Translations under genes and position numbers: made by a program | Part shown: one piece after another, positions 1 to 64,000 of the stretch | Layout: the number at the start of each line of letters is the position of its first letter | Numbering within the stretch: position 1 is the first letter of the stretch | Source of the DNA: Mobula hypostoma | Taxonomy: Eukaryota | Assembly (NCBI RefSeq): GCF_963921235.1 | Contig: NC_086107.1 | Span: 115,074,001-115,138,000, forward strand | Direction of reading: 5' to 3' | Length of the DNA: 64,000 nt | Notes under the pieces: generated by a model | Seen by the model: the letters and a program-made list of their open reading frames with translations, nothing else | What the model was told of the DNA's origin: nothing | Databases searched by the model: none

Positions 1-3000
1 CCATTGATAATTAAAGGGAAACAAAGTTTTTTTCTACCCTGATATAAGTTACGAACTTTTGAAGAAAAAGAAGAAGTTTAATCCAGTGAAAAAAACCCTA
101 TGGGATCATGGTTATCAATTTATACTGCGTTATCCTGCAACTTTGAAGATTTTTTTGCCTGGTGGAGAAAAAAGATTTTTTGATGACTACCAGAAAGCAG
201 AGCAGTTTGTGCGAGATTCTCTGAATATTCACCAGCTACAAGAACAAACTCAGGAGAGCGAGATAGATTGAAGATGAACATTGGGTTAAAGAATGGATTT
301 GTTGGATTTTCGAAGCTGGATGAATGTATAAATATATTATTAATTATATGAGGGGGTAAGAAAGGTTAATACTGGAGGAAATTAGTTGGGAATAATAATA
401 CTAATTTTGTTTATATATATATAACTTTTTTTGTTGCGGGGGAGCTGGAAGAAGCACTGATCGATTGCTACGTTAATCATGTGTGCAAGCGTGGCTATTG
501 CCACGACCCGTAAAATGGAGGGGGGTAGTGTTGTGTATCCTTTCATTCACAACATTAGTGGGGGGGGGGTATTTTGTTTTTTTTTTCTATCTCTTTTTCT
601 TTTTGCCTGGAAGGTTGGGAGGGGGGGAACACATAGCAACATGGTGAAGTTTAAAGAGATTCCCCAAGGAACTATGAGAGTTGAGAAGATAAGTAATGTT
701 TTAGATTGGAGTAACTTTGTTAAGAATAATGACTAATTTATTGAATTTTCTGAGTTTTAATGGTAATGGGCTTAATGGACCAGTGAAAAGAAAAAGAATC
801 TTAACATATATTAAAAAAATGAAGATAGATTTAGCTTTTTTTTACAGGAAACGCACCTAACAGAAACAGAACATCAGAAACTAAAGAGAGATTGGGTGGG
901 TAATGTTGTTGCGGCCTCATTTAATTCAAAAGCGAGGGGAGTAGCAATTTTGATCAATAAAACGTTACCAATTAGAATACAAAATGTAATAACTGATTCT
1001 GCGGGGAGATATGTGATTATACACTGTCAACTTTTTTCCGAACTATGGACTTTTATGAATATTTATGCACCAAACGAAAATGATGCAAAATTCATACAAG
1101 AAGCTTTTTTGAATTTGGCGGATGCACATGAAAAAATATTAATTGGAGGAGACTTTAATTTTTGCTTAGACCCAGTCTTAGATAGATCAACCAAGGCTGT
1201 TATAAAATTGAAGGTAGTAAATTTAACTTTATCATTGATGAAAGATTTAAATTTGATTTGATATATGGAGATATTCTCATAGACATAAAACTTACTCAAG
1301 GATAGATTTTTTTCTATTATCAATGCATATTCAACACAGAGTGAAAAATATGGAATATAAAGCAAGAATATTATCAGATCATTCTCCTTTATTAATGACA
1401 ATAATAATGGCTGATAAGGAAGAAGTGGCTTATAGATGGAGATTTAATTCAACATTATTAAAACGTCAAGATTTTTGTGATTTTATGAAAAAGCAGATTC
1501 AATTTTTTTTGGATACAAATTTTCATTCAGTGGAGGATAAATTTATATTATGGGATGCGATGAAAGCATATCTTAGGGGCCAGATAATAAGTTATACGTC
1601 TAAAATTAAGAAAGAATATATGGCAGAGCTAGATCAATTGGAAAAAGAGATTACAAGAATAGAAAAAGAATCTCAAAGATATATGTCAGAAGAAAAACGA
1701 AGACAACTTGTCAATAAGAAGTTACAATATAATACGCTTCAGACATATAGAACGCAAAAAGCAATTATAAGGTCTAAACAAAGGTATTAGGAGTTAGGTG
1801 AGAGAGCACATAAAATTCTTGCCTGGCAGTTGAAAACAGAACAAGTTTCCAAAACAATAAATGCAATTAGAACAAGGGCAAATAAAATATCTTATAAATC
1901 TCTTGAAATAAATGAAACCTTTAAAAATTTTTATTCTGAATTATATCAATCAGAATCCCAAAATGATGTTAATGAGATAGAAAGGTTTTTATCACAAGTT
2001 TCTCTTCCAAAATTGAATTTGGAAGAACAGAGGGGATTAGATATGCCTTTTACATTAAAAGAAGTTGAAGAAGCTTTAGGATCACTCCAAAGTAATAAAT
2101 CTCCAGGAGAAGATGGTTTTCCACCTGAATTTTATAAAAAATTTAAAGATTTATTATTTCCTCTTTTTATGGAACTAATACGTCAAGCAGAAAAAATACA
2201 TAAACTTCCAGAATCTTTTTCAACAGCGATTGTAATAGTATTGCCAAAAAAGGACAGAGATCCTATGAAACCAATATCATACAGGCCTACTTCTTTATTG
2301 AATACGGATTATAAAATAATAGCAAAAATTTTATCGAATAGATTATCTAAATATTTACCAAAATTAATACATATGGATCAAACAGGATTTATTGAAAATA
2401 GACAATTGGCAGATAATGTAACTCGGCTACTCAGTATAATTCATTTGACACAAAAAAGGGATGAGAAGAGTATAGTAGTAGCTTTGGATGCAGAAAAAGC
2501 ATTTGATAGATTAGAAATGGATTTTTTATTTAAAGTATTAGAAAAATATGGGTTAGGAACATCTTTTATAAATTGGATTAAAACTTTAAATTCTAACCCT
2601 AAAGCTAAAGTAGTGACAAACTCTCAAATTTCAACACCATTCCAGTTAAAAAGGTCAACTAGACAAGGTTGTCCACTATCACCTGCTCTATTTGTATTGG
2701 CGATAGAGCCATTAGCAGAACTAATTAGAATTGATCCAGATATTATGGGTTTTAGAGTTAACCAAGAGGAATATAAAATTAATCTTTTTGCCGATAATGT
2801 TTTGATCTATTTAACAAACCCACAAGATTCGTTACATAAATTATCTTCTAGATTGGATGAATATGGGAAGGTATCAGGTTACAAAATAAACTGGGATAAA
2901 AGTGAAATTTTATCTCTTACTAAAGGAGACTATAGTCAATGTCGATTAGTAACCCAATTTAGATGGCCGGTAAATGGTATAAAGTATTTAGGTATAAGAC

Positions 3001-4718
3001 TTGATAATGATGTAAAGAATTTATATAAATTTAATTATTTACCACTATTGAAAAAAATTCAAGAAGATCTTGACAAATGGATGATACTACCAATAACATT
3101 AGTAGGTAGAGTCAATGTTGTAAAAATGAATATATTTCCTAGATTACAGTATTTGTTTCAAACATTACCAATACAATTGCCACAGAAATTTTTTCAAGAG
3201 TTAAATAAATGTGTGAGAAAATTTCTTTGGAAAGGTAAAATGTCAAGAATATCATTGGAAAAACTGACATGTAAATTTGGGTTAGGAGGGTTACAACTTC
3301 CAAACTTTAAAAATTACTATAAAGCAAATCAGCTTAGATTTATTGCATCTTTTTTCGATGATCAAAAACCAGCATGGATTAAAATAGAACTAGACAAGAT
3401 AGGAGAAAATAAACCTGAAGATTTTATATATAAATGGGAATCTAAATGGATACGGGAAAAGAAAGAATCTCCTATATTAACACACTTGATTGATCTATGG
3501 AATAAGATAAATGTTGATAAGGAAACACAGAAATCTCTATCAGCAAGGAGACCTTTGTTTCAAAACAGACTTATTCCTTTTACAATGGACAATCAACTTT
3601 TACATAATTGGTACCAAAAAGGGATTAAGTTTATAGGAGATTGTTTTGAGCGAGGTATATTGATGTCATTTGAACAATTAAAGGATAAATATAAAATATC
3701 TAATAATACTTTTTTTTGTTACTTTCAATTAAGGGCTTACTTATTAGGTAAGCTGGGTCAAACAATGTTTTTGCCAAAACCTAATGAAATTGAAATTTTA
3801 ATTCAAAAAGGGAAAATTTAAAAATTTATTTCTTGTATGTATAATTTGATTCAAGAACAGACAATTAAACAAGGAACCCATAAGTCAAAGCAAAAATGGG
3901 AAACAGATTTGAATATTAATATTGATGAAACAAATTGGTCAAGACTTTGTCTTGACAGTATGACAAATACAATAAATGTTCGACTTAGATTAGTACAATA
4001 TAATTTTTTACACCAATTATATATTACACCACAAAAAATAAATAGATTAAATTCAAATCTATCTGATAAATGTTTTCGGTGTAATCAAGAAATTGGTACT
4101 TTTTTACATTCTACTTGGTCTTGTTTTAAAATTCAACCCTTTTGGATAAATTTAAGAGTCTTATTGGAACAAATTACTGGAATTCAACTTCCACATAACC
4201 CTGTATTATTTCTATTAGGTGATATTGAAGGGATAAAACCGAATCTTAAATTGAATAAATATCAGAAAGAATTTATAAAAATTGCATTGGCAGTAGCTAA
4301 GAAGACTATAGCAGTTACTTGGAAATCCGATTCGTATTTAAGTATGGATCGTTGGAATAATGAAATGGCTAGTTCTATTCCACTTGAAAAAATTACTTAT
4401 AATTTAAGAGATAAATATGTAACATTCTTGAATATTTGGCGCCCTTATTTACAAAAGATAGGATGGCATATTTAAGTGCTCCGACAAAGAATTTGGTTAC
4501 TTGGGGAAAGTAACGAATAATTATACCAAATTTATTTTGAATCCCATGGAGCATGTGGAAACCTTCCAATACCCAGGCGGCTCTTTTTTTTTCTCTTTCT
4601 TTCTTTTTAGGTAGGACTATATATGGGGGGTGGGGGAGGGTTAAGGGGAGGGGGTGGGTAGATTTTATCTTTTCATGTATTTTTGAAAATTTAATAAAAA
4701 TTATATTTTTAAAAAAGT
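1..4718 (+). mobile_element. L1/Tx1-clade LINE, 5' end outside window, decayed
   Basis: ORF1 C-terminus (..FYPDISYELLKKKKKF..ILRYPATLKIF, to 271), an inter-ORF spacer, then ORF2 pieces with APE endonuclease (NIYAPN, GGDFN, SDH), RT (QGCPLSP) and C-terminal cysteine motif (CFRC..GTFLHSTWSC). 3' UTR has a G-tract, AATAAA at ~4693 and an A tail at ~4711-4717. Confidence 0.95.
729..4475 (+). pseudogene. Disrupted L1/Tx1 ORF2 (endonuclease/reverse transcriptase)
   Basis: ATG at 729 (MTNLLNFLSFNGNGLNGPVKR). Frameshift in the T-run at ~840, disruption at ~1261-1320, in-frame stops at 1788 and 3819. The catalytic FADD reads FADN (TTT GCC GAT AAT, 2787-2798). Confidence 0.9.
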
Positions 4719-6660
4719 AAGGAAATCGGATTTCAGCTATATAAAACTTTGGTCGGTGTTCTGTCCAATTCTGGTCGCCCCGATACAGGGAGGCTGTAGA
4801 GAGGATGCAGAAGAGGTTCAACACGACGTTGACTGGATTAGAGGACATGCGCTATAAGGAAAGGTCGGACAAACCTGGGCTGTTTTAGCTGGAAGGACGA
4901 AGTCCGAGGGGAGACCTGATGGGGGTTTTTAAATTAGGAGGCAGAGAAAGAATAGACGGTCAAAATCTTTTTACGAGGGTAAATACTAGAGCAGATGTTA
5001 GAGGTTGGAGAAGTTTAAGGTCTACAGGTGGGGCAAGTTTCTTACGCAGAAAGTGGGCGGTGGCTCGAATTCTTTAATGGGCTAATTATGAAAGAAAGCA
5101 ATTTGAACATTAGAAAAATACAGTACAGTAGGGGTCCTCCTGTTCACATTTAACTCACTCTAGGATCAATCCAACCCTTCACCCCCACATAGCCGTCCAC
5201 GTTTCCTTCATCCATATGCTCCCCACGAGTTTCCTAAAAGTCCCTAATGTATGTGCCTATACCGTCACCTCTGCAACGTGTGCTATACACTTATCACTCC
5301 CTGTGTGTAAAGTAAAACTACAATATCTCTGCCATTCTCCCTACACTTTTCTCCCACCATCTTGAAATCAGGACCCTCGTAATAGTCATTTCCGCCCTGA
5401 AAAATAGTCGCTGGCTGTCCATGCAGTCTGTGCCTCTTCTCATCTTATGCACCTCCACGAGGCCACCTCTTAGTCACCGATGGAGCAGTTCAAAATGCTT
5501 CAAGAGCGACATAAAAATATGATCAATATATATTTAGTATAAATTGGGGCATCGTGGGGTGAATGACCGGTGTCAAAGAGTTATAGAGGACTGTCATCCC
5601 GACCATTCCCTACCAACATACGGTACCCTCCCAGCTAGTCCGAATTTCCTGCGCTCGGCTAGAATCGCTCCAAGACCCTCCACGAACCAGCTACCAAAGC
5701 AAGTGCTTAAAAGGGGTACAGTATTATTATTTAAGAAGCACTTAATGCAAATGCTTCTTATCTAACACTACTGAATCTGCCTCAACCACTTCCTCTGGCA
5801 GTTCTTTCCATATACGCACCACCGTCCGTGTCAAAAAAAAAAAGTTGTCACTCTGGTCCCTCGCCACCAGATTTCTGAACGGATCATGAACACTACCTTA
5901 TTTGCTGCTTTTCATTTGAACTACCTGATTACTTTCAAAATATTTCTCATAACATACTACTGGCACAAAAGAAGAAATTTCAGAACGTATGCCGGTGGTA
6001 ATAACCCTAATTCTTATTCCCTCTCACCCTGATCTTAAGCCCCCTAGTTTTCACCTCCCCTATCCCGAGGAAAAGATCGCAACCGTCCACCTTATTTATG
6101 CTTTACATTGTTTCGATAAGGTGGCCCGTTCATTCCCTCACGCTCCAAGGCTAAAGTTCCTCTCCTGGCCAGCGGCTCCCACGACCTCAGGGCCTCTAAT
6201 CCTGGTCACATCCTCCTAAATCTTTTCCACATCCTTTCCAGTTTAACCACATCTTTTCTACAGCACCGGGACTAAACTTGCACGCCGTGCTCCGAATGAG
6301 GCCTCACCAACGACTTACACAACAGTGCTTCCGCGGGAAACCGCATCGAGCTGTGGACCCAGATGACGCGTCATGGAAAACAGCGACCCCTCCATGAACT
6401 CTGCCTACACTTCCCGCTGCCTCGGTAAAGCATCTAAGACCCCTGGCTAACCCGGATATTCTCCCCCCTCCCCCCACCCCGCAACCTTGCCGAAGATACA
6501 AGAGGCAGTATGGCCAGGCTATATAACAGCATCTAAAGAGGAATGTTTTTAGTCAGAGGTTGGTGAAAGACAAGTGTCTTTCGGTGTATTTAAAACGGGA
6601 GTTGATAGGTTCTTGATTAGTAAGGAGGTCAACGCTTAGAGGCAGAAGGCAGGAGAACGG
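4719..6660. mobile_element. Cluster of short degenerate CR1 (and Rex-like) 3' fragments, both orientations
   Basis: CR1 RT C-terminal remnants, e.g. 4740-5060 (+) resembling CVQFWSP..LERVQKRFT..GLFSLE..RGDL, and reverse-strand 3' ends at ~5105-5480, 5600-5830 and 6010-6330. Confidence 0.6.
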
Positions 6661-7129
6661 ACCCCCATGACTCGTGGTCTTACCTCCTCTGCCATAAGAC
6701 TTTTGAATGCCCCTAGCACAATAGGACGAACTCTTAACCTTACAATCTTCCTCGCTGTGAACTTTGTGTCTGCCTGCCCCGCTCTTCCTCCGTAATTGTA
6801 ACACTTTACTTTGCACTCTGTTGTTTTTCCTCGGTTCTGCAGTGAATTGATCTGCATGAACAGTATGCAAGACAAGCTATTCACTATACCTCAGTGCACA
6901 AGGCGATAGTGCAACTGATCCCACTTCCAACATATATCTCAACTCCTTTACTCAGTGCCCCGACTGACGAAGGCCAGCGTTTCAAACGACATCATCACCC
7001 TACCTGTAACATCGCTTTTGTTTTTCCTCTTAAAGTTCCTTTGTCCTACGAACTGTTCTCTGATCTATCTCTACCGCCCGCCACTCCCCACTTAATATTG
7101 CACTGGTTTGCCTGTTGCCACATGTACCA

Positions 7130-7780
7130 AGACACAGTGAAAAACTTGTCCTAAGTACGATTCATTATGCAGTACATTAGAATAAGGTAAAACAGTAACA
7201 GTTGCAGAATGAAGTGTGAAAGCAACTGTTGAAGAGCAATGTAGGTAAACGGCAAGTGAAAGATCAAAGCAAGGTAGGTTCTGAGGCCAGGAGCCCATCT
7301 TTCCGTTTTAGAGGTCCTTTCAAGCGTCTGATGACAATGAAGTCGAAACTGTCCTTGCCCTTGTCCTTGCCCCTGGACTTCTGTCAAGCTTTTGCCACTA
7401 CGGCCCGGCGGGAGAAGAGAGAGGAGAGAATGTCTTTAATTATGCTGACTGGTTTATGAAGGTAGCGTGAAGTGTGCATAATCTGGTTCCCCTGATGTGC
7501 TGAGCGGCGTCCACAACTCTGCACTTTCTTGCGGCTACGGGCAGGGTAACTGCCATCCCGTGACACATCCGGATAGGTGCATCGGTAAACGTTGCTAAGA
7601 GTCGACGGGAATATGCCGAATTTCTATAGTCTCCTGAGGTAGTAGTGGCAACGATGAGTTTTCTTGGCCTGCTCACCCACGTGGTTGGACTGAGGTGAAG
7701 ATTTCATACCGAGGAACTTGTTGCTCTCAGCCCTCTCGACATCAGTACCATTAACACTGACATGACCATGTGCAATAGCT
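7130..7780 (-). mobile_element. Rex1/Babar-like LINE 3' fragment
   Basis: Minus-strand translation resembles the Rex/Babar C-terminus (..RKKVQ..VVDAAQHI..) followed by its typical 3' UTR. Confidence 0.5.
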
Positions 7781-7986
7781 CGGTCAGGACCCTAACTCTG
7801 GATAGGCCGCATCTGGAGTATTGTGTTTAGTTGTGGGCGCCCTTTATAGAAGAGACATGAAGGATTTGGAGAAGCGACAGGAAGAGGGTTATCAGGTTGC
7901 TGCCTTGAGTAGAGGAGCATGAGTCTTCGATGCCTCAGTAAGGTCGCACCTTCTCTCCATACATTGAGGACCCCGCCCCACCTCCT

Positions 7987-7988
<2 letters not shown>

Positions 7989-8050
<62 letters not shown>

Positions 8051-8327
8051 GCACAAACACACACACACACATACACACACACACACTCACACACGCACAC
8101 ACTCTCTCTCACACACTCTCACACGCTCACACTCACACACACTCTCTCTCACACACACACTCTCTCACACACACACACACTCACACTCACACACACTCAC
8201 ACTCACACACACTCTCTCACACACACTCACACTCTCACACACACTCACTCACACTCACACACACTCTCTCTCTCTCACACACACACACACTCTCTCTCTC
8301 ACACACACACACACACTCACACTCACA

Positions 8328-8397
<70 letters not shown>

Positions 8398-8410
8398 CAC
8401 ACATACACAC
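7989..8410. repeat. Compound (CA)n/(CT)n microsatellite
   Basis: ~420 bp of CA, CT and CACT tandem units, seen directly. Confidence 0.98.
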
Positions 8411-9271
8411 TTAGAGACCGACCTTCCTTTCTAAACTCCAGGGTCGCCGCCCCGATCTCTCCGAGTGCTGGTGTTGGACGAGCCCACCGACTTGGTCCCG
8501 ATCTCTCTTCTGTGCCAGTACCATCAGCCCTCTCAACCATTCAAAACATTCACAAGGGCGCGGCCACAAGTAAGCATCATCCATCATCCAAGGGCACACC
8601 TCCCCCCCCCACCCTACTTTTTCGCTACTACCATCGGGCAGGAGGTACAAGAGCCTTAGGTCCCACACCGCCAAGTTGAAGAGCAGTTGTTAGCCTTTAA
8701 CCATCAGTTTTTGAACCAGCGTGGACAACTTCATTCACCAGTACTCTGAACTAATTCTACGAGTTACAGAATCACTTTTAAGAACTCTTTAGAACTTATG
8801 TTGACAGTATTATTTCTCGTTGCACAGATTGTGGTCTTTTTCAGGTTTGTTGTTTGTCAGGCTTTGCCTGTTTGTGTATAGTTCATAAAATTATATATTT
8901 TTTCTCTGTAAATGCCAGCAGGAGAACAAACCTCAAGGCTGTGTATATGGCAATACATGCACAATTTGAAAATGGAATGACTTTGAACTTAGAAGTTGGC
9001 AGTGAAGTTGCCTGAATGTGATGGGCATGAACTATTAGGAGAGTTTGTTTTCACTGGAACGATAGAGGCTGACGGAGGCCTGATAAAGTTTATTTTTTTA
9101 AGTATTGGAAACAGAGACAGAGTAGAAGCAGAACATGGAACAAAATAGCAGTGACGGCCTTTCCGCCCACGATGCACTGTCGACAGTTTATCCTCCTACA
9201 CAATCAATCTAACGCTTCCCTCCTACACAGCCCATGACCCTCCGTTTTTCATACATCCGCCTACCTATCCA

Positions 9272-9495
9272 GGGAGGGGAGGGAACGTCGACTCGGACCA
9301 TGAGAGGCCTGCATCGGGCATTTTTGTGCCTTACAAGGCGCAGATTTGAAGTCCGTGTGGGGCGCCACTCCTCGCACAGACACTAGAGCAATGTGTGATT
9401 AAGTGCCTTGCTCAAGGGCACAAACACGTTGCCACAGCTGAGGCTCGAACTAGCGACCTGGAGATAATTAAACGGACACCTTAGCCACGTGGCCA
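9272..9495 (-). mobile_element. tRNA-derived SINE
   Basis: Minus strand has an A-box-like TGGCCACGTGG, a B-box GTTCGAGCC and a CORE-like CCTTGAGCAAGGCACTTAA. Flanked by an 11-bp TSD CTACCTATCCA (9261-9271 / 9496-9506). Confidence 0.85.
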
Positions 9496-10964
9496 CTACC
9501 TATCCAAGTGTCTCTCAAAAGCCTCTCAACACAAGAGACCCTTCAGATGCTTTGTAACACACACAAAGTGCTGGAGGAACTCAGCACGTTAGGCAACATA
9601 TATGCGGTCCGAACCCTTTCGTCAGGCCTGGAAGGAGGCAGAGGCAGTTCGGTTTTCCATTCACATTTTGATGTCTACTTACGGCCGCCTCTAGTGCTAG
9701 GATGAAGCCAAACTCAAACTGGAGGAGCAACACATCATCGTCTGAATAGCCTCCTGTTGGCATGATTAAGGATTGTTCTAACTTCTGAAACTTTCAACGC
9801 CCACCCTTTCTCTTTGTTTCCCATTCTCCGTTCTGGTTAGCCTCACCCATTCTCTTCACGTTCCCATCACCTCACTCTGCTTACGCTCTCTGTCCCATTC
9901 TTCCATGGTCCAATGTCATTCTCCTGTGTAACGGGATAGCGTGGAGAGAGATTCACTCTGTGTCTTACTCAGGAATGTTTATGGGATGTCGTGGAAGTAG
10001 TTTCACTCCGTGTCTGACCTCGGAAAGAGTGATGGAACGGTGTGGAGCGAGCTCCAAAACAGTGTCTGGCCCGGAGGTTTGCATGGAGTGTCAAGACTAC
10101 ATAGAGGAAGTGAAGAGATAACTCAGTTTGCAGTCGAAAATAAAACATTGCGTTACAGTTTACAGTGAGTTCCCCCTTTTCCATAAATCATGTTTCACTG
10201 TCAGCATAACATTTCCCCCTCCCCCACCGATAAGAAATATACGATCTTGAAGCAGGACTAAAAGTCTGGCCTATCAACCTGCTTTGCCATTTAGTAAGGT
10301 TCTAACTCCTCTGGCCATGCTCTCAGATTCACCACCTTCCTTTTCTCCATAACCCTTAATTCCCGCTCTCTCCCCAAAGCTCCATTCTCAATACGCTTCC
10401 CTCCTTACTCCTTACGGGCCCTCCAACAGCTTCCTCTCTCCTGACCGCTCTTCCGTGGTGCTCAGCTCACCATCCTTCCCACGGATCACCACCCCTCCTG
10501 TAGTGATCCCTTCTCACTCCCATTCCAACTCCCTCCCTCCCTCCTCCCCAGCCCCCCTCACCAGTCCCTCTCCAAAGCTCTACGTAGACATCCGCTCCCT
10601 GCCCGAATCTCTCATGTTTCAACGGTCAGGTTCGCAGATTGAAATATATTCTTAACCCTCCCCAACTAATCACACCCTTATTGCAACAGGGATGGCAAGA
10701 ACTGCACACGATACTCCAAGTGCGGCCGAATCAAGGTATTGTACAACGCGCCATAACGTTCCAACTCCTGGTACTTAGTGTCCTTCATCACGCTCCAGAC
10801 CTGTGTGACCAGGGAATCATATCCTGGCAGCTTTGGACACTTCTCTTTCTACACAGAACAGTACGACACAATACAGGGGCTTCGGATCACAATGTGGCCC
10901 ATGTGTTTTAAACTACACTAAGATCAATTTAACTCTTCCCCCCACATTGCCCTCAGTCTATTCA

Positions 10965-11540
10965 GGGAAATAAACACTCGAAGTTTTGGGCCAAAACCCC
11001 ATCGTTAGGCCTGGAAAGGACGGAGGCAGAGGCAGTTCGGTTTCCCGATCCCATTTTGATATGTCTGCCTATGGTCGCCTCTGCTGCTACGATGAGGCCA
11101 AACTCAAATTGGAGGAGCATCACCTCATATTCTGTTTGTGTAGCCTCCTAGTAGCATTCCCATCGATAATCTCTAACTTCAGAAAATTTCAACACCCACC
11201 CTTTGTCTTTTCTCCCATTTACCGTTCTGGTTAGCCTCACGCGTTCACTTCACCTGCCCATCGGCTCCCTCTGGTTACACCCTCCACCCCATTCTCCCAT
11301 GGTGCAATGTAATCTGTCGGATTCCTTCTTCTTCAGCTCTTTACCTGTTGCAGCTTCCCATATCGTTCCTCTCTCTCTCTCTCTTCTAGCCAGGCACCAT
11401 CCCCTCACCTGGTCTCACCTTACACCTGCCAGTTTATAATCCTCCGTTTGCCAGCACCTTCTTATTCTGACTTCTGCCCCTTCCTTTCCAGTCCTAATGA
11501 AGATTATCAGCCAGTATCTTCTTCTGTTTATTCCTCTTAA
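10965..11540 (+). mobile_element. Penelope-like element remnant (GIY-YIG endonuclease C-terminus plus pseudo-LTR pieces); paralogous copies at ~9530-9920 and ~13625-13970
   Basis: Translation HFDMSAYGRLCCYDEAKLKLEEHHLIFCLCSL resembles the Penelope endonuclease C-terminal motif (..DEA.LRLEEQHLIFRLGSL..). Degenerate hammerhead-type termini lie on both sides. Confidence 0.65.
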
Positions 11541-14500
11541 ATGTCCACTAATGCATTTAATATACAGTATTGGAAAATTACGTTCCGTTCCGGTCATCTC
11601 ATTATAGGAAGGATATGAAAGGTTTAGAAAAGTTAAAGAGGAAATTTACCAGGATGCTGCCTAGATAAGGGAGCTTGCCTTATATGGGAAGGCGGAGACA
11701 GCGAGCGCTTTTCTGTTTGGAGAGAAAAAGAATGAGAGGGGAATTGACCGAGTTGCATAAGATGTAAGAGTCATAAATGGACAACACCATTCTTTCACAG
11801 AGCGACAATGGTTAATACGAGTTGGAATAATTTTAACGTGTGAAGTATCGTTGTAATATCAGCGGCAGATATTTTTACACAGGGAGTGGTGGCTATGCGG
11901 GGTGTACTGCCGGGGTGATGGTAAAGACTGATACATTGGGGTCATTAATACTTTTAGATAGGCGCATGGGCGATAGAAAACACGTGGAGAGCTATGCAGA
12001 AGAGAAGGGCTCCATTGATCGTGGAGTACGAGAAAAGGTCGGACGAATGCCCTGTATTGTGCTGTACTCTTCATGTTCTGCATCCGCCTTTATTATCGCA
12101 GACTCCAGCCGTACAACTACGTCTATGTAAAATTCCTTTGTACTTTCCCTGTAAGTGTTTGCAAAAAAGTAACTCTCAGTATAGGGCACAGTGTGCATAC
12201 TTTGATCATAAGTTTACTTTGAGCTTGTAAGCTTGCGAGCACTTGCAGCTAGCTGTGCTGGAGTTTCGCTTCCCTGTTGACACCTCCGGTGACCTTGCTC
12301 ATCCGCTTCAAGAAGTTTTCGCTAAGTTTGTTGTTTGTTTTTTTGTCCACAAGCCTGCTGCTGTTAAAGCTGCCGAAGGTTCCTCCCCTGCTCCATCAGG
12401 GCCCTGCCGCGTTCGGGGTGGTGAGGGGTACCGGTGGGAGATGTCAAACAAGGTGGGGAGGTGCGAGTACCTTTTATTTTCGACGCTGGTTGAACCGAAT
12501 CGCGTGTTTTCTGTCTCAGTCTGCCGGAAGGGGCGGGTAGCTTGCAGCGGGACTCAGACCCCCATCGGAGTATCCGAAGGGAGCTGCCCCCTCAATTTAT
12601 GGCTCAGCCTCAGTCCCAAGCGCGATGGAGGGACATACTCTGACTTGGGGAGTGAGATATCCTGGCCGGTCCTAGTATGAGATGACAGAAAATGAGGGAG
12701 CTTCACTCTATGTCTGACCCCGGTAGTGTGTGATGGGAAGGTGTGGAGGGAGCTTCATTCTGTGTCTGATCTGGAGATTTGCAATAGGACGGCATGGAGG
12801 AAGTAAAGAGCTAATTCAGTTTGAAGCCGAAAATAAAACTTTCTGATACTGTTTACAGTAAATCCTTCCTTTTCTATAACCCATGTTTCCCCATCAGCAA
12901 AACACCCTCTCCACCCGAAACCTACGAACTAGGAACAGGGAATGGCCGTTCGCCCGTCGATCCTGTTTTGCCATTTAAAAAGATTATGACTGATCTGGAG
13001 AGCTGACCAGAGTAGCTCGTAGCTCTTGAGCTCAATTTCCCGACTAATGTACACCAGCACACCATTCAGCATCTAATGCACCCTACAAACTTCACCGCCC
13101 CCCCCCAGGGTTCTTTTTCAAACTTCCCTTAGGATTGGACTCTCCAAGCATGCAGGATGTGGACTGTGCTGGCCCACCTTATCTACGCCCCTTGTGCTTT
13201 TATAAACGTCTGTCATGTCACCCGACAGCTTCCTTTGCTGTAGGGAAAACAGTCCAACCTTATGACTCAAACCCTCCAGTCTCAGTAAGATCTCCGTTAA
13301 TATTTTCTTAACCCTCCCCAATTAATCACGCCCTTGTTGTAATGGGGATGGCAAGACCTGCACACGATACTCCAAGTGCGGCCGCATAAGGTATTGTGAA
13401 ACGCGATATAACGTTCCAACTCCTGTACTTAGTGCCTTCTACGATGAAAACCCTTCATCACGCTCTAGACCTGTGTGACCCCTGACAGGGAATCCTATGT
13501 TGGCAGCCTTGCTACATAGATCAGTACAACACAATACCGGCCCTTCGGTTCACAATGTCGTGTCAGTCTTTCGACCTACACTAAGATCAATCTGACTCTT
13601 CCTCCCACATTGCCCTCAGTCTATTCAGGGAAATAAACACTCGAAGTTTCGGGCCAAGCCCCATCGTTAGGCCTGGAAAGGACGGAGGTAGAGGCAGTTC
13701 GGTTTCCCGATCCCATTTTGATATGTCTGCCTATGGCCGCCTCTGCTGCTACGATGAGGCCAAACTCAAATTGGAGGAGCATCACCTCATATTCTGTCTG
13801 TGTAGCCTCCTAACAGCATGCCCATCGATAATCCCTAACTTCAGAAAATTTCAACACCCACCCTTTGTCTTTTCTCCCATTTACCGTTCTGGTTAGCCTC
13901 ACGCGTTCACTTCACCTGCCCATCGGCTCCCTCTGGTTACCCCCTCCACCCCATTCTCCCATGGTGCAATGTTCCGTTCTTGTCGTCTCATTAAAGGAAG
14001 GATATGAAATCTTTAGAAAAATTAAAAGGGAAATTTACCAGAGTGCTAACTAGATTAGGGAGCATGTCTTATATAGGAAGCTTGAGCGACCGAGTGTTTT
14101 TCTCTTTGGAGCGAAGGAGAATGACAGGGGAATTGACAGAGTTGGGTAAGATGGTAAGAGTCATAAATGGACAACGCCATTTTTCACTGAGCTATAATCT
14201 AATGCGAGTTGGAATAATTTTAAGGTGATTAGACGAAAGAACAGTGATAAAATCAGTGGCAGATTTTTTTTTGTTTACACAGAGAGAGGTGGGTGTTTGG
14301 GACGCACTGCCGGGGTGATGGTAAAGGCTGATACATTGGGGTCAATAATGGCACTGTTAGATCAGTACATGGATGACGGAAAAAAGAGCTATGTGGGAGA
14401 GAAGGGTTACATTGCTCGTGGAGTACGAGAAAAGTTCGGCTGAATGGAAATTGTGAGTAGAATGGCCTGTATTGTGCTATTCTCTTTATTAATACAGATT

Positions 14501-14841
14501 ACAATCCTACAGCTATGTCTATGCAAATTTGTTTTGCATTTTCCCTGTAAATGTTTGCAAGAGTGTGTATCTTAAGGGAGCATATGGTAACAGGCAGACA
14601 TTGGTAATAAATCTATTTTGAATTTGCAAGTTTGCAAGCACTTCCTGCAAGCCCCGATGGAGTTTCCCTTCCTTGCTTCCGCCCATGGCGCCCTTGCTCA
14701 ACCACCTCGGGAGCATTTCGCATATTTTGTTATTTTTTTTCTCAATAAGCCTGCTGCGCTTAAAGCTGCCGAAGGCTCCTCCCTTGCGCCATCAGGATCC
14801 CGACGACGGCCCTGACCCCGGAATGCTTAATGGAATGATGT

Positions 14842-15025
14842 GGAGGGAGCTTCACACCGTTTCTGTCCTCGGTATGTGTGATGGGACGGTGTGAAGGGAG
14901 CTTCACTTTGTGTCTGAGCTTGGGATGTGTGATGGGACGGTGCGGAGGGAGATTCACTCAGTGTCTGATCCCGGGAGTGTGTGATGGGACGGTGTAGAGG
15001 GAGCTTCACTCCGTTTCTGACCCGG
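14842..15025. repeat. ~51-bp minisatellite (GGAGGGAGCTTCACTC.GTGTCTGA.CCCGGGAGTGTGTGATGGGACGGTGT), ~3.5 copies
   Basis: Tandem units seen directly. Shorter arrays occur at ~9940-10075 and ~12695-12775. Confidence 0.85.
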
Positions 15026-15845
15026 ACGTTTGCAACAGGACTGCATAGAGGAAGTAAAGTACTAATTCATCTTGAAGCTAAAAATAAAAACTTTGCACTA
15101 CCGTTTACAATGAGTCCTCCCTTTCCCGTTGCTCATGTTTCCCCCATCAGCATAACACGAATTAGAAGCAGAAGTGGCCATCCGGCCTATCGATCTGCTT
15201 TGCAATTTTATAGGATTATGACTAATCTGGCCCGAGACTCAGCTCCACTTGCTTTCCTTTCCTCCATAACCCTTAACTCCCCCGAACCCTCCCCAAGGAC
15301 CTATTCTCAATATCCTTCTCGAGGCCCTTCCCTTACTCTCCCTCTGCATTGTTCTCCTTACTAACCCTCCCACAATGTTCCCTCTCCTGACTGGTCCTCC
15401 TGTGCTGCTCACCTCATCGCCCTTCCCACGTCGTGATAGAGTTAACTTACTCTAAGATCAGTCTAAATCTGCCTCCCCCACACTCAAAGCCCTCTATTTC
15501 TCTTTCATCCATGTAGCTATGTAAAGGGCTCCTAAGTGACAAGGCCATTGAACTCTCCTGCAGTCACCTTAAACAGATGTCCTCTGCTATTGGCTTTTAC
15601 CGCCGCAGAAAAGGTGCTGGCTGTCCACTCGATCTATTCCTCTCTCAGTTTTTATCAAGTCACCCCTCATGCTCCTGCGCTCTAAAGACAAATGCTATAG
15701 CTCGTTCAACCTTTCCTCATAAGATATGCTGTCTAATCCAAGCCGCATTCTGGTAAATCTCCTCCGCATGCTCTCTAAAGCTTCCACATCCTTCCTATAA
15801 TGAGGCGAGCAGAAATTAACTCAGCTCCGCCATAGCGGTCCCACT

Positions 15846-15970
15846 AACACAAGAAAATCTGCTGATGTTGGAAATCCAAGGCAACACAAACAAAATGCTG
15901 GAGGAACCCAGCAGGCCAGGCAGCATCTATGGAAAAGAGTAAACAATCGACGTTTCGGGCCGAGACCTTT
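15846..15970 (-). mobile_element. Penelope-like terminal fragment with truncated hammerhead motif
   Basis: Similar to the arms of the 46981-47248 element (GCAGGCCAGGCAGCATCTAT..TCGACGTTTCGGGCCGAGACC). Confidence 0.6.
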
Positions 15971-15974
15971 AGAC

Positions 15975-16408
15975 TTGTTGCGAAATGAGGACGGTTGGAT
16001 AATGGTATAGCAACCCCATCTCATAAAAACACAGAGGTACAGGAACGCTAACAGAAGCTCCAAAGACCTCATCCTTGGGAGAAGAAGGGTCTTCACCTCA
16101 AAGATGTGTGAAGTCTTGTACTGAAAGCGAAGCTCCAGAGCTAATCAACCTTCTGTTGGCCGAGGACAGAGGAGTCTGGCGAGCTGCTGTCTGCGGCCTA
16201 TGCCCCAGTAGGTGATGGATTGAAGAAAAAGAAGAAGAAGATGAAGAGGAAGAAGAAGGAGGAGGAGGAGGAGGAGGAGGAGGAGAGGAAGAAGGAGAAG
16301 GAGAAGAAGAAGAAGAAGAAGAAGAAGAAGGAGGAGGAGGAGGAGGAGGAGGAGGAGGAGGAGGAGGAGGAGAAGGAGAAGGAGAAGGAGGAGGAGGAGA
16401 AGAAGAAG
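15975..16408 (+). mobile_element. RTE-derived non-autonomous element with an expanded (GAA)n/(GAG)n tail (16222-16408)
   Basis: 3' end translates as LAEDRGVWRAAVCGLCPSR*, an RTE-type C-terminus, followed directly by the trinucleotide tail. Confidence 0.6.
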
Positions 16409-16489
16409 TGAACACAATAGAGCTGCATATTACCCCACGGCTCTTCAAATCCGATTCGACTAATGACGAATAACACGTGACACCTTCTT

Positions 16490-17365
16490 ATCTTGCGCAG
16501 CAACTTTGAGGAATATGTGGACGTGGACCCCACGATCCCTCTGTTCCTCCACATTGCTAAGGATCCTGGCATTATCCTTGCATTCTGTCTTCAAATTCTA
16601 CCTTCCAAAATGAAGCACTTCACGTTTTTCCGGACTGAAATTCATCTGCCACTTCTCAGTCCAGCTCTGCATCCTGTCAATGTCCCGTTATAACCTACGA
16701 TAACCTTCTACATTCTCCACACCTCCGTCAACATTTGTCTCATCCTCAGACTTTCTAATCTTCCCTTCTTCTTCCTCATCGAAGTTATTTATTAAGATCC
16801 CAAAGAACAGGGTTCGCAGAACAGATCTCTAATGGAACACCACTGTTCACAGACCTCCGCGCAGAATACACTCCATCTACTACCACTCACTGCCTTCGAC
16901 AAACTAATTCCGATTCCACGAGGCCACGTTTCCATGGATCTCATTCCTGGATGAGCCTTCCATGGAGAACCTTATCATACAACTTACAAAACTCGATGTA
17001 TCATTGCTGTAATAGGGAAATCAGACTGAACATAATATTCCAAGAATGATCTAACTGGTGTGTTATAGAGCTGCAAAATCACCTGGCGACACTTTAACTC
17101 ATTCCCTTAAAACATGAAGGCTAACACACCATACGCCTTCTTGGCACCTTAACTTTGAGCGATATATAGACGTGGACCCCAAGATGCCTCTGTTCCACAA
17201 CATTGTTAAGAATCCTGGCATTAACTCTGTACTCCGCCTTTAAGTTTGACCTTCCAAGGTGTATCACATACTTTCCCAGACTGAACACCACCTGCCACTT
17301 CTCAGCCCAGCTCTGCACCCTGTCAGTGTCCCGTTGTAACCTACTGCAACCTTCTACACAATTCA
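16490..17365 (-). mobile_element. Degenerate CR1 RT fragments
   Basis: ORF 17121-17402 (-) gives LQRDTDRVQSWAEKWQV..HLGRSN..EQRHLGVHV, which is CR1 RT C-terminal sequence. Confidence 0.75.
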
Positions 17366-19199
17366 CAACGCGGGAATTCCAAGCATCTTCCGTCCTCTGC
17401 ATGGTGGAAGTCCACCCACCCCTCCGCCCACTGCCACTATCTCCGACACAGTTTCTGGAATCGCAGGTTGAGGGGAAGTATCTCCATCCTCTCCCAGTAC
17501 AGCACTCTGTGACCTCTATCTACCCTTCAGTTATCTACACTTGTGCTCACACATTAACGATGATTCAGAGTACAGAAATTAGATAGGCAGCCTAGTGGCA
17601 TGGTGCCATGACAGCTACATTTCTCTCAATATCAGAAAAAAGCAGCTCGGTTATTGGCTCCAGAAGGGTTGGGCTGTGACTACGCTCCTGAGCACATAAC
17701 CGGGCTGAGGTTGAGTGGGGCGGGGGAGGTTGAAAGATGAACGTTTCTAGGAATAAGTCACCAGCATAATCACCATTCACACCAGAGGTTCCCCTCCCAT
17801 AAGGCTCAAGATACAGAAGTCTGAAAGCACATACCGCCAGATTCTGGGAAAGTTTCTACCCCGCCGTTTTAAGGCTACTTAACGCTCCCCTAGAATGATA
17901 CGTCGGGCTACCTCTACATGGCCCATCTTACTGTCTGTCTGCACTGCAATTTCTCTGTAATTGTAACAGTTCCCTCTGCTTTCTGATGTTTCATCTCGAT
18001 AAAAGAATGGTCTATCTCAATGCACAGGGTAATGATTTCATTTGTATTAACAGTATGCAAGGCAAGCTTTTCGCTGTGCCTCGGTACATAGAACAAGGAG
18101 CAGTAGCTCATAGTACGGGCTCTTCGGCCCATGATGTGCCCACCTTTTAACCTACTCTTAGATCAATCTCCTCCAAGAGGACCACAGCCTAGGATTTGGA
18201 GGTGTGCCTCAATAACCTGGAGAGCTACGTTGGCTGTGATTATGGCCTTGTGCTTGGTCTCTTGGTGGGGTCACCCGTGCCAAACAGGTCAAAGGTTGGA
18301 GGTCTCAGTCATGAGCGCTCCACCTGTTCTCCAGGTTCGGGGGTTCCGCTCAGGGCTAACAACCCTGACTGGTCAAAATTTGTTACGGAAATAGTAATGA
18401 AGAATCCTTCTATTGTTGTCTGCGTCAGAAATAGGGGACCTTCGTTGCTGCTCTAAACGCCAACGGCGTAATGGGTAGCAATATCTCAATCTAGCACTTC
18501 CCTCCCACATTGTCCACCCATTCTTTTCATCTGTAAGGCTCTCTACGTGAATTGTTTCTCATTTATCTATCTCTACCACTCCTTCTCTTGGAAATGTGTT
18601 CCCTGCACCAGCATTTTTTACCTAAGAGAAATCCTACCACCGACATTTTCCCCAGCCCAGCCCACCCCAGATACTTGCATTGTCCCTGTTTATGGACAAT
18701 TCCGCCTTAGGAAAAATGTCTCTGGATGTCCACTCTATTTATGCTTCCTATCATCTTGTACACCTCTGTCAACTAACCCCTCGTTCTCCTTCGCTCCAAA
18801 GAGAATAGTCCTCGCTCTCTGAACCTTTCCTTATGAAACATGCTCTTTAATCCAGGCAGCATCTTGGCAAATCTCCTCTGTATACGCGACAACAATGAAG
18901 TTCGAGTTCCTTGTACATTGCTTCCCTCAGAACGCACTAGGGACACTCAGTAACAAAGCTGTGAAACTTTCGAGCATCTCCGGGATCTCCACAACAAACG
19001 CACCGCGGTAACAAGCTAAAGACAGCGTTGACACGTACAGTTTGAAACTGGGGACTCTATCGGCAGGGCTGAGGCAGAGGGTTTAATGAGACGTGGGCAA
19101 CACCGGAGTAATCTAACTGGTGGGCGGAAGATAGCCAGGGAGCGATGGGTGAGGATCTCGGCATGTGTGGGGCAGTCGTTGGTGGCCTGACCTCCAACT

Positions 19200-21260
19200 T
19201 ACAGGGAAGATATCGAGAAGATTGTTGAGAAGATTTACAAAGACGTGTCGGGGACTTCAGGATCTGAGTTAAAGTGGAAGGTTGAATAGGAATGAAAGGA
19301 GATCTCCATTGAGGTGTCTACAGTTATGAGTAATATATGTAGGTTAAATACTTGGCTGGTTTTTCCCACAGATGGTTGATGAGACTAGAACTAGACCTCA
19401 TAGGTTTAGGGTCATAGGTGAAATATTTAAGAGGAAAGTGAGGGTATAACTCTTCACTATGCGAGTGGCGCGAGTGTGATGTTTAAGAGAAGTTTGGACA
19501 GGTACATGATTGAGAGGGTTATGAAAGGATATGGTTTGGATGCCACTAGATGGTACTAGGCAGAGATCTGTGTTGACTCTGTGTAAATGGGCAGAAAGGT
19601 CTGTTTTTGTTCAGTAGTACTCTATGATTTTAGGAACAACTGCCCGTATGAAATTGGCCTTGCCATTTGCTCTGGTCCTGGAATACGCAGCAATACGAAG
19701 TCTAAGTCAATGTCGTATATGAAGCCAGATTCATCTGTCTCTTCTGCCTGCGGTAGATCGTTCCCTGCCAATTCACGACCATACTATCCTCTTAAATATC
19801 TCTATCATACCTGCCTCCAGTACCAACCCGACAGCACATTCGGCGCACCCGCCCTTCTCTGTGAAAAACAATCCCCGTACATACTTGAACTTGCTTCCTC
19901 TCACCCATGTACATGCCGTTTGGTTTCGACGTTTCCATCCTAAGGAAAAAGATGCCATCTACTCTATCTCTGTCTCTCACAATCTTATAAACTTCTATCA
20001 GGTCTCCGCTCACCCTCCGCCGCTCCAGAGGAAACAACCCAAATTTGCCCAACCTCTCCTCACAGCGCATGTCCCTCTAACCCTGGTTAATCTCAGGGGA
20101 CCTCCCTCCAAATCCCGACACTCTTCCTGTAATGGGGCAACCAGAATGGCACTCAGTAATGTTACTGCTGCCCGACCAGAGTTTTGTGTAACTGTAATGT
20201 GACTCCCAAGCTCTCATACTCTACGCCCTGACTGATAAAGAAAAGCGTTCTGCGCGCCTTTAGCACCTTGTCAAACTGTGCGAACACCTTCAGGGAGCTG
20301 CAGACATGGATTCCAAAATCTGTACGTCAAACGTGTTGAGGGTCCGGCCGTAACTGCGGCCTGTCCCTTTGCATCTCACCTCGCAAAATGCAACACCTCA
20401 CACTTGCCCGAATTAAACTTTACCTGCCATTTTCCGCCCATACCTGCAACTGATCTATATCCGCTGCATCCTTCGGCAAGTTCTTCCGCTACCCACAACA
20501 TCGCCAATCTTCGTATCCTATGCGAATTTATTCCAGCACCTAAATGTTCGCTTTCAATGACTCTGCAACTCCTGCTTTCCGTATTACTTATTTACTTGCT
20601 TTTTTTTTTGCAGTTGCCCAGTTTATTTTCATATGCACCTACGAAGGAGGAGACCATGAAATGCTGGAGCAGAAATACGCTATGCAGCTCGCCGAGTTTG
20701 TTCCGCCATTCAATCATGGCTGATCTATTTTTTGCCAAACCCATTCTTATGCCTTTTCTCGGTGATATTTGACGCCCTTACCAATCAAACCAACCAACCC
20801 CCGCTTTAAAAAAGTCGCTATGACTTGACCTCCACAGACGTCTGTGGCAATGGGTTCCACAGATTCTCCACTCTCTGGCTTTAAAAATTCCTTCTCATCT
20901 CTGTTCAAGTGGGACGTCCTTCCATTCTGAGACTGTGCCCTCGGGTCTCAGATCCCCTCGCCCAAATATTGGAAACATCTTCTCCACAGCCACACTGTTT
21001 AGGCCGTCACTATTTGATCGGTATCAGTGAGGTATACCTCACCCCGCCCGACTCATTTTCTGAACTCCAGCGAGTACAGGGGCCACGGCCATCAACCGCT
21101 AGAAATGTTAACCCTTTAATTTCCGGGATCATTCTGGTAAACTTTCTCGGGCCCGCCTGCAACGCCAGTGCATCCGTTCTTATTTGCGGGGCTCAAGACT
21201 GCTCACAACGCTCTGCATGCGGCCTTGCCGATGCTTTATAAAGCCTCAGCAATACATCCT
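19200..21260. mobile_element. CR1 3' fragments (+ ~19200-19630; - ~19700-20520; - ~20650-21260)
   Basis: EERLGKFGLFPLERRRVSGDLIEVYKI motif and CR1-type 3' UTRs. Confidence 0.7.
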
Positions 21261-21859
21261 TTGAAATTTTCCTTCTCTTGTAGCTGCTTAGACCAGATGA
21301 GAAATAAAGACTCAAGCTTCACGCTGTTGAACAACCCTTACCCACCCTGTCTGCTCCCTCAACACGCTCGACCCCTTGCTACCTGGACGACACGCTCTTC
21401 CGGTTCGCTGGTTTCCACGTCCCCCTACCCACAACCGCCCCCACCACGCACACAGCCAACCTCCGCCCCCTTCCGAGTCCCGACCAGGAGACATACAACC
21501 GACCTCTCACCCGCGCTCACTTTCGCTGCCGGTGCCAGGAGTACGGAGAGTAGGATCGCAATGTCGTCGGACGGTCAGGAGGCGATGAGACTGTGGTCCT
21601 CAGAAGGCTGGCGTAGTAATTGCTGGTGAGGCCAGCAAACGACGGAACATCTGCCTCAGCGGATGTCTTAGTCTCGATTTCAGTTTCCCAAGCAACATCC
21701 GGTCCCAGAGATGGGAGGGGGGATGTGAGGTGGAAGGAGTTGTTGCTGAGAAGGAGGTCTGGGTTTTCACAGCCTCGCCTTCTTTCAGCGAGTTTAGCGG
21801 CAGAGTGTCATGACTACTCCCTACACTGCTGACCACAGGCAGAACGCACAGCTAAGGAA

Positions 21860-22930
21860 GGGGAGGGTTAACGAGGGATGAGGAAGAGAGAGATTGACGG
21901 GGAGGGGAGATGGCGAAGGATAGAAGAGAGGGAGAAGGGGAGAGAGGAGAGCGGAGGAAAAGAGGGTGATGCAGAGACAGTGGAGGAAGAGGGAGGGAGG
22001 AGAGAGAGGGGGAGGGCAGGATGGAAAAGGGAAGGGACGAAGAACTGAAGAAAGCGAGGAAAGGAAGCCAGGGAGGGGGTGAGGTGTAAAGAGAGGGGTA
22101 AATAGAGGGAGGAAAGGAAATGGAGGGAAATGCGGAGAGTCAGAAAGAAGGGAAGAAAAGGAGAGAGACAGAAAAAGAGCACAGCCTGATACAGTTACTC
22201 AGCCCCTGAAACCTAGCCCACCCCTGAGTCAACCACAGGTAGGAGTATGTACAGAGAATGTGCCCGCTCCAGGCAGTGTGGACAAACACGACAAAGACGG
22301 ACAAAAAGGTCTATCATCCTTCCACTGGCGCTCCCTCGTCACCACCGCCTCTCACTTCATCCTTCCTACCTTCCTAGGGCACTCCCTCCTCGCTACCCAC
22401 CCTCCTTGCCGCCTCTCCCCATCTTTACCTCTTTATTTATCTCTTCTGCTCTCTCCATTTCCAACTCTCTCCGCAAAACTTTCTTCTCCCTCTTCCCCAA
22501 AGTCCTCTCTCCATATCCACACGATTTTCTCTCTCATTCCCCCTCCTCTGCCCCTCTCTCCATCCACTTCCTATCTCCCTCCCCTCCCCATCTCTATCTC
22601 TCCCCCACGTCTTCCCCCTCTCCAGCTCCCCGTCCCCTCTGACTCTCTCCCTCCGCTGCACTCTCTTCGCCCCTCCTATCTTTCTCCTCCGTCCCCCTCT
22701 CTTGCCCCTCCCACATACCACGCTCTCCTTCCCCTCCGCCCCTTTCTCTCAATCCTTCCCTCTCTGTCTCTGTGGCTCCCCTCTCCCCTCCCCTCCACCC
22801 CTGCCCCTCGTCAATCCCTGCACTCTCCTCTCCGCACGGCTCCCATCACTTCCTCCTCTCTATTTAAAACACCCTATCTCTTTCTGTCTCCCTCCATTCC
22901 CCTCCAGCCTCTCCCTTACACCACAGCTCC
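21860..22930. repeat. Purine-rich (21860-22180) and pyrimidine-rich (22330-22930) low-complexity tracts
   Basis: Strong strand skew. Similar tracts occur at 24870-25190 and in the integrin introns. Confidence 0.8.
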
Positions 22931-24305
22931 GTTTCTCACCGGCCCCAGAGGTGCCACAGAGGGAGCAGAACACAGCCCGGTGAAAACTTGCAGTTACCTG
23001 GGGAATTTCGGTCGGCGCGGGTGAGTAACGTATGGCAAAGAGAGGGAGCGAGATGTCCGACCAACCCCCGCTGAAAAGCGGACGGGCAGAGAGAGCTTGT
23101 GTTGGAGGAGCGACGGCCGAGCGGGTGAATCGCGCTCGCTCCGGTTCTTAAACGGTCCGAGAGGGGGCGCGCTTCGTCACACACAGAACAGAACAGCACC
23201 GCACCTGACAAACCCATGAATTTAGTTATTCCGTTTCTGTAAATTCTCCTGCGATTTGCTCTTCTGTATTCTACAGAGGAGATGTACCAGCTTGGTGCAT
23301 GGACCGGGGAGCAATTTTTACCAGGAGAGATTGAGCAAGCTGGGGTTTTTCACTTTAGTGCGAAGGACAATTAGAGGTGACACGACAGAGATGTGCAAAA
23401 AGCATAAATAGAAAGGAGATTCAAAGACTTTATCAGAACAGAAATGGTTAATACGCAGGTCATAATTTTAGGGTGAATGTATAGGTTCCTGAATCTTCAG
23501 ACTGCTGTGCCTCGTCCCTGTTGGTAGTATTGTAAAGAGGGCAAAACTCGGATTTCGAGGGTCCTTACTGATGGATGCCACGTTTTTGAGGCACCGCGTC
23601 TTGTAGAAGCCCTCAATGTCGGGGAAAAGTTGTACCCATGACAGGGCTGGCTGAGTCGAGGAATCTCTGCAGCCTCTTGTCATCATATGCGCTACAGCAG
23701 CTAGACAAGGCGACGATCCAGCCAGGCAGAACGCTCTCCGCCATACCCCGGTGGAAATCTGCAAGTCTTCGGTGATACACCAAATTTCCCCAATTTCCCA
23801 GTGAGGCAGAGCCCTGGGCGTGTGTCCTTCGTGATCGTATCGATATGTTGGGCTAGGGGAAGACCGTCTCGATGTTGGCGCCCAGGAACTAGAAGCTGCT
23901 CACCCTTTCCACAGCTGACCCTTATCCACTTGCGTGGCGATCATTGAACTTTGAAACTGGATCAGGAACAGCTCTATACCTTCTGCCATCAGATTTCCGA
24001 ACTGTCCATGATCCCATGAACACGACTTCACTATTCGTGTTGCTTTAGTTTTATAATTTATAGCACTTTTAAAGTATTGCACTTCACTACTGCCGAAAAA
24101 CAACAAATTTGATGGCAGGTCAGTGAGTTAGATAGCACGAGTAAGATCCATTCGGCTCATCTTATATTTTTATTATATTTATGTTATGTCATCGCATATT
24201 TTTCTGTATTACCAATGTCTCTCTAACCTTTGCCCGTCCTCATGTGCGATTATGACTAAAAAAGGAAATTGCCTTTTACACCACCAGCCGCCTATGTGCG
24301 ATTAT

Positions 24306-24800
24306 GTCAGTCAGTCAGTGGGTGCCGTCCCGAATCGGGGGTTGGCGGCTCTGCACCTCCATCTTCTTCGATAGTGCGACAGCACCGAGTACAGCCTCTC
24401 CTCCAGTTTGTTCTCGCTGGCCACCTTGGCACCACCCGCCGCCGCCCCGCTGAACTCGAGCCCGAGGCCGTGGCCGCTTCTTCGAGCTCGGCCCTTCTTT
24501 AGGCGGAGGCCTTGGGCAGGTCCAGACACACGGTGCAGCGTTCAAGTTCATCATGTCTCTTCTAACTAAGCGCATAGCATACGATTCGTAGATAAGTGGT
24601 GAGGCTTTCGTCTCTTCCACGGAAGATGGCCGCTGGCTCACAAGGAGCTCATCCGCCCTTTGTCAGGTCTTGTTGTTTTTAGTCCTGCTGGGTGTCCTCA
24701 CACCCTCCTCACCAGACTAAGTCCCGTGGGGGAGCCGGCCCAAGTGGCCGCCCCCCGCCGAATCTCTCCGAGCGCCCGGCGCCCGACCGAAAAACCATGC
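24306..24800 (-). mobile_element. RTE-derived chimeric retroelement carrying a CYHR1/ZFTRAF1-like coding fragment
   Basis: 9-bp TSD TGCGATTAT (24297-24305 / 24801-24809). Minus strand has an RTE-like 5' segment, then the insert at 24539-24379, then an RTE-type 3' end (RRRWRCRAANP..) with an (ACTG)n tail. Confidence 0.7.
24379..24539 (-). pseudogene. CYHR1: Captured, circularly permuted fragment of a CYHR1/ZFTRAF1-like coding exon
   Basis: Reads [c][11 protein letters not shown] (24539-24504) then ..[18 protein letters not shown][c] (24503-24379). From recall, CYHR1 reads [26 protein letters not shown]. Confidence 0.75.
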
Positions 24801-26249
24801 TGCGATTATATTACCTTTTAAATGATGTAATTGTACCCAGATCATTCTTTGCACTTTGATCTCGTTTAAATATTTGCCCTTCCTCCCCTTCCTTCTGCAC
24901 TCTCTTCCTTCCTTCTCTCTCTCCATCCATTTCCCCTCTGTTCCGTCTTTCGTCTCCCTACCCTCCCTTTTCCGTCCCTCCACTACCTTTTTCTCCACCC
25001 CTCCTCCCCACTCCTCACATTCTCTGCTCTCATTTTCGTCTTCCTCCGAATCCCCTCTCCTCTCCCTCTTAACCCTTCCCTCACTCTCTTTCCCTCCCCC
25101 TCTTTCCCTCTACCCTCCCCCACTCTATCTCATTCTTCACTTCCACTCTCCTTTCTCGCCCTCTGCATTCCCTTGCTTCACTGTAGGCTCCCCGTACCCT
25201 GGGGGAAAGACTGTGATCACTGATCTGATTTGTGGCCCTCGTGATCGTATATAGCTCGGTGTTTGTGCCGAACTAAATTAACTTCCTTCTCTCCCCACCC
25301 CCCCCCCCCCCCATCCCTCCATTCACTGGACTGGACATCATGTGTCTATGTTATACCCTCCTGGACATCTCTTTCGTATCTTCCTCGACTGTTGCTCCCA
25401 CCCCCGGCAGCACATTCCATGCACCCTCCACTCTGTGTGAAAAACACACTCGCCCCACACATCCCCCTTGAACTTCTGTCACCATGACTGCAAGCCCTCT
25501 AGTGTCGGACATTTCCACCCTAATGAAAAACATGCTGGCTGTCTATTGTATCTTCTATGAGGCTCCCCTCAGCCGCTGCCACTCCAGGGAAAGCAACCCA
25601 CGGTTGTACGGCCTCTTCTTATAGTCCAAGCCTTCTCAATTGCATTTCTATTGACACACCTGTCCAGATACATCCCGGCTTGGCCCGGCAACTGTTCTTC
25701 CCGTGATCACCACAAACCACAGAGAGATATGGACATAGACTGAACACATCATGGAAACCAGCCTCCGCACCACGAACTCTGTCTAATCTTCCTGTTGTTC
25801 GGTAAAGCAGCCGGCAAAGACCCCCACTCACACCGGGAATTCTCTCTTTTACCCGTTCCCATCGGGCAGAAGATACAAAAGCCTAAAAGTACAGCTTCTA
25901 CCCCACTGTTGTAAAACTATTGAACAATCCCCGAGTATTGTTGGACTCTTCACCTCCCAATCTACTTTATCGCAGCTCTTGCGCCCTATTTTCCGCCAGC
26001 ACTGCACTTCCTCTTTCGCTGTTACATTTTATTCTGTTATTATTTTTCCTGTGCTACCTCAATGTACTGTTATAAAGAATTGATCCGTATGCACTTTATG
26101 CAAACCAGCATTTTCCCTGTATCTCGGCACATGTGGCAGTAATACAGTAAACCAATTCTAATTCCAATTCCAACTCCAAGCTGGAAGTGAAGGTGGGAAG
26201 TGACGAAGGGCTGAGGGTGTTGTAATAGAGCTTTGACCAGCGACCGATC

Positions 26250-29200
26250 CGCGTTTGAGATTGATTAACGGAAGCCAGGGGTAGACGCTGCCATCGCCGC
26301 CTGAATGGACAGACAGTTGATCTTGAGGCTTTATATCTTCGAGGTGTCAGACAGTGAAAACAAAGAAAAGAGAAACTCGAGGATATGTTTTGTTTTCCTT
26401 CTCTTCTTTATATCTGCTCAGGTAGGACTGTACAGATGCCAGACCGGATAGTGGAATGTTCCTCTCATGGGAGATGAGTCGGCAGGGAGACCTCCAGTGT
26501 CCCTGACGACTACAACTGTGAGAAGTTCATCCATCTGCAGCTTCCAGCAATCCGCATTAAGCATTTGGAGCTGGAACTAGACCACCGGATCATTCGGGAG
26601 GCTGAAGGGGAGATAGAAAGGTAGTCACACACAAGATGCAGGTACAAGAAACTGGGTAACAGTCAGGAAGGGGAGAGGGGTTAATAAGCCAGTACAGAGT
26701 ACCCCTGTGGCCATCCCCCTCAACAATAGGTATATCACTTTGGATACTCTCGGGTGCAATGACCTAACAGAGCAAAATCACAGTGGTTGGGTCTCTGGCG
26801 GGAAGTCTGGCTCTGTAACTCAGAAGGGAAACAGGGCGAAGAGGAACACTGTGGTGATAGGGATTCGTTGGTTAGGGGAACGGACAGAAGGTTTTGTGGG
26901 CGAGAGCGAAATACCCGGATGCTGTGTTGCCTCCCGGGTGCCAGGGCCAGGATATCTTGGATCCAATCCTCGACGTTTTTGAGAGGCAAGGTGAGCAGTC
27001 CGGGGTCGTGATCTATGTACACACCAATGACGTGGGGCTGAACAAGTGACGAGGTTCTGCTCAGCGAGTTCAGAGAGTTAAGTGCGAAGGTAAGGATAGG
27101 AACTCCAGGCTTGTGATCTCAGGATTGCTATCCGTGCCACGTGCTAGTGAGGCCTGAACTAGCAAGATTGTATAGTTTAGTGAGTGGCTAGGGAGTTGGT
27201 GTAGAAGAGAGGGTACAAGCTTTTGGATTATTCGGCTTCCTTGCGGGGAAGGTGGAACCTGGTACAGAAGGGACGGTTACATCTGAAATGGAGGGGGTCT
27301 GATATCTTAGCTGGATCCAGAATGCCGGAACAGTTAGTGGAGAGGTTGTGGAGGCAGATGGAGCCTAAGACCTTAGACAATGTCAGGAAGCGAAAGTTTG
27401 AGCATTGTGCGACTAGTGTCCTGAGCTGCTTATATTTCAATGCAAGAAGTGTTGTAGGAAAGCCGGATGAGCTCAGGGCATGGATAAACACCTGGAATTA
27501 TGACGTTGCTGCCATTAGTGAGACTTGGTTGCTGGAGAATCCGGACTGGCAGCTCAGTATTCCGGGGGTCTGTTGGTTTAGACGTGACAGAGCGGGAGGG
27601 ATTAAACGAGGAAGGGTGGCGTTACTAGTCAGGGAAAATGTCACGGCATTGTTCCGTTAGGGAAAACTGGAGAATTCGACTAGTGAGCCGTTATGGGTGG
27701 AACTGAGAAATAAGAAAGGAATGACCACGATAATGGGGGGTCAAGAAACATAACATTGTTATATGAGATGATTTTAACTTTCCGCAAATTGGAAGTTTCC
27801 TTCGTCCATACTTAGAAGTCCCAACGAAAGCGCGTGCAATACTGGATCTGCTATCAGGGGATGAGACAGGGCAGGTAGCAGAGGTTTGTGAAGGGGAACA
27901 CTTTGCATTCAGTGATCACAATGCCATTGGTTTCAAATTAAATATCCGAAGAGATAAGTCTGGTCTGCGGGCTGAGATGCTAAATTGGAGAAAGGCCAGT
28001 TTTGATGGTGTCAGAAAGAATCTCGCAGTGTGTATTGGGGCAGGCTGTTTTCTGGCAAAGGTGTCCTTGGTAAATGGGAGGCTTTCAAAGAGAAATTTTG
28101 AGAGTACAAAGCTTGTATGTGGCTGTCAAAATAAAAGGTAAAGATAACTAGTGTAGGAAAGCTTGGTTTTCAAGAGATATTGAAGCCCTAGTTAAGAGAA
28201 AATAGGAGGTGCGCCGCAGGTATGGACGAGTAGGAACTGCTTATGGTGTACAAAGAACGCAAGAGAACCCAAGATTGAAATAAGGAAGGCTAAAAGAAGG
28301 CATGGAGTTGCTTTTGCAGACAAGGTGTAGGAGAATCCTAAGAGATTCTACGGGTATGTTAAGAGTAAAATTGGTTCTCTGGAAGACCAGAATGGGGGGC
28401 CAAAAGTGATTGGGGATATCTTAACTGCATTATTTGTCTCTGTATTTACTCTGGAGACGAATGCAGAGCCTACAGAAAGTTGCATCAACTTCATAGACCC
28501 TGTGTAGTTTACAGAGGAGGGAATGTTGGCTACCCTGAGGCAAATCAAGATGGAAAATCCCCAGTGCCCGACAAGGTGTTCGCTCAGACCCAAGTGCAGA
28601 AATTGTCAGGGCCTTAACAGAGATAATTCAAACATCATTAGCGGCAGGAGAGGTACAGCAGGAAGAGAGGAAGCTAATGTTGTTCTGCTGTTTTAAAAAG
28701 GCTCTAAGCATAAACCAGGAAATTATAGGCCAGTGGGTTAATCGAAGGTATTCTAAGGGACCAGATATATCGGTATTTGGATAAACATAGACTGATTGAG
28801 GTTAGTCAACATGGCTTCGTGGGCGGTAGATCATGTCTATCCAATCTTACAGAGCTTTTCGAGGAAGTTATCAGGGAAGTGGATGAAGGCAAGGCAGTGG
28901 ATGTTGCCTATAGGGACTTTAGAAAGATATTTGACAAAGTCCGGCATGGGAGCTGGTTAAAGAGGTTCAGTTGCTCGGCTTTCAGGATGAGAGAAATTGG
29001 ATTATACTTTATACTTTATAATTCATACTTTATTGTCGCCAAACAATTGATACTAGAGCGTACAATCATCACAGCGATATTTGATTCTGCGCTTCGCGCT
29101 CCCTGGAGTACAAATCGATAGTAAATATTAAAAATTTAGATTATAAATCATAAATAGAAAATAGAAAAGGGAAAGTAAGGTAGTGCAAAAAAAAAACGAG

Positions 29201-30190
29201 AGGCAGGTCAGGATATTTGGAGGGTACGGCCTAGATCCGGGTCAGGATCCGTTCAGCAGTCTTATCACAGTTGGAAAGAAGCTGTTCCCAAATCTGGCCG
29301 TACGAGTCTTCAAGCTCCTGAGCCTTCTCCCGGAGGGAAGATGGACGAGAAGTGTGTTGGCTGGGTGGGTCGTGTCCTTGATTATCCTGGCAGCACTGAC
29401 ATTGGCTTTGTGGGGGAAGCCGGAGAGTGGTAGCAGAGGATTGCCTCTCTGACTGAAGGCCTGTGACTAGCGGTGAGCTACAGGGATCGATGCCGGGCCC
29501 GTTGTTGTCTGGCATTTATATCAGTGATATGGATGATAATGTGGTTAACTGGATCAGCAAATTTGCGGATGAGAACAAGAATGGTGCTGGAGTGGTCCGT
29601 GAGGAAAGCTAACATTGCTTGCAGCGGGATCTGCATCAGCTGGAAAAATTGCCTTAAAATGGCAGATGGAATTTAATGCAGATAAGCGCGATGTTTTGCA
29701 CCGGTAGGACCAGCCAGGGTAGGTCTTACACAGTGAATGTAGGGCACTGAGGAGTGTGGTAGAACAACGGGATCTGGGAATGCAGGTACATAATTCGTTG
29801 ACTATATTCTTTAGAACTGGAAGATTGAGAGGAGATTTGGTAGTGGTATACAGAATTATGAGGGATATGGATAGGGTAACTGAAAGCAGGCTTTTTCCAG
29901 CGAGGTTGGGTGTGACTACAACCAGAGGTCGTGGCTTGGGGGTGAAAAGTGAAACGTTGGAGGGCAAGATGAGGGAAAACTTCTTCACTCAGAGTGTTGT
30001 GAGAGTGTGGAATGAACTGCGAGCCTGAGAGGTCCACGCAATTTCGATTTCAACGTTTAAGAGGGTTTGATAGGTACATGGATAGTAGGGATATGGAGGG
30101 CTATTTGTCAGGTGCAGGTCCAGGAGTAAGCAGATTGAATGGTATCGGCATGCATTTGATGGGCTGTACTTCTCTATAACTCTATGATTC
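26250..30190 (+). mobile_element. Near full-length but heavily decayed CR1 LINE
   Basis: ORF1 esterase remnants (AIPLNNRY..VVIG..CCLPGAR), endonuclease (YFNARS..ISETWL) and RT (QHGFVGGRSCLSNL). Interrupted at ~29003-29398 by a Rex-like 3' fragment (-). Confidence 0.85.
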
Positions 30191-30499
30191 AAGGTAACGG
30201 AAGAGTATGGAATAGAGGGAGGAGGAGGGGGGGGGGGGAGGGAGCCCGTGAGAAGAGTGTGTGGATGACACAACTCTTGACGAAGGGTCTCGGCCCGAAA
30301 CGCCGACTGTACCTCTTCCTGGAGATGATGCGTGGTGCTTGAATTTGTGATTTCTAGTCAACATTCCCACCTAGCGGTATGGTGTCGCAATGATAGGACC
30401 CCTCGATGTACTGACCCAGAAGCGTTTCAGTGACTCTTAGATAGAGACATGGATATTCAGAGACCCAAGTGATACAGTGGAACACGTTTAAAACCTGGA

Positions 30500-31900
30500 G
30501 GAATTCAGCAGGTCGGGTAGCATAGAAAACTTTGACAGATTTCTATGCATGCACAGTGGAGAATATCCTGACTGGTTGCATCACGGCCTGATATGGAAAC
30601 GCCAATGGCCAGGAACGGACAAAGCTGCTGAAAGTGGTGGATACAGCCCAATGCAAAGCAGGCAGACTCTACTCCACCAATGACTATACTTACACAGAGT
30701 ACAGCATCCATCGTCAAAGAACCGCACGATTCAGGCCGTGCTCTCTTCTCGCTGCCGCCATCAGGAAGGAGGTACCGGAGCTTTAGGTCCCACAACACCA
30801 GGTTCAGGGTCGAGCGGCGTGGATAACTTCACTCACCTCGGCTCTGGACTGATTCCACAACCTACAGACTCGTTCTCAAGGCTCGTCAACTCATGTTTTC
30901 AGTATTAGTTTCATTTACACGGTTTGTCTTCTTTTCCACTATGATTGTTTGTCAATCTTTGTTCGTGTACACTATTTTATTGTATTTCTCCTTTTATTTC
31001 CTGTAAATAACTGCAAGCAAGTGAAACTCCAGAGGTAACATACTGGATATGTACATTGGTAACAATTTTACTTTGGACTGAGTTTTGATCTATGTCGGCT
31101 CGTTAGACGTTTGAATACTGACTTCGAACAACAAAGAGGGCCAGGGACGGGGCGGGGGCGGGGTGGGTGGTGTGGGGCTGGTGGGAAGCTCTGTAGCAGT
31201 AGGGGCTTTCCCTAACACAGTTTGTCGCCAGACGCAAGAGGTCTTACAGAGCTTGCGACAAGACACCACTGGGTGTCAGTGTTGTGTACAGATCGCAGCT
31301 AAGAATTCAGAATTCAAATTCATAATCAGGTTTATAATTACTGAGATATGTCAAGAAATTTGGTATTTTTCGACAGAAGTACAGAGGAAGACATAAAGCA
31401 GTGTTGACCAGCACATCATCCTCAATCGATTTCTGGTCCAGGGGTGTCGCGACAGCAACATTTCAGTCACCGTCAGCGGCACCAGAGACCTGATAATGGA
31501 CTTCAGGAATGGGAGATTGGGAGAACACTGCCCAGTCCTCTTCGAGGAATCTGCAGTGGAAAGGGTGAGCAGCTTCAAGATCCTGGACGTCAGTATCTCA
31601 GGAGGTCTAAGGCCCAACACATTACTGTGATCATGAAGAAGGCACGACAGCAGCTGTACTTCACTAGGAGTTTGAGCATAATCAATAAGGCATCAGGGAC
31701 TAGCAAATTTCTGCAGATGTACAATAGAGAGCGTTGTCATTAGTTGCATCACTGCCTGGTATAGATGCGCCAATGCACAGGAATGCTCGAGATTGCAGGG
31801 GACCGTAAACTCATCCAGCTCCATCACGGATACAAACCTCCGTTCCACCAGCGTAAGCTTGAAAAGCCTCAGGTAGGCGGCATCCATCATTAGAGGCGCC
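30500..31900 (+). mobile_element. Two Rex1/Babar-like LINE 3' fragments (~30500-31080, ~31400-31900)
   Basis: Translations like DLIMDFR..AVERVSSFKIL..KKARQQLYF..CTIESV..CITAWY match the Rex/Babar C-terminal region. Confidence 0.65.
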
Positions 31901-32019
31901 CTCACCAACCGCGGACTGAGATTGGGCGGGGGGCTCGGACTGAGAGAAGAAGTGGGTTCAACTGGAGACAGTTGCACGGTGGGGCACCTAATACAGACAT
32001 ACATACCGACGCGCCCCCT

Positions 32020-32032
32020 CACACACACAGAT

Positions 32033-32078
<46 letters not shown>
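32020..32078. repeat. (CA)n microsatellite
   Basis: Seen directly. Confidence 0.95.
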
Positions 32079-32081
<3 letters not shown>

Positions 32082-32084
32082 CAT

Positions 32085-33147
32085 GATTAGAGCATTGGCT
32101 GATTGGTAGGAGGCAGCGAGTGGGAATAAAAGGATCCTTTTCTGGTTGGCTGCCAGTGACTAGTGGTGTTCCACAGGGGTCATGTTACGACCACTTCTTT
32201 TTATGCTGTATATAAATGGTTGAGATGATGCCTTTGTTGCTAAGTTTGCAGATGATACGAAGATTTGTGGGGGGCAAGTCAAGTAGTGTTGAGGAAACAG
32301 GTAGAATGCAGTGGGACGTAGGGACGTACAATTTTGGAAAATGCATGCTCATGCATTTTGGACGTAGAAATAAATTTGCGGACTATTTTCTAAACAGGGA
32401 GAAAATCCAGGAATCTGAGATGCAAAGGGACTTGGGAGTCGTTGTGCAGAACACCCTGAAGATTAATTTGCAGGTGGAGTCGGTGGTGAGGAAGGCAAAT
32501 CCCATGTTAGCATTCATTTCAAGAGGTCTAAAGAGCAAGGGTGTGATGCTGCGGTTTTTTAAGGCACCGGTGAGACCTCACCTTGAGTATTGTGAAAGGT
32601 TTTGGGCCCCTCATCTTCGAAAAGATGTGATGACATTGGAGAGGGTCCAGAGGAGGTTCACAATGATGATTCTGGGAATGAAATCTTTATCATACGAGCA
32701 ACGTTTGATGGCTCTGGGTATGTACTCGCCGGAATTCAGAAGAATGAGGAGGAATCTCATTGAAACTTATTCAATGTTGAAAGGCCTAGACAGAGTAGAT
32801 GGGGAAAGGATGTTTCCCATGGTGGGAGAGTCTGGGAGAAAGAGGCACCATTTCAGGACAGGCGGGCGCCCTTTCAAAGCAGCGATGCGGTGAAATTTCT
32901 TTAGCCAAAATGTGGTGAATTTGTCGAATTTGTTACTAAAGGCAGCTGTGGAGGCCAGGTCATTGAGCGTATTTAAGGCAGAGTTTAATAGGTTCATGAT
33001 TGGACATGGCATCAAAGGTTACGGAAGAAGGCTGGGAAGTGGGGTTTGGGAGGAGAAAAAAAGGATCAATCATGATTGAATAGCGGAACAGGCTCGATAG
33101 GCCAGATGGCCCAATTCTGCTCCTATGTCTTATGGTCTTATGGTCTA
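32085..33147 (+). mobile_element. 5'-truncated CR1 LINE
   Basis: SGVPQG, KFADDTK and VRPHLEYC motifs, plus a (CTTATGGT)n tail at ~33130-33147. Confidence 0.85.
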
Positions 33148-33234
33148 ATTCCACTCCGCTATTTCATCATGGCTGATCCCGGATCCCACTCAACCCCACA
33201 CACCTGACCTGTCATCATATTCGTTGATGCCCTG

Positions 33235-34067
33235 TGTTACATACCTCGTGGGTATCTTCTGACTGTCTTATGACCATGATGTAATTGAGTATCTTGTGAG
33301 CATGATGTAATGGTCTTGTGATGGTGGAGTGATGTAATTTTCCCGCCAGTGTGAGGTCACGTGATGGGATGTTCCCTTCAGGTATATAAAGGGAAACCCC
33401 TATTGTCATGCAGTTTAGTTCGTCAGTTACGTCGTTATGCTGTGTATTCCTCTCATGACGCAGTTTCGTTTTAAAGTGGAGTTTTACTTTCTATTGTAAG
33501 GTAAAATCGTTGTGCCAGTAGTTTCGCCAATCACTGCCAGTTTTTGAGTGTGGCACCTTTTATTTACCTTTACAGTCTAGTATTGGAGAGTGAAGACCTT
33601 ACTAAAGTATGGAAACCTGAAGGATTGAGTAAAGTTGGTGTCGTTTGGCGGCTTTATAAAGGATCGACCTTATTGAATCTTCTTTCAGGAATAGTGGCCT
33701 GCATCTGAGATTACCCCTGCAAGATCAGAAAGGTTTGTGCAGTGTTCATCATTCAGGAAAAAGGTCAGTTCCTTTAAGCTGTTTAATTTCCTTCGTCGTG
33801 AATCCTTTGCACGGAATCAGCAGTAACGTCACGTATTCAAAGACATCCGTTTCCGGAGAAATCTCTCCTTAATGACTATGTAAATCACTCGGACTTTTAA
33901 ATTTATCATTTTAAGAACTGTTCCAGAATTGCCGTATAGCAGTTAACTTCCGGTTAAGTTAGTCGTTTGAATACTTTTCGCTATTGTTGAGCAGAGTTTA
34001 ATAAATGTTTATGTTTGTTTATAAAACCTGACTCAATTATATACTCATTGTTGCTGATGACGTAACA
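33235..34067 (+). mobile_element. Solo LTR (833 bp)
   Basis: TGTTAC..GTAACA termini, 4-bp TSD CCTG (33231-34 / 34068-71), TATATAAA at ~33383 and AATAAA at ~34000. Confidence 0.9.
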
Positions 34068-37000
34068 CCTGACCGAGCAGGAACCGATCATCTTCTGCTT
34101 TGAATATACCCACGAACTTGGCCTCCACCGCAGTCTGTGCCAGAGAATTCCACAGATTCACCACCCTTTGGCTAGACTAATTCCTCCTGTCTTCTGCTCT
34201 AAAAGTTTGCCCCTCAATTTTGAGGCTGTGCCCTTTAGTTCTGGATACCTCCACCGGAGAAAACATCCTCTTCACATCCACCTTATTTAGTCCTTTAAAC
34301 ATCCGGTAGGTTTCAATGAGATCCCCACGCATTCTTCTAAATTCCAGTGAGTACAGGCCCAACGTTGCCAGACGCTGTCATATGTTAACCCCTTCATTCC
34401 CGGAATCATCCTCACGAAACTCTTCTGGACTCTCTCCAATGACAATGCATTCTTTCTGAGATAAAGGGCCCAGAACTGTTGACAATACTCCAAATGTGGC
34501 CTGACTCATGTCTTATAAAGCTTCAGCATTATCTCCTTGTTTTTAAATTCTAATCTCCTTGAAATAAATGCCGATATTACATCTGCCTTCTTTACCATAG
34601 ATTCAACCTTTGAATTAACCTTTTGGGGGGCTTGCACGAGGACTCCCAAGTCCTTTTTCTTCAAAGAATTCCTGCAGATTGGTCAGGCAAGATTTTCCCT
34701 AACTACAGCCTTTTTATCATGTGTCTCCAAATACTCTGAGACCTCCTCCTTAAAAATAGACTCTAATGTCTTCCCAACCACTGAGGTCAGACTAATTGGC
34801 CTATAGTTTCCATTCTTCTGGAATCTAGATCATTACTAATACCTCCACGATCTCTTCAGCCTCCTCTTTCTGAACTCTGGGTTGTACACCATCTGGTCCA
34901 GGTAACTTATCTACCTCGTACCTTTCAGTTTCCCAACAACCTCCTCTCTAGTTATAGTAACTTCACATCCTTCATGCCCCGACACCCGAAACTTCCGTCA
35001 CACTGCTAGTGTCTCCCACAATGAAGACTGATACAAAATACTTATTCAGCTTGTCTGCTATTTCGTTGTCCCCCATTACTACCTCTCTAGCATCGTTTTC
35101 CAGCGGACTAGTATCCACTTTTTTTTTACACTTTATGTATCTGAAGAAACTTTTGGTATCGTCTTTAATATTATTGGCTAGCTTACCTTTGTATTCCATC
35201 CTTACATTCTTTTTTAAACAATACTTTTATTGAATTTTACATCTATTTCACATATACAAATAAACAATAATAATAATTAAACTAATTAGCGAAACGTCCT
35301 CATGTTTTTCACAATCATCGAAGGAAAAGAAATATAACATTTCACAGACTTCACATTATTAACAAAGAAATAAAATAAAAACACATCAGAACAAAAAACC
35401 GTAGAAGCACTCGACAACACAGCTTTTTCAAAATGACTGTGCACCTTGGCGTCCTAGAAACTCCAATAAAGGTTTCCACACATTTTCAAATTCTCCTGCC
35501 CTTCCTCTGGTTATGTAAGTCAGTCTCTCCAATACAATACAAGATGCCATCTCCTTCACCCATACATGTATCGAAGGTATATCCATTTTTCTCTAAGATA
35601 AAGCTATCATCCTCCTGGCCTGCAGGAGGTCAAAGTCAATTAAAATCGACTGTTTTGAACGAACAGTAAAGTTCTTTGTATATATACCTAGTGCACACAT
35701 TTTTGCTTGGTGAGGCACCTTTACTCCAACAATCTCAGTTATAGTCTGAACAACTATTTTCAAGTATTTTTTAAAAAGTTTGGACAGTCTCATACACAGT
35801 GAAACAGCGTACCTTTTTCTTCTAAGCATTTAACACAAGTGTCCGGGATGTCAGGGGACCAACTGTTCAGTTTGGCCGGGGTAATATTAAGTGCTCAGTA
35901 ACCATTTGTGTTGTAATAGCTTCATTTTCGTATTAATTGATTGTTTTGGGGCTTTTAAGCATGCATTTCCCACTCAGTTTCTTGTATGTCCTCTTGAACA
36001 TCCAGTCTCCTTGTCTGTAGCCTGTCATATGACATCAAAGCTGTATAGAATAAAGAAATCTGACTACTCCCGTTTAGGTTTAGAAGTATGAGATTTTCAA
36101 AATGTGATCGTGGTGGTTCAGATATTAAATGCTTATATTTTGATAGTATCAAATATTTCAGTTGCAAATATTTTAAAAAAGTGTTTTTTAGGAATATGGT
36201 ATGACTGACACAATTGATCAAACGTAATAAGATTACCATTCATATAAAGGTCCTCTATTTTCTGCACACCCTTGTCTGCCCAGATTCTGAAACCACCATC
36301 TGCTCTTCCTGCCCTGAAGTATGTATTGCCCCATATTGGGGAGAAGCGAGAAATGGGAGGAGTATCTTTAATATGTTGATGTGCTTTATACCAGATGTCA
36401 ACAGCATTTTTAAGGAAGGGGTTCTCGGTTGTTCTTTTCAGACTTCTTGGGTCTGCAGAGTATAGATAAAGCTTTAATGGGCGGTTTGGTACTGATGCCT
36501 GTTCAATATTCACCCAGGCTGGAAGGGCCTCCATTGAGAAACAAAACATTGCAGAACGTAACTGAGCAGACCAATAATACCATTTCAGGTTCGGGAGCCG
36601 TAGCCCTCCCCTTCCATAAGGCAGGTATAGCAGCCCAAGTCTCAGTCTAGATTTTTTATTACTCCAAATGACATTACTAAAAACACTGCTAAGTTTATCA
36701 AAAATTATTTTGGTAGTGGGAGAGGAAGTGATTGAAAAAAGTATAGAAATGTTGGTAATATATTCATTTTGATCATGTTTATACGGCCAATTATTGATAT
36801 GGGCATTGTTATCCATCGATCCAACGTCTCCTTCATTTCACCCACTAGTGGGTCATAGTTCGTTGGGACGATCGTTTTAACTTCAGGGGTAATTTCGACA
36901 CTAAGGTAGGTAAATCCTTCCTTTGCATTTATAAATGGGGTTTTATGACTAGTTTCAATCTTTCTTCTTTGTTCAAAAATAGTATTGATGATTTTGAGTT

Positions 37001-38485
37001 GTCAATGTTATAACCAGAGAACTGCCCAAACAATTCAATCTGTTGCATTGTTTGGAATACTGACGGATAAATTTGTTTAAAAAAACAATCACGTCGTCAG
37101 CATATAAGGATATTCTGTGTTCCTGTTCTCCCAGCTGGATGCCCAACAGGCCTGTCTGCGTTCTTATTGCCATAGCCAGGGGTTCGATGGCCAGTATAAA
37201 CAACATCGGTGACAAAGGACATCCCTGGCGAGTAGATCGCTCCAAGATGACTGGTTTAGAAACTATACTATTTGTTAAGACATTGGCTATTGGATTTGTA
37301 TATAAAATTTGAATCCATTTAAGGAAGTTCTATCCAAATTCAAATCTAGGCAATACATTAAATAAATATGGCCATTCTATTCTATCGAAGGCCTGCCGAG
37401 CATCCGGTGATCATACTGCTATATCTTTAGCGTCAAATTTTTCATGAATTATGATAAAACCGCTTCTAATATTATGGAATCCTTGGCGTTTTTTGCACAA
37501 AACCAGTCTGATCATTATGAACTAGATGTGTGATATAAGGATCTAATCAGGCTTAACGAAGTATTTTTGTGCCCGATCCAATTAGACTTATTGGTCTAAA
37601 TGAGGAACATTCTGTAGGCGGTTTGCCTGGTTTCAAGATCAACGTTATCACTGCCAGCCTTAAAGTGGGTGGCAGAGTTCCATTCCGATGCGATTCGTCA
37701 TACATATTTAAGAGTGGGACTAGTGATTTTTCTTGAAATGTTTTGTAGAATTCAATTGGTAGTCGTCAGGCCCTGGGGCTTTACCACTGTTAATATTTTG
37801 GATAACCTGTGATAACTCTTCAATTGCCATACTTCTATCTAACTCCTTTTTTGCATCTTCTGTCAGTGTCTGGAATTGAAACTGATCAAGAAATATGTCC
37901 CGTTCTTCTAAGGCTTGGGGGCATTCTGATCTATATAAATGTTCATAAAATTCTCTAAAACTGTTATTAATCCCCGATGGATCTACTGTTAGGCTTTCTG
38001 AAGAGGTTATTGTACTGTTAATTGCTCGATCAGACTGTATTTTTTAATTCTCCATGCCAAAAGTTTCCCAGCTTCTTCTCCTTGATCGTAGTAAGATTGT
38101 TTCAGCTACATTAAACTTTTTGCAGCTTTATCAGCAGATAATTTATTATATTTGGCTCTCAAAAGTAGCAGATCTCTTTGTTTTGTTGGATCATCCCTTT
38201 CATTTCGTTCTATCTCTAAAGATTTAATTTGTTTTTCCAAAGTTTCCATCTCTATTTTTTTGTTGCTTGGCCTTGGAGCTTGTATAACTGATGATTTCTC
38301 CTCTAATATATGCCTTGAATGCCTCCCATCTCGTGCTGGCACTAGTTTGATCTGTATTTAACTCAAAATAACTATCTATTTTAGTTCCCACAAATTTAAC
38401 GAAGTCTGGGTTTTGCAGCCATCTCACCTGAAATCCCCATTTAGGGGGACTGTGAATACATTTCTCTATATGAATACTTAATGAA

Positions 38486-40647
38486 ACATAGAAACATAGA
38501 AAATAGGTGCAGGAGTAGGCCATTCGGCCCTTCGAGCCTGCACCGCCATTTATTATGATCATGGCTGATCATCCAACTCAGAACCCAGCCTTCCCTCCAT
38601 ACCCCCTGACCCCTGTAGCCACAAGGGCCATATCTAACTTCCTTTTAAACATAGCTAATGAACTGGCCTCAACAGTTTGCTGTGGCAGAGAATTCCACAG
38701 ATTCACCACTCTCTGTGTGAAGAAGTTTTTCCTAACCTCGGTCCTAAAAGGCTTCCCCTCTATCCTCAAACTGTGACCCCTCGTTCTAGACCTCCCCAAC
38801 ATCGGGAACAATCTTCCTGCATCTAGCCTGTCCAATCCCTTTAGGATCTTATACGTTTCAATCAGATCCCCCCTCAATCTTCTAAATTCCAACGAGTACA
38901 AGCCCAGTTCATCCAGTCTTTCTTCATATGAAAGACCTGCCATCCCAGGAATCAATCTGGTGAACCTTCTTTGTACTCCCTCTATGGCAAAGATGTCTTT
39001 CCTCAGATTAGGGGACCAAAACTGCACACAATACTCCAGGTGTGGTCTCACCAAGGCCTTGTACAACTGCAGTAGTACCTCCCTGCTCCTGTACTCGAAT
39101 CCTCTCGCTATAAATGCCAGCATACCGTTCGCCTTTTTCACCGCCTGCTGTACCTGCATGCCCACTTTCAATGACTGGTGTATAATGACACCCAGGTCTC
39201 GTTGCACCTCCCCTTTTCCTAATCGGCCACCATTCAGATAATAATCTGTTTTCCTATTTTTGCCACCAAAGTGGATAACTTCACATTTATCCACATTAAA
39301 TTGCATCTGCCATGAGTTTGCCCACTCACCCAACCTATCCAAGTCACCCTGCATCCTCTTAGCATCCTCCTCACTGCTAACACTGCCACCCAGCTTCGTG
39401 TCATCCGCAAACTTGGAGATGCTGCATTTAATTCCCTCATCCAAGTCATTAATATATATTGTAAACAACTGGGGTCCCAGCACTGAGCCTTGCGGTACCC
39501 CACTAGTCACCGCCTGCCATTCTGAAAAGGTCCCGTTTATTCCCACTCTTTGCTTCCTGTCTGCTAACCAATTCTCCACCCACACCAATACCTTACCCCC
39601 AATACCGTGTGCTTTAAGTTTGCACACTAATCTCCTATGTGGGACCTTGTCAAAAGCCTTTTGAAAATCCAAATATACCACATCCACTGGTTCTCCCCTA
39701 TCCACTCTACTAGTTACATCCTCAAAAAATTCTATGAGATTCGTCAGACATGATTTTCCTTTCACAAATCCATGCTGACTTTGTCCGATCATTTCACCGC
39801 TTTCCAAATGTGCTGTTATCACATCCTTGATAACTGACTCCAGCAGTTTCCCCACCACCGACGTTAGGCTAACCGGCCTATAATTCCCCGGTTTCTCTCT
39901 CCCTCCTTTTTTAAAAAGTGGGGTTACATTAGCCACCCTCCAATCCTCAGGAACTAGTCCAGAATCTAACGAGTTTTGAAAAATTATCACTAATGCATCC
40001 ACTATTTCTTGGGCCACTTCCTTAAGCACTCTGGGATGCAGACCATCTGGCCCTGGGGATTTATCTGCCTTCAATCCCTTCAATTTACCTAACACCACTT
40101 CCCTACTAACATGTATTTCGCTCAGTTCCTCCATCTCACTGGACCCTCTGTCCCTTACTATTTCTGGAAGATTATTTATGTCCTCCTTAGTGAAGACAGA
40201 ACCAAAGTAATTATTCAATTGGTCTGCCATGTCCTTGCTCCCCATAATCAATTCACCTGTTTCTGTTTGCAGGGGACCTACATTTGTCTTTATCAGTCTT
40301 TTCCTTTTTACATATCTATAAAAGCTTTTACAGTCCGTTTTTATGTTCTCTGCCAGTTTTCTCTCATAATCTTTTTTCCCCTTCCTAATTAAGCCCTTTG
40401 TCCTCCTCTGCTGAACTCTGAATTTCTCCCAGTCCTCAGGTGAGCCACTTTCTCTGGCTAATTTGTATGCTACTTCTTTGGAATTGATACTATCCCTAAT
40501 TTCTCTTGTCAGCCACGGGTGCACTACCTTCCTTGATTTATTCTTTTGCCAAACTGGGATGAACAATTGTTGTAGTTCATCCATGCAACCTTTAAATGCC
40601 TGCCATTGCATATCCACCGTCAATCCTTGAAGTGTCATTTGCCAGTC
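38486..40647 (-). mobile_element. Young 5'-truncated CR1 with an uninterrupted ~690-codon RT reading frame
   Basis: ORF 38578-40662 has [21 protein letters not shown] and KFADDTKLGG with no stops. (TTTCTATG)n tail; 5-bp TSD ATGAA (38481-85 / 40648-52). Removing it restores the L1 frame SDHAASS|LSIHIEK. Confidence 0.95.
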
Positions 40648-43600
40648 ATGAACTAGCAGCATGGTCGCTGATTACTATGCCATCCTCCCAGCAACTTTTA
40701 ATCTTTGATAAGAGCTCTCTTGAGACAAGAAAATAATCAGTACTACAACGAGATTTACATGTACTTGAATGGCAAGAGTATTCTATTTTGCCAGGGTTTT
40801 GTTCTCTTCGTACTTCAACCAAATTTATATCCACAATGTATTGTTTTAGTAATTTTCTAGTTTGTGCCTTATAGGTATCACAGCCTGTAGAGTGATCCAT
40901 TGCTGGGTTTAAAGTGCAATTAAAGTCTCCTGCAATGATATAAAAGCCCCGTAAAGTGGACATAGTAAGGAATTTTTTAAAAAAAAAATTAGGATTATCC
41001 TCATTTAGGCCATATATACTGACTAGGTTTAATGTGAAAGAGAGGTTATTGCCTTGCGTGATAACATACCTTCCGGCTGAGTCTTAGATTGTTTCCACAG
41101 TTTGAAATGGTATCGTTCTTTGAATAAGAATAAGTACACCTCTAGCAGAGTTGTTGTATGTTGCATATATTACTTGGCCAGGCCATCTATTCTGTACCAA
41201 TTTCATATCTGAGACCGTCAGATGAGTTTCTTGAAGAAAAATTATTTTGCACTTAAGCTGTTTGATCCTATTCATAACCTGTTTCAATTTGATTAACTTC
41301 TTTAGTCCCCTAACATTCCAGCTTGTGACTTTTATATTACAGATATTCTGAGTGCTCGTTTGTTCCATATATAGTACATGTCAATTACACCAGGAAAGGA
41401 GTAAGAAATATTACTGCTGTGTTGGGTGCACGACATACATAAAGAAAAACAAAAAGCACATATACATTTACACATTTGAACTCTTGAATTCCCCCTCCTT
41501 TACTCAAAACAAAAAACTATAGGGCTTGTGTTGATTCACTCTATGGAGGAGCAGTTAAACTATGCGAACCTAACTCCACAGGCAACTAGTGGTGTCCATC
41601 AGCCATGCAGCTTATTATATCATGAACATTATATACTCAACCCACTTAGCATAAAAATAAAATCAAAGTAGCCACTGAACTGTATTGCCTATTATAAGTA
41701 TTCATTCAGGTCCGTGGAGTTCCATCTCAATAGAATCAAGGTTTCCACAAACAAAAATGTTATAAATAATAAAAACAGGCAAAATGATAAAGCTATTCTG
41801 ACGGCAAAAACAACCTCTTAAATACAGTATCTTTTCAAGAACAGAATAAAAGAGGCTAAAGTGGTAGTTCTAGTAAAAACAAATAAAGGAAGAAAAAAGA
41901 TGTCTTCTGGGACTCAGTGTAGTCTTATACCTGTTGGGCAGTCAGTATCAGCCGATCCTCATGGGTATGAAAGTAAACAAATCTCATCACTGCCTTAATC
42001 AGATCCTTCAGGCGTGTCCTCGATGGAAATCATCCGCCTCTTTTGGTGATGAAAACAGGTGTATTTTCCCATTGTGAAGGACCCTCATCTTGCGTGGATT
42101 ATGTTGAAACCCGCGGGAAGTCCCTTTTTCGACGAACACTCTTCTGACCGTGTTGAACTAGTTTCGCTGTCGCATGGTCTCAGCTGAGAGGTCCCGAGCG
42201 AAAAAAAAGCTTGTTTCCCTCAGACGTGATATTTCTCTGTTTAGTGGAGCGGAAAACAAACTGCTGATCTTGAAGTTTCAGGAACCGAATGAGAACCGCT
42301 CTGTTCTGGTTTGGTTTCGGCGGTGCTAGAGTTGCGGTGAACTCTTTCTAGAATGAAGGATCTGTGTCGGTGTCCAGCTCCAGCCAGCGCGGTAGCGCAT
42401 TTTGTATGGACTCCAGCGGTGGCTGGTTTTCCCAGAGGACGAACAACCGCAAGTTTTTCCCTTTGATTCCAATTCTCCAGATCTTCAGTCTTGTATTCCA
42501 GGTAGGCGATTCGTTTCATGCCGTCGGTTAGTTCAGTCTTGTTCTTTCCCAGGTGCTCCTCTGTCGTCATTATGCTGTTTTCAACCTCTTCCATCCGTGT
42601 GGTATTAGAAGCAACATTTCGCTTCACCTCTGACAAGTTTCTTCGACAGTTAAACGGGGCATGACTACGCAAGCGCGTGGAAGTCGGACCGTGAGGCAGC
42701 GGGAGTATTTAAAAGAGAGCAGATTAACGGAGCGGGCGACGTTGCAGCTGGCGACGGAGTGGAGGGAGACAGAGTAGGAAGGCTTTGGCTCCTGAGGCTT
42801 CGGTGAGCAGAGACTAAGGAAGAGCTTCACTCCAAGTGAGGTAAGGCCGGGTAAGTTCCTTTAACAAATCTAATTACTGTACCTTAAGAGTAGGTAATGG
42901 AGGGAGCAGTTCGGGCAGTCGAGTGCTCCGTTTGCAGGATGTGGGAAGTCAGTGTGAGCACAATCGTCCCTGATGACTACACCTGTGAAAGGTGCATCCA
43001 GCAGCAGCTCCTGACAGACCGAGTTAGGGAACTGGAGCTGGAGCTGGATGAACTTAGGATCATTCGTGAGGAAGAGGCAGAAATAAACAGGAGTTACAGG
43101 GAGGTGGTCACCCCTAAGAATCAGGAGACAGGTAGCTGGGTGACTGTCAGGAGAGGGAAGGGGAATAGACAGAATGAGCAGAGCACCCCTGTGGCCGTTC
43201 CCATCAAAAATAAGTATACCGTTTTGGATACTGTTGATGGGGACGACCTACCAGGGACAAGTTGCAGTGGTTACGTCTCTGGCACTGAGACTGGACCCTC
43301 AACTCAGAAGGAAAGGAGGGAAAAGAGGAGAGAGGTAGTGATAGGGGATTCGATAGTCAGGGGGACAGATAAGAGATTCTCTGGAAGAGATCGAGAATCT
43401 CGGATTGTTTGTTGCCTCCCTGGTGCCAAGGTCTGCGATATCTCGGATCGAGTTCTCGGTATTCTCAAGAGGGAGGGTGAATAGCCGGATGTCATGGTCC
43501 ATGTAGGGACCAATGACGTGGGTAGGAAGAGTGTGGAGGTCCTGAAAGGTGAGTTCAGGGAGTTAGGCGCCAAGTTAAAGGACAGGACCTCCAGGATAGC

Positions 43601-43815
43601 AATCTCAGGATTGCTACCAGTGCCACGTGCAGGCTGGTTTAGAAACAGTAAGATAGCACAGATCAACACGTGGCTGAAGACATGGTGCTGGAGGGAGGGC
43701 TTCAGATTTAGAGATAATTGGGAAGTTTTCGAAGGAGCGGAGCTTTGGGGCTTTGACTCGAGAGGCTTCGACGAGAAGAGGCGGAGGACAAGCTAGCTCG
43801 CAGTTAGTTTTTACA

Positions 43816-44754
43816 ATGTCTCCTGAGCCGGTGATGTGCCTCTCATGTGAGATGTGGCAGTCTTGGGGGAACTCCCCTCTCCCGCAGAGTCACATCTGCC
43901 AGAAGTGCATACAGCTGGGCGATCTGGAAGACCGCGTAAGGAATCTGGAGCAGCGGCTGGATGACCTTCGACTCATAAGGGAGAATGAGGCAGTCATAGA
44001 TGAGAGCTACAGGGAGGTAGTCACACCTAAGCTGTCGGAAGCAGGTCATTGGGTGCCAATCAGAGGGGGAAAAGCGAAGGTGAGCAAATGGGTAGTGCAG
44101 AGCACCCCTGTAGCCATTCCGCTGAATAAGTTTACCGTCCTGGATACTGTCGGCGGGGACGACCGACCAGGTGTGAGCCACGGTGGCAGGGCCTCCGGCA
44201 CTGAGTCTGACTCTGTGGTGCAGAAGGGTGGGATGGAGAAGAGGAGAGCTGTCGTCATTGGAGACTCTATAGTCAGGGGAGCAGACAGGAGATTTTGTGC
44301 ACGTGAGAAGGACACCCGCATGGTTTGTTGCCTCCTGGGTGCCAGGGTCCGGGATGTCTCTGACCGGGCGCACGACATCCTGGTACGAGAGGGAAAGCAA
44401 CCAGAAGTCGTGATACATGTTGGTACCAACGACATAGGCAGGAAGAGGGATGAGCTCCTGAAGTGTGAGTTTCCGGAACTAGGCAGAAGGCTGAAGAACA
44501 GGACCTCAAGGGTGGCGTTCTCAGGATTGCTGACAGTGCTACGTGACAGTGATGGTAAGAATTGGAGGAGATGGCAGTTGAATGCGTGGCTGAGGAGTTG
44601 GTGCAGGGAGCAGGGTTTTAGATTTTTGGATCATTGGGATCTCTTCTGGGGAAGGTGGGACCTGTACAGATTGGATGGGTTGCACCTGAACTCGAGGGGG
44701 AGCAATATCCTTGCAGGTCGGTTTGCTGGCATGGTTCGAGAGGGTTTAAACTAA
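43816..44754 (+). CDS. CR1 ORF1p (zinc finger, coiled coil, SGNH/GDSL esterase), intact reading frame, 312 aa
   Basis: MSPEPVMCLSC..CQKC; VIGDSIVRG; HVGTND; DGLHLN; no internal stop. Confidence 0.8.
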   Translation: MSPEPVMCLSCEMWQSWGNSPLPQSHICQKCIQLGDLEDRVRNLEQRLDDLRLIRENEAVIDESYREVVTPKLSEAGHWVPIRGGKAKVSKWVVQSTPVAIPLNKFTVLDTVGGDDRPGVSHGGRASGTESDSVVQKGGMEKRRAVVIGDSIVRGADRRFCAREKDTRMVCCLLGARVRDVSDRAHDILVREGKQPEVVIHVGTNDIGRKRDELLKCEFPELGRRLKNRTSRVAFSGLLTVLRDSDGKNWRRWQLNAWLRSWCREQGFRFLDHWDLFWGRWDLYRLDGLHLNSRGSNILAGRFAGMVREGLN

Positions 44755-47040
44755 TTTGCGAGGGCGGTGGGACCCAGAGTGATAGAGCAGTGAAAAAAGT
44801 GCATGGAGTAAAGCCAGATCTAACATACAGAGAGGCTTTGAGGAAAGAGGAGCAGAATAAACGGTGTAAAGACAGTAAGGTAGAAGGGCTGAAATGTGTG
44901 TACCTCAATGCAAGAAGCATCAGGAACAAAGGTGATGAACTGAGAGCTTGGATACATACATGGAATTATGATGTAGTGGCCATTACAGAGACTTGGCTGG
45001 CACCAGGGCAGGAATGGATTCTCAATATTCCTGGATTTCAGTGCTTTAAAAGGGATAGAGAGGGGGCAAAAGGGGAGGAGGGGTGGCATTACCGGTCAGG
45101 GATACTATTACAGCTACAGAAAGGGTGGGTAATGTAGTAGGATCCTCTTTTGAGTCAAAATGTGTGGAAGTCAGGAACAGGAAGGGAGCAGTTACTCTAT
45201 TGGGGGTATTCTATAGGCCCCCTGGTAGCAGCAGAGATACAGAGGAGCAGATTGGAAGGCAGATTTTGGAAAGGTGCAAAAATAATAAGGTTGTTATCAT
45301 GGGTGACTTTAACTTCCCTAATATTGATTGGCACCTGATTAGTTCCAAGGGTTTAGATGGGGCAGAGTTTGTTAAGTGTATCCAGGATGGATTCCTGTCA
45401 CAGTACGTGGACAGGCCGACCAGAGGAATACCATACTAGATCTAGTATTAGCTAATGAACCGGGTCAGATCACAGATCTCTCAGTGGGTGAGCATCTGGG
45501 GGACAGTGACCACCGCCCCCTGACCTTTAGCATTAACATGGAAAAGGATAGAATCAGAGAGGACAGGAAAATTTTTAATTGGGGAAAGGCAAATTATGAG
45601 GCCATAAGGCTAGAACTTGCGGGTGTGAATTGGGATGATGTTTTTGCAGGGAAGTGTACTATGGACATGTGGTCAATGTTTAGAGATCTCTTGCGGGATG
45701 TTAGGGATAAATTTGTCCCGGTGAGGAAGATAAAGAATGGTAGGGTGAAGGAACCATGGGTGACAAGTGAGGTTGAAAATCTAGTCAGGTGGAAGGCAGC
45801 AGCATACATGAGGTTTAGGAAGCAAGGATCAGATGGGTCTATTGAGGAATACGGAGAAGCAAGAAAGGAGCTTAAGAAGGGGCTGAGAAGAGAAAGAAGG
45901 GGACACGAGAAGGCCTTGGCGAGTAGGGTAAAGGAAAACCCCAAGGCATTCTTCAATTATGTGAAGAAAAAAAGGATGACAGGAGTGAAGGTAGGACCGA
46001 TTAGAGATAAAGGTGGGAAGATGTGCCTGGAGGCTGTGGAAGTGAGCGAGGTCCTCAATGAATATTTCTCTTCGGTATTCACCAATGAGAGGGAACTTGA
46101 TGATGGTGAGGACAATATGGGTGAGATGATGTTCTGGAGCATGCTGATATTAAGGGAGAGGAGGTGTTGGAGTTGTTAAAATACATTAGGACAGATAGGT
46201 CCCGGGGGCCTGACGGAATATTCCCCAGGCTGCTCCACAAGGCGAGAGGAGAGATTGATGAGCCTTTGGTTAGGATCTTTATGTCCTCGTTGTCCATGGG
46301 AATAGTACCGGAGGACTGGAGGGAGGCGGATGTTGCCCCTTGTTCAAAAAAGGTAGTAGGGATAGTCCGGCTAATTATAGACCAGTGAGCCTTACGGCTG
46401 TGGTGGGAAAGCTGTTGGAAAAGATTCTTAGAGATAGGATCTATAGGCATTTAGAGAATCATGGTCTGATCAGGGACAGTCAGCATGGCTTTGTGAGGGC
46501 AGATCGTGTCTAACAAACCTGATAGAGTTCTTTGAGGAGGTGACCAGGCATATAGATGAGGGTAGTGTAGTGGATGTAATCTATATGGATTTTAGTAAGG
46601 CATTTGACAAGGTTCCACACGGTAGGCTTATTCAGAAAGTTAGAAGGCATGGGATCCAGGGAAGTTTGGCCAGGTGGATTCAGAATGGGCTTGCCTGCAG
46701 AAGGCAGAAGGTGGTGCTGGAGGGAGTACATTCAGATTGGAGGATTGTGACTAGTGGTGTCCCACAAGGATCTGTTCTGGAACCTCTACTTTTCGTGATT
46801 TTTATTAACGACCTGGATGTGGGGGTAGAAGGGTGGGTTGGCAAGTTTGAAGACGACACAAAGGTTGGTGATGTTGTAGATAGTGTAGAGGATTGTCAAA
46901 GATTGCAGGGAGACATTGATAGGATGCAGGAGTGGACTGAGAAGTGGCAGATGGAGTTCAACCCGGAGAAGTGTAAGGTGACATACATCAAAGTTACTGG
47001 TGAACGCAGCAGGCCAAGCAGCATCTATAGGAAGAGGCGC

Positions 47041-47076
47041 AATCGACGTTTCAGGCCGAGACCCTTCGTCAGGACT
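47041..47076 (-). ncRNA. Minimal type I hammerhead ribozyme motif (inverted copy)
   Basis: Reverse complement reads AGTCCTGACGAAGGGTCTCGGCCTGAAACGTCGATT, with an intact core. Confidence 0.7.
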
Positions 47077-47114
47077 AACTGAAGGAACTAACTTCCAGTT
47101 AACTTCCTTCAGTT

Positions 47115-47150
47115 AGTCCTGACGAAGGGTCTCGGCCTGAAACGTCGACT
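47115..47150 (+). ncRNA. Minimal type I hammerhead ribozyme motif
   Basis: AGTC-CTGACGA-AGGgtctcggCCT-GAAAC-GTC^GACT: stem I, CUGANGA core, stem II, GAAA, palindromic loop-less stem III and a GUC cleavage triplet. Confidence 0.75.
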
Positions 47151-50100
47151 GCGCCTCTTCCTATAGATGCTGCTTGGCCTGCTGCGTTCACCAGCAACTT
47201 TGGTGTATGTTGCTTGAATTTCCAGCATCTGCAGAATTCCTGTTGTTTGAAGTGTGAGGTGATACACTTTGGAAGGACAAACTCCAAGGCAGAGTACAAA
47301 GTAAATAGCAGGATACCTGGTAGTGTGGAGGAGCAGAGGGATCTCGGGGTACATGTCCACAGATACCTGAAAGTTGCCTCGCAGGTGGATAGGGTAGTTA
47401 AGAAAGCTTATGGGGTGTTAGCTTTCATAAGTCGAGAGATAGAGTTTAAGAGTCGCGATGTAATGATGCAGCTCTATAAAACTCTGGTTAGGCCACACTT
47501 GGAGTACTGTGTCCAGTTCTGGTCACCTCACTATAGGAAGGATATGGAAGCATTGGAAAGGGTACAGAGGAGATTTACCAGGATGCTGCCTGGTTTAGAG
47601 AGTATGCATTATGATCAGAGATTAAGGGAGCTAGGGCTTTACTCTTTGGAGAGAATGAGGATGAGAGGAGACATGATAGAGGTGTACAAGATAATAAGAG
47701 GAATAGACAGAGTGGACAGCCAGCGCCACCTCCCCAGAGGACCACTGCTCAATACAAGAGGACATGGCTTTAAGGTAAGGGGTGGGAAGTTCAAGGGGGA
47801 TATTAGAGGAAGATTTTTTACTCAGAGAGTGGTTGGTGCGTGGAATGCACTGCCTGAGTCAGTGGTGGAGGCTGATACACTAGTGAAGTTTAAGAGACTA
47901 CTAGACAGGTATATGGAGGAATTTAAGGTGGGGGCTTAAATGGGAGGCAGGGTTTGAGGGTCGGCACAACATTGTGGGCCGAAGGGCCTGTACTGTGCTG
48001 TACTATTCTATGTTCTATGTTTCCAGGGAAGGTGGGACCTGTTCCAACGGGACGGTTTACATCCGAACTGGAGGGGGACAAATATTCCTGCAGGTAGGTT
48101 TGCTAGAGAGGTTTCGATGGATTAAAACTAGATACAAAGGGGGAGGGAAAACAGAGTGTAGGAACAGATGTAGGGGAGAAGGAAGAAAAAGAAAATAGTA
48201 AAGTTGTTGGCACCCTTAGTGTTAAGCAGAGAGTAGGAGGTGGAACAGTTCTTAAATGCATTTAATTTAATGCTAGGAGCATTGTAAGAAAGGTCGATGA
48301 GCTTGAAGCATGGATTGATACCTGGAAGTATGATGTGGTAGCTATTAGTGAAACATGGTTACAGGAGGGCTGTGATTGGCAACTAAATATTCCTGGATTT
48401 AATTGCTTCAGGTGTGATAGAATCGTAGGCACAAGAGGGGGAGATGTTGCATAGCTTGTCAAGGAAAATATTGCAACGGTGCTCTGGCAGAGTAGATTAG
48501 AGGGCTCGTCTAGGGAGGCTATTTGGGTGGAATTGAGGAATGGGAAAGGTGTAGTAACACTTATGGGGCTGTATTATAGACCACCAAATGGGGAGCGAGA
48601 ATTGGAGGAGCAAATTTGTAAGGAGATAGCAGATATTTGTAGTAAGCACAAGGTTGTGATTGTGGGAGATTTTAATTTTCCACACAGAGACTGGGAAGCC
48701 CATTCTGTAAAAGAGCTGGATGGTTTGGAGTTTGTGAAATGTGGGCAGGATAGTTTTTTGCAGCAATACATAAAGGTACCAACTACATAAGGGGCAGTGT
48801 TGGATCTCCTGTTAGGGAATGAGATAGGTTAGGTGACGGAGATTTGTGTTGGGAGCACTTCGGGTCCAGTGATCACAATGCTATTAGTTTCAATATAATT
48901 ATGGAGAAGAATAGGTCTGGACCTAGGGTTGAGAATTTTGATTGGAGAAAGCTAACTTTGAGGCGATGCGAAAGGATTTAGAAGGAGTGGATTGGGATAA
49001 TTTGTTTTATGGGGAAAATGTAATAGAGAAATGGAGGTCATTTAAAGGTGAAATTTTGAGGTTACAGAATTTTTATGTTCCTGTTAGGGTGAAAGGAAAG
49101 GTTAAAAGTTTGAGAGAGCCACGGTTTTCAAGGAATATTGGAAACTTGGTTCGGAAAAAGAGAGATATCTACAATACATATAGGCAGCTTGGAGTAAATG
49201 AGGTACTCGAGGAATATAAAGAATGTAAAAAGAATCTTAAGAAAGAAATTAGAAAAGCTAAAAGAAGATTATGAGGTTGCTTTGGCGAGGTGAAAATAAT
49301 TCCCAAAGGTTTCTACAGTTATATTAATAGCAAAAGGATAGTGAGGGATAAAATTGGTCCCTTAGAGAATCAGAGTGGATGGCTATTTGTGGAGTCAAAA
49401 GAGATGGGGGAGATTTTGAACAATTTCTTTTCTTCGGTCTTCACTAAGGTAAAGGGTATTGAATTGTGTAAGGTAAGGGAAACAAGTAGGGAAGTTATGG
49501 AAATTATGATGATTAAAGAAGAGGAAGTACTGGCACTTTTAAGGAATATAAAAGTGGATAAGTCTCCAGGTCCTGACAGGATATTCCCAACGACCTTGAG
49601 GGAAGTTAGTGTGGAAATAGCAGGGGCTCTGACAGAAATATTTCAAATGTCATTAGAAACGGGGATGGTGCTGGAGGATTGGCGTATTGCTCATGTGGTT
49701 CCATTGTTTAAAAAGGGTTCTAAGAGTAAACCTAGCAATTATCGGCCTGTGAGTTTGACGTCAGTGGTCGGTAAATTGATGGAAAATATTCTTAGAGATG
49801 GTATATATAATTATCTGGATAGACATGGTCTGATTAGGAACAGTCAACATAGATTTGTGCGTGAAAAGTCATGTTTGACAAATCTTATTGAATTTCTTGA
49901 AGCGGTTACTAGGAAGGTTGACGAGGGTAAAGTGGTGGATGTTGTCTATATGGACTTCAGTAAGGCCTTTGGCAAGTTCCACACGGAAGGTTAGTTAGGA
50001 AGGTTCAATCGTTAGGTATTAATCTTGAGGTAGTAAAATGGATTCAGCAGTGGCTGGATGGGAGATGCCAGAGAGTAGTGGTGGATAACTGTTTGTCAGA

Positions 50101-51185
50101 TTGGAGGCCGGGGACTAGTGGTGTGCCTCAGGGATCTGTGCTGGGTCCAATGTTGTTTGTCATATACATTAATGATCTGGTTGATGGGGTGGTAAATTGA
50201 ATGAGTAAGTATGCAGATGATACTAAGATAGGTGGAGTAGTGAATAATGAAGTAGGTTTTCAAAGCTTGCAGAGAGATTTAGGCCAGTTAGAAGAGTGGG
50301 CTGAAAGGTGGCAGATGAAGTTTAATGCTGATAAATCTGAGGTGCTACATTTTGGTAGGACTAATCAAAATAGGACATACACGGTAGGGCATTGAAGAAT
50401 GCTGTAGAACAGAGGGATCTAGGAATAATGGTGCATAGTTCTCTGAAGGTGGAATCTGATGTGGATAGGGTGGTGAAGAAAGCTTTTGGTATGCTGGCCT
50501 TTATAAATCAGAGCATTGAGTATACGAGTTGGGATGTAATGTTTGAAATTGTACAAGGCATTAGTGAGGCCAAATTTGGAGCATTGTGTACAGTTCTGGT
50601 CACTGAATTATAGGAAAGATGTCAACAAAATAGAGAGAGTGCAGAGAAGATTTACTAGAATGTTACCTGGGTTTCATCTCCTAAGTTACAGAGAAAGGTT
50701 GAACAAGTTGGGTCTTTATTCTTTGGAGTGTAGAAGGTTGAGGGGGGACTTGATAGAGACGTTTAAAATTATGAGGGGGATTGATAGAGTTGACGTGGTT
50801 AGACTTTTTCCATTGAGAGTGGGGAAGATTCAAACAAGAGGACATGAGTTGAGAGTTAGAGGACAAAAGTTTCGGGGTAACATGAGGGGGAACTTCTTTA
50901 CTCAGAGAGTGGTAGCTGTGTGGAACGAGCTTCCAGCAGAAGTGGTTGAGGCAGGTTCGATGTTGTCGTTTAAAGTTAAATTGGACAACTATATGGACAG
51001 GAAAGGAATGGAGGGTTGTGGGCTGAGTGCAGATCGGTGAGACTAGGTGAGAGTTGGTGTTCGGCACGGACTAGAAGAGCCTAGATGGCCTGTTTCCGTG
51101 CTGTAATTGTTATATGTTCATATGGTTATATTGTTTTCCAAGGCAGCGACAGAGCTGGCCATTTTACCCAGGTGGTCATCTATAC

Positions 51186-51550
51186 ATAGAAACATAGAAA
51201 CATAGAAAACAGGTGCAGGAGTAGGCCATTCGGCCCTTCGAGCCTGCACCGCCATTTATTATGATCATGGCTGATCATCCAACTCAGAACCCTGCACCAG
51301 CCTTCCCTCCATACCCCCTGATCCCCGTAGCCACAAGGGCCATATCTAACTCCCTCTTAAATATCGCCAATGAACTGGCCTCAACTGTTTCCTGTGGCAG
51401 AGAATTCCACAGATTCACCACTCTCTGTGTGAAGAAGTTTTTCTTAATCTCAATCCTAAAAGGCTCCCCCCTTATCCTCAAACTGTGACCCCTCGTTCTG
51501 GACTTCCCCAACATCGGGAACAATCTTCCTGCATCTAGCCTGTCCAATCC
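51186..51550 (-). mobile_element. Short CR1 3' fragment, same family as 38486-40647
   Basis: Nearly the same 3' UTR and tail (CATAGAAA)n-GGTGCAGGAGTAGGCC and DRLDAGRLFPMLG translation. Inserted in the ORF1 of L1-B. Confidence 0.9.
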
Positions 51551-52544
51551 CTGTCCAGTTTGGATCCTAGCGAAGTAACTTTAGTTCAGCTAGCACCGCC
51601 GTTAGCTCCGCCTTGTTATTAGTAGCTTCCTCGTCTTGCTCTGTCGATGGACTGTTGATTTTTGGTTTTTGGGAGCCGCGTCTTCGGGTGAAAATATGAC
51701 AGTTCTTGATTGCAGTCATTATATGACACAGTCCGAGTTCAGTTTGTATTGTTAACTTCGTGTTTAAAAGTTGTGTAGTGCAAGGTTGTACGGCGCCTCC
51801 ACGTTAAGCTGCCATCTTAGTTCGTGGCTCCACAGCACCCCCATCTTTACATTCTTAAAGACTTTATAGTTGCCTTCTGTTGGCTTTTAAGAGCTTCATA
51901 AACCTCTAACTTCCTACTAGTCTTTGCTCTATTATATTCCCTCTCTTCGGCTTTTATGTCGGGTTTGACTTGTCTTGTTAGCCATGGTTGTGTCATCTTT
52001 TCTTTAGAATACTTCTTCCTCTTTAGGATTTGTATATCCTGGGCCTTCCGAATTGCTTCCCGAAATTCCAGCCATTGCTGTTCTTTTCCAGTCAACCCTG
52101 GCCAACTCCTCTCTCAAGCCGCTGTAATTCCCTTTATACCCCTGTAATACTGATACATCTGACTTTAGCTCTCCAGTTTCAGGGTGAATTTGATCACATT
52201 ATGATCACTTTCCCCGAAGGGTTCTTGTAACTTAATGTCTTTAATCAAATCTGGCTCACTGCACAACACCCAATCCAGGATAGCTGATCCTCTAGTGGGC
52301 TCAACCACGAGCTGCTCTAAAAGCCATCTCTTAGCACTCAAGGAATTCCCTCTCCTGGAATTTAGCACCACACGATTTTCCCAATCTACCGTATATTGAA
52401 GTCTCCCCATGACTATTGATAGTAACATTGATAGTAACATTGATAGTAACATTGCTAGTAACATTGCTCTTTCGGCAAGCATTTCTATCGCCGTTGTAAT
52501 TTATAGGCAACATCCTTTCTACTGTTTTGGTGTCTGTATACAAC

Positions 52545-53459
52545 TGTCACGGTCCGGTCCGTTGACTCCTCATTTCATTTAATTTCCTTTTTCTCGTGTT
52601 CCACTGGGCTCCTTGATTAGGGCACCAGATCTTCATTCGAACCGGCAGCATAAAAACTCCCGCTTACATTTACTCGCTGCTGGTTCGTCACCGTAGCCAG
52701 TGCGGCTATGCTCGTCCAGGAGCCGCCGAGAATCGTAGACTCTAAGTTGCTTCGGTACCTGTGGCTGCTCAGTGAATTCTGTCGTTTTCGTGTCCTGCTG
52801 AGTTGTCGGCCGCTTTGCCGCCACTCCGAGCCAAGATACAGATGGACTGTCATTGTTTGGTTTTTGTCGTCTCGTTTCCAGCCGAGCAGGTCCGGCCGTT
52901 TGCCGCCGCTCCGAGTTGGAAATTCTGTCTGTCCGTGTCCAGCTGAGAGATTGCCGGCCGTGTCAAGATATGGATTGTCTGTCGTTGGTTAGTTTAGTCG
53001 TTTCGTTTCCAGCTGAGTAGGTCCGGCCGTTTGCCGCTACTCCGAGTTGGGTATTCTGTCTCTCCGTGTTCGAGTCCAAATCCAAGTCCAAGTCCGGGTT
53101 CCATATCCGAATCCAAGTCCGAGTCCATGTCCAGGCGTCGGGTCTAAGTCCAAGACCAAGTCCAAGTCCAGACTCCGGGTCCAAGTCCAAGTACACGCTC
53201 CCTGTCCAAGTCCAGGTTCGGTGTCCATGTCCAGGCTCCGTGTCCGAGTCCAAGTGCAAGTCAAGGTACCGCGTGCGAGTCCGGGTTCCGTGTACGAGTC
53301 CAGGCTCCGTGGCCAAGTCCAAGTCCAGGTTCCTCCGGTCTGTTGTCCGACGTTCGCTCTCTGGCTTTCCTTGCAACTAGTAATAAACACACTTCTGTTA
53401 ATGCTACTTACCTCTCGATATCCTGCTCTCGGGTCCGCTCCCTACACCTTATTGCAACA
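52545..53459 (+). mobile_element. Solo LTR (915 bp, Gypsy-like) with internal (GTCCAA)n-type repeats
   Basis: TGTCAC..GCAACA termini, 5-bp TSD ACAAC (52540-44 / 53460-64) and AATAAA at ~53382. Confidence 0.88.
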
Positions 53460-53847
53460 ACAACTCCCATCAGGGTTTTTACCCTTGCGATTCCTTAGTT
53501 CTATCCACAATGAATCGACCGCTTCCGACCCTATGTCACCTCTTTCTAATGATTTGATTTCATTTTTATTTACCAACAGAGCAACTCCACCCCCTCTGTC
53601 TTCCTGCCTATCCTTTGGATTCAATGTGTATCCTTGGACATTAAGCTCCCAGCTGTAATCTTTTAGCCGTGATTCCATGATGCTTACAACATCGTACCCG
53701 CTGATCTGCAACTGTGATGCAAGTTCATCTCCCTTATTCCATATACTGCGCGCATTCAGTACAACACCTTCAGTACAACACGCAGTCAGTGCAACAACTT
53801 AAGTACAACACCTTCAGTACCGCACGCATTCAGTGCAACACGCATTC

Positions 53848-55733
53848 TGTTACAAGGGGGCGCTAAAGGCGGACCCAAATGCAAGACACAGACACTGAAG
53901 TTCTAGGAACAGGACTAGGATTGTCGAGATAGCAAGGTGAGTCAGAAAGAAGCGACGCTGGACATTGACACAGGCCTTGGACGAGATTAGGATTCAGGGC
54001 CTGGGCTAGGACTTGGGCTAGAGCACGGGACCCGGACGTGGAACTAGGAATAAGGAGCCTGGACTAGGGACTCGGAAATCCGGAACCAGAGTCTGGACAA
54101 GGACTCGGAACCTGGGTCTCGACTCGAAACCGGAACCCTGGTTTAGGCAAGGACTCGGGTCTAGAATCTTGGCAAGGACAGGACTTGGCTACAGGACAGG
54201 ACGAGGTACACCAGCACAGGACGAGGAATCTCCAGCACCGGGCTGGGCGAGGTATTCCTGGGCTGGGCAAGGTACTCCTGGGCTGGGTGAGGTACTCCTG
54301 GGCTGGGCAACATACTCCTGGGCAGAGTGTGGCTTTTGGACTAGGTTTGGCTCGGCTTTTGGACTCGACTTGGTTAGGCTCTTGGGTACGGAGCCAGGAC
54401 GTCTCCTAGGAGCGCAGGGCCGGGACTCTTTCCAAGACGCAAGGCCAGGACCCTTTCTAGGAGCGCAGGGCCGGGACCCTTTCAAGGAGCGCAGGGCCGG
54501 AACCTTTCCTAGGAGCGCAGGGCCGGGACCCTTTCTAGGAACGCAGGGCCGGGGCCCTTTCTTAGACACAGGGCCGGGATAACTGCCGAGGTAAACTCTC
54601 GAGGTAAACTGCCGAGGATTCGGAGGGGGACGATCGAGCACAGGACGAGGAATCCCCAGCACATGACGAGAAATCTCTAGCACCGAGCTGGGCGAGGTAT
54701 TCCTGGGCTGGGCAAGGTACTCCTGGGCTGGGTGAGGTACTCCTGGGCTGGGCAACATACTCCTGGGCAGAGTGTGGCTTTTGGACTAGGTTTGGCTCGG
54801 CTTTTGGACTCGACTTGGTTAGGCTCTTGGGTACGGAGCCAGGACGTCTCCTAGGAGCGCAGGGCCGGGACTCTTTCCAAGACGCAAGGCCAGGACCCTT
54901 TCTAGGAGCGCAGGGCCGGGACCCTTTCAAGGAGCGCAGGGCCGGAACCTTTCCTAGGAGCGCAGGGCCGGGACCCTTTCTAGGAACGCAGGGCCGGGAC
55001 CCTTTCTTAGACACAGGGCCGGGATAACTGCCGAGGTAAACTCTCGAGGTAAACTGCCGAGGATTCGGAGGGGGACGATCCAGCACAGGACGAGGAATCC
55101 CCAGCACATGACGAGAAATCTCTAGCACCGAGCTGGGCGAGTTACTCCCGGGCTGGGCGAGTTACTCCCGGGCTGGGCGAGGGCACGAAGCTCAGTCTTG
55201 GATTAGGCTGGAACACGGCACCTGGACTTGATCTTGGAACACAGGAGCACAGAGCCTTGGACTGGAGCACAGGAACGTAGAGCCTTGGAATGGAGCACAG
55301 GAACACAAAGCCTTGGACTTAAGCACAGGAACGCAAAACACAGAGCCGGGAACCTCCTTGGGAAGCACAGGACGTAGGGCCGGGTCTCGTACACAGAACA
55401 CGGACACTAAATACGGGGACACAAAGAGACAGTTCCAAACTCAACGATAGATAGTTCTTTCTCTTGGCGTGGCAAGGCTCCAGTCTCACTCCGGCAGTTG
55501 AACTTGATGGGGATACTGACGAGGTTGCAGGCGGACGTTCAGAAGGAAGCAGAAGGGAAGGGAAGGGAACTGTCCAGCAGCCCAAGCTGAATCCAGGAGC
55601 CAGCCCGAAACTAGAATCAGGTGTCTCAATTAAAGCACCCAATGGAACAAGGGAAAACTGGAAAATCCGGAATAAGGAATCAATGAACTGGACCGTGAAC
55701 CGGAATGCAGACTTCACGGACCGGACCATGACA
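53848..55733 (-). mobile_element. Solo LTR related to 52545-53459, opposite orientation, with an internal 445-bp tandem duplication
   Basis: Minus-strand termini TGTCATGGTCCGGTCCG..GGGTCCGC..TTGTAACA match the neighbouring LTR. Period 445 (CTGGGCGAG anchors at 54243, 54688, 55133). Confidence 0.85.
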
Positions 55734-56184
55734 CAACACGCATTCAGTACAGCACCCTCAGTCCTGTATTCATACCTCTCGATTTTGTCGCACCATGCTC
55801 AACCTTTTGACTCCTAACTTTAACTGAGATCTTAACAACATTTCCCTTCCACACCCCCTCCGTTAATTGTTCTGGTACTCTGGTTCCCATCCCCCTGCAC
55901 ATCTAGTTTAAATCCCACCGTGCAGCATTAACAAATCTTCCCGCTAGGATATTAGTCCCCTTCCAGTCCCTCTGTACAGGTCTCGCCTTTCTTGGAATGA
56001 TGCAAGAATCTTATGCTTTCTCTCCTGCACCAACTCCTTAGCCACGTATTAATCTGTATATTGTTTCTAGTTCTAGCCTCATTAGCGCGTGGCACGGGTA
56101 GTAATCCTGACACCCTGCCCTTTAACTTAGCACGTAACTCCCCGAACTCTCTATGCAGAACCTCGTCACTCATCCGAATGTCTT

Positions 56185-56332
56185 CCTTCCATTTCGAGCG
56201 ATCTTCCCTACCAGATCTGCTCAGCTATTGGTCACCTACATCTTATTTCATGGTCTGTGGTTTCTGTGGGTATGACTCTTACTTCCCCTCCGCCCCACCC
56301 TCCCTCAGTCGTTCTACCGGAATCCTACCCGA
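56185..56332 (+). promoter_or_regulatory. Candidate TATA-less proximal promoter/5' UTR of the integrin gene
   Basis: RUNX TGTGGTT (56256-62), AP-1-like TGACTC (56273-78), PU.1/ETS ACTTCCCCTC (56281-90) and Sp1 CCGCCCC (56290-96), directly upstream of the ATG. Confidence 0.55.
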
Positions 56333-56372
56333 ATGTCTCGCTGCGGGGTCTCCGTTCCGTTCCTGCTGAACG
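56333..56372 (+). CDS. ITGAX/ITGAM-like: Integrin alpha exon 1 (start of signal peptide)
   Basis: ATG..MSRCGVSVPFLLN-G|GTGAGT, phase 1 compatible with exon 2. Confidence 0.8.
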
Positions 56373-59300
56373 GTGAGTCTCTATCCTCCCCCAGCTTTGG
56401 GGAAAGGCGCTGGGAGAGAGGGTGGGAAATCGGAGAGCCTTGGCAGGTTGATCCTGTTAACGGAATGACAGCGTGGACGTTTAGAGATGTCTCATATCAG
56501 GAAAGTCCTTACCTCTTCACCACCCCCGCTCTATCCTTTCCCGTGCCCGTTTCCCCCTCCCTCCCATTTACCCCATTCTCCCCCTCACGCTACCCTTACT
56601 CCACTATCTCCTCACCGTCCCCTCTCCTCTTCCCCCTTATGACTTCTCCCTACCTCCTGTCCGTCCCTCTGCCCTCCTTCTGTTCTCCTTCCTCCCCTCT
56701 CCTTTCCCTCCACTCTCCTACAATTCCTTTCCCTCCAACCTCTTCCTTCTCTTCACCTATTCCCTCTCCCTCGCCCTCCTCTCTCCATTTCCTCCCTATC
56801 CCCTCCCTTCTCTCTCCCTCCTTTCTCTGTCCCCTTGCCATCCCCTTCTCTCGCCATCCACCTCTCCCACCCCTCACCCTCACTCCATCCCCATCCACCC
56901 TCCTCTCTCTCCCTCCCCCACTCCCTCACCCTCTTCTTTCATCCCCTTTCACCCAAGGCCGTCTCCCCCCTCTCCCTCTCCCCACCCCCTTCGCCCTCCA
57001 CCCCACTCTATCCCCTTCCCTCCCCTTTCTCTCTCTCACCTCCCAAGGCCCTCTCTTCCACTCCCTCCTCTTGCCCCTCTCTCCTTACTCCTCCATTCCC
57101 CTCCCCCTCTCCCTCTCTCCCTCCCTTCCCTACGTCCCTCCCTTTCTCTGTTCCTCTGTTGCAATTTTCAGCTCGGTTTTGCAAAGTAAAGAACAACGAT
57201 TCCGTTTCCCCATCCTGTCAGCTGTGCAACGCCTCTCAGTCTGAGATAATGTGTTTACTTGCCGTCCCGTCCTTCTGTTCCCCGCCGCCTAACAGCGGGA
57301 TAGAAACTATCCCTGAGCCTGTCTGACGTGCTTCTGGGACTTCTCTACAGTATTCTCGGCCCGATAGGAGACTGGTGAAGAGGGAATGTCCGGGGTGGGA
57401 GGATTATGTGGGCTGCTTTTACGAGGCAGCGGGCAGTGTGGACAGGACCTTGGAAGGGAAGCTGATTTACGTGATGTACTGAGTTGTGTTCACAGCTTTG
57501 TGTTTTCATGTGATCAAGGGCAGAGCACTTGCCATATCAAGCTATAAAAGGATGCTTTCTATGTCTATCCATTGTTTTAAAAATCCATGCGGGACAAGTT
57601 GCAGAGAAAGCTCCTGAGGCAGTGGAGGTACTGGTGAACTTCCTGGCCGTGGTGGCGACCCGTTAGACTAACGCAGGCCATTCGCTGCTTAGTTCTTGAA
57701 CCTGAACTCCCTCGACCGCAGCATCATTGACATAGACGGGAACATGTGCATTCCGCCCGCATCTTGAGGCCAGCTCTTTTGTGCTGTAAGGGCACCGTGT
57801 CACTACGCTCTCTGTCGCCTTCCCGCCCACTAGCTCAGCGTTATTTAAGATAAAGTCCAATAAGGCGGTGTCATCCGCAAACTCACGTTGAGTTAGAGCA
57901 GAAGTAGTTATGAGTGTGCAGGAAGTGAATTTAGTGAGGTTGGTGGAATCTTGGCGACTGTAACCCTTCCTAGAGATGCTGCCTGGCCTGCTGCGTTCAC
58001 CAGCAACTTTGATGTCTGTTGCTTAAAGTTTAGAATAGCTGGGGAAATGGATTGAAAAATGGCAGATGCAATTTCATGCAGAGAAGGTGAGATGTTGCAA
58101 TTTGGGAGGACAAGCCAGGTTAGGACGTATATAGTGAATGGTGGGGGGAGGTGCGCTGGGTGCAGTAAAAGAGATCTGGGAACGCAGATCTATAGGCCCT
58201 TGCAAGTGGCGTCAACGGGTGGACAGAGTCAGAAAGAAAGCGTCTAGCACATTGGCATTTGTGTATCAGGGTACTGAGTACAGGAGTTGAAGTGTTATGT
58301 TGAAATTGTACTAACCAATGAACTGACCAGAACTGTACTCAAACCCCAACGTCTTGTGCAACCTATAAAGTTGAAACTGTGCAGAGAAGAATTGCAACGA
58401 TTTTGCCCGGGCGTGGATCTGACGTAAACGGAAACGTTTGAGGAGATTTAGTATGGCACCAAAGACACACGAAGATTTCTACGGAAGTTTAGTGGGGAGC
58501 ATACTAAGTGGTTGCCTCGCTGTCTATTCCGGGGAGGTGGGGCTCTGCATGGGATCAGAAAAAGCTGCAGAAAGTTGTAAACTCAGCCAGCTCCATCAAG
58601 GCCACGAGCCTAACCTCACCAGGACACCTTCAGAAGGCGATGCTTCAAAAGGGTGCCATGCATCATAAAGGACTTTCGTCGCCCAGAGACATGCCCTCTT
58701 CTCATTGCTACCATCAAGGGGGTGGTACAGGAGCCTGAAGACACACACTCAAGGTTTTAGAAACAGCTTCTTCCCCATCGCCATCAGTTTTCAGAATGAG
58801 CAATGAACACATGAACACTTCTTCAGTATTTCACCTCTCTCTGCACTAATTTACTGTAATTGCTAATATATATCCTTCTTATTTTAAGTTATGGTTTATA
58901 AATACGATGTGATGCAACGTACTAATGATGATGATTATGAAGACACGTAGTCCTCTTTTATTGTCATTTAGTACTGCATGCATTAAGAAATGATACATTA
59001 TTTCCTCCGGTGTGATATCACAAAACGCAGGACAGACCAAGACTGAAAAAAAACTGACAAAACTACAGAGTTATAACATACAGTTACAACAGTGCAACAA
59101 TACCATAACTTGAAGAAGTCCACGAGCACAGTAAAGTTCAAAGTTTCTCAAATGTCCCACATCTCACGCAGACGGGAGAAGGAAGAAAAACTCTCCCTGC
59201 CACGCCGACCAAAATTCGACTCTGAGTCATCGGAAAACTTCGAGCTCCGATCAGCTCTCCGACACTGAATACTGAGCGCCATCTCTGCCCGAGCGATTCG

Positions 59301-62300
59301 ACCTCCTTCTCGGTCGCCAAAAGCAGGCAAGGCCGGGGATTTTGAGGCCTACCCTCCGAAAGATCCACGACCACACAGTAATGACAGCAGCGAGCGGGCG
59401 TTTCAGAAATTCCTCCAGATGTTCCTCTGTGCTTTCACGTCCATTCTCCATCAAATCAGAATTATCCACGGCCCCTATTTGACAGATACAATATCATATA
59501 CTGCTACCACAAAGCAAAATAAAATGTCACGACATATGTCGATGATATTAAACATGATTCTGATTCTGTTAGGACTTTATTCCCTAGTACGGAGGAGAGT
59601 GAAGGGAGATCTTATAGACCAGTACAGAATGATTAGTGGAGTAGACGGAGCGAGTACTAGCAGGCTTCTACTGAGGCTGGGAGAGACTAGAATTGGAGGT
59701 TACAGGTGTAGGGTGAAAGGTGGAATGTTTGATGGGAATCTGAGAGAAACTTCAGTTAGGGCTGATACACGTACGGAAGTAGTGGTAGAGGTTCAATTGA
59801 AACATTTAAGAGAGGTTTGGTTTGGTACATGGAGGGGTATGGATGGACATACTGCAGGTAAATAGATCCGGAGGTTGAGGCCGATGGGACTGTTTCCGTG
59901 TAGTAAGGCTCTATGGCTCTTAAGTCAACTATTCAGTTGCAGAGGGAGGTGCTGAGACCAAGGTTTAGGAGATTGGTGATGAGATTGCTTGGAATTGTGA
60001 GGTTGGAGCAGAGGGAAGGGGTGTTCTGCAGGGGGTGGGGGTGAGAAGGATAGGGGTCGGGGAAAATGCAATGATTGACGCATCCAGTAACTGTTGGTGT
60101 GTCCATCTGTCACAGTCGTCCTGTTCTGCAGAGGGTTCAATATCGATTCCCGAAACCCAACGGTCCGTCGGCAAGATGCAGACTCGTATTTCGGATACCA
60201 AGTGCGAACGTTCGGAAAAAATGATAAAACGTAAGGAAAAGGATCATCCTCCCCCTCCCGAATTCCCCAATTCTGAAATTGTGCGTTGAACGCATCGCCC
60301 TCCCCTCACCCGCTCTACTCCCGGGCGAGCGTCCTCTCTCTCCTCTAACATTCTGCATTGCAGAATAAACATGTGACTCCACCCTAACCGCATCCGATGT
60401 CTTGTTAACCGTTTCCCTGACAGATTAACCGCAAACACAAACATCAGGCTCGAGAAGAAAACATCGAGGAGGGAGGGAGCCCTGCGGGAGGGAAGGCGAG
60501 GAAGGAGTGACGGCTAGGAGGGAGAATTAGGGAGGAGGAAGGGATGATGAAGACAAAGGAGGGAGAAGAGGGAGAGACGGAAGGGCAGTGAGGAGGGATG
60601 GATGGAGGGGCGGTGAGAAGGGATGGAGCGGGGTTGAGGGATTGGTGAAGATGAAGGAAGGGGGAGGGAAGGAGTGGGGTGAAGGTGGAGGGGCTGTCAA
60701 GACGGAGGAATGTTGAGGGGTTGGTGAACAGAGAGAAGGTGGTGCGGACGGGGCGGTGGGGAGGGCAGGGTGGAGGGTCAGTACTCGGGGCGTAGATGCG
60801 GTGAGAAGCGAGAATGAGGGAGTGGCGGTGAGGAAGATGGGCGCTAAAGAGGAAGGGCGGATTGCGCCCTGCGAAAACGCCGGCCACACCGATTGATCAC
60901 TTTCTGTTTCCCCTCGGTCAGGGATAAGATCATCGTTACGGCCCCCCTTGCGGCTGGCTCACCCGGGAAGGGGAGCGGCGCCGTGTACAGCTGTGATGTC
61001 CGGAACAGGGGGTGTGACCTCCTCCGCACCCCAGGTCAGCGATGTGGGACCCCACCTCCTCCGTCACCTATACATACTCCGTCCAAACCCCCAGCACCCT
61101 CGTCCGCAAGTCCCACCCCTCCGACCAAGCCCCCACCCCGTCTGTCGAAACTCCCTCAACCAGGCGTCCTAAGCGGCCTAGATATAGACACTCACCCCTC
61201 CGGCAGTCCAAACCTTCATCCGTCCAAATCTTCACTCGACTCCATACTGAAACAGCCACCTCCTCAGTCTAAACCTCTACATATCTCAGTCTTCAAAGCT
61301 TCAACCCACTCCGTCAAAACCCCAAAACCCCTCCGTCCTCATCCTCACTAACCTCCATCCAAAGCAACCCTTGTCCAAACCACGCCACCCTACGTTGAAC
61401 CCCCATCCCACTCCGGCCGTCTCCACCACCCTTTCTCAAAACCCATAACCTCTCCATCCTCAATCCTCCTCCCATCAAACCAAACCACCACCCCTGTGTC
61501 TAAACCAGATTCCACTTCGTCAAAGTCCCCACCTCACCCCAACTTTCCTCAAACCCCCATCCCACACTGTATCAACCGCCCTCAAAACCTCGCCCTCCAT
61601 CCTCAAATTCCCGCTCCTCTCCATTCAACCCGTCAACCCCGTCCGTCCTAGAACACAGACCCTCTGTCTATGTCCCCACTTCCCGTCCTCGAGTCCCACC
61701 TCCTCCATCCTCAACCCCAACGCCCTCCGTCCAACACCCCACACCTTCTGACTAAACGACTACTCCCTTCCATCCGAAACCTCACGCCCCCCTTTCAAAC
61801 TCCAATACCCCTCTTTCCAATTTCCCACCCCTCCATTCTCAAACAGTTACACCTCTGCCGTTTTGTTCAACTCTTTGTCGGCTCTGAGAATTCTTATCCG
61901 AGGTTTGCTCGCGGAAGGGATGGGGTTGAGGGTGGTTGCCTCTGCATTCGAGTAGCCGCCTGTTCCCTCCGGCTGATGCTGACGCTCCGCGTGTTTGTGA
62001 ACCCAATCCTCAGGTTCGCCGGGCGTCCATGTCCGTGGGCTGGGTCTGTCAGTGTCCACCGCCCTCAGCGCCAGCGAACCACAGCTACTGGTAGGTGCGG
62101 TCAGGCAACCACTCCCTCCTCACGGACCCTCCCTTTGCGCCCTACCTCACCCTTGCAGAACCTCCCTCCTCACTGCTCATCCCTTCCCCTCGTTCCTCGT
62201 CGCCCATCCCTCCTCCCCCTCCCTGCTCACCGCCATGCCCACCAGCTTTTCATCGCGGCTCCTCCCTCCTCGCGAACAACCCTTCGTCTCAACCCCACCC

Positions 62301-63951
62301 ACGACGTCGGCACTCTCTCTCACTTCGTCCTCGCTGCCCACCCTTTCACTCCCCATGTTGCCACATACTGACCATCCTCCCTCTATCTTTCCCGGGACAA
62401 GGTATGTTCACCCGCCCTGTCCTACACATGCGGAGAGAATACCTACGTGAATGGAATCTGCTACCAGTTCGACGGGACCCTGGAAAACCCCCAAAACCGG
62501 ACCCCTGCATTTGAAGGTAGCCTTAGCAACAAGGTCGGGGAAGTAGGAGGTTACAGAGAAAGGGAATGGTGGAAGGGAGGAAGGGGTGACGGGAATGGGG
62601 AGGGAAGGGATTATGAAGTCGGGGAGAGTGAACGGAGTCATGACCGGCGTATGAGAGGGAACGGTCACATTGACGGAGAGGGGTGTAGAGGGAAAGGGGT
62701 CACAGAGAAAGAAGAAGTGTAGGGACGGATAGGACTCACAAAGAAATGGGGAGTGTAGGGGAGGGAGGGGGTCTCGGAGACGGGGGTGGGGTGTGGCGAT
62801 GTAAGGGACATTGGGATTTGCAGAACACCGGCCTCCTTACCACTATATTTGACATATAGGCTGCCCTGCCGTGAAGTTAGACGTGGCCTTTCTGATCGAC
62901 GGCTCTGCAAGCATCGAGGACTCTGACTTCGAGATCATGAAAGGTTTTATCCTGAAGGTCATGAAAAAATTGAAAGGGAAGGAGGCACAGGTGGGTCTGA
63001 CTTTCACCTCCAGAGCCCTGTGTCACTGACCGTGTCCTCGTTAAATTCAATGCAAATTCTTCCCACCGTTGCCCAGTGATCCCGCTCCCCCAGAGCCCTG
63101 TATCCCCACTGACGTTAACCCAGCTCCCTCACGCCGTCCCTCTTCCCCAGCACGGTGTCGCTAACTGTATCCCCACCGACGTAAGTGCAGCACACTCACA
63201 CCGTCCCCGAGTCACACCTCTGTACAGCGCCCTGTGGCACTCAGATCCACTCCTACCCGCAGTATGCCCTCGTACAATTCTCGGAGAACGTGCGGACTGA
63301 GTTCAGCTTCACGGAGTTTCGCCAGAGCACAGATCAGGAAAGACTTGTCCGACCCATCGAGCGGATGAATTCCCTCACCTATACACCGAGCGGGATCAAA
63401 TACGTGGCGTAAGTTTAACTCCGGGGTTGTGTGGGAAGGAAGGGGTAGTACGTAGGGTAAAAGTTGGGGCGGGGGGTCTTCGAAGACCAAAAGTGGTATA
63501 ATGTAGGGTGCCAAGAGGGGTATAATGTAGGGTGCGGTTAAAAAGAGGGGTATAATGTAGGGTGCGGTTAAAAAGAGGGGTATAATGTAGGGTGCGGTTA
63601 CAAAGAGGTGGATGGACGGAGGGGAGGAACGGTCTCAGAAACCTGGGCCGTGTAGAGGATTGAGGGGAGTCACTGGGACAGGGAGTGGTGTAGGGGAGGG
63701 ATGGGGTTTACTGAGATGGGGGGGTGTAGTAGTGGAGGGACGGAGTTTCTCACACGCAGTCGGGAATGTTTCTGATTCCTGTGTCCCACTCTGTCAGGGA
63801 AAAGATCTTTCAAGAAGCGGCCGGCGCCAGGCCCGAGGCAAAAAGAATGATGATTGTAATCACAGACGGTGAATCCAATGACCTGGACGTTAATTTCGCC
63901 GCGGCCATACAAGCGGCAGAGTCCAAGAAAATTGTTCGATACGCAATTGGG
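56333..63951 (+). CDS. ITGAX/ITGAM-like: Leukocyte integrin alpha chain (CD11 family, alpha-X/alpha-M/alpha-D-like), exons 1-8, 3' partial; join(56333..56372,60116..60230,60922..61034,62014..62090,62402..62516,62860..62990,63263..63408,63798..63951)
   Basis: All introns are GT..AG with matching phases (1,2,1,0,1,0,2,0). 891 nt = 297 codons without a stop: MSRCGVSVPFLLNVVLFCRG/FNIDSRNP..SYFGYQV..IIVTAPL..VYSC..GLGLSV..PQLLVCSP..CGENTYVNGICY..DVAFLIDGSAS..YALVQFS..LTYTPSGI..GARPEAKRMMIVITDGES..IVRYAIG. The exact paralog cannot be assigned. Confidence 0.95.
57260..59920. mobile_element. TE fragments in integrin intron 1: Rex-like (- ~57260-57890; + ~58430-58920), Penelope end (~57960-58025), CR1 (+ ~58040-58420, ~59565-59920), unclassified repeat (~58925-59497)
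   Basis: Similarity to the same families elsewhere in the window; boundaries approximate. Confidence 0.55.
60116..60230 (+). CDS. ITGAX/ITGAM-like: Integrin alpha exon 2
   Basis: cacag|..VLFCRGFNIDSRNPTVRRQDADSYFGYQVRTFGKNDK..|gtaagg; contains the FNID mature N-terminus. Confidence 0.92.
60922..61034 (+). CDS. ITGAX/ITGAM-like: Integrin alpha exon 3
   Basis: tcag|DKIIVTAPLAAGSPGKGSGAVYSCDVRNRGCDLLRTP|gtcagc. Confidence 0.92.
62014..62090 (+). CDS. ITGAX/ITGAM-like: Integrin alpha exon 4
   Basis: cctcag|SPGVHVRGLGLSVSTALSASEPQLL|gtaggt. Confidence 0.9.
62402..62516 (+). CDS. ITGAX/ITGAM-like: Integrin alpha exon 5
   Basis: acaag|VCSPALSYTCGENTYVNGICYQFDGTLENPQNRTPAFE|gtagcc. Confidence 0.92.
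62860..62990 (+). CDS. ITGAX/ITGAM-like: Integrin alpha exon 6 (I-domain start, MIDAS DxSxS)
   Basis: tatag|CPAVKLDVAFLIDGSASIEDSDFEIMKGFILKVMKKLKGKEAQ|gtgggt. Confidence 0.95.
63263..63408 (+). CDS. ITGAX/ITGAM-like: Integrin alpha exon 7 (I-domain)
   Basis: ccgcag|YALVQFSENVRTEFSFTEFRQSTDQERLVRPIERMNSLTYTPSGIKYV|gtaagt. Confidence 0.95.
63513..63608. repeat. 30-bp minisatellite (AAAAGAGGGGTATAATGTAGGGTGCGGTTA) x~3 in intron 7
   Basis: Tandem copies seen directly. Confidence 0.9.
63798..63951 (+). CDS. ITGAX/ITGAM-like: Integrin alpha exon 8 (I-domain)
   Basis: gtcag|EKIFQEAAGARPEAKRMMIVITDGESNDLDVNFAAAIQAAESKKIVRYAIG|gtgagt. Confidence 0.95.
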
Positions 63952-64000
63952 GTGAGTCACCGCGCGTTGAACAAACCACCTTCTCCCAAGTAACACCCCT

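What the first reader, a model, noticed from the sequence alone, without database searches (positions are those of the whole stretch)
24306..24800. Retroposed RTE-type mini-element carrying a circularly permuted piece of a host CYHR1/ZFTRAF1 exon
Seen: a 495-bp unit with a 9-bp TSD (TGCGATTAT) and an (ACTG)n tail. Between its RTE-like 5' part and RTE-like 3' end sits a GC-rich 161-nt insert (24539-24379, minus strand). The insert begins GC TGC ACC GTG TGT CTG GAC CTG CCC AAG GCC TCC G ([11 protein letters not shown]) and ends ..AAA CTG GAG GAG AGG CTG TAC TCG GTG CTG T ([10 protein letters not shown]). Recalled knowledge: vertebrate CYHR1 reads [26 protein letters not shown]. So the last base of the insert joins the first base exactly (CTG T|GC TGC), and the downstream part is placed first. 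Inference: a roughly nucleosome-sized circular template (microDNA/eccDNA or a circular RNA from a GC-rich first exon) was opened and captured by a non-autonomous RTE element, and the chimera then inserted as one unit. It could be a SINE-like family that spreads a permuted host exon. Two template switches on a linear mRNA is the alternative explanation.
Basis: partly seen in the sequence, partly recalled or inferred. Interest (0 to 1): 0.8.

Follow-up and report, generated by a model that had tools for sequence, protein, structure and literature searches.

The report
Mini-LINE carrying a rotated host exon
A 495-base insertion in a cartilaginous-fish-like genome carries a piece of the host gene ZFTRAF1 with its two halves swapped behind a LINE-type leader; it is likely one worn copy of a small jumping element whose founder copied that piece once around a loop.

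Summary
Observation confirmed. The unit 24306-24800 (minus strand) has a 9-bp direct repeat at each end and an (ACTG)n tail. Its 161-nt insert encodes two adjacent stretches of ZFTRAF1/CYHR1 in swapped order: residues 106-116 of the skate protein come first, residues 51-104 second, and the split codon accounts for residue 105. The 5' part matches the leader of RTE-type LINEs (6 of 27 metagenome loci; one is a complete element with target duplication and endonuclease). The 3' part matched nothing. The insert has a net +1 frameshift, so 161 nt is probably not its original size. The scan found this before on other DNA: ten unchecked notes from this genome report a family of several hundred to over 1,000 copies with a 178-nt module. 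The 17-nt difference fits my frameshift, but I could not count copies or see the source gene's DNA. Best reading: a worn copy of a non-autonomous RTE derivative whose founder captured the piece once, likely by reverse transcription around a circular or end-joined RNA (about 0.5); a DNA microcircle is the close rival (about 0.3). Each ingredient is known; I found no paper on the combination.

The parts
24297..24305 (.). Target-site duplication, copy next to the tail (9 bp)
24306..24319 (-). (ACTG)n microsatellite tail, 14 nt, 3' end of the unit
24320..24378 (-). 3' part, 59 nt; likely the end of an RTE reading frame plus 3' end (resemblance recalled, not verified)
   Evidence: no match in 34 fetched loci or in the protein search
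24379..24503 (-). Piece B of ZFTRAF1/CYHR1 (skate residues about 51-104 plus one base of codon 105); upstream in the gene, placed second here; net +1 frameshift between about 24473 and 24444
24504..24539 (-). Piece A of ZFTRAF1/CYHR1 (two bases of codon 105, residues 106-116, one base of codon 117); downstream in the gene, placed first here
24540..24800 (-). 5' part, 261 nt, RTE-type 5' leader; ends 15 nt after a pair of ATG codons (24554-24549)
24624..24738 (-). Conserved core of the RTE leader (78-84% identity to 6 metagenome loci), predicted five-helix fold
24801..24809 (.). Target-site duplication, copy at the 5' end of the unit (9 bp)
24242..24254 (.). Third copy of the target word (13-bp match to 24294-24306), outside the unit; likely an older local duplication

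Best explanation
This unit has a target-site duplication, an (ACTG)n tail and an RTE-type leader around a swapped-order piece of ZFTRAF1, and is likely one worn copy of a non-autonomous element cut down from an RTE LINE and inserted here as a whole by target-primed reverse transcription. Shown: the anatomy, the gene identity, the swapped order, the sense orientation of the insert, the frameshift. Inferred step 1 (founder): the RTE reverse transcriptase started on the RTE 3' end, moved after about 70 nt into a short ZFTRAF1 RNA piece inside codon 105, copied to the piece's 5' end, crossed to its 3' end (a ligated RNA circle, or an end-to-end jump on a linear fragment), stopped on meeting its own starting point, and returned to the RTE leader. 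That one event would give both the loss of the LINE interior and a single exact round of the piece. Inferred step 2: the product kept the leader and the 3' end and was copied in trans by autonomous RTEs. Inferred step 3: this copy later lost about 17 nt from piece B. The structural part (retroposed RTE-derived unit with a permuted host piece) I put at about 0.9, family membership at about 0.8, and the RNA route of capture at about 0.5.
For: Exact abutment of the two pieces at the split codon, no residue lost or repeated. Insert in the same sense as the element, as RNA-level chimeras require (PMC2104539 part 1; bioRxiv 10.1101/2025.02.02.635956 passages); a DNA insert would do so half the time. 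The insert sits exactly where the LINE interior is missing, between a 261-nt leader and a 73-nt end, sizes close to the bipartite RTE-N2_Lch (214 + 70 bp; PMC5786205). Leader homology: 6 of 27 metagenome loci extend beyond the seed at 78-84% over 89-119 nt, E 3e-28 to 3e-16; L019 carries the motif at the 5' end of an element with a 10-bp target duplication, an APE endonuclease (PF03372, E 4e-8) and a microsatellite tail. One 9-bp duplication encloses all parts. Non-LTR reverse transcriptases jump between templates in vitro (PMC8857657 passages) and double jumps inside one target duplication are described (PMC2104539). Frameshift arithmetic: 178-161 = 17, and -17 mod 3 equals the observed +1 shift; a 178-nt module would leave 47 whole codons in piece B, within the 47-54 residues of the four proteins.
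Against: No second copy in the 64-kb window. Copy number, the empty site, the parent LINE and the source gene's DNA were not seen here; the family rests on unchecked scan notes, and the frameshift arithmetic has a 1-in-3 chance of fitting. The 3' part matched nothing. The target duplication dates the insertion of the unit, not the capture. An exact single round is also what a DNA circle cut once gives, and 161-178 nt from a CpG-rich exon (CpG o/e 0.93) is the size class of microDNA; AB-to-BA insertions are attributed to DNA circles in humans (82 of 327). The first 62 nt and last 85 nt of the leader did not match the six loci better than shuffles (best 63/1000). PMC8857657 notes that characterised L1 chimeras arise from prior RNA ligation, not jumping. 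A third copy of the 9-mer weakens the duplication statistic.
Confidence: 0.5

Rival explanations
1. A nucleosome-sized DNA circle (microDNA) from the GC-rich coding start of ZFTRAF1 was cut once and ligated into a double-strand break inside an RTE copy, with loss of the LINE interior; that repaired copy then became the source element of the family.
For: Size 161-178 nt; CpG-rich source (CpG o/e 0.93); loop ends not at evident splice sites; small circles are abundant in human sperm (PMC11461794 passages); circles integrate in the mouse germline and 82 of 327 source-resolved human insertions show AB-to-BA order (bioRxiv 10.64898/2026.09.03.749254).
Against: Needs a clean cut with no base lost, plus a multi-kilobase deletion at the same break, plus sense orientation (1 in 2). 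The human screen excluded insertions overlapping transposable elements, so it gives no precedent for this setting.
Confidence: 0.3
2. Private event: an ordinary bipartite RTE element inserted here first, and the permuted piece was captured later at this locus only.
For: No other copy in the window; the target duplication does not date the insert.
Against: Ten unchecked scan notes place the same module at other sites of this genome (leads, not proof); the frameshift fits a 17-nt loss from their 178-nt form.
Confidence: 0.08
3. The piece comes from a canonical back-spliced circular RNA, as in circRNA-derived pseudogenes.
For: Non-colinear order and sense orientation, as in PMC4897178.
Against: The loop closes after the first base of codon 117 and at about codon 51, both inside one coding run. 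The Narcine models start only at residue 125 of the skate protein, which suggests the region is the first coding exon and has no upstream acceptor (inferred).
Confidence: 0.05
4. Independent template switches on an intact linear mRNA that happened to stop at the entry point.
For: Multiple switches are documented (PMC2104539).
Against: Needs an internal entry, a forward jump of about 160-180 nt on the same mRNA and an exact stop; the exact stop follows only if the enzyme met its own first hybrid, which is the best explanation in another form.
Confidence: 0.07

Closest known systems
Bipartite non-autonomous RTE LINEs (Bov-A, RTE-N2_Lch, WALLSI3, RTESINE; Kojima 2018, PMC5786205; parts 1-2 of 5, passages and motif searches of the supplement seen) and R2 SIDEs (PMC3414825; abstract seen)
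   Same: 5' leader of an RTE, short 3' part, microsatellite tail, target duplication, no coding capacity for RT or endonuclease.
   Different: A host coding piece, in swapped order, lies between the two LINE parts; none is described in the text I read. The 3' part was not verified as RTE here.
circRNA-derived pseudogenes (Dong et al. 2016, PMC4897178; part 1 of 2, the whole letter, seen)
   Same: Non-colinear order of host coding sequence in a retroposed copy; 33 copies of one mouse case.
   Different: Those junctions are exon-exon back-splices of several exons; here the loop is under 180 nt, closes inside a coding run and is enclosed by LINE ends. The paper itself names reverse transcription across close 5' and 3' ends as another route.
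eccDNA-mediated germline insertions with AB-to-BA order (Zhang et al. 2026, bioRxiv 10.64898/2026.09.03.749254; parts 1-2 of 8 and passages seen, supplements not seen)
   Same: Cyclic permutation of one contiguous source interval.
   Different: Single-site insertions, with those overlapping transposable elements filtered out; here the piece is inside a retroposed unit.
SVA_F1 and pt_SVA_D6 (MAST2 and STK40 first exons; Damert 2018, PMC6139936; passages seen)
   Same: A non-autonomous retroelement that carries a GC-rich host first-exon piece; those subfamilies reached 84 and 94 copies.
   Different: Acquired by splicing, colinear, at the 5' end, L1-driven; here internal, permuted and RTE-type.
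LINE template-switch or RNA-ligation chimeras (Gogvadze et al. 2007, PMC2104539, part 1 of 5; bioRxiv 10.1101/2025.02.02.635956, passages; PMC6789731, search listing only)
   Same: Host RNA copy and LINE parts in the same orientation inside one target duplication.
   Different: Known chimeras put a colinear RNA copy 5' of a LINE 3' end; here LINE sequence lies on both sides and the host piece is rotated.

Membership tests
Bipartite non-autonomous RTE LINE | 5' part derived from an RTE 5' leader | tested here: met
   115-nt core matches 6 of 27 loci at 78-84%; L019 is a complete RTE-type element with PF03372. The RTE clade label of L019 rests on recalled motifs and on five short words of L012 seen in an RTE leader passage of PMC5786205 (picked by eye).
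Bipartite non-autonomous RTE LINE | 3' part derived from the 3' end of the partner RTE | tested here: inconclusive
   No match in 34 loci or protein search; the parent family was not among them.
Bipartite non-autonomous RTE LINE | Target-site duplication and microsatellite tail | tested here: met
Bipartite non-autonomous RTE LINE | No RT or endonuclease coding region | tested here: met
   495 nt; six-frame translation; no tblastn hit of L019's frames in the window
Bipartite non-autonomous RTE LINE | Dispersed multiple copies of the same structure | not testable with these tools
   No genome held; no read-level data obtained; only unchecked notes
Bipartite non-autonomous RTE LINE | 5' self-cleaving ribozyme (some RTE families) | tested here: inconclusive
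   No Rfam match at E<=1; my rough HDV-like descriptor found 0 hits, 2 of 40 shuffles had one; no positive control was run
SINE with small-RNA head | tRNA, 5S or 7SL-derived Pol III head | tested here: not met
   No Rfam match in 23500-25500; the head region is RTE leader
circRNA-derived pseudogene | Non-colinear order of host coding sequence | tested here: met
circRNA-derived pseudogene | Junction at a back-spliced exon-exon boundary | tested here: inconclusive
   Both ends fall inside a coding run, which argues against; source DNA not seen
eccDNA-mediated AB-to-BA insertion | One contiguous source interval, cyclically permuted | tested here: met
   At protein and codon level only
eccDNA-mediated AB-to-BA insertion | DNA (not RNA) circle as the donor | not testable with these tools
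   No intron or junction feature separates the two
LINE template-switch chimera | All parts in one orientation inside one target duplication | tested here: met
LINE template-switch chimera | 5' part is a full-length, colinear copy of a cellular RNA | tested here: not met
   The host piece is internal, partial and permuted

The most novel reading that the evidence does not exclude
A LINE reverse transcriptase copied a small circle of a host exon exactly once, and the product founded a retroposon family of about a thousand copies that spread the rotated exon through the genome. The capture may have helped it spread: the CpG-rich piece could act as an internal promoter element, as MAST2 does in SVA_F1, and with a 178-nt module one open frame of about 86 codons would run from the leader's ATG through piece A, into piece B in its native ZFTRAF1 frame and out through the 3' part to a stop in the tail.
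Probability: 0.3. Interest if true: 0.75.

Novelty: new variant of a known kind. Interest (0 to 1): 0.55.

Why it matters
Heritable copies of small circles are usually seen as single insertions, and their donor (RNA or DNA) is rarely known. If this unit is a family, its many copies allow the founder's three junctions to be read at base level against the source gene and the parent LINE, which would make the RNA-versus-DNA question testable for a circle under 180 nt. It would also show a route by which bipartite LINE derivatives gain a middle body from a host gene, a part whose origin Kojima 2018 calls enigmatic. Practical point: hundreds of such fragments would disturb mapping and annotation of ZFTRAF1 in this lineage. 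No function for the host is indicated, and this copy is decayed.

Tried and rejected
Whole genome: none held. Read- and contig-level test: no data obtained, so copy number, empty site and source-gene DNA stay open. ESM Atlas: no usable hit for piece B. Rfam: none. Scan look-ups by sequence and by relatives: nothing. Protein search with piece B plus the 3' part: 1 candidate, none at E<=10. Search for closer ray ZFTRAF1 N-termini: 4 of 2098 candidates, two skates, a sawfish and a catshark; none gives the source species' own sequence. Viral contigs: 0 of 7 loci extend beyond the seed; 21 of 27 metagenome loci were seed-only chance hits and were dropped. Motif search of the Kojima 2018 supplement: 0 of 4 long motifs, 2 of 5 short ones in unrelated contexts. 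Extension of leader homology to the ATG: 63/1000 shuffles as good, rejected. Folding of the 5' part z = -1.7, of the 3' part z = -0.3: no support for a special 3' hairpin. 'Insert is ordinary RTE interior': rejected, it matches ZFTRAF1 and not L019's frames. 'The duplication is only the local repeat': rejected as main reading, since the copy abutting the tail and the copy at the leader's end bracket the unit. Literature: searches listed no paper on a retroelement carrying ZFTRAF1/CYHR1 (0 occurrences in the 15 rows shown of 3,923); Repbase and Dfam are not available here, so the family may be catalogued there.

Full report
Context. The window is eukaryotic and rich in LINE remnants (long RT-like frames; clade names recalled). 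The nearest proteins to the insert are from skates, a sawfish and a catshark, so the host is likely a cartilaginous fish. No genome is held.

Observation. The unit runs 24800 to 24306 on the minus strand: 261-nt 5' part, 36-nt piece A, 125-nt piece B, 59-nt 3' part, 14-nt (ACTG)n tail. TGCGATTAT flanks it at 24297-24305 and 24801-24809. A third copy at 24245-24253 belongs to a 13-bp local duplication. The word occurs 3 times in the window against 0.6 expected; the chance that the word abutting the tail recurs within 100 positions at the other end is about 5e-4, less impressive given the local duplication. No second copy of the unit lies in the window.

The insert. Piece B, translated, found 2 proteins at E<=10 among 87 candidates, both ZFTRAF1/CYHR1 of skates (E 0.48, 0.64). 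Pairwise, B matches residues 93-104 at 12/12 and A matches residues 106-116 at 11/11; tblastn against the window gives E 8e-8 for B and 0.025 for A. All 4 chondrichthyan proteins with this N-terminus read LEEGPSSKKRARLE, a variable linker, then [10 protein letters not shown], Cys, and the stretch of piece A. In the window A precedes B. The last base of B and the first two of A make the codon of Cys105, and the neighbouring bases on both sides differ from what the gene would continue with, so the seam is exact by codon arithmetic. The source DNA itself was not seen. B starts at about Leu51: it reads P-K-E-G-P-S-S-K-K-R, so the first two codons differ from the conserved L-E (decay, or filler at the loop junction; not separable here). 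The 23 conserved codons near the seam show no amino-acid change, so the copy is only lightly diverged.

Frameshift. B's two ends are in different frames (net +1). Frameshift-aware alignment gives either one break near 24467 or two breaks near 24473-24465 and 24453-24444 with several residues missing, depending on the penalty and the protein (9 runs). So 161 nt is probably not the captured length.

The 5' part. An 18-nt leader word found 27 metagenome loci; 6 extend to 89-119 nt at 78-84% identity and 21 are seed-only. The six come from two assemblies and are likely animal DNA. In L019 the motif lies at the 5' end of a 2.9-kb element with a 10-bp target duplication, an APE endonuclease frame (PF03372, E 3.8e-8), a second frame without Pfam match and a (CAGT)n end; its motifs are RTE-like by recall. 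L024 continues into an ATG and an endonuclease-like start (by recall, not scanned). L012 continues into five short words in the order seen in an RTE leader passage of PMC5786205's supplement (picked by eye). The core folds into five helices with 93.5% of cells paired and 3 of 31 pairs with double-sided change (structure derived from the same six sequences, so modest support). The first 62 and last 85 nt of the leader had no significant match. No ribozyme was detected.

The 3' part. It matched none of 34 loci and no protein. One frame reads like the end of an RTE reading frame, but that is recalled. Its RTE origin is unverified.

Earlier notes. The scan's notes list the same module at other places in this genome: 10 distinct notes seen, 18 fitting the look-up, at 1.3, 2.9, 6.0 and 7.7 Mb upstream and on other pieces. 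They report 176-179 nt, mostly 178, and several hundred to over 1,000 copies. These are unchecked leads. One claim I could partly test: 178-161 = 17, and a 17-nt loss gives the +1 shift seen; 178-36 = 142 nt leaves 47 whole codons plus one base, in the range of the four proteins (47-54 residues). This changed my reading from a possibly private event to a family member.

Mechanism. Best: a founder made by an RTE reverse transcriptase that left the LINE RNA near its 3' end, went once around a short ZFTRAF1 RNA (ligated circle or end-to-end jump), stopped at its own entry point and returned to the leader; then copying in trans; then decay of this copy. In favour: sense orientation, position flush with the missing LINE interior, exact single round, one target duplication. 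Template jumping by non-LTR enzymes (PMC8857657, passages), double jumps within one duplication (PMC2104539, part 1), in vivo jumps and internally deleted elements of R2 (PMC3414825, abstract) and RNA ligation before retrotransposition (PMC6789731, listing only) are precedents. Against: a DNA microcircle cut once gives the same order, and the size and CpG richness (o/e 0.93 against 0.56 for the window) fit microDNA; such circles occur in sperm (PMC11461794, passages) and 82 of 327 source-resolved human insertions show AB-to-BA order (bioRxiv 10.64898/2026.09.03.749254, passages; supplements not seen). I put RNA route 0.5, DNA circle 0.3, private capture 0.08, chance switches on intact mRNA 0.07, canonical back-splice 0.05.

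An open frame. In this copy one frame is open for 115 codons from the leader through the insert to near the tail. It passes two ATGs 15 nt before the insert, crosses A out of frame without a stop and enters B in the native ZFTRAF1 frame. With a 178-nt module it would stay in that frame to the end of B and run on through the 3' part, about 86 codons in all. Chance is roughly 1 in 10, and neither the ATG nor the 3' frame is shown to be the LINE's own; it is a lead only.

Comparison. It works like a bipartite non-autonomous RTE element (PMC5786205, parts 1-2 and passages); membership is met for leader, tail, duplication and lack of coding region, open for the 3' part and copy number. It is not a small-RNA-headed SINE. 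It shares the swapped order with circRNA-derived pseudogenes (PMC4897178, whole letter) and eccDNA insertions but not their setting, and shares host-exon cargo with SVA_F1 (PMC6139936, passages) but not its splice origin. Nine literature searches listed no paper on this combination; Repbase and Dfam could not be checked.

Verdict. Real feature; new variant of a known kind; interest 0.55. What is shown is one decayed, clean example of a rotated host coding piece inside a retroposed RTE-type unit. The family and the route of capture remain to be tested on the genome.

Noticed in passing
window 24242-24306: 13-bp direct repeat spaced 52 nt, whose second copy is the element's target; the sequence after each copy also shares a 10-of-11 word by eye, suggesting an older tandem duplication at the target.
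   Followed up: partly
window 24662-24318, minus strand (approximate): One frame open for 115 codons across leader, insert and 3' part; with a 178-nt module it would read piece B in its native frame and continue through the 3' part (about 86 codons from the ATG at 24554).
   Followed up: partly
window 24738-24624 and L005, L012, L015, L019, L024: Conserved RTE leader core with a predicted five-helix fold, 3 of 31 pairs with double-sided changes; no Rfam family matches.
   Followed up: partly
L019:2964-5853 (minus strand, approximate): Complete 2.9-kb RTE-type element with a 10-bp target duplication, endonuclease and C-terminal frame but apparently no RT core, i.e. an internally deleted copy that inserted as a unit; animal DNA in a metagenome assembly.
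   Followed up: partly
L005, L012, L014, L015, L019, L024 element starts: All six begin with a GGTCA-type short repeat, the reverse sense of common RTE tails; not seen at the 5' end of the window's unit.
   Followed up: no
window about 24631-24623 and 24367-24359: An 8-bp complementarity between the 5' part and the 3' part of the element's sense strand, seen by eye; chance not tested.
   Followed up: no
window 54192-55182: 445-bp tandem repeat, 2.2 copies, 96% identity, built of 13-26-bp subrepeats.
   Followed up: no
window 1257-4475 (+), 38578-40671 (-), 43678-47939 (+): Long LINE reading frames (676 and 697 codons for the longest); L1/Tx1-like and CR1-like by recalled motifs, not scanned.
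   Followed up: no
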